The position numbers and the translations under genes were made by a program. From Eledone cirrhosa (lineage: Eukaryota): a DNA stretch of 64,000 nucleotides. Positions within the stretch are counted from its first letter, which is position 1, and each line of letters starts with the position of its first letter. Below, piece after piece: positions 1 through 64,000 of this stretch. Below the pieces are notes generated by a model. It was not told the DNA's origin, did no database searches, and saw only the letters and a list, made by a program, of their open reading frames with translations. Location: contig OZ024746.1 of NCBI GenBank assembly GCA_964016885.1, forward strand, positions 19,344,001-19,408,000. Reading direction: 5' to 3'.

Positions 1-285
1 CATGCACTGTCCTTGAGTGGCTTGATGCCCAATTTCCAGGATGTTGGCTGGGTTGTCAAGGTCCCCATGAATGGCCAGCAAGAAGCCCTGACTTAATGCC
101 ATGTGATTTTTTTCCTGTTGGGGTGAGCAAAGGAAGAAGTTTATAGCTCTGACTCAATTAGAGGAACACATTCATCATGTACTGACCAATATACCACCTG
201 AATTCTTGTTGAAGTCAGTCAAGGATATACTCAGATGATTACAAATACTGGTGGACATTGCTGGACCTATGTAGAATTTTAACAC
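1..285 (+). mobile_element. Degenerate Tc1/mariner-superfamily transposase C-terminal fragment
   Basis: Translates to WLDAQFPGCWLGCQGPHEWPARSPDLMPCDFF..., the WP-x-SPDL-x-P-x-D motif, followed by stops and frameshifts. Confidence 0.75.
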
Positions 286-691
286 TGTACTGTACTTCTA
301 TCATTATACTGTTCAAAATAAAATATATGTTTTATAAAAATCAACCAATAATTAATAAAGCTATTAATAATTTTAAATAGGGATTTACCTTCCAACCTCT
401 AGATTATTAATATCTTAACTATTGAAAGAGTAAAAATTTTAATTTTGAAAAAATTTTTTGTTGGTATAAAAACTAATTTTATAAAACCGAATTAAATATA
501 GGTTTTTACATGACCTATGGTTAAATTTTTAGTATCGTTGGTCTTGGGTTGATATTTATTGTAAAGTTGCAATACATCAAACAAATCATTTTAATAATAA
601 TTAGATAATAATGATCAATCAATTTTATTTTATTTATTTTTTTGGTAATATTTATTAATATATATTAAAATGTATGTATTTTATTTTTTAG

Positions 692-18769
<18,078 letters not shown>

Positions 18770-19365
18770 CTGATAGATCTTTTGAGTCTTTCTTCCTCCG
18801 GCCTAATTACCACCACTACCACTACCACCACCACCACCTCTGCTGTTACTGCTGCCATCTTTGTCTGTCTCTATTGCCATTACACATACACATATATATA
18901 CATACACAAATACACATACACTAACACTTCTAGAAAGCTGAGAGACCCAGTGATGCTTATCAAAAACAAATTCCTCTCCCTTCTTTGACTATTGGGACAA
19001 TGAAAAACACCTTAACCTCAACCATCAACAGCTGAAGTAAAACAACAAGTCTCGAGATTTCTTTCTTTTTTTAAATTTTTATTTATTGTCTTTGTGTTTT
19101 CTTTTGTGGGCATCTATCTGCTAGTTTCTGATAGTGTATGTTTTGTACACACATACACACACACATACACACACATACATATATACAACATATGCACTCT
19201 ATATCAACACCGGTGTGGAAATACAGTTCTACAAGGATGTTCATATATATATATGCAGATATGAGCATAGTAACTCCTATGAATTAAATGAAACTTTAAC
19301 ATGAATTTATATTTCAACAAACTTGTCCCAGATTTCCACATTTCATTTCACATTCATGTTTTAGT

Positions 19366-19760
19366 TACCATCAGCTGACATATGGTGTATTTTCTCCACC
19401 AACTGTCATCTGGTGTATTTTCTCCACCAGCTGTCTTCTGGTGTGTGTTCTCCACCAGCTGTCATCTGGAGTGTGTTCTCCACCAGCTGTCATCTGGTGT
19501 ATGTTCTCAACCATCTGTCATCTGGTGTATGTTCTCAACCATCTGTTATCTGGTGTATGTTCTCCATCAGCTGTCATTTGGTGTATGTTCCCGATCAGCT
19601 GACATCTGGTGTATGTTTCCCCCATCAGATGTTATTTTATATATGTTCTCCACCAACTGACATCTGGTGTATGTTCTGCATCAGCTCTCATCTGGTGTGT
19701 GTTCTCCATCAGTTGACATCACCAGATGTTCTCCACCAGCTGACATCTGGTGTATTTTCT
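19366..19760. repeat. 28-bp palindromic minisatellite (~14 units) downstream of the muskelin stop
   Basis: Unit tctccaccagctgtcatctggtgtatgt. Confidence 0.9.
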
Positions 19761-20042
19761 AGTCTTCTTCCATTTCCATCATACAGTTCAACAGTTCACT
19801 TATATTTGCTTCTTCCTAGTTCAGATATTATTAATAACAAAGAAAGAAAAGATTTGAAAAAAATGAAGCAAATATCACTAAACCATGATTTGTTGTCATA
19901 AAATATAATACTCTGGTGTTTTATAAACAACACATTTTCTAATACTTTCTCTTTTTTTGTTGTTTGACTTCCATTGATTTTTTTTTTTATTAGAAGTAAT
20001 ATTTAAGTTTCAGACTAATATGCTTTAAAATTATTAAGTAGA

Positions 20043-20253
20043 AGGGCGTGGATTGGCAGTATCGTCGGACATGCTTTGCAGCAGAGAGTTACGGCCCTTT
20101 ACATTCTAAGTTTAAATCCTGCCAAGGTTAGCTTTGTCTTTCATCCTTACGGGAGGTCGTTGATAAAATATAGTACCAGTAACGCACTTGAGTTTAATAG
20201 ACTTTCCCCTCCCTCAAAATAGTTGGCTTTGTGCCTAAATCAGAAACCATTAT
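20043..20253 (+). mobile_element. SINE family A copy
   Basis: Full head, core and tail. Confidence 0.78.
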
Positions 20254-20598
20254 TAAGTAGAAGGATGCCAACATGGTTTATTATTTAATGAGAGAATTGT
20301 CTGTTGCTTTATATAATTTATATAATTTGGTTTTTAAACTGTTATAATAGTTTTTGTTGTACTGAGAGAAGTAGGTGTGAAATGTCTTATTAAAATGTAA
20401 AGTTGATCATTTCCACTACATTTGATATACAATGAAGTAACATATTAGGAATAAGAATTATTCTATTACATCATATATGTATATATGTGTGTATATATAT
20501 ATGTCTGTGTTTATGTATGTATCAGCATGAAAAATAGACATTAAATGGTGATGATAAGGTTGATGATTATATATATATATGTGTGTGTGAGTATATGC

Positions 20599-20650
<52 letters not shown>

Positions 20651-21469
20651 TATGCATGTTTATATGTATATATGTAGTGGAGTGGCATGACCAAATGATT
20701 AAAGAGTTTGCTTTGCAACTATGTGGCATTTTAGGCCACTGAACGAAATTGGGTGGTTGGAAACCATTTGAAAATCAGTCGGATAGACCTGAAATTCAAA
20801 GGGCCAGCCTTGTCGCACACACGGTCATGTTGAATCTCCCTGAGAATTATGTGAAAGGTACAAATGTTAATCAAACAGAACAGTCATCATTGAAACTGAT
20901 GGAGGCCCATTCTGATGTGTGTGTATATCTATATGTGTATGTATATATATGTATACATATATATATATATGTGTATGTATTTGTATGTGTGTATGTGTAT
21001 CTGTATATATGTATGTGTGTGTATATATATATAAATGAGTGTATGAATGTTATAATTTATTATTATTTCCTTTTGTTTTTCTTTTTTTTGCTCTGGTAAA
21101 TTAAAATGAATCAATAACTTTGTCAGAAATTATTGATTCATATTTCTTACAGACCAAACTATTGTTGCTAATATGTTTGTTACTGAGTTTTTGTCATCTT
21201 TACTTTACTCTTTTTGTTGTTCTAGCTGTTTTACTTCACAAAATCAATCATTTGTCCCATCCATAGTCCACATATTTGTACTAACCTTTCTTTTTCCTTT
21301 CTGTGGTTTTCATAAAATCTATCATTGTTTTCCTGTCTTCTCTTCCTTTCATTGAATTTTCCATTTTTCTAATTTGTTACCTGGATTTTTTTTTATTATA
21401 TCAAGTCAAAACAATTATTTATTTTTGGAAAAATTCTTTGCAGTTATCATTTATTAATCTTTAAATGAG

Positions 21470-21992
21470 TGTGGTGGGTTGGCAGAATCAGTAGAGTGTC
21501 GGACAACATGCTCTGCTGCATAACATTACATCCCTTTATGTTCTGAGTCCAAATTCTGCCGAGGTTAACTTTGCCTTTCATCCGGGGTCGATAAAATAAA
21601 GCACCTGTAACGTACTGGAGTCGATTTAATCGACTTTCCCCTTCCCCCAAATTACTGGCCTTGTGCCTATAGTAGAAATCATTATTATGGGGTTGATAAA
21701 ATAAAGTACCAGTAATGCACTGGGTCGATTTAATCGACTTTCCCCTTCTCCCAAATTACTGGCCTTGTGCCTATAGTAGAAATCATTATTATGGGGTTGA
21801 TAAAATAAAGTACCAGTAATGCACTGGGTCGATTTAATCAACTTTCCCCTTCCCCCAAATTACTGGCCTTGTGCCTATAGTAGAAATCATTATTATGGGG
21901 TTGATAAAATAAAGTACCAGTAATGCACTGGGTCGATTTAATCGACTTACCCCTCCCGCCAAAATTGTTGGCCTTGTGCCTAAATCAGAAAC
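21470..21992 (+). mobile_element. SINE family A copy with its 3' half amplified 4x in tandem (104-bp period)
   Basis: ggggtYgataaaataaag anchors at 21584, 21689, 21793 and 21897. Confidence 0.88.
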
Positions 21993-22992
21993 GATTAATC
22001 TTTAAATGTTTTGAGAGTTTGAAGAAATACTCAGCATGATGACAAACTTTAAATCATTTTGTTTTTTCTATGTAAAACTGAAATAGATATAAGTATTTAT
22101 TATTAACAAATTGATTTTTGTTACATTCTTATGAATAATTTCTTCAATAATTTGAAACAATTGTCACAATTCTTATATAAACATGGAAGCTGTCACACAT
22201 CCCACAACACTAGATTTGTCCATTGTTTATTGTGAACATTCAGTAATTGTCTTTTTCCTGAGATTCAACTCTTGGGAAGCGCTATTATCATAAATATTGG
22301 AAATTTCTCCATCTTCCATACACAAAACCAAAAAGAACAAAAAAAATTCATGTAAACTAAATATTAAAAAAATATTGTTTGTTTAGTTTGCAAATTTCAA
22401 TTATAAAATCCCAATAATTGTATCTGCTTGCATCTATCATCAATTTTTGTTTTTCATGCAATGCAGACAAAAATCTAAGTTTTCTGTAAGATGAATTATT
22501 ATTTTCCTCTTGAAATGATGCAGTCATTGTATCAGAACTATAGAAAGTTTAAGGCCTATCAGGTTTTTTTGCCACCACTATAGAGTTTCTATAGTGTTAC
22601 CAACTCTGTTTTTGAGAAGAATTTATATATACTATGTAGGCTTGATCAGATTTTCATGACAAAACATTTGCTACAAAAAAACTAAAAAAACTGGGGGAAA
22701 AGTAAATATTTCAGCAACTGTGATAATGAATTAAAATTGTTGATATCCACCTTTGAAATTATTGCTGGTTTGAAAATCAATAAAGAAATCATTATTGGTT
22801 TGAAAATCGAAAAGTAGATTATATAAAGGACAATAAACTCTAAAAACTTCAGATGAAAAGATTACAATTTCACATTTTTTTTTTTATCATCGTGAAATTA
22901 TTTTTCCCAGTTTGGCTAACTTATGTTTTACAGGCTATTTGGTGCAGATAATCTCTCTTGAAATAAAACAATACCAAAGAAGACTAATATTT

Positions 22993-23027
<35 letters not shown>

Positions 23028-24376
23028 TGTTTTCTATGTTGGCATGGGCCATTGTGGTTCAAGTCAATTTTTATTCAAAGTTACTGTTCTAGATAGGTTA
23101 GGTAACCATGTCTTGCTCATACTTTCCCTTTATTTAGATGTATAACTAATATATACAGAATTAGCTTGTATTTTATCTGGTTCATAAGAACTTCTTATCT
23201 TTTTTTAATTATTTTTTTCTCTGTTCAAACTACATTACTTCTTTGGTGTATAATAATGCTTATATCATCATCACTGTTCGTCTCTTTTCTATGCTTGCAT
23301 AGGTTAGATGGTTTTCCCATGTTGAGGCCAGACTAGTCAGGTCACTAGATCCTCTTCATAGGCTTTGTTTTGGCTTGGTTTCTATGGCTGAATGCTTTTA
23401 CTAATGTCAACCATTTTACAGCGTGAACTGGGAGCATGGTTTCTGTGGTTGGGTGTTTTTGTAATGGTCCCAGTACTACCAACTTACAGGGTGGAATGGG
23501 TGTTTTTATCGTGACACTAGCACTACCACCTTAATGGGTGCTTTTGTAGAGGCATCGACACTACTTCATTATCATATCAGGGTGCTCAGTGTACATGGTC
23601 GTGCTATTGAGAGGAAAATAAATTCCTAGAGACTGCACTCGCTAAAAAACACCAATAATAATAATTTTTTTAAAATTAAGTCTGTTGAAAATATTAAAAC
23701 AAAAATCAACAGACAATTGTAAACATTTGCAGTGAGGAGGATAATCATTTTTTCTTATATAATTTTCTTTCACCATATTCTAAAAGTTATGAAGTAAAGA
23801 CATGTCATATGAGATTAATAAGTAAGTAAAGATAGGGTAGGGAATAGGGGAAATTATGGAATTTAATTGGGATATATAATACAAAGTAATTAATGATGTA
23901 AATTGTGGGAATGTTAAGAAATATTGAGGAAGAATTGGTTAAATTCTAAGTTTCGAAATTAGTAGGAATTCTAGTTTACTTATTAAACCAAGCAAGAGTA
24001 TATTAATTCATGGTGTTGTGAAAATAAATATACATTAGTGAAGGGCTGGTGAGAAAAATTATTTGATGAAATAAAGTATAAAGTGGTCATAGCAATGCTA
24101 GAAGTAGTTGAAATTTCTAAAATACAGTTTGATGAAATAATGTAAAGGTGGTCATCACAGGTAGATGAGATGGCTAAAATACAGCTTAGTTCTGTATCAA
24201 GATATGAAATTACTGATGTAAAATATCAGATAAAGAATAATACTTTCTCTTGTAACTAAGTCAGTTTTATTCAATTTAAATATCTCATTTAAGAATGGTA
24301 TCTTATTCCAATACCTTCAGTGACATAACTATTATCTCTTTATATCATTTAAACAATGGAACATATTTTAGTTTAA

Positions 24377-24574
24377 CACTTTAGCATTTAAACTGGCTGT
24401 ATCTTCTCTCACCTCTTTGTTTAAACCGGCTGCTCATACTGATGTTAAGGTATTGTTCTCAAAATAAATAGTATCAAAATCTCGTAGATTCGATATGTGG
24501 GATAATTATGTAAGATAAAGCCTTTTCTGTGAAAATACAACAGTAAATATAGAGTAATATAAATGCCTTTAGGG
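24377..24574. mobile_element. piggyBac-type MITE
   Basis: TTAA|cactttagcattta ... taaatgcctttaggg|TTAA; same family at ~12332-12540 and ~45705-45910. Confidence 0.7.
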
Positions 24575-25339
24575 TTAAAGTAATAAACCTATTGAATGTT
24601 AAAAATCAATCCATACCTCCTAACTAACAGTGATGATAAATTTATAAGTTCATTCAGACATTACAAATAGCCCCTGTCCAAACCACAATGACTTTCCTTG
24701 GTGACACCAAGAATTGTTCTTGGGTCATCATTGCACATATACTCTATCAATTCTCTAGAATGTAAGGTTTAACTTTCCACTGATAATTTTTGTCCAGCTG
24801 AGTCAACAAGGCCTTACACAAGCAGAGGCTTTAAGGTGCTAAAGAAACAGCTGAATAAGTAGGATTCTTGACATGACTCAATAGGTTATTAGACAACCAG
24901 CCAAGAGTTGAGACACCATTGTTTAACCTTGTTCTCCACTTAACCCACAATTCTAATAAAGGTGTCCTCATCACAATGGTCTAGGAAACAGTGTGTATGA
25001 CTGCACATTAGCAACAATATTCCAAGACCTTCCTAGTAAATGGATCTCCTGATCAATGAAACCTGTCCCTTTCCATAAGAAGCAAAAGTGCATACCTCCT
25101 ATCTGGTCAGATGTTTCTTAGGATAGGGCATGACAGTTCATACCCAAACTGATATAGGCATTAGCCACTTGTTTGACCCTTCTAGGTTTTCTTATCCCAT
25201 TTCCAAATGAGACTAACTCTCGGACTTTCAATACAGTAACAGAAGCTGCCATAGACATGTTACTCCATGTGCCAAGTTGTATGTATACTGTCTTTTTGTA
25301 GGGTATCCCACTTATTGCTGAGAGGATTGTGGGTCCTGT

Positions 25340-25615
25340 CTCCAAGCTCATGGATATTATCCAACCATCTGATTATTAAATGATGAAGCTGGCACTACTG
25401 CACCAGCTCCTGCAATTCTTGCACTTAATTCAGCCCCCTGTCTCCCATGAATACGGCCCCAATATACTTGAACTTCTCCACCTGCTTCAGTGGAACTCCA
25501 TTGACATGTAGAGTGCACTGCACAGACTTCTTTGAGAGGATGAGTGTCTCAGTTTTTGCAGCACTGATTTTCATTCCAGCCATGTAAGCACTCGGCATCA
25601 AAGTAATCCAGTGCA
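25340..25615 (-). mobile_element. RTE-clade LINE RT fragment
   Basis: AGMKISAAKTETLILSKKSVQCTLHVNGVPLKQVEKFKYIG; related piece at ~43985-44120. Confidence 0.75.
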
Positions 25616-26953
25616 CGTGTCGAGAAGTAATACTACTGAACCCAGAAGAATAATAATAAAAAAAATGGGAGAGGGTTACTTACTCTGGTTTACAGGTAAA
25701 CCGCTTTGGGAACATTTGCCCACCAGCAGCTTCATGTCCAGGATTTTTTTAGAAGCTCCCATGTCATGTGGTAAAGATTATCTGGCACAACTAACATCTA
25801 CGGTGATATTCCTCTTCTTTCTGCTGGGCGGTGGAATTGAGTCTTATATCTTTGCATTGTCATAACTCTGACCTTGTTATTGTGAGGTGGCATGCTGGTA
25901 ATTCTGATTTTGGTCACCTAATATCCCATATACAGTACAATCATAACAAAATCCTAAAGACAAGTGCAATATGGTTATAGCAATTGTTCTGGCTTCTTGG
26001 TTGTCACTGTCTAGGGTTATTTCCCTTTGAATATATGTTTCCAACCACTTATGATGTGAAGCTTTCCAGTCACTCCCTCACAGTAAACATTGATAGCAGT
26101 CTTGAGAACCATGGTTTTTTTAAAACATAAAATTTTAAACAATATGACCTTGTAGAATCTTGTGATGTTTAAGGTAAATAGCTTCGCAGTTAATTACCCT
26201 ACTATTTCTTCAATTACCACAAGACATTTTGAGAGACAATTGTAAGGTCCTTAACTTGACCCTAGTTCATGCCTGGTACAAACTATTTAAAGCATAAAAA
26301 AGAAAGACAACTTTTGTAGGATTTGAACTAATAATGTAGAGAAACCAATCTACAAGGTATTTAGTCTAATATCATCATTGTTTTTTATGTTTTTCTACGC
26401 TTGCATGGGTTGGACAGGTCCTTCTCAGTACAGTGTCTCTTCACTTCACATCTCTACTGCAGCTTCCTTCCACTGGGATTATTTGGCACTTCTTCACTCA
26501 GCAATCATCATCCATGCTCATCACATGTCCATACCAACACAGTCTCCTCTCCTACACACTACATTTGATTCCTCTTATACCCATCGAAGCATGCATGCCC
26601 AATACACTACCGTAAATTACCTTTTATGAGAAGGGGAAACAGTTATGTTTTTTTTTTTTTTAGATAAAACATTGATAAACCACATACAATAACAAAAATA
26701 AGTTCATATTAACACATATTGTTGTTAGAGAAAATGTATTTATTTTCAAGAAAAGATCATGAGAAAAAAAAAAAAAACGCTTTACAAGAAATATAGATTC
26801 TATCAAAGACAAAATATAGTGTTAATTTACACTAAGGCCTCAAATTGTGGTCGGGGGGAGGGTCATCCTTTATACACTAGGGTCACCATCATTTTTGTAG
26901 TGGAGATAGTTCTTAATGAATAGCCACCATAGTGGCCAGTGGTTGGAAACCAG

Positions 26954-26991
<38 letters not shown>

Positions 26992-29900
26992 ACATATATA
27001 TATACACATATATATACACACACACATATATATATATATTCACGTATATACATACATACACACATATATATATATACACGTTTATATATAATGAAAATAA
27101 AAAGGGCTAAGCAATGCAACACCATTTCATTGGAGGTGGGGTGAATGTGATGATGACATTTAATGACAGAATTATTGATAGTGAAATGAAGGAAGGGATT
27201 ATATAAAAAAAAAAGTATGGTAATAAATGTTGGATGAAATAAGGCGTTTTTTTATGTCCAGCACTGGTTTGCCACTAATGAAGGAGTGGTTGTCTTTTTT
27301 TTTTTGTTTTATAATTTATGGAATAAAAATTTTTTCAAATAGTCTAATTTTTTTTTCGTTTCTCTAAAGCAGCAGTGGAAAGGCACTGTTATCTGGCATA
27401 TCCAGAATAAGTTGTGGTTTTTTTTTCTTTTCTTTCGTTTTCCGTTTTAAGGTTGGGGTGGGAGTGTTACCACATCCAAAGCCAGTCTCCATGGGTTTTA
27501 ATGACACAGCGAAACACACACTCACATCCACATACACACAAATATATATAAAATCCATAGCACATCTTTTTTTAATTTTTTTTTAAGTCATGGTTGCTGA
27601 AATAAAGAATTTAATGACCATTATAGGCTTAGCAGTTAAAGAAATAAAGTACAATCACTACCATTGGTGCTTCACCTGACAATGTGGATGTGGGTATATT
27701 TGTTAAGAGTAGCAATGCTTGCAGGTTGCAAGGTTCAATGTGAACTGTCTTCTAATCCTTCTCCCCTACACTTTACTCTTTTCTGCCTGCTCCCTCCATC
27801 ATTAACTAAGGAAAGGTGAATGGATGATTTACATATAATAAATAGAACTAGTAAGATCTTGTTAAATTGTTGTTCAGAAACTGATTCAATGACATTGAAA
27901 ATAGTTGCTTAGAAACCACAATAGTTGCCTAACAACAAGATGCAGAAACCAAATAAGAAAATGTGGCTTCAAACACATTAAATTACATGAATACTAGTTG
28001 GTAATTTTTGTTTTTTGATCGATCGATAAGATCACAGATCTCATTTGCTTATTACCAGGTGGGGTGGAAATCATCAAACTGAACCAAAGAAACAATGTTT
28101 CCATTGGTCTTTCCAATGTTAATACCAGTCACAACTCCTGGCAGAAAGAGCAATGTGAAATGGTGAATACATTGCCTGGTCTAGGAATCAAACTTGAAAC
28201 CTCACAATTGTGAATCTAACTCCCTAACTACTAAGCCACATACCTTCACAACTAGTTGCTATGAAGAATGTGTTTAAGTGTGTGTATAAGTTCACTTCTC
28301 ATTCACAAGGTTCAGAATATGATCTTCTTGAACAGGATGTCTTCTACCATAGCCTTAGGTTGATACAAGTCTTAGTTTGACACAAGTCTTAGGTTGACAC
28401 AAGTCTTAGTTTGACACCAGTCTTAGTGGAACTGAGCAGATGGACAATAATTCAAACGCCCAATCCTGTCAAATTAAGTGTCATACTGAATGTGTATCAT
28501 GTTTTGTTTCTCAACCTACTCATGCTTATGGAAGAAAATGTATTCCAAATGCCACATAAATGAACTTAAGGGTCAGTCTGACTTGTTGTCCCAGCAAGAA
28601 TGCCGGAAGTGGTTCTATTGATGGAATTGGAACCTTCATTCATCAAAACCTATACAACATTATATGTGTATCACTATTTACTGATATACTGATATACCTG
28701 TATGTATTTGAATGCTTCTTTTGTTTTTGGGGGGTGGGGGTGGGGGTGGCTGGGGAAGTATCAGGGCTAGATTTATCAAGGGAGGGTGGAGGGGGCAAAT
28801 ACCCTTGGGCCCCTAACCCTGAATTGCATTGAGCCCCTCCCCCACCTGAGGTACCCTGGATAGTATCATTCAACAGTTGCAAAACTAAAATATATTAATG
28901 TGATGAGAACTCTACAAGATAGTAAGTAACCTATCTACATGTTTTCACACAATACTCTTTAAGAAAGATATTTTCCAAACCATTTTTCATATATCCATTA
29001 AACATTATAAGTGTATTATTGTAGCAGAAGTGTAGAAGTGGGGGAGAGAGGAGTAATAGTTTTCATTGCATAATTTCCACAATTAAAAGTTCACAAGACA
29101 CAAATGTGGAGGAGAAAAAAATCAGACGAGTTCTATCAAAACAAGTTTACTTTTCAGATTTTCAGAGAGTAAATGTATAATAAAAATAAAAATGATATTT
29201 TCTTTAGATTTTTTTTTAATGGAAATTTCATTGCCATACTGAAAATATAGTAAGATTTCTCGTGATTCTAACTACATTTCTAGTTAGGAGAGGTGAGGTT
29301 CTGGATGTGTTCATATAACAATTGATGAGAAAAATGTTGAGTCACATATTAAAAACACAGAAAATACTAAACTGGGGATTAACAAATGAGATGAATAGAT
29401 TCAAGGCAAAGAAGATAGTAAATGAAGAACATTGATATTAAAGTAGATCTTTCCCATGTTTTTTAACAAACAATACAGGCAAGTTGGTGAGAACAAATTA
29501 TTGACATGAGAAAGACAATTTATCAAAGGAGGCTAACATAATGGAGATATATGCAGCAGTTTATTGTCAGCTCCCTCTGATTAATTTCAAGATTAATAAA
29601 TAGAATCAACAGTTCTTCTTTAATATAATATACACATTAAAAGTAATTTTTAAAAAATATGTTTTAGTTTCTTTTTCTTGCATCATTATGAAATCTCTTT
29701 TAGGTGCTATTATAAGTTGAGTTTTTCTCTCAAATTCAACTCAAAGACAAAAAAAAGTTTACTTTTTAACTATTTCCAGTTATTCAGTTCAAGTAATTAA
29801 CACAACCCATATAGATGGCTGCTGTCTGTATTATATTCTCTATTAATAGTTTATACAAAGATTTATACTGATTTCATTTGCAAAATTAATTTTCAAGAAA

Positions 29901-32066
29901 TGTTACCAGACAAGCTAGATATTTCATCAAAAGGATTATGTTTATTGACTTTCTTTTAAAGAGAAAAAAAATCACAGACAATTAAATCTGAAAGTTATTC
30001 TAAAAAGAAATGTATTTTGTCATTTTATGGTAAGCACCTAAAAAAGATTGAGAAAATGATTAAAAGAATTAACAGATTTTTTTAATCAGTGAATTTATGA
30101 TAATGCAGACTTTAGCATAAAAAAATCACCTCTCTTCATAACATTGACTTTTCGAGCATGAGTCCATGATATTGATTTTATAGAGGGATGATTTTTCTAA
30201 TACCAATCACATTTAGAAAACGTAAGGTTGACTTTAGATTGTGAATTAAAGTCAATCAAATTTGTAAAAAAAAAAACAACAAAAAAGATCATAGGATACT
30301 GTTTAAGAATAGACATATTAACAGGTCATTTGACAATTTAGTCATTCTTGATTAAATATTAGTGAAGGGGGGTGGTGGTATTTTATGACATATAATAAGA
30401 TAAGGTGAGTTTGAATTATTTAATACGGTGACTCTCTACCAAATATGACTTATTACTGAATATCTGAAATGCTGCAACCTTTATTGTCACAAAATGATCC
30501 GACTTGCCAACTAGATTTCATTGTAGTTGGATAAGGAGGGGGGAGAGTGGAAGTAGGGAGGGGGTAAAATCTCTAAGCACTTGGGAGGAGGAAGGGAGGG
30601 GCAGTCTAATTATGATTCAATGATACCATGTTTTTTTTTTAATTAAGTGGTAAAATGGTAACCACTGGATTCACATTGAAGATATGTATAATAAGTATAG
30701 ACTGAACAATCACATTTGACAATTTAAGGATCATACTGTCTCTAAAGGAGAGAATTTAAAAGGCACAGTGTTTATACATGAGGTGGTGGTGGGAGAGGAG
30801 GAGGAGGAGGAAAACCGACAATAACAACAACAAGAGTAATCTGAATTCTTTTATGTCCACGTAAAGAACTGATACTTAGAAAAAGAAAGCTGCCACTCAA
30901 GTTATGTTTTCTCTATAAATATATCTAAAGCAGCTTCATTCATAAATGACAGTTAGAAAAAAAAATATTTATCAACTATTTTCATTACAATGAAACAGTA
31001 ATTTGTCATCAGTTTAGGCTAAGTTAGCTGAATTACTATTGTATCAGCACAAATTTTAGGGGTTTTCTTTCATTATCTGGGCTATATTGTTTCTCTGACA
31101 CAAACACTTAAACTGTGAATGATTCAGGAAGTACTGTGAGGAGAAGGTACAGCTCATCATTGCATAACTATAATGTTGTTTAATTGATTTGTAATACTAG
31201 GTTTTAATTCTTTCATGGGTCTGTAAAAGACAACTGAGAAACCATTTGGTGGTGCCTCAATGACAGAGTTACATGGTCAGTAAAAATATGTCTACGGAAG
31301 CCATTTGTAAATTATGTCTTTGCTGTCTGCATGATAGTAAATCAATACAGGATACATTAGAACAGATATAACAAAGCTAGACAAGAAAATTGATGAGAAT
31401 GAAACAGGAAAATAATGAATTAGCTAGCTTGTAATGAAAGTTCCTGAACAAAGTATCATCTCAATTGGCCATGATGGATAATAGTAGAAGAATGAAGTCT
31501 TGTATGTGAAATATCAGCAATATGCTTGTTCAACAGTCTTATACATAGATTGTATATATAAATATATATACATACATAGATGATGATACATACATATATG
31601 CATAAGGTGAAAATTAAATTGATGATTTAATACTTCAATCTTATTACATTTTAACAAGATTTCAAAAAAATTTAGGATTATAGTGAAGAAAATACAGATT
31701 ATAGTTTACAAAAACATTAAAAAAAATATTACAAAGTATAACAATACAAATAAGAAAATGGTTTTCCTCCCTTAGAAACAAACAAAAAAAAAAAGAAAGA
31801 AAAGAAAATCAATATTTTGAACCAAACACTGCTAGTAGTTTGCTAAATAAACAGATTCCATTCTAATTGTAGCTAGAAGAAGCCAACAGCTCTCCCTAGT
31901 AAAACACAACTTCCTGTCAACTGAAGCAGTTCTTTTGAGAAAAGGAAACTGGTGTTGAAATATCTCTTTTAAGTTGGAGCCAAGCTATATAAATATTTCC
32001 AGCAACACAATTATATAATGCAAACACCACAAATGTCTCTTTACTTAATTCACAAACTGATGGGAT

Positions 32067-32067
<1 letters not shown>

Positions 32068-32120
<53 letters not shown>

Positions 32121-32137
32121 TGTGTGTGTGTGTGTGT
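32068..32137. repeat. Compound (GA)n(GT)n microsatellite
   Basis: Direct reading. Confidence 0.95.
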
Positions 32138-32389
32138 CTTCTTATCTGTTGCAACTCAACACAAATATCTAATTACTCTGTCAAACTTTCCAAATAAAAG
32201 ACCATGCAGAAAATAGGTTTCATTTGTTTGTCTATTCTAATTTGGCTAATTAGTTTGTAGGTGGGGTGGTGGAAGGGTGACATATTGAAGATCGTCTTTG
32301 GTGTCACCTTGTGTGAATGTAGTATGTAATAATCTATAGGATCAAATCATGTGGAATGACTAAATAACACAATTGAAGAAATACATTAA

Positions 32390-32560
32390 CCCATTAGCAT
32401 TCACATTACTCTATATCTATTATATTTTCACAGTAAACACTTTATCTCTCATAATTATCTCACATAATATCGAATCTACAAAATTTTGCTATTTATTTTG
32501 AGAACAATACCTTAACATAAGTATGAGAAGCTGGTTATGGTTGGTTTAAATGCTAAAGGG
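32390..32560. mobile_element. piggyBac-type MITE
   Basis: TTAA|cccattagcatt ... aatgctaaaggg|TTAA. Confidence 0.75.
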
Positions 32561-33159
32561 TTAAATACTGTTATTCATTCAATTTATGAGAATAAAAAAA
32601 GAAATCCATTCATTAACATACTTCTAATGAAGGACACTGCCTATGATTTTCAATTGATTTAAAAAATTAATAAATATTTATTTTTTTAAAGGTGTGTGAA
32701 TAACAAATGTACAAAAAACAGCCACCACACACACGCACACATGCAAACTTACATATCATTAACCACATATATATATCTTAATCTGTTTTATAATAATTGT
32801 TTCTGATTTAGGCACAAGACCAACAATATTTTGGGGGTGGGTGGGGAAGGGAGTCAATTAAACCGACCCCAGTGTGTTACTGGTACTGTATTTTATCTTC
32901 TATAATAATGCAAGGAGAATTTTCTAAGTAAAACTTCAGAGGAGAAATGGAAATAAAAACGATTAACTGAATAATTATTGGTGGGATACAAGAAACTTTC
33001 CAATAGAAAAGATTATTATTTACAAAATCGATTCATTGTTGTAATAAGAAGCAGGTATACATTGAGAGAGAGAGAGAGAGAGAGAGAGAGGGAAAGCTAA
33101 GACTGGGGCTGTGTGATGACTAGTATACATTAGGAGAATAAAGGCTTACCAAGGAAAAG

Positions 33160-33493
33160 TCTGTCTCAAGTTCAGAAGCCCATCTGGCTGGCGCTCAACT
33201 CAGTTTCTGTGGTTTTAAGTAACTGAGAGTACAACACCTCCCTGGACAGGATGCCAGTCCATTTCAGGGTTAATGTCTGTTTAGTGCCTAGAGGCTCACC
33301 AAGCCAATGCTTATCCTATTGCAGGGGTAAACCCACAGCTATTGCTGGTACTCATTTTCAGCTGAGTATACTGGAACAACATGAAATGAAGTGTTTTCTT
33401 CAAGAACACAACACACAACCCAGTCCAGGAATCAAACCCATGACATTATGATTGTAAGTCCAACACCCTTATCACTAAGCAACACACCTCCAC
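33160..33493 (-). mobile_element. SINE family B copy
   Basis: Reverse complement of the 53572 element, including the tRNA-like head at 33420-33493. Confidence 0.72.
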
Positions 33494-33567
33494 ATTAACC
33501 AAGGAATATGAAGGCTAATTATAAAAGTTAATGTAGAGATGTGTGATTAACAGGAAAAAGAAGGACC

Positions 33568-33633
<66 letters not shown>
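33568..33633. repeat. (TA)n microsatellite
   Basis: Direct reading; other long TA arrays at ~3337-3372, 20600-20647, 26956-26997 and 34417-34451. Confidence 0.95.
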
Positions 33634-33637
<4 letters not shown>

Positions 33638-33681
33638 AAGATAATAATAAATGGAAACTATATTTATAAAACCATATTTAA

Positions 33682-33742
33682 TTTATTATATATATTTCAA
33701 GGGCGACCAAGCCAATCTTGGTGCACTTTCATCAGATAAAAT
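33682..33742 (-). ncRNA. Hammerhead-ribozyme-like motif (stems I and III degenerate)
   Basis: Minus strand: CTGATGA-aagtgcaccaag(attgg)cttggtcgccctt-GAAA-tatata. Confidence 0.5.
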
Positions 33743-33829
33743 ACAAAATTTGTTTTATAAATAACAACATACCCATGGAAATCACACCTCAACGGTCCGA
33801 AATTCGCTGGATAGTGGAATACAACTCCT

Positions 33830-33862
<33 letters not shown>

Positions 33863-34414
33863 GAAAGAGAGAGAGAGAGAGATGTGTGTGTGTAAACATA
33901 CACACACATATTTGAGTGTTGTGTATCTTAATGTTTTGTATAAAAACGACTTCTGAATTCTTTTTTTCATCTAGTGATAAGTAGTCACCAGACAAGACTG
34001 GCTGTTTAAGACTGTTAGGTATATAGTTGTGATCCTAGTTACCACATACACTTGCACACATTTATATATAATTTGACAAAAAAAAATATATATATATATA
34101 TATAAATATATATGCGTATGTGTGTTTGTGTGAACACTGTGATAATACATACAATTCAAAATAAACAAGCAATGAGAATCACATAATGGTTCATTTTGAT
34201 GTGGTTATGATGGATACAAAAATAAATTCAAAACACATAGGTGACACCTGCCACTTCTATTTCTGTCTGCACATTAGTATAGATACACATCTATGGCTAT
34301 GAATAAAAATGTCAATCAGTGGAGCAGCCAGCAACAATTGGGTTTTGACCATTTAGACTTGCACTTTACCATTTTTATTTCTATTTAGTTTTGTTTCTGT
34401 ATATAAATTCTTAC

Positions 34415-34453
<39 letters not shown>

Positions 34454-34939
34454 TGCCAGTTGATGAGTAACACCAATATGGATTCAGCAATCAGTACTTT
34501 ATGACAATTGGATATTCAGTATTAAAAATGGGGATTAATATGAAAATCTGTTTGTTATTGGTATAAGATGCAGAGTGTTTATATGAAGAATGAGAGATCA
34601 AAGTTTTAGTTTAACATATTTTATATTTTATTTGTAATCACATATCTCACAATGACCAGCTCAGAGCTTTAATTGGTTTGCTTGTCTAATATTCACTGCA
34701 TCTGACAAACAAATCAATCCTAGGGTTGAACTGAGCCAAACACGTGTTACACATGATTGCAAATAAAATATGTTGAATTGAAAGTTTGATCTCTCTCTCT
34801 CTCTCTCTCCATATATATATATATACACACATACATTCTCTCAATTGTATTGTAAATCCAAACACACACACACACTTAAATATGTGCGTGTAAATGTACA
34901 CAGACACACATATATAATGATCAAAGAAAATTTCCTTAC

Positions 34940-34970
<31 letters not shown>

Positions 34971-35130
34971 ACACTTAACAGATCCAACATATTTCACCTT
35001 TTCTTTCAATAACGCTTCAATGACAAAAAATATTTCGGCTTTCTGGCTCTTAGGGTGGGTAGAGTGTGCATACAACTGGGGTGACTGGAGGAATGAAATA
35101 TATGTTTAAATGTGTCTAAATGTGCATATA

Positions 35131-35161
<31 letters not shown>

Positions 35162-35511
35162 TAACCAAGCAACACATGCACACTAACATTTACATGTGTC
35201 TAAAACACATGTAAATGTACAATTTTTTGGCATCATGAGAAGAGTAAAAAAAAACAATCAGACAGTGGAGTAACTGTGGAAATAATATTCAGGTAAAAAA
35301 TATTCTGAATTCAGAATCTAACACATTCAATTCTCACAATATTACTGTTTAAGAATTTCCATTTTTAACACCAAGTTTGCTTAATTATTAATATATATAT
35401 TAGGTATGTGTGAAACTATAGTTACAGGCAGTTTGTCGGTTAAAGCACTCAATGCTGTTATGAGGTTCTGTCTTGTGTGGGTTTATATCTCAATGTACTC
35501 CAAATTGTAAA

Positions 35512-35611
35512 TACAAGCAAGCAGGATTGAAGTCAAGGTGGCATTGTAAATGAACTTTATTGCATATGTTTATTTATGGTGCAACCTTGACTTCACTCCT
35601 GCTTACTTGTA
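35512..35611. repeat. 100-nt fold-back (44-bp arms, 12-nt loop), TA-bounded; MITE-like or pre-miRNA-like
   Basis: 37 of 44 Watson-Crick pairs between tacaagcaagcaggattgaagtcaaggt.. and ..accttgacttcactcctgcttacttgta. Confidence 0.85.
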
Positions 35612-36790
35612 CTCATATATATATAAAACATTAAACTTAAGCCAAAATCTTTTTTTTTAGGGGGGGATATAAGCTAGACTGACTAAAATAAGTCAGTTTT
35701 ATTCATATAGTGTCCCCAACCAATCAAGGTTTTGGCCTTGCATTTTATCTTTTCATTAAGATGTCTAATTATTAGAGACAAATAACTTTTTAATTTATAT
35801 ATATATAGTACACACTTCTTTCTTTGTGCATAGTTAATATATGAATATGTATGTAAATTATCTATCTATGCATCCATGTATCTTTATATACACCTACACA
35901 CATATATACATACACACATACATATATATGCCTTTAATTCTCCATTTTCTTTTGTGTAAGGCAAACAGGTTGTAAGTTGTAATATTGTTATTTCTAATAA
36001 GTTTTCAGCAGCATTGTCTAGCAGTATGAATCATACTGAATGTGGAGGGATTCTGTTAATGTATAAAGACAGCAGCTCACATAATAAGTATTTCTGGTTG
36101 GATCACTTTTAAAAAAAGCAATACAAAGACAGTAATTCGGCAGTATTGGCATTAACAGTAGTAGTTATGATGATGGTGACGATGATGGCTGTGAATGAAT
36201 GACATTAGCCTTTATGTTTAGCAAAACAAATAGTTCATTTAGAACTTTCACCAATGATTTCTAAAAAAAAAAAAAAAATAATAATAATAATAATAATAAT
36301 GATAATAATTATAATTATAATGATGATGATGATGATGATGATATATTCAATGAAACCTTTCTTACTAATTAAAAAAGAGAAACTGTATATACATGAAGTT
36401 GCTAGAATGAAGTCATTTTATTTTTAGTAGTAGCTCAGTAGTAGCTCAGTGGTAAAAATCCCAAGTCAATAGCTAGTTGCTAGGATATAAGAATATCAGA
36501 CATCTATCCTGTCATTGGCACAATGCTATATCCTTGGGCAAGACACTCACCTCTCAATGGCCCACATCATCTAACTGTATATAAGAAGTAGTAGGTATTG
36601 CAGAGTGGTAAGATTCACTGCTTACTATCAGAGTGATACTAAAAATTGATGAGTTGATTTATTAGCTTGCAGTATCAGGCTCAATTTTGTTCTGTTTAGA
36701 TAGAGATTAATTTCTCATGTACCTCACAATGTACAATGGAAATTGAGAAGTAAATATCATCGAGTGGAATTGTGGAGAGATCTATCAATT

Positions 36791-36995
36791 GTTTTTGATT
36801 TAGGCACAAGGCCAACAATTTTTGGGGAGAGGAAAGTCTATTAAATCATTACTGGTACTTTAGTTTATCGATCCCATAAGGATGAAAGGCAAAGCTAATC
36901 TTGACGGGATTTGAACTCAGAACGTAAAGGGCCGTAATTATATGCCATGAAACATGGTGTCTGATGCTCTACTGATACTGGCAACCCAACGCCCC
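36791..36995 (-). mobile_element. SINE family A copy
   Basis: Reverse complement of the 7822 element. Confidence 0.78.
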
Positions 36996-38321
36996 CAAAT
37001 GAAAAGAATTAAAAATAACAACAAGGTAAACAGCTAGTCTAATTAACTTAGTTAATCTTGACCATGTGTTCAGTGTGTATAAAGGTCGTCAATTGGAGTG
37101 TCAACTTGTATAGATATATAAACCCTTTCACCCAACCCCAGCTATTGATTCATTTTATTAAAATGCTGAAATAAATTTTCCCCTAGACTCAGAACAGATT
37201 ATAATGACAAAGTTTCAGTTCTACTCTCTATACCATCAAAAGAGAGTGGGGGAAGGGAGGGGAGGGGTGTAGTCATTTTTTTCTTTAATACAAAACAGTT
37301 GATATTTATTCTTTAAGTTCTGAACATTTTTATTGTTTTGTTTTGTTTTTTACAATTTAAGCTCATAATCTGTTTTTGTTTTTTTAACATTTAAATACCA
37401 TTTCTATGTTTACATGTGTGCTGTATGTAGTGCAGCATGTACACAAATTGCACATGCCTACAGAATGTCAAAAGGCAAGATGGTGTGAAACTCTTCTGAG
37501 AAATCTAGCTCTACCCCATATCAAGATAGGTTTCATTTTGGAAAAATAATCATTAAGGGAAAGCCAGCTGTAAATAGGTGAGAGCTGTGTCAGCCTGTAA
37601 GGAAGGTAAAAATATAATTGATAATGACAATGAAGATAATGATGATGATGATTATAATATTAAAAAATGTTGATGTGATGATGATGATCGGGACAAGACT
37701 AAAAAAAAAAAATTATTTTTTAAAATGATTATTTCATTTTCACATTCCAATCTTGTACATTATACTTTTACACCAATTAATATCGGTTAAAAAAATACAA
37801 AGAAATCGGGAAAATTGATAAATAAATAAATAAAAATTCATCCTAAAAAAACAACGTTGCTACCAAATTTAACAAACAGGCTTTGATCAACATCTATTAG
37901 ATTCTTATCTAGGCTAGCAAATTCTTTATACAGGCACTGGACTTGTGTTTAGTGTCAAGTAGGTATGTTAAGTGCATACATGCATATGAACACATAAGGA
38001 GCTGTGTATATAGTGCCAATGGTTTTCCCTCTTTGAAATTTTTTATCACCCCACCCCCAATTCCTTGTGTTTTGGAAAAAAAAAAAATCAAACAAACCAG
38101 GAAACAAACAAACAGTAGTAGATTGTTGTAACACGCATGTGTGTGTTTGTGTGTGTGTTGATGACACATACACACATAAACGATAGATTGTTGTAACACG
38201 CATGTGTGTGGTGTTTGTGTGTGCTGATAACACACACACAAACTGTAGTAGATTGTTGTAGCACACGTGTGTGTGTTTGTGTTTGTGTGTGTGTATGTGC
38301 TGATGACACAAGACAAGTCAC

Positions 38322-38435
38322 TCATTCCTTGACCAGCCGGTATATGTGGTGTTGGTCCCCGTGTTCACTTGTCGACACTTCAAATACATATGCAATACAC
38401 ACCAAAGTTTCTTGAGTATCTCGATTGGTTACTAC
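38322..38435 (-). CDS. TEAD1: TEAD terminal coding exon
   Basis: [37 protein letters not shown]. Confidence 0.95.
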
Positions 38436-41400
38436 CTAGAAAACGACAGAAAAAAAGATTTAACATGAGAAAAACAGTTATATAAAGAAAGATTTTTGAA
38501 CAACAGACGTTTAATGTCAAAAGATTAAGGTGCTAGATAACTGCCCTCACGGTCAAATATAGCCACTGTGTTGTGCCTAAGAGCAATCTGCTCCAATTTG
38601 CCTCAGTATCAAAAGTCCAGTTCCACAATTACTTTACATTTAGTAAATAGCAGTTTGAAAGGCAAAAAGCTACATAAAATTATACTTCTTCACCCACATA
38701 TTCCTGGGAGAGTTGTGGGGGCAGAGTCCTACTAGTTAGTCCTGTCAGAAGAAACGTTTCCATCTTGTTTGGGGGTCTCCGGCCAGTTGGTTTCGCCTGT
38801 AAATTCTTTCCTGAGACATTCTAACCACCTACCCTAATATCGAAGCTGTGATTTCTCAATTTGGAGAAGTAGCAGCTCTGCCTGGAATAACTCTCTCATC
38901 TCCAACATTACTCCAAAGACCGTTAAGAGGAACCCCATTTCAACGACTTGTATTCGCAATTATATTCTTTTGGTCATTACCCAAGTTTCATGACATAAAA
39001 CAATTGCTCCATAAAAAAAACCCCACTAACCCATCATGGAAGTATGAGAAACTGGATGTAAATTATAAGGTTCATGACTTGTGAGTTGAGATGTATTGCA
39101 GATGTTCTATAAGATTTCTAGGTAGAACACTTAATTTGTTCTGTTCATTTTATCGACCTCGTAAGGATGAAAGGCTGGATTTGAACTCAGAATGTAAAGG
39201 GCTGTAACTCTGTGCTGTAAAGCATGTTGTCTGACGTTCTACCGATACTGCCAACCCACCATCCTTATTCTAATAGCAAATAACAAGCAGACACACCACA
39301 AAGGTTTATATAGCAAGGTGTGACCAAATGAACTATATGGTCGGTAATTCAATACCTTATTAACCTTGGACTCCCTGTGTTGTCTCTTGAACATTAGGAA
39401 ATGAATTTCAAATGAAACTTTCAGATCTCACTTCTGCATGCAATCTTTAGAAATGAAAGACTTAAAAAGACTTACTTGCAATATGGTAAAGTTTTCTAAA
39501 ACACTGTTCATCATGTATTTTTCAGGTAGGTGTTTCAGTTTGTGGATAAAGTTGATCATATATTCACACATGGGTGAGCGGGTTATGCGATACACACATT
39601 TACCATTTTCATATCGAGGAAATTCCGTCTAAAATATATAGGATAATCTGGTATAGAATTCTACGTGAAACAAAGTTTATAAAAGCATCAAATCTACATG
39701 AATGTTTTCTGATTAGTTAAACTAGTAAATGTAATTATTAAATGATAACTGATGTATTTTCTGATTAGTTAAATTACTATTTTAATAAACTTTGAAACTT
39801 CTATAGCTTCCAATAACAAACATTTGCAGAATTTGATTATATTTCGCCACTTAATGACCCTTTCAATTACAGGTACAACTCATTTTTTCCAGCAGTGTGA
39901 ACCAAAGTAATGTGAAATAAACCTTATATTGCTTTTCTAATGAGCAAAGAATGTTAAATATCAGGATAATAGAAAGAAATATTTGGACAAGCCTGGAGAC
40001 AAAATACACATGATAACAAAGGCACAAAAGGTGAAGATACTTACTTCTACTTTTTCAACAACCTGCTTTCCAAAAGAGCATACCTTGGTTGAAGATGTGA
40101 TAGTCATGTTTTCTGTGCTCTCGTATCTAATATTTAAAAAAAAGGAAAACAAAGAAAAAAAAACATGAAATCATGGACATATTGTAAATTTACAACATAC
40201 ATCATCTTTATAAGATAAAAACTACCAGAGAGGATTAGTTGACAGACAACTTCTAAACAGATCAGATTACTATGTGTTCTTCCCTAACTGGTCTAAGTGT
40301 CTAGAATACGCACGAACGGCGCAGTTATAGTAGCTACTCTGCTCCGTGTAGTTCCAATCTATTATTTATTTGTGGCTTTTTCATATTTATAATTAGAGTC
40401 TCCTTGATTCTTAAATTTCCCACATTCTTTTCTCTCACCTCTATGGCTACTATAACGGCTCCATGCATGTGTATTTTAGATACTTAGGCCAGCTAGGAAA
40501 GAACACATTGTTCGTTTATTTTCTTCTGAGCTGTTTTCATTTTTACATTTGAAAAGAGGGTTATAGCCCTGAAATATTATGTTGAAATATATTGGGTAAA
40601 ACATTACTTTGTTTTGTTTTATTTGTCATCCTTCACCCTTTATATATTTCTACCACATTGTAGCAACTTTCTGAAACTTATCAGTCATTTATTACTGTAA
40701 GTTATATTTCCAATAAATATGTTATGATGTGAACGGATTAAAGACTCTAATGTCAAAACACTATTTTTTTGTTTTTTAATGCAGGATTTTTGTTTTGATG
40801 GTTCTGGAAAGTTGGACATTTATATTTGGTAAATTAATATAATCTTTATCAGTCTTCAATCTAAATGATGGCTACTTACTGACTAGAAACACCATAAAAT
40901 GCTCTAGCATCATCTTGGCCAGTTGTATTCAGATCAGCCTGAAAAAAAAAAAAAAAAAAAAAATTAATTCATAAAACGCCCCCAAAAAACAAACTTATAT
41001 AAAATAAAAAACACAAACAAAGAGTTATTCATTTTTTACTAAAATATTCTGACATTAAAATCTAAATGAGATATAGGAAGTTGCCAGTAATTAATTGATA
41101 TATAATATTTGCTGTATATTTCAATTAGTATCTATTATTGTAGTTTCACCGTTTCCTCTCATTAACACCTTTACTCTGAATTTATACTCAATAATTTATC
41201 TCAATAAAATATTGTATATTATTGATCCCAGTGGAAGGAAGTTGCAGAAGTTGACCAAGGTAGACCTGGATAGATGTGGTTAAAGCTGATCTCAAATCAC
41301 AGACTCACAGAGGAGATAATGTAGGAATGTAATGATTGGAGAGATTCTGTGTTGCAAAGGACACATCCAACCCATGCCAGTGTGGAAAACAGACATAAAA

Positions 41401-43861
41401 ATAATGATGATGGTGATTGAGGTAGCCATGTCTTGCTCATACAGAACTGCTTCTGGTTTGGTTTCTATGGCTGGATGCCCTTCCTAATGCCAACCACATT
41501 TATAGGCTGGACTGGGTGCTTTATATTATGGCACCAAAATGACAAACTGACAGGTATCTTCTAAGTTTGTTTAATTCACACCAGTAATAAAAAGAAAAAG
41601 ATAATAAATCTCTAGGTTGTATATTGGAGTAACCAATCTTGCCTACCTACATCAAACATAATAAGACTCAATAAAGTTGTAATTTAATTTTAATTGTCTG
41701 TGTTATCTACAGGAATATAAGCCCAAGATTATCCAACATCTTGAAAATACATGTTTGCATACATACCAACTATATTAGTACTCAATACAGTGAAATATTG
41801 TCATTTTGTGTAGTGTAATATGTGGCTTAATGGTTAGAGAATTGGATTCACAATTGTGACTTTGCAAGTTTGATGTCCTTCAGCAAGACACATTATTTCA
41901 CATTGCTCTTTCTGCCAGCAGTTGCGACTGGTAGATAGTATCAGCAATGGAAAGACCAATGGAAGCATTGTTTCCTTGGTCTTATTTGATGAGTTCTACC
42001 CAACTCAGTAAGCAAATGAGGTCTGGGATCATGTCGATTGATTTGATTGATTCAATCAATTGAATACAATTTATTGAGGTAAAAAAATAATTTAATCTAT
42101 AGGTTTAGTAGGGGTCAGTTGTAAGTTGTTTTTCCTGAAAGAAAATTATAGTAATGTAGAGGTTCAAGTTACAAAATATGCCAACTACCATATATATATA
42201 TATATATATACACAGACTTTTACTTCTCCAAAATAAAGGAAAGTAAACACTTACCCAAAATTTAACTAAGAAAAATGCAGACTGGGGACCTTTATCATAT
42301 AATTCCTTCAAGCCACCTTTCTTTTCAGGGAATTTATCATATATTTGTTTGATATCAACAGCCTGGAGATAGAAAAAAGAATAAAATCACAATCATTAAC
42401 AATATTTTACTTCCTACCATTAATCTTATTACAACAACAAGCATTTTAAGGTCATCTAAAGCATCTTGCTGACCTTATAATAAGTTTCTCTACTTTTTGC
42501 TGTCGTCTGCACTCCCCTCCCCAACCCTCTGGATTTTATTTCTTCTTCAATCATCTTTAGCCATGTCTTTCTTGGCCTTCCCCTTCCTTTATTTCCATAA
42601 TTTCTCTCAGCCAGTCACCTTCATCCTTCCTTAATACATGACCCAATCATTTCATTCTATTTCTCTTTACAACATTCATCACTGGTTCTATTCCCAAATC
42701 AGTATTTGTTTTATTCTCTCAGCAATACTCCACCCATCCAAATTTTTGTTCCGTCTATCCTTCTCTGTTGTTCCACATTCACCAACCATGTCGCTCTCCC
42801 ATAAATCATGGCAATTCTTACACTTGTAACATACACCTTTCCCTTCAGTTTCAGTGACACTCCCCTTCTCCAACATAGAGATCTCTCATCTTCTTCACAC
42901 CCAAAATTCCTGTTGCCTTTAACATATCTCCTACAACTTCTGTTGGCTTTCCAGCCTTTCCACTCTTCATCTTTCCCCAACTTCTTCAGCTATCTCTCTT
43001 TTGCTGATCCAAGAACTGGATTGCTACTGCTCTCTATGTTGCCACACCCCATTCAGTCACTACATTTCACAATCTCTCTATATATCTCTTCCTCTTTTCC
43101 TTAATTCCATTAGTCTCCAGCAATTTCTCCCACTTCATCCTTCAAGCAGTTCACCCCTGTCACTCCCCCGTTAACTACTTTGCAATCCTAAACACCTCTC
43201 TCTAAATGTTCTCTAAATATTTTTCTAAGTGTTTCTTTGTGCTCCTGCCACTTTTTCCTTTTCAATAACCTATCAATAAAGCCAACTATGATCTGCTTTA
43301 TATTTTTTTCAGATTCTTAAAAAATAAAATAATTTATTAGCAACCCAACGTATTTAAGGATAAACAAATTTACTCACCTCCAGTAAAGGATCTGAATAGC
43401 TGGCATTTGATTCTATGTGTACAAATAAATGTTTGTGATACTGAATCAAAAAAGAAAGAACACAAAAATTATTGATTAATTTTGTAAAAATTAAATAATA
43501 ATAAAGTCTTTATAATAATAATAATAAAGTTTTACATAAGTGAAAACTAGAATTACAAAATTGTAAAATAACTTACTGAATCTGGTTCCCGATGATGTTC
43601 CAAAAAGGCAGAAAACTCAACCAAACGCAATTTAGGGCCAGCAATAGACCGGCCTTGCCAAGGTGGTGTGACTTCATTGTGTGATGTGTTAGGTTTTGTA
43701 TCTAAGGCATAAGGTGGAGTGCTGAAGGGTTTCACACTGGAGAAAAAATATGGAAGGACAAGCAATGCTTATTACTATATTAAAATTGGTGGGAGGTGTG
43801 AGGTGCTTCAATAAGGGGAGGGGGCCTTATTTAGATAATGTGGTTCTTGTGTGTATGCATT

Positions 43862-43942
<81 letters not shown>

Positions 43943-46900
43943 ATGTCATTTTAATTATAAAATTTAGTATGGCATATAAATAATTTGAACTTCTCCACCT
44001 GCTTTATGTAGAGTGCATTGCGCAGGCTTCTTTGGGAAGACAAATGTATCAGTCTTCACAGCACTGATTTTCATTGCAGGCGTGCAGCACTAGGTATTAA
44101 AACCTATCAAGTGCATGTCAGAGATCACCTTCTGATAAGGTAAGTAATACTAGAGCATCTGCAAATTCCAGCCAACTGATCTTACACCTGCCAGTTGTGA
44201 TACCACTTCCAACCTGGCTATGGGCATGTGGTTAGAATGTCTCAGGAAAGAATCACTGGACAGATTTTATGGGCAAAACCAACTGGTAGGAGACCGAGGA
44301 GTAGACCCCAAGCAAAATGATTGGATAACATCCATGAGCTTGGCTGGTCTTGCTTGGGGATCCAGCCGGATCAGTTGGAGACAGTTGCTTCTGACACAAC
44401 CTGCTGGAAGGTGTGTTTGGGGACACTGCCCCAACAACCCTCTTAGGAATAAGTGGGTGAAGACAAAGAAGTATGTGTAGTAGTAGTAGTAATGATGGTT
44501 GTTATGAAGTATAAACTAGAGAAATGTGAATTGAAAGTAGCAATTGGAAGACATTAAGGAAAAGAAGGAAGAAGTTGAAATAAAGTTTAAATCTAACCAA
44601 CTACTACCACTGAGGCAAGTGTTCCTATTACACAAACAATAATGCAGTAGTGTTAATAGAGCAACACTACTGCATTATTAATAGGAATATTTAGGAAAGT
44701 ACTTACTCTTGTGTTTGGGGTGGCATTCCTGGTCCCCAGAACTGAAAGAGAAATGAACAAAAAAGCATTTAATATGGTAAGCAATAAAAACATGGTGGCA
44801 TGTATACCCATATAGGTTCCTATGTATGTACGTACGTATGTGTATGTATATAATAAGAAAAAACAAATTTTTGTTTACATATATTTATGTTTTTATTGTG
44901 TATCAACCTGTTATGTGAATTTCACAGATGATTGGCTCAAGGTCGCCCATGGAAGTTATGAACCAGACTCCAGCATCAATCTGCCCATCAGATCCATAAC
45001 ATGCATGGATGACCTTGATTGAATCAATCATCTGTGAAACACACATAACAGATCAATACTCAATAAAAATAAATACATGTAAATGAAACTACATCGTTAC
45101 ACTCTGCCTGTACATCAAGTGCTTATGGTAAATTCACAATCACCTTACAAATGATGGGACTTGAATAAGTTAGCAACTTTCAACTCTAGACACAAAAAGC
45201 CTTAAGAGATACTGCAAGACATCTTATCTGACACACTAACAGTTGCACCAATACACTGCCTTAGACTTTATCCACCTCAAAATGATGAACTCAAGATAGT
45301 AGAAAGCTGGAACAAAACCCGCAAAGCACTAACAACTCTACTATTTCGCTACATTAAATGTAAATAACTGAACTAATTAGATAAATTCTACAGAAATATG
45401 TTAAATGCAATACAATATTCAAGCCCCCACAATCTGAGGAGTATTTGTAGATAAGTTGTAAGTTTTTGCTTAAAAAAAACAAAAAACAAAACAAAACAGA
45501 TACAAAAACCCTAAGTGACTTATTTGCTGCACCTTACTCTCTAGGCTTGAAATTTGCAACATGCACTAAAATACACATACTGGTAAGTGATAGGTGTATG
45601 TATCACAGGTTGATTATGTCACTTATGAAGTCCATGTAAACTCCAGAATAATAAACAAATATTTGCTGGTGATATCACATGTGAAAACAAAAGCAACTGC
45701 TTAACCCTTTAGCATTTACATTACTTTATATTTACTATTGTATTTTTATGGTAAAGTCTTTACCTCACATAATATTGAATTTATGAGATTTTGATATTAG
45801 TTATTTTGAGAACAATACCTTAACATAAGTATGAGCAGCCGATTACAGCCAGTTTGAACAGAAAAAGGCGAGATATTTTGGCTGGACACAGCTTGTTTAA
45901 ATGCAAACAGAATTCAATTCTCTTACAAAACATTACTTTTACAACTGTATGTTACATGCCTAACAAACCATCACTATATATCTATGTTCATCATTTAGGA
46001 TAGGTGTTTAATGTTTAAATCATTGACCTTCTAAAGATGATATATTAAATAAATTCAAATAGGGTTTGATTAAGAGGACATAGGATAAGTGATCCAATTC
46101 CCTTACACTATTATTACCTTAATAGTATATATTGAAATATCTTATATGACTTTAACTGAGTTAGTTGTTGCCTCTAGCCAATATGTATTTCCAATAACCT
46201 TGTCAACCCTTACTATTGTGGCTATATTAGTTATCTAGCCCAGCTGCCTACTTATCCTAAAATCTGACCAACCAGATGCCATCATCATCATCGTTTAATG
46301 TCTGCTTCTCCTGTTAGCAAGGGTTGGATGGGTCTTCATGGACTAAGTACTGAAGCAGGGCTACTGACCTTCCAGACAAGCTGAGGGGCCTACACCCAGC
46401 TTTTGTATGGTGATATGTTCTATCAAGTGTACAGGAGTTGTCGTGTCTTTTGACACAAATCGAAGGGTCCTCTCAACCCCTTGTTTGGTAAGCTTTCTAC
46501 GGCTGAATGCTCTTCCTACCACCAACCACTTTACAGCATGCTTTTATTGTGTAGATCACCAGTAATAGGAAGGTTGTCACGTTCTTGACACAACTAAAGG
46601 GTTCTCTCAACCCTTTGTTCGGAAAGCTTTCCATGGCTGGATACCCTTCCTATCACCAACCACTTTACAGCATCTATTGGGTGTGTTTATTGTGTAGTGT
46701 GTAGACCACCAACACTGAGGAGGTTGTCATGTCCTTGACACAACTTATAAATCCACACATATGTAGTTAATGATAAAACAATGTCACAGACAGTTATGTG
46801 TATATTAATATTTCAAGAGAGATGGAAGCTTTCCCCATTTAAAAATAATATATATGCAAAAATACAGACGACTAATGAAATATGCAGCGATATACAGAGG

Positions 46901-48580
46901 ACCAATGAAATATGTAGAGATATAGACAACCAATGAAATATGCAGATACAGATGACCAATGTAATATATAGTGATATATAGATGGCCAATGAAATATGCA
47001 GAGATATACTTACAGCTGCAGGAGCAGCAGAATAAGTTCTGACTGGAGACATTCCTGATGATAATCCACCCAATCCAGATGCAATAGCTTTGTTGTGTAT
47101 AGCACTTGCTGAGACAATCTGTGCTGAGGACATTGAAGCCATACTTTGGAGAGCTTTATCTTTGGCAGCTTGATCCTAATGAAAAGCAACATAATAAGCA
47201 TGGAAAGTAAAATAACAGCTCTTACTTGTATCTCTACTACAACAACAACAAAAAAAAAATGATAAATATTAAGACTTCATACTAGGCAATAAACTCAAAC
47301 TATTATGAGCGAAATTTCATTGCCATTTATAATTTTATATCTATTTTCCATGTCAGTAGATATGTGCAAACTTGGGTTCTGATATAATTTCCCTCTATTT
47401 TTAATTATCTTTGAAGTCTTAGAATTGAAATAGAAATAGACGCATCACTGTAACATTCACAATATAATATAGTCTAATAATAGGGAATATAAACCCACTG
47501 AATGGAAAAAGATTGGTCTTTGTTTACATATTAAGTCAGTTTCAAAAAACAATGGAAAAAGCTGGGTGGGTTCATTGGCATAATGGTAGCCTACTTGTCC
47601 AGCAAACGAGAGGTGTGGGTTTGTCTCCCATGTGTACTGATACCAATTTTTTCCCTTTTGCTGTTTATATACGCCCCATTATTATATTATATTATGTAGT
47701 CAATGTTATGGTGATGCTTCTATTTTTATTTCAATTCTAAAACTTTGCTCGCTGTATTTAATTCAATAAAATACTAGCTTTGTTGGGCACCTTTTCCTAA
47801 TTAGAGACAGTAATAGCGAAAAATGATGAAATTTGACAAAATAATTAATGCATACCTCAGTTGTTTTATACTTTATTTGTGAAATATCTTTATGGTAAAT
47901 TAAAGTATAGCATAAAATTGCTTTTAATACTTCAAATATAAACCATAAACCTCAAAACTAAATTTGAAAAGGTTAATTATTTGTAATTAAAATTACAATT
48001 TCAATTACATATAATTAAATGAATCAATTAACTTAGCTATTTCCTATTTTTAATATTATTTAAATATGTTTATTTTTATAACTAATGTATTCACTTATTG
48101 CTTAATAATAAATAAATTGACATAATAAAAAAAATTTCCAATTAACTTTTTCTCAAATCTTATTTATAATAATGCCTCCAATGTAATTAATTACCGTATA
48201 TATTTGTGTATAAACCAATCTGAATGTAACCCCCTCCCACATGTCTGAGCATAAAATCCAAACTTAGTGTATAAGCCGACACAACTAATCAAAAGATGTT
48301 TAGATAGCACAATTTCGTAAATTGTTTCAAGAATATTTTTATAATGTTTTAACATTTTGATATCTAAAATGTTTTTCAGTGTTGTTTAGAGTATAGTTTT
48401 TGTTTCACAATTCCATTACATAATGATTTTTTACCATTTCATCGGTTTTGTAAAGTTTTAATAAGTTTCTCGAATTTTGGTTTACTTCCTTTTAGCAGAC
48501 AACAATAGCGCCATCTTCTGAATGTAACAGGTTTTTATTTAACATATAAATCAAATGAAACATCTGTGTGTGTACACTAA

Positions 48581-48637
<57 letters not shown>

Positions 48638-49401
48638 AATATGCACATACACACACACACACACATATAAATATGCACACACACACAGACACATAAATAT
48701 GCACATACACACACACACATATAAATATGCACATACACACACACACACATAAATATGCACATACACGCACACACACATATATATATATATATATATGAGA
48801 AATAGGATTTCGCTTCAAGCATAGCTTTATACAATATGTATAAATATTTCGTATCTCCAAGGAAATACGGTTTTAGGAAGCTGTAGCTATGGAAACAGCG
48901 GCGGGGGGGGGGGGGGGGGGGGCTAACGCCCCCTGGTGATATGCTTGAAGCAAAATCCTATTTCTTTTTTATTATAAGTTGAGCCAACTTATGCAGCTTC
49001 ATATGCAAATGAGATTAATCACCTCATTTACACAGACGAGAAAAGTATATATTCTCGCCTGTCTTCTAGTCCAGCAGTAGCAAGCGGTGGGAGGGACCGT
49101 CCTGACGAAGGCCAGTTAAGCCTGAAATGCATAGTCGGTTGTCCCCCTTGCTTCTGCTGGACATTTACCAGAGGGCGTTAGCCCCCCCCCCCCCCGTGTT
49201 TGCATCAGTATTTCCTTGGAGATACGAAATATTTATACATACATACATACATACACATATATATATATATAGCCAGGAGTGCTATTAAGTTAGACATGGC
49301 CTGGGCCAATACTGGCTGAAAGTTATCAAAGTTATATATATGTTAAGTATTTCCATAGAAAAAGTAAAGGAAAGAAGAGTGCTCTATGTATTGTACAGAG
49401 C

Positions 49402-49434
<33 letters not shown>

Positions 49435-52203
49435 AGTTTATGTGGTTGTAAGTATATGTGCGTGTCAATGTTTCATTATATTTATAAAAGTAGGTTTGTA
49501 AGTTTTATATTTATTATAACAGTATTTCAGTATTGGACAAGATATATATAGAACTACAGGTACTTAAGTTTTGTTGGGTTATACACCCAACTCATTCAGT
49601 CTGAATGAGTTTGGGTGAATAACCCCAAAAAACGTAAGTACCTGTATGTGTAACTGTTGTAACTAATTATACTTAACTCATTCTATGGACTGAGTGCTCT
49701 TACCCTAGGATATTTCTACCAAACTTGTACTGCAGTATACACACACATATCTGTATATATATGTATCATCATCATCATCATTTCATTTTACGTCCACTTT
49801 TCCCTGCTTGCAAGGGTGGGACGGGAACTGATTCTGGCTTGATTTCTACAGCTGGATGCCCTTCCTAACACCAACCTCATTTACAGTGAGTGCTGGGTGC
49901 TTTTTTGCCGTGGCACCTCCACGACCACTTTGCAGTGGAATGATAGGGACCCCAGTCCCTATCATCTCATTTCTACAGCTGAGTAAACTGGAGCAATGTG
50001 AAATAAAGTGCCTTGCTCAAGGAAACAACACATCACCCGGTCTGAGAATTGAACTCACAATCTTTCGATTGCAAGGCCAATGCTCTAACCACTAAGCCAT
50101 GTGATACACACATATAACTACAGGGTATTGCCCTGACTTCAGTTCGTTTCCTTTACAACTTTCATAAAAGTACATATTTTGTAGATATATTTTCCGAATG
50201 TGTGCATTACAAATACGATGATAAAATTTAAAAAAATTAAATATTATCATTTTCCCTTTTCACTCATGGGAATTCCCATAAGTATCTCTATGTATCACTC
50301 CTGATATTTTGGTGCCTTTTTTATGTAGATGTTGAAGTTGGTGAAAATTGGCAAAATATTGATCTTGAGTATAAGCTCCCCCCCCCCCCCCCCCCCAATT
50401 GATTTTTCTCTCCCCCTCTCCACCCCACATATCCATCAACGTATACACAAGTATGTACGGTATATCTATTCATGCAACCAAATCTCTAGACAACCTTTTG
50501 GATAGTAAAATCTTTAAAATTCTTATTTTAGTATATTTAAAAAAATATTACTGTTATTGTCCAAAACTGACGACCCACTCCGCAGCGCTCACTATGATCA
50601 CTTCCTCTCCTATTTTCTCTCTCATATTCTCACTTCTTCATACTGCCACTCTGCAGCTCTCACTATGATCACTTCCTCTCCTATTTTCTCTCTCATATTC
50701 TCACTTCTTCATACTGCCACTCTGCAGCTCTCACTATGATCACTTCCTCTCCTATTCTCACTTCTTCATACTGCCACTCACCATTATCACAACAATATTG
50801 TTATAGAAATTGTATTTTAAACAATTGAAGGCAATATTGTCCACGTATATCAAGGAGAACATGGCTATGGTCCCATACCATGCCATACCATAGCCATGGA
50901 GATGCAGGGCTGCTGTAGTGGCATACAATGTTTTTTGAGCATTTTTTCAGCCTGGCAGAGCCTATCACCTCTCCAGGTCTGAATACAGAAGATTTCTTCC
51001 AGAGAAGGATAGAGAGTAAATGGAAGTGAGAAAGAGATATAGAGAAGAATTGACCCCAATATTAGACTGGTACTTTTCTTATCAATGTCAAAAGGATGAG
51101 AGGCAAGGTTGACCTTGGCAGGATTTGAACTCAGAGACCAGAGAGCTGAAACAAATACCATAAAGCATTCTCTCCGATGTTCTAATGACTCTGCCAATTT
51201 GCCACCTAAAGAAGACATCAAAGTAGCAAACTTTCTTATTCCACTATTTTATAACTTTAACATTTTTTTTTTATTAAATGTTTTAAAAATTACTTCATTA
51301 TTTTTTTTTATTTCCCTTTCATATTTCACTATTTATAAGTTTTGATCTTTCTTTAAAAGTTACCAAAAGAAAACACTGAACAATGCCATAGTATATACAT
51401 ACAAAGAGATGAGATAATGCATATATTATACAAAAAGATGAGGTAATGCATATATTATACAAACCAGGTGAAAAACCACACCCGGAGAGTGGTTTTTCAC
51501 CTGGTAACTATGATTAGAAAACTAAAGATGATAGCAATTCAATGACAAGTAAAATGATAACATGATGAAAGCAGATCCCCATTCTGTTATTCCTTAAATG
51601 CATTTTCCGTTTCCTCAAATAAATAAATATTAGATAAAGTAAAAAAAAAAAAATTCATTTGCTGTGCAAGGGAAGAAAACAATCAATATAAAACTATAAG
51701 CTGATGAAGTGGTGTGTTAATCATATATCCATTTAAAAAAAATCCTTTAACAATAGAAAGTGTGTAGAGCTATATAATTTAGAGAATAATCAGTAAAAGA
51801 AGGACAGTTATCTAAATATCCCAGAAAGGTGTTGCGTATGTGCCCTGCATATATCCATCTGCAACCTTGAAGTCAAAATATTGCAGCTAATGTAGAAAAC
51901 AAAAGATCACCAACATCTGAAAAACCAACTTATGTGAGCTTAAGTTTCTACTCACCAAACTTTAGAAAAGTTTTCCTCATCTTTCCATATTTCTATTTCA
52001 AGTCAAGGCAAATATATTTAAGATGTTTTAATTATTATAATATGACCAAATGATTTTAATTTTGATAATTATCATATGACTCTAAGAGCTGAATAAACAT
52101 ATGCTGCAAACAACCTAGTTTTTATATAGTGAGAATTAGAATTATGTTGAAAAATGATATGAATTTTCATTATTAAAAATATATATGAAAAAATATATGT
52201 ATA

Positions 52204-52251
<48 letters not shown>

Positions 52252-54105
52252 TATACATTACAAAAATAATAACATTTGGAGTGAAACAAAATGATTTATT
52301 AGAGAAGTAGTGAATGGCTAATGTGGAGAACATATGTTCCAATCCATGCCACCATAAGAAATGAATGTACAAATGTAAAACTTTTAGAAGCAGAATTGAG
52401 AGCTGGTACATGAGTTACATGTTGATATCTTTACTATAGATATTATATCATAGTCTTAGATTACATATCTGACTTTACCTGCTTCAGTCTATGTATCTGG
52501 AAGTTTAGCACTGAGAATAATAGGTAAACTGGTAGAATGCCAGAATGACTCAAAGACATTATTGTATAATTTGGTAGCATATTCTTCAGAGTTTGAGTAC
52601 TACATAGGTAGCTAAATGTGCTTTACTAGTATAGCAGAATCTTTAAGAACTATTGGATATCTTGTAACTGTAACTGCTCATAGATGGATGGATGGTCCTA
52701 TAACTTCTGAGGGGGTTGTATTGACATATGGCATTTCTAGGGCATTTGAAAATCTGATGGAGCCCATCTCCTCTCCAGGTCTGAACACAGTAGATTTCTT
52801 CCAAAGAAGGATAGAGAGGGAGAATGGAAGTGAGGAAGAATCGACTCCAGTACTTGACTGGTACTTTTTTTTTATCAACCTCGAATGGATGAAAGGCAAA
52901 GTTGACTTCTGTGGGATTTAAACTGAGAGAGTAGAGAACCAAAACCAAAACCACAAAGCATTTTATCCGACATTCTAATGATTCTGCCAATTTTCCGCCT
53001 TTAACCGCTCATGGACAACTTATTTTATGGTCAGTAAATCATGCAGTCATTTGACTGGATAAATTGTACTTTACAGTAATGATTGGAAATTTACAAGTAC
53101 CAGATGCTGTTAATAACAAAGGCCATGGAAGAGGTATATGAGGTGATGATAAAACTGTATTAACATGTATTATAAACATTGTTTGAGATTTTTGCTTTTG
53201 TATTGAAAAAAATATTTAAGGTAGATGATAAATAATAGAAGGTTGATCATAAATGCCTGTATAATCTGTCAGCCACCTATCTTTAAGCTATTCTACAGAT
53301 CATGGTGGAAGAAATCCCAAGGTTTAATCAATACAGCATATTATGATAGCATGAAATGGGGAAAAAAGGGAGTGGGGATTACAGCTCACATCTATGCATG
53401 TTTAGCTGGCTTCTTGCAAGGTTGCATCGCACAGGAGGACTCTCAGATGTTTTAATGATAGGGAGCTCAGTTTTATGAGGAAAAGCAACATACAATGAAG
53501 TGTCTTGCTCAAGAACACAATATACCATTCACCTGATATCTTGACAAATAGTATTATTGCATGTATATTGTGGAGGTGCATGGCCTAGTGGTAAAGGTGT
53601 TGGACTTATGATCATAATGTCATGAGTTCAACTCCTGAGCAAAACACTTCATTTCACATTGCTCCAGTATACTCAGCTGAAAATGAGTACCAGCAATAAC
53701 TGGGGGTTTAACCCTGTGATGGACTGGCATTCTGTCAAGGGGGAAGTCTTGTACTATCAGTCACTTCACCATGGAAACCGGAGTAAGCATCAGCCAGATG
53801 AGCCCTCGGATTCGAGACAGATTCCAGACTTTTTTTTTAGTATGTATATCACTAATTGGTCAAAATGTTGTGTTTTATTTATTGTGATGGTTAGTTAACA
53901 AAAGAGAAGGAACAGAACCAAAGAACTTTTAGGGACTATATGTAAAACATTAAACAATAAACTAAACTTACTTGTACTTTAAATTGTGCTTGGATCTCTT
54001 TTGCTTTCCGTCGAGCTAACACTTGTATGTGACTTGATACCTGTTTCCGTGTGCGCGTTTTCCCTGTACGCAATTTGATGTAACGTGCTATTAATTCATT
54101 TCGAC
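38322..54105 (-). CDS. TEAD1: TEAD/scalloped (TEF-1 family) transcription factor with TEA DNA-binding and YAP/Yorkie-binding domains; 5' exon(s) not in the window
   Basis: 10 exons join in frame, in transcript order: 54105-53972, 47175-47014, 44741-44707, 43736-43577, 43440-43378, 42362-42255, 40938-40880, 40126-40045, 39628-39476, 38435-38322 (TGA). Diagnostic peptides: [88 protein letters not shown]. The symbol denotes the family (invertebrate TEAD/sd ortholog). Confidence 0.96.
39476..39628 (-). CDS. TEAD1: TEAD exon (contains the palmitoylated-Cys motif SPMCEYM)
   Basis: [51 protein letters not shown]. Confidence 0.95.
40045..40126 (-). CDS. TEAD1: TEAD exon
   Basis: [27 protein letters not shown]. 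Confidence 0.95.
40880..40938 (-). CDS. TEAD1: TEAD exon
   Basis: [19 protein letters not shown](Q). Confidence 0.93.
42255..42362 (-). CDS. TEAD1: TEAD exon
   Basis: [36 protein letters not shown]. Confidence 0.95.
42500..43260 (-). mobile_element. Degenerate RTE-clade LINE fragment
   Basis: Minus strand [25 protein letters not shown]; purine-rich and frameshifted. Confidence 0.65.
43378..43440 (-). CDS. TEAD1: TEAD exon
   Basis: [21 protein letters not shown]. Confidence 0.94.
43577..43736 (-). CDS. TEAD1: TEAD exon
   Basis: [53 protein letters not shown]. Confidence 0.94.
43864..43938. repeat. (GT)n microsatellite
   Basis: Direct reading. Confidence 0.95.
44707..44741 (-). CDS. TEAD1: TEAD small exon (35 nt)
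   Basis: [11 protein letters not shown](D), cag/gtaagt flanks; supplies the phase 0 to 2 change needed for the next exon; resembles vertebrate FWPG..QDVKPF. Confidence 0.88.
46850..47008. repeat. ~30-bp minisatellite (~5 units) abutting a TEAD donor site
   Basis: Unit approximately gatgaccaatgaaatatgcagagatataca. Confidence 0.8.
47014..47175 (-). CDS. TEAD1: TEAD exon
   Basis: [54 protein letters not shown]. Confidence 0.94.
47414..47746. mobile_element. Fold-back element with ~115-bp imperfect inverted arms around a tRNA-like core
   Basis: ttagaattgaaatagaaatagacgcatcactgtaacatt.. versus ..aatgttatggtgatgcttctatttttatttcaattctaa; core tggcataatggtag..gggtttgtctccc. Confidence 0.7.
48798..49240 (+). 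mobile_element. Hammerhead-bearing non-coding retroelement (retrozyme or Penelope pLTR-like) with an inverted 5' segment
   Basis: Three interleaved inverted repeat pairs (one a perfect 33 bp), an internal hammerhead core, inserted in TA/CATA microsatellite. Confidence 0.7.
49095..49140 (+). ncRNA. Type I (minimal) hammerhead ribozyme motif
   Basis: gaccgtc-CTGACGA-AGGC(cagttaa)GCCT-GAAA-TGCA-TA^-gtcggtt; stem I extends through 49069-49162. Confidence 0.72.
49555..49646. repeat. 92-bp near-perfect palindrome with TA|CAGG..CCTG|TA ends (Tc1/mariner MITE-like)
   Basis: tacaggtacttaagtttt..cacccaactcattcag-t-ctgaatgagtttgggtg..aaaacgtaagtacctgta. Confidence 0.85.
50576..50780. repeat. 71-bp tandem repeat (~3 units, the last internally deleted)
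   Basis: cactcYgcagcKctcactatgatcacttcctctcc.. anchors at 50576, 50647 and 50718. Confidence 0.9.
50930..51206 (-). mobile_element. SINE A-like chimeric subfamily with a distinct tail
   Basis: Family A head and core joined to cctctccaggtctgaaYacag..agatttcttccaRagaaggatagagag; copies at ~52715-53000 and ~57990-58277. Confidence 0.7.
53572..53830 (+). mobile_element. tRNA-derived SINE family B, near full length
   Basis: A-box tggcctagtgg, B-box gagttcaactcc; body ctcagctgaaaatgagtaccagc..aaccctgtgatggactggcat. Confidence 0.75.
53972..54105 (-). CDS. TEAD1: TEAD exon (C-terminal part of the TEA domain)
   Basis: (G)[44 protein letters not shown]|gtaagt. Confidence 0.95.
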
Positions 54106-54283
54106 CTAAAAATAGAAGACGTATATCATCATCAGCAAGGGTTGGACATACCCTAAAAATATTGACAAAATCAGATTAAAATTTCACTATGAAACAAGAA
54201 ATGAAACACGAATAAGAAAAAGGAAAGCTTTATTAAAAGCAACTTCATCCATTCATTTCTTGCTTTTATTTTAGGAATAATTT

Positions 54284-54500
54284 GTTTCTACTTTTAGCAC
54301 AAAGCCAGCAATCTGAAGGAAGGGGAAAGTCAATTAAATTGACCCCAGTGCATTACTAGTATTTTATTTTATTGACCCTACAAGGATGGAAAGGCAAAGC
54401 TAACTTCAGTGGAATTTGAACTCAGAACGTAAAGGGTCGTAACTATATGCTGCAAAGCATGTTGTGTGACACTCTACCGATACTGCCAATCCAACACCCT
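54284..54500 (-). mobile_element. SINE family A copy
   Basis: Reverse complement of the 7822 element. Confidence 0.78.
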
Positions 54501-54689
54501 CATGTTATAAATAATGAAAACATTACAGCAATGTCTTAGATATGTGACAAGTTTGGTTGGTTACTGAAAGTAAATAAGGTATAAAGCCAACTTTTAGCAG
54601 CATTTCAACCAGCAGCTTAAAGTAAATAATGTTATTGAAAGAAGAGTGGTACCGAGGAGAGTAAAAATACTTTGTGTGTATGCATATGT

Positions 54690-55700
54690 ACTTTTTTTGC
54701 AGCTGTCATTCTTCATACACATCACATGTCCAAACCAATGCAACCTTCTCTCTTGTACACCACATCTAATCCGTGGGTTCAGCTATAAGAACTAGGTTAT
54801 CTACATACAGGAGTTCCCATGTGCAGCCAGTCTTCATATCCTCTATTATGGCCTGGCAGACTACAATAAATAGGAGCTAAGAATTGAGTTCTGGTAGCCA
54901 CCCACCTGCATACTGAATTCCTCACTATACTCATTGCAAATTCTCACTTTGATGACTGCCCCTAAGTACATGGCTTGTATAGCCCTCACAAGCGACTTCC
55001 TAGTTTCCTAAGAGCTCACCAAATTATAGAGCAAGACAATCAAAAGCTTTCTCCATATCAACGAATGTCAGGTCAAGGGGGCTTATTCTTGGCTTAATAC
55101 TTATCCTGCAGTTGTCTCAAAAGGAAGATGGCATCAATTGTACCTCTATCTGGCACAAAGCCAAATTATATCTCATCTAGGTTAACTCAATCACAGATCA
55201 GTTGCACTATGATACTTTTCTTAACTCTCATAACCTTGTCTATCAGTTTGATGCTACTATAGTTTCCATTATCTAGCACATCTCCCTTGCTCTTGTAGCA
55301 TTTGATGATGCTGCTATTATGCCAGTCATTGGGTATGGAATCATCCTGTATTACCCAATTTACAAAACATGTGGCTCACCATCCAAAATGCTTTCAGCAT
55401 CACAGCAACTATACCTGATGGTCCAGCTACCTAGCCTGATTCTATGGAACATCTAGAAAGAAATTCCAGTCATGGAAACAAAATCTAGACTAAAAAAGAC
55501 TTAAGGTAAACTTAGCAAAAACTAAAGTTCTAGTAAGTAGAAAAGAAGACAAAACCCTGTTGCCATCAGGGAAATGGTTGTGTACAATATGCAAAAAGGA
55601 AATTTCCATAGTTTCAGCTACTTGGGTGATTTAGTTAACAGTAGAGGGGGATGTTCTGAAAAGATAGTAGCTAGAATAAGAACAGGATTGAGTAATTCTC
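54690..55700. mobile_element. Degenerate RTE-clade LINE RT fragments in both orientations
   Basis: - strand ..GFVPDRGTIDAIFLLRQLQDKY..FVDMEKAFD; + strand LKVNLAKTKVLV. Confidence 0.7.
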
Positions 55701-56259
55701 ACCCTGAGCAAGGAGTAGATTGTATGATGTAGTGCAATATGCAGAGGATATGGAAAGGTAAAAAAAAAAAGAAAAAACATTGAGCATGCAGAAATGTTGG
55801 AAGTGTAATATTAGTATACACAGATAAGGCACACATGAGTGGAGATGTAAGAGGAATCAGATGTATATATAACGGAAGCACACATCAGGTATGTTATATT
55901 TTTAGAAAGGATTAAAACATTTTTTAATGGGAAATAGTGGGATTACATAAGGATCTGAATATATCAAACCTTAACATGATCTGATAATGGGAGGACTGAA
56001 TTTTAGGTGAAAAAAAGGGGTAATTTTCATTTTTTGCTTTTAAAAGCCCAGCAAAAATTGGTGAGTGTTTATAAGCTTGCACACTTTACGAGCCATTAAA
56101 TATGGTAATATAATAATAAAGATGACTTGTATATGTTGGTTGAAGTTGAAGCAACAAATAGTTTTATATTTTTCTATCATTTTTCATCACTCACTGATTA
56201 TTATACATTACCAATACATATTTTTCTACATCAGTATGAGGTGTGTGTGTGTTGGTGAC

Positions 56260-56495
56260 AATAAAAAGCACTCAGTCCACCATGTAAAGTGGTCGAGTTG
56301 GTAACACAAGAAAACAACCAGTCTACACTAAATATGGTTGGCATTAGGAAGGGCATCCAGCCGTTGGTAGAAACCAAGCCAGAAACAGTTTTTGTGAGCA
56401 TGACATGAGGGTCACCTGATCTGACATATTTCACAAAAAGGACAACTTGTCTAACCCATGCCAGCGTGGAAAATGGACGTTAAACAGTGATGATG
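56260..56495 (+). mobile_element. Short repeat with RTE-type 3' tail (ggcattaggaagggcatccagc..gtagaaacc)
   Basis: The same motif recurs at ~6700-7000, 10790-10980, 11270-11515, 23370-23560, 41440-41535, 46480-46745 and 49780-49920. Confidence 0.65.
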
Positions 56496-57530
56496 ATAAT
56501 TATTCCTGTGAAACATCCAACCTATCATTACACAACAAAAGCCACTTTAACATCAACCTGTATCAGCAGCAAACCATTTTGTTATTCAGCACAACATGTC
56601 GCCATATCGGTCTAATAGTTTACTTTCTTACAAATTTAATTTCCACACATATTTTCAGAGATTGTCTGGTTGACTGACAGAGCAAAGACAGAAGGAAAAA
56701 AAAAGGAAAGTGTTAATCATAATAAACTACTACCACCACCACCACTACTTCTTGCGTAGAGATCCCATACAAAAGGATATTTGAAATACATGATCCAAGC
56801 AAGGTAACATAAAGAAATCGGGTCCACTGAAGAGTGGCTAAAAAAAAGAAATTAGACATACTTTCAAACCCCACAACCCCCCACTCCCCCCTTACACAAA
56901 CAGGTGAGAGCGGAGTGTGTTACCCACCATCTCCACCCCGAACTATCATAAACTAAACTATCATTGAATGACTCATACATAAGGCTGCAATCATTAGAAA
57001 ACTTTACCTGAAGTAGCCAATTAGTCATTTCCCATTCCCATGTGTAAAAAAGCTTCACAGAAAGGTTACACCTCCCACCCCCACCCCACTTACCTTTCCC
57101 TACCCCACCCACTCTCAACTTACTTCTCCATATATTGTCAATGATTATAGCCCGAGTTGGTAGCAGTAATAACAAGATGAAGAAAGAAAGAAAGCAAGGG
57201 TTGTTTTGTGTTATCCAAAATTACTAATAGCAGCATACAGACAGTAGTTAATGGAGAGATAGACATAAAATACAGTATTTAGACTTACAGTGTTAAATAT
57301 AAGTTTTTGTGGTAGTTTTATTTCGGTGGATAGGATTACATGATCAGACACAAAGTACATTACATACAGTTTAATAAAACACATCATTAAGTGCATCATA
57401 TATTTATTTGTAACGATTGTTATAAGATATATTAATAATACTATAATAAAACCTCTCATACACACACATGTATTTCAGTACTTAACATCATTATCTCCGT
57501 CCCCGCCCTCCTTTTTCTCATTCACCCCTT

Positions 57531-57565
<35 letters not shown>

Positions 57566-58323
57566 CGCGTGCGTGTGTGTGTGTGTATACACACACACAC
57601 ACACACAGATATATGCATATATATCTATACATATATAATCAGTCATGACACACAATTAGATCAAAGTGCACTTGATGATATCTGCCTGCACCTGTGTATG
57701 TATACAAATGTTTTCATATTTGTTTATGGATTAGGTCATTTAAATAGCCATTTGTATTTAAGATTTATTTAAATAAATAAACTTCAGGGTACAAGTTTAA
57801 TTTGCCATTTGTTGTTTATAAAACTATTGTAACTTGCCCTTCACTGCTCTCAGTTGCCACCAAGTAACAAAGACATAAGCCCTACCTATTCTAGCACACG
57901 CAAACACGTATAAACAGAATTTTGATAAAAGAAAATTGCTATAGTTGGTAGGGCATCGTAAGGTCCCGTAACTCTTGAGGGAGTCATAGAGGGCGCCGTA
58001 GTGGCATACGGCGTTTCTAAAGCATATCCCTCTCCATGTCTGAACACAGCAGATTTCTTCCAAAGACAAGTAGAGAGCAAAAAAATAGAACTGAGAAAGA
58101 GATATAGAGAAAGAATTGACCCCAGTACTAGATTGGTACATGTTTTTTTTTTTCGACCTTGAAAGGATGAAAGACAAAATTGACCTCAGCGGTCCTTGAA
58201 CTCAGGATGCAGAGAGTCGGAACGAATACCGCAAAGCATTCTATCCAACATTCTAATAACTCTACCAATTCTCCGCATTTCAAAATGGTTACATAGTGTA
58301 AACATTTAGACTATTACCATAAG

Positions 58324-58360
<37 letters not shown>

Positions 58361-58827
58361 CGTATACATGTATATGCATATAAAGCATTGTTTTACAAAC
58401 AAACAAAATTCAAATAATATATTTAGTTATGCTTTATGTATGACCATTAAATAATTAATTATAAAACCTTACTACTGGTACAATCACGTCTATTTCTATA
58501 GACGTGATTGGTTATGACAGGGAAAAGGAACAACGTAAAAAAGAATCAGCTACAACCAAAATATAATTTTAACTTTTAACCCTTTCATAACAAAATGTTT
58601 GTAACTAGTCCTGGTTCAGTGATGCAGAACTGCTTGTTTTAAAATGCTTATACTTATCTAAAAACTCTGCACTCTAAATTTCATTTCCCATAGTTATGGG
58701 TGTGCAATTTTGAAATTGGGCCGTATGCAGCTTGCAGGCCACAGTTTGTCCATGACTGATATCAGTGGAAGAGCATTATAATAATTTACTGCTGCCTCAC
58801 CATATATATATATATATATATATATAA

Positions 58828-59079
58828 AGAATGGAAAACGAAAAATCAGTGATGCATCGGAACTCAATTTATTAAGTATTACAATTGTTTCCCCGGCAAA
58901 CACCTCAAGGTGCAATCTGTGTGTGGATCTGCTCCGAAATCAATAGGATGAGGAACCTGCGAATCCAGAGCCAGGTCGATCCACATGCAGATCGCACCTA
59001 GAGCTGTTCGCCGGGGAAACAATTGTAATACGCAATAAATTGAGTTCCGATGCATCACTGATTTTTCGTTTTCCATTCT
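58828..59079. repeat. Long inverted repeat (~100-bp arms, ~48-bp spacer)
   Basis: agaatggaaaacgaaaaatcagtgatgcatcggaactcaatttatt..tgtggatc / gatccaca..aataaattgagttccgatgcatcactgatttttcgttttccattct. Confidence 0.9.
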
Positions 59080-59732
59080 ATCATACTCTGCTCCGTAGGG
59101 ACATAGAGTGCTCAACCGGCATACCACCTATGGACACATCTTAGTTAGCATAAGACATATATATACCCCTAATATGATATATTTAAATGCTGCCAATGCT
59201 GTAAGGCTAATTCTAAGTACATTTCTGAAAAATGATGATACCTATAGAAATATATTAAAAATACAGAAGTTCATTTGTTTTCATCATCAGCAAGGTATAC
59301 AAGTTATTTTTGTTACACTAACAAGATTTATCTTCAGTAACACCTGCTTTATATAAAGCTGATTTCATTTCATTGTTTATTTATTTTAGAATAAATACCT
59401 TTAAGGTAAATATAAACCTTTATGTCACTCTCTTTACATGATAAGCAAAAAAAAACAAAACAAAACAAAAAACAATGGTTCAGAGATGATTTTTAAGAAC
59501 GAGAAAAAATACATTCAGTTTTCGGTTAAGAAGATATTTACTGTTATATTTGGGGTGGATCATGTCCTAATATTGCCAAGAAATAGTAAAACACTCACTG
59601 TTTGGTTTCGTTTTCGCTTCAGTGTAATTTTCAAATCATTTAAAAATTCATCAAGCGTTTGGGTGGATTTAGTAATAGAACTAACTTTCTCGTTATCAAG
59701 CTGGTGTTTGGAACATAACTTTAGGGTTCGTA

Positions 59733-62131
59733 TGTAGTGAACAGAATTAAATGTATTTTCCTTTGGCGGAAGAATGGTGTCACATTTCTTTAGACTCTGC
59801 TCAACTCGAAGCTTATTCCAGAGTGAAACAGGAATTAGCTGATGTCACCCTGCTTGCACATCCTGTGCCTGATGCCCAGTTTTCACTGGTCGTTGATGCA
59901 TCAGGCACAGCAGTAGGTGCAGTTTTGAAACAGTACCACAACCAGAAGATTGAAACCACTTGCATATTTCTCAAAACAGCTTAAACCCGCTACAGTATTT
60001 TCGGCAGAGAACTGTTAGCGATGTACTTGGCAATCAAACACTTCCAGCATTCGTTGGAAGGACGCCAGTTTACGATTTTAACGGACCATCGTCCTTTGAC
60101 TTTTGCTCTCAGAGCGAAACCCGAAAGATACTCGCCACGTGAAACTCGACATTTAGATTATGTATCACAATTCACTAGTGATGTACGCCATATTCATGGA
60201 TCACAGAATTTAGCGGCAGATGCATTATCTCGTTTACTTAACTCACTATCGACAAACACTGATATTGATCTACGTTTGCTCGCTGCTGACCAGCCTGCTT
60301 TGGACGATTTGGATTTATCTGCAACCGAATTTGCGACGTGCAAATTCAAACAATTACCTTTACACAATTCTGACATGACAAGCATCCTGTGTGACATATC
60401 GACTGATTCACCTCGACCCTTCGTTCCGGAACCTCATCTGCGAACAGTTTTCGACACGTTAAACAATCTCTCATACCCTGGAATCCATTTATCAGTGAAA
60501 CTCATTACGGCTAGATTCTTTTGGCCAAATATGAGACGAGATATCACTGCATGGTCTCGTTCCTGCATACCTTGCCAGAAGTCTAAGTTGCACAAACACA
60601 TTGACCATATTCATATCGACCTAGTTGGACCTTGGCCGGTCAGTCATGGATATACATACCTTCTTACGTGTATCGACCGTTTTACACGTTGGCCTGAAGC
60701 CATTCCTCTTGAAGAGATTTCAGCAGAATCGGTAGCACGTGCTCTGATGTCTGACTGGATTTCGCGATACGGTGTCCCTTCCACGATCACCACTGACCGT
60801 GGCGGACAATTTGAATCACATCTCTTCCATGAACTTTCTAAAATCTTAGGGCTACATCGTATTAGAACTACTAGTTACCATCCGGCCTCAAATGGCATGA
60901 TAGAACGCTTTCATCGACAATTAAAAGCAGCATTGCGTGCTTATCCCGACCAGCAAAAATGGAGTGAATATCTACCAATTGTTCTTCTTGGCTGTCGCGC
61001 GGCGGTCAGGGAGGATCTCAGATATTCCCCAGCGGAGTTGCTGTACGGAACACCTTATCAGGACAGATGTTAGTCCCAGTCGACGCATCGCGGGAAGATC
61101 CTACATTATATATTAACAGTTTGCAATCATATTTCAATGATCTTCCGCCTATGGGAACACGTCAACAGACGATTAAATCTTCGGTTCCTAAAAACATTAC
61201 TTCTTGGACTCACGTTTTTCTACGTAAAGACTCAGTGAAAGGACCACTTGTGCCACCCTATACTGGACCCTACCGCGTGCTGGCAAAAACGGATAAACTT
61301 TTTACTATAGACGTTTGTGGTAGGAAACACAGTTTCTGTAGATAGGATTAAACAAGCCTTTACAGACGTTCCACCAGTTGAACCCCATACACCCCCCACA
61401 TACAATACATTGCATGTTGAACCTTCACAAGCATACTCACCCACAACATCTCACACACCGTCATTACCTTCACCTACATGTGTTACGACGACACGTAGTG
61501 GTCGTAGAGTACATTGGCCTCAGAGGTTGAGTAAAACAATCTATATATGAACTGTGATATTGTTCAAACTTTTGACTCTTATGTAAACAATTAATTTTGC
61601 TTGTTCAATTATGTTATGTTTCATGGTTTTTCTTGGTTGTATTCATGCATGTATCTTTTCTCGGTGTACCCGATGATTTGTTTTATTGTTTGATGTAATG
61701 TAGACATATTGCATATTTAGCACTACTCATGTATTGATATCGATCTGCGATCTAAACGGAGGGTACTGTAGTGAACAGAATTAAATGTATTTTCCTTTGG
61801 CGGAAGAATGGTGTCACAGAGGTAAATTGGCTGAAGTTTGAGCCAATCAAGGCCCTCAGCGGATCGAGACAAGTTGCTGGACTACTTGGACCAGAGACGA
61901 GTTCGCTGAACGACCTGGTAGCATCAAGACGTCCGACATTTGCTATGCCACATTCTTTCACATCTCCACTGGAATATGCAGCCAACACGATGTGATGACT
62001 TGCTCAATCTTCTCTTGTTATTTCGATTCCATATGTGTACAACAAATAAAAGGGAATTTTTGTTATAATGGATTATGTCGTTTTTGTCATTGCCTTCTAA
62101 ATCGATAACTATATTAATATCTCCAGCGACA
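59733..62131 (+). mobile_element. Internally deleted Ty3/Gypsy LTR retrotransposon
   Basis: 52-bp 5' LTR stub (59733-59784) identical to the start of the 3' LTR (61767-62131, TG..CA); purine tract aaacggaggg before the 3' LTR; CGTA TSD at 59729-59732 and 62132-62135; RNase H followed by integrase. Confidence 0.92.
59785..61550 (+). pseudogene. Gypsy pol remnant: RNase H, integrase (DDE) and GPY/F, frameshifted
   Basis: [79 protein letters not shown] across ORFs 59751-59984, 60021-61073, 61067-61345 and 61317-61550. Confidence 0.9.
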
Positions 62132-62226
62132 CGTAATCCACGTTATACATATATAAAATTATTATGGAAAATATTTAGATAAATATAGTTTTAAATAGAC
62201 AATGTTGCATCATATAACCAAAGACA

Positions 62227-62415
62227 GTTTCTGATTTAGGCACAAGGCCAAACATTTTGGGGGAGAGGGAAAGTCGATTAAATCGATCCCAGTGCATTAC
62301 TGGTACTTTATTTTATCAACCCTGTAACTTTGGCTGAATTTGAACACAACGTAAAGGGACGAAACTATATGTCACAAAGTATGTTGACCGACGTCTACCG
62401 ATACTGCCAAACCAC
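62227..62415 (-). mobile_element. SINE family A copy
   Basis: Reverse complement of the 7822 element. Confidence 0.75.
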
Positions 62416-62848
62416 AATCTAAACTATAATAAAGGGAGGAGTGCGGGACAGCGTCCAGAATATATTTTTTTAATCTCGTTTGTAGTATAAGTTAGATTAC
62501 TTTGAATAAATAATGAATAAATAATGAATGAATATTACATAATTTATCTAAATTTCGTTATTCTTGATTAAATATAAATAATTTTGTCGCTTATTTTAAG
62601 ATTTACTTCTTTAACATTTTCAAATGTCAACACTTCCGGTTAGCGATCGCTTAAATAAACAGTCACAGATTATGTTACTGATTACATAAGACAGTGTAAC
62701 GCAGTCTTCGTTCAATTTCTGTGTATATTGTCAATTACGATTTTATTTGATGTATACATGTATATATACTTGTGTATAATATCAATATGCACGCTACACA
62801 TGCTAGAAGAAAACAACCCGAAGGCTGGTTTTTCTGCTTGTCTAAATA

Positions 62849-63055
62849 ATGATTTCTGATTTAGGCACAAGCCGAACAATTTTTGGGGAAGGGGGAAGTA
62901 AATTAAATCGACCCCAGTGCGCTATTGGTACTTGATTTTATCGACCTCGTAAGAATGAAAGGCAAAGCTAACCTCGCCGAGATTTGAACTCGGAACGTAA
63001 AGGGACGTAACTTAATGCTACAAAGCATGTTATCCAACGTTCTACCAATTCACCG
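62849..63055 (-). mobile_element. SINE family A copy
   Basis: Reverse complement of the 7822 element, CpG-rich. Confidence 0.78.
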
Positions 63056-64000
63056 TATAAAATTGTTAACAAGAAATGTTTTACAGCAATGCATATTTAG
63101 ATATTCGAAAAAATTACCTTGGGATAAAATACATGTTTTAGAATTATAATACAAAGGAATTATAATATGGAAAGCAATATAAATTAAAAAACAAAACAAA
63201 AATGAACCAAGGGAAATAACTCAAATAGCCAATAGCATAAATTTAGATAAATAAGTTAATTACCCTTTATTTATAAGATTCTAAAGTTTAAGTCATTGGG
63301 TCGGGAAGTAACCTAGATGTTCTGCTTTAGTTAAAATATAATAGTGCCAAAACTCTAATAATTGGTTACATCAATTGATTATATAATATTTATATAATTT
63401 GACAAGTTGTGTGTCATGTTTTCAATTGAGGTTAACTGACATGAACTTATCTTTGAAGTTATATTTTTTAAAGATTTTTTCTTCTTTTTTTAAAGGATAA
63501 AAAAAAAACCTTATCAGCGATTTATTGTGTTAACAAGCAACATCGTTTTCATAATTATTCTAAACAGTTTTGAAAATCATCTTTTGTCTTTCACACGAGA
63601 TCACTGCTGGTGAAAAGGGTTAGAAGATTCAAAGAGGGAAATTATCCTAGCTTTGATAATTGTTTAGCCCAGCCTGTGATTAAATGCTTTGATGAAATAC
63701 CACATGCATGCACTGTTTTTGTGAACCAACTGTTCATCACTTCCTAAACAATAATCTGCTTTTCAATTGTTTTTTTTTTGTTTTTTTCAAAGGCATGGGA
63801 AACATTTTACAAGGGTGTAAATTAACCTTATTCTATGTCTGGCCAACTGGGAAAATAGCAATATCTGAACATTACAATCACAATTATCTGATTCTCACAA
63901 AATTCCCTTCTTTATTGAATTGCCCCTTCCAACAAGAATCTCTAACACATGTTATTATTAATAGATGGACTTACTAAAAACAAAACTACCAATTTGATTA

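Follow-up and report, generated by a model that had tools for sequence, protein, structure and literature searches.

How could a short hammerhead ribozyme unit come to lie in a genome beside an inverted piece of itself, one that reads across the unit's own end-to-start junction? This question is raised by an element spanning 48798-49241 (a 440-base insert) of the window, by which we mean the whole 64,000-nucleotide stretch of Eledone cirrhosa DNA analysed here. The sequence of the insert is as laid out in a preliminary description, which read it either as a retrozyme or as a remnant of the pLTR of a Penelope-like element (PLE). The answer that we prefer takes something from both. The element is a multi-copy, ORF-less type I hammerhead unit of about 313-341 nt, likely a non-autonomous PLE of the non-LTR retrozyme kind, and likely inserted in trans by a Penelope-type RT-endonuclease; as a whole, we judge this account to be quite probable.

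The element lies within the TEAD gene. A TEA-domain exon was found on the minus strand at ∼54109-53990 (Pfam TEA, E 2.7e-15) and the next TEAD exon, also on the minus strand, at ∼47175, the two exons bracketing the hammerhead element. TA, CA and CATA repeats flank the element on both sides, a microsatellite target of the sort used in PLE-type insertion. With these repeats and the minus-strand exons on both sides, the earlier placement of the insertion, in a TA/CATA microsatellite and antisense within a TEAD intron, holds. A CA-(TA)n stretch occurs at either side of the element and, in such low-complexity flanks, is indistinguishable from chance as a target-site duplication. At 49242-49256, the last four bases of the unit recur three more times ahead of (TA)n, and these extra repeats could be either target sequence or the result of slippage at the start of reverse transcription. 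A BLAST search with the element returned no second copy in the 64-kb window. The coordinates of the element's parts are collected in Table 1.

Table 1. Parts of the hammerhead element and its surroundings, in window coordinates.
Feature	Position	Strand	Remarks
TEAD intronic stretch, host of the insertion	47176..53985	-	hammerhead antisense to the gene
Left flank, insertion target: mixed TA/CA microsatellite and 26-28-bp minisatellite	48577..48797	.	
Inverted, 5′-truncated arm, 140 nt	48798..48937	-	in element sense: C, long C-run, 34-nt spacer, B, linker, A
37-nt "tail" (11-nt linker and A), on the left arm only	48798..48834	-	carries the unit over its end-to-start junction
Predicted multi-stem RNA domain, tail-dependent	48798..48902	-	48886-48891 pairs with 48820-48825 around two hairpins
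Head-to-head junction of the arms	48938..48939	.	
Direct arm, 302 nt (unit minus the 11-nt linker)	48940..49241	+	starts inside the tail sequence (A′), ends at B′
Octamer motif ATGCAAAT	49003..49010	+	sole occurrence in the window; candidate promoter element
Side hairpin	49032..49062	+	varies among copies (depth dip, many alternative letters, skips)
Extended stem I, 26 predicted pairs with internal loops	49069..49162	+	fold prediction; encloses the hammerhead
Type I hammerhead	49095..49140	+	core 49102-49133, helix II 49109-49123, palindromic helix III 49127-49132
Right flank: (CATA)n, then (TA)n	49242..49272	.	few-base microhomology overlap with the unit's end

The hammerhead carries every box of the conserved core. 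A descriptor scan and a fold prediction both recovered the region described earlier as gaccgtc-CTGACGA followed by GAAA, with core boxes at 49102-49108 and 49124-49127, U16.1/A17 at 49132-49133, and the predicted cut after 49133. Helix II consists of 4 bp and a 7-nt loop, and helix III is the 6-nt palindrome that had been noted before. Stem I has 7 bp, with a T-T mismatch at its second pair (49100/49135) in the TEAD-intron copy, and continues into the long duplex that was previously put at ∼30 bp; the side hairpin likewise reappears in the fold, at much the same place. The segment 49025-49170 as a whole folds better than expected (z = -4.7; 0 of 200 shuffles equal or better). The descriptor matched two loci in the 64 kb (49102-49133, and one at 33735 on the minus strand), while shuffled windows gave a mean of 0.01 loci (n = 100; a single window with any). 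Three Rfam searches, the check that had been proposed for the hammerhead, returned no match to it at E values up to 10 and no gathering-score match anywhere in the window, which we infer to be a limit of the model for so tiny a helix III.

One part of the preliminary description has to be given up, namely the label "minimal", since the geometry is that of canonical metazoan hammerheads and not of the minimal type described from PLEs (PMC4209133). These minimal pLTR hammerheads (min-HHR) share with the present one the type I topology, palindromic positions 15.2-16.2 and a presumed activity as dimers, while in them, by the published description, helix II is long and helix I short, helix III is small or absent, and a G10.1-C11.1 pair is present (PMC4209133). 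In the TEAD-intron hammerhead, by contrast, helix II measures 4 bp and closes with A-U, helix I measures 7 bp and is continued by a long extension, and helix III is the 6-nt palindrome; on this basis, assignment to the min-HHR class was rejected. The G10.1-C11.1 pair of helix II is reported to be highly conserved (PMC4209133), and A-U as the first helix II pair may lower hammerhead activity. With a palindromic helix III, cleavage would be dimer-dependent (PMC4209133; PMC6155905; PMC7761336). Of nine predicted Xenopus retrozyme dimers, however, eight did not cleave in vitro (preprint 10.64898/2026.07.22.740005), and in view of that result and of the A-U pair, self-cleavage of the unit cannot be assumed. 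The copy in the TEAD intron is probably inert, having a single hammerhead, a mismatch in stem I, and an antisense orientation. Because the ribozyme is antisense and impaired, an effect on the TEAD gene is not expected.

Around the hammerhead, three inverted pairs had been described as interleaving in the order A-B-C-A′-[HHR]-C′-B′, and this order was borne out. A and A′ match at 25 of 26 positions and C and C′ at 28 of 29 without a gap, while B and B′ match at 34 of 34 (48835-48868 with 49208-49241), one base more than stated earlier. The linker between A and B is also present, although with B taken as 34 bp it measures 11 nt and not 12. The pairs resolve into two arms that meet head to head. 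In element sense, the direct arm begins with A′ and continues through non-coding sequence to the hammerhead, after which come C′ and B′ with 12 nt between them. The inverted arm lacks a hammerhead and breaks off 4 nt from the base of the long hairpin of stem I. At its other end it goes beyond the right arm by 37 nt of unit sequence, and this overrun leads into the right arm's start; the length of this tail is ambiguous by a few bases owing to microhomology with (CATA)n. Both arms end 108-170 nt beyond the predicted hammerhead cut. They differ from each other by a 22-nt indel and several substitutions, the spacer between C and B being 34 nt in the left arm vs. 12 nt in the right, and a run of 20 G in the left arm standing against 14 C in the right.

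Joining end to start gives a modelled unit of 313 nt with the right spacer or 341 nt with the left, at a GC content of 43.8-46%. The longest ATG frame around it is 34-40 codons, and none exceeds 40. Folded as a circle, the two versions reach z = -5.1 and -6.4 (100 shuffles each). The predicted domain at 48798-48902, which forms solely across the junction, has z = -3.99 with 0 of 200 shuffles as good, and the point at which the direct arm ends corresponds to the 3-nt loop of a hairpin predicted at 48827-48843. The octamer ATGCAAAT, a motif linked to snRNA-type promoters, occurs once in the 64 kb against ∼4.7 expected (0.025 expected per 335-nt unit), and it falls in the deepest coverage bin of the hammerhead family. 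An snRNA-type promoter has been reported for newt satellite 2 (PMC2220036). A U6-type Pol III promoter arising from the TATA-like linker was also considered and rejected, as a T-run comes directly after it.

The odd layout of the locus is the published insertion signature of PLEs, which the preliminary description had not recognized in the inverted segment and the 37-nt overrun. PLE insertions are described as often having an inverted 5′-truncated copy at the head, a 30-40-bp tail at one end, and a bias for microsatellites (PMC8557442; PMC3846280). In vitro work on an anole PLE protein showed cutting and extension of both strands of the target, with cDNA starting at two internal stem-loop sites ∼85-90 nt past the hammerhead cut (PMC11167929). 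The tail then corresponds to the stretch between the two start sites, and the template is mainly uncleaved RNA (PMC11167929). At the TEAD locus, 48798-48937 is an inverted 5′-truncated copy next to the 5′ end, as in the legend to Figure 2 of PMC8557442, and the tail of 37 nt is found on the left arm only. The likeness to EN+ PLE insertions (Arkhipova 2013, PMC3846280; Craig 2021, PMC8557442; Frangieh 2024, PMC11167929) thus covers the inverted 5′-truncated head and the one-arm tail of 30-40 nt, and it extends to a hammerhead ∼100-170 nt upstream of the ends, an AT-rich or microsatellite target, and an end in a predicted stem-loop. The difference is that in those insertions the tail enters an RT-endonuclease ORF, whereas here it returns to a 300-nt non-coding unit. 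Since a unit of retrozyme size bears the marks of PLE insertion (PMC8557442; PMC11167929), the earlier choice between a retrozyme and a pLTR remnant no longer stands as an either-or.

The element was not assigned to the autonomous PLEs, as the unit has no ORF and the two retroelement ORFs scanned in the window are of other types, one a LINE-type RT, the other an LTR-type integrase region. No autonomous PLE partner was found in the 64-kb window. In the genome of O. vulgaris, PLEs are reported to make up 6.8%, with 30 recently active Penelope families (PMC13282606).

Evidence on other copies comes from four of nine listed public sequencing runs (X1, X5, X6, and X7), which we aligned to 48790-49400 at 80% likeness. 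Here 48891-48933 and 49224-49277 were masked as repeats, which places the right-hand end of other copies outside the coverage, and 48797 G>A was left out of the junction evidence because the (TA)n flank gives an identical letter. A total of 5,984 X1 contigs align to this 611-base stretch, in which 49273-49400 belongs to two other, unrelated repeats. In the unmasked bins of the element at 48790-49188, the summed X1 depth is 1.4e4-2.2e5, a figure that is not a copy number, while the eight single X1 contigs listed have depths of 4.8-16.9 each. A summed depth so far above that of single contigs indicates that the hammerhead unit is a multi-copy family, perhaps of thousands of copies.

These copies also bear on the ribozyme. 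Position 49135 reads A, and so pairs with 49100, in 164,008 of 164,683 of the X1 depth and in 625 of 634 X7 raw reads (56 starts); the flaw in stem I is therefore private to the TEAD-intron copy or its sub-lineage. Among the 40 variant rows listed (there are 77 further ones), only N7 (49106) of the 13 core positions varies. With stem I paired in the family, the core that was first seen in the TEAD intron is thus kept in other copies. A G>A change at 49111 is present in 231 of 501 X7 reads (10 starts) and would disrupt one pair of helix II; among the variant rows listed we saw neither a compensating change for it nor two-sided stem covariation elsewhere. We saw no tandem pair of hammerheads in the contigs listed from the four runs, which are short. 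Exact-pattern scans gave 0 matches in metagenome contigs (two patterns) and 0 in prokaryote genomes.

The main alternative to a self-standing family is that an abundant autonomous PLE gave rise to the short unit, either as a rare by-product of internal deletion or as a pLTR remnant, so that the depth stems from the two ends of the parent and the short unit does not itself spread. Identical insertion marks would be expected in that case. At 49042-49104, where the side hairpin differs among copies, the depth is also lower by a factor of two to three, and a number of X1 joints leave out portions of 49027-49140; some longer-form copies could be hidden at this dip or among 509 further loose ends. 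Single contigs tell against this account. X1 records 1-3, at 82-86% identity, start in A′ (48940/48946) and reach 49117, 49074, and 49084, and records 4-6 start at 49005-49023 and reach 49157-49164. These at least six contigs, 82-88% alike, represent separate copies that are collinear over 48940-49164 in overlapping pieces, including where an ORF would sit, and being both divergent and collinear they indicate that the short unit is old and not confined to the TEAD-intron locus. In X6 record 17, the minus-strand stretch 48881-48798 passes straight into plus-strand 48966-49028 without a gap, which is the end-to-start junction, and so leads from the tail to 49028; at a depth of 6.95, this is the sole junction contig beyond the TEAD-intron locus, and it comes from a run that is nearly devoid of the family, maybe as carried-over DNA. 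The same tail end is seen in X5 record 9, which starts at 48798. Of the 24 loose ends listed, only 49163 lies inside the unit, and it is accounted for by a local indel and a shorter C-run, leaving no strong loose end there. Together with the short ATG frames and a hammerhead geometry that is canonical and not minimal, these data make a by-product or remnant unlikely. Record 17 and the X1 contigs also bear out the earlier proposal of an ORF-less unit of ∼310-340 nt with its end joined to its start.

Runs X5 and X6, which have other organism labels, gave 1 and 2 listed element contigs at a depth of 2.5-7 and 98-99% alike; these may be carried-over DNA, and they are no evidence of cross-species spread. 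One X1 contig, of depth 12, joins 49164 to 48801, so that a direct piece ending in the C block meets the tail end, a tail-to-tail order unlike that of the TEAD-intron locus.

A second alternative dispenses with a PLE enzyme and takes the element as a SINE-like or satellite repeat with a hammerhead. The inversion would then be due either to LINE-type twin priming, with a tandem locus supplying the read-through transcript, or to a fold-back rearrangement at a later time. Twin priming on one RNA of more than unit length would yield the same block order, with A duplicated at the inversion point. The indel and substitutions that separate the arms are as two neighboring units might differ, and a LINE RT fragment is present at 3764-4681. 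However, the element has no poly(A) or LINE-like 3′ tail, the 37-nt overrun is in the PLE range, and its end at 48798 recurs in X5 record 9. A type I hammerhead ∼110-130 nt from the end and the microsatellite target also fit PLEs. The arms share a long C-run (14-20 in both vs. 4-5 at the family's loose ends) and a minority letter at 48861 that is carried by 6% of the X1 depth and about half of the X7 reads, and these shared features favor the view that both arms derive from one event and one template lineage, with decay later on. We consider a LINE-based origin to be less likely still than a by-product. The three inverted pairs of 26-34 bp and the low-complexity flanks might also suggest an assembly artefact, or miniature inverted-repeat DNA transposons nested in one another, with a hammerhead by chance, but this is highly improbable. 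The pairs cross and do not form one properly nested terminal inverted-repeat pair (A/A′ crosses both B/B′ and C/C′), A-linker-B runs on unbroken at high depth elsewhere in the family, and the arms differ, unlike those of a collapsed or mirrored assembly. The family also pairs its hammerhead more fully than the TEAD-intron copy does, and shuffled windows give only ∼0.01 descriptor loci each.

If the element is indeed a non-autonomous unit mobilized by a Penelope-type enzyme, its insertion can be pictured as follows. A source locus with more than one unit would be transcribed, and the hammerhead, with its 6-nt palindromic helix III, would cut efficiently only when two copies pair. Cutting would free monomers, which could then be ligated into circles; such circularization is described for retrozymes (PMC7229834). 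The PLE enzyme would nick both strands of the AT-rich target, and cDNA would begin at two internal sites 37 nt apart in the structured 3′ domain. From the right-hand primer, synthesis would proceed from the B′ end through the uncut hammerhead for 302 nt, almost one unit, and stop inside the tail. From the left-hand primer, it would proceed from the tail end over the junction and stall after 140 nt where the long hairpin of stem I begins, and the two cDNAs would be joined head to head. Because both the junction and an intact cut site were copied, the template would have been an uncleaved multimer or a circle, and not a cut linear monomer. By chance, the right cDNA would stop within the 37-nt tail window about 1 time in 10, which is a mild hint that both cDNAs came from one molecule.

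A bolder version of this mechanism can be proposed, in which the insertion records in DNA how a PLE enzyme, beginning at two sites at once, copied a single circular retrozyme RNA, one cDNA rounding the circle to the other's start in the tail. The direct arm would then equal the unit minus 11 nt because its cDNA stopped at the start of the other. The family would be a very abundant, undescribed retrozyme of the host group, driven by an snRNA-type promoter of its own and recruiting the PLE enzyme through a dedicated RNA domain across the junction. We regard this version as speculative and, taken whole, rather doubtful; if true, the element would offer a minimal substrate for testing the integration of retrozyme circles.

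Membership of the unit among the non-LTR retrozymes is likely, as judged from its sequence. Animal non-LTR retrozymes, as described by Cervera and de la Pena (2020; PMC7229834) and by Li, Clavereau and Pollet (2026; preprint 10.64898/2026.07.22.740005), have ORF-less units of 170-400 nt, a mussel example being 350-390 bp, and are alike in GC content and in their many copies. They are also alike in their type I hammerhead with a 4-bp helix II and a weak palindromic helix III, and in their proposed dependence on PLEs. The present unit, of 313-341 nt with GC near or below 45% (43.8-46%), is non-coding and carries all boxes of a type I hammerhead, the family keeping stem I and varying in the core at N7. 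Two differences stand out. Tandem arrays, cleavage, and circular RNA have been demonstrated for those retrozymes, whereas the present family is known from its sequence, and the TEAD-intron locus holds just one unit, preceded by an inverted head that carries the 37-nt tail. Another point of comparison is offered by the Chlamys PLEs such as MRC1, which are non-autonomous, with pLTRs and head-to-tail insertions via the PLE enzyme, but which belong to a green-algal clade described as being without canonical hammerheads (PMC8557442).

A PLE origin of retrozymes has already been proposed, and non-autonomous PLEs with pLTRs are known in algae. For the mobilization of animal retrozymes by PLEs, published arguments draw on the hammerheads that the two share, on their co-occurrence, and on the phylogeny of pLTRs (PMC7229834; preprint 10.64898/2026.07.22.740005). 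Insertion marks are not used as evidence in the main text of the 2026 preprint, where the word "tail" is absent and the sole "inverted" stands in a reference. A retrozyme-sized unit with a tail and an inverted head, marks described as unique to PLE integration, therefore provides separate, mechanistic support for PLE mobilization. In the literature searched (Repbase, Dfam, subscription journals, and bioRxiv supplements lying outside the search), we found no description of such a family in cephalopods, nor of a retrozyme with head and tail, and the text and supplement of the O. vulgaris repeat paper (PMC13282606) contain 0 matches to ribozyme terms. As this kind of element is already known, the gain is moderate; the insertion marks make the idea of PLE mobilization testable, and a multi-copy family allows the two start sites to be mapped and the question to be asked whether a circle or an uncut multimer serves as the template.

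The window holds several further repeats. The second descriptor match, at 33735-33687 on the minus strand, is a type I hammerhead core with no relation to the first; its helix II is long and its helix III an AT palindrome. It lies within a ∼200-nt segment adjoining a (TA)n tract (33570-33634), ∼4.6 kb downstream of the TEAD stop and on the same strand as TEAD; the segment folds no better than shuffles (z = -1.1), and it is probably a truncated PLE end. To the right of the TEAD-intron element are two other high-copy repeats, at 49273-49335 and 49340-49400, the former abundant in all four runs, even those nearly devoid of the hammerhead family, and at 49548-49657 a MITE-like hairpin has 36-bp arms that are 89% complementary around a 20-nt loop. 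The LINE-type RT fragment at 3764-4681 is decayed, as is an LTR-type RNase H-integrase region at 59985-61345. Finally, a 104-bp unit is repeated 3.8 times with 94% matches at 21584-21982, and presumably it resembles the end of an octopus SINE.
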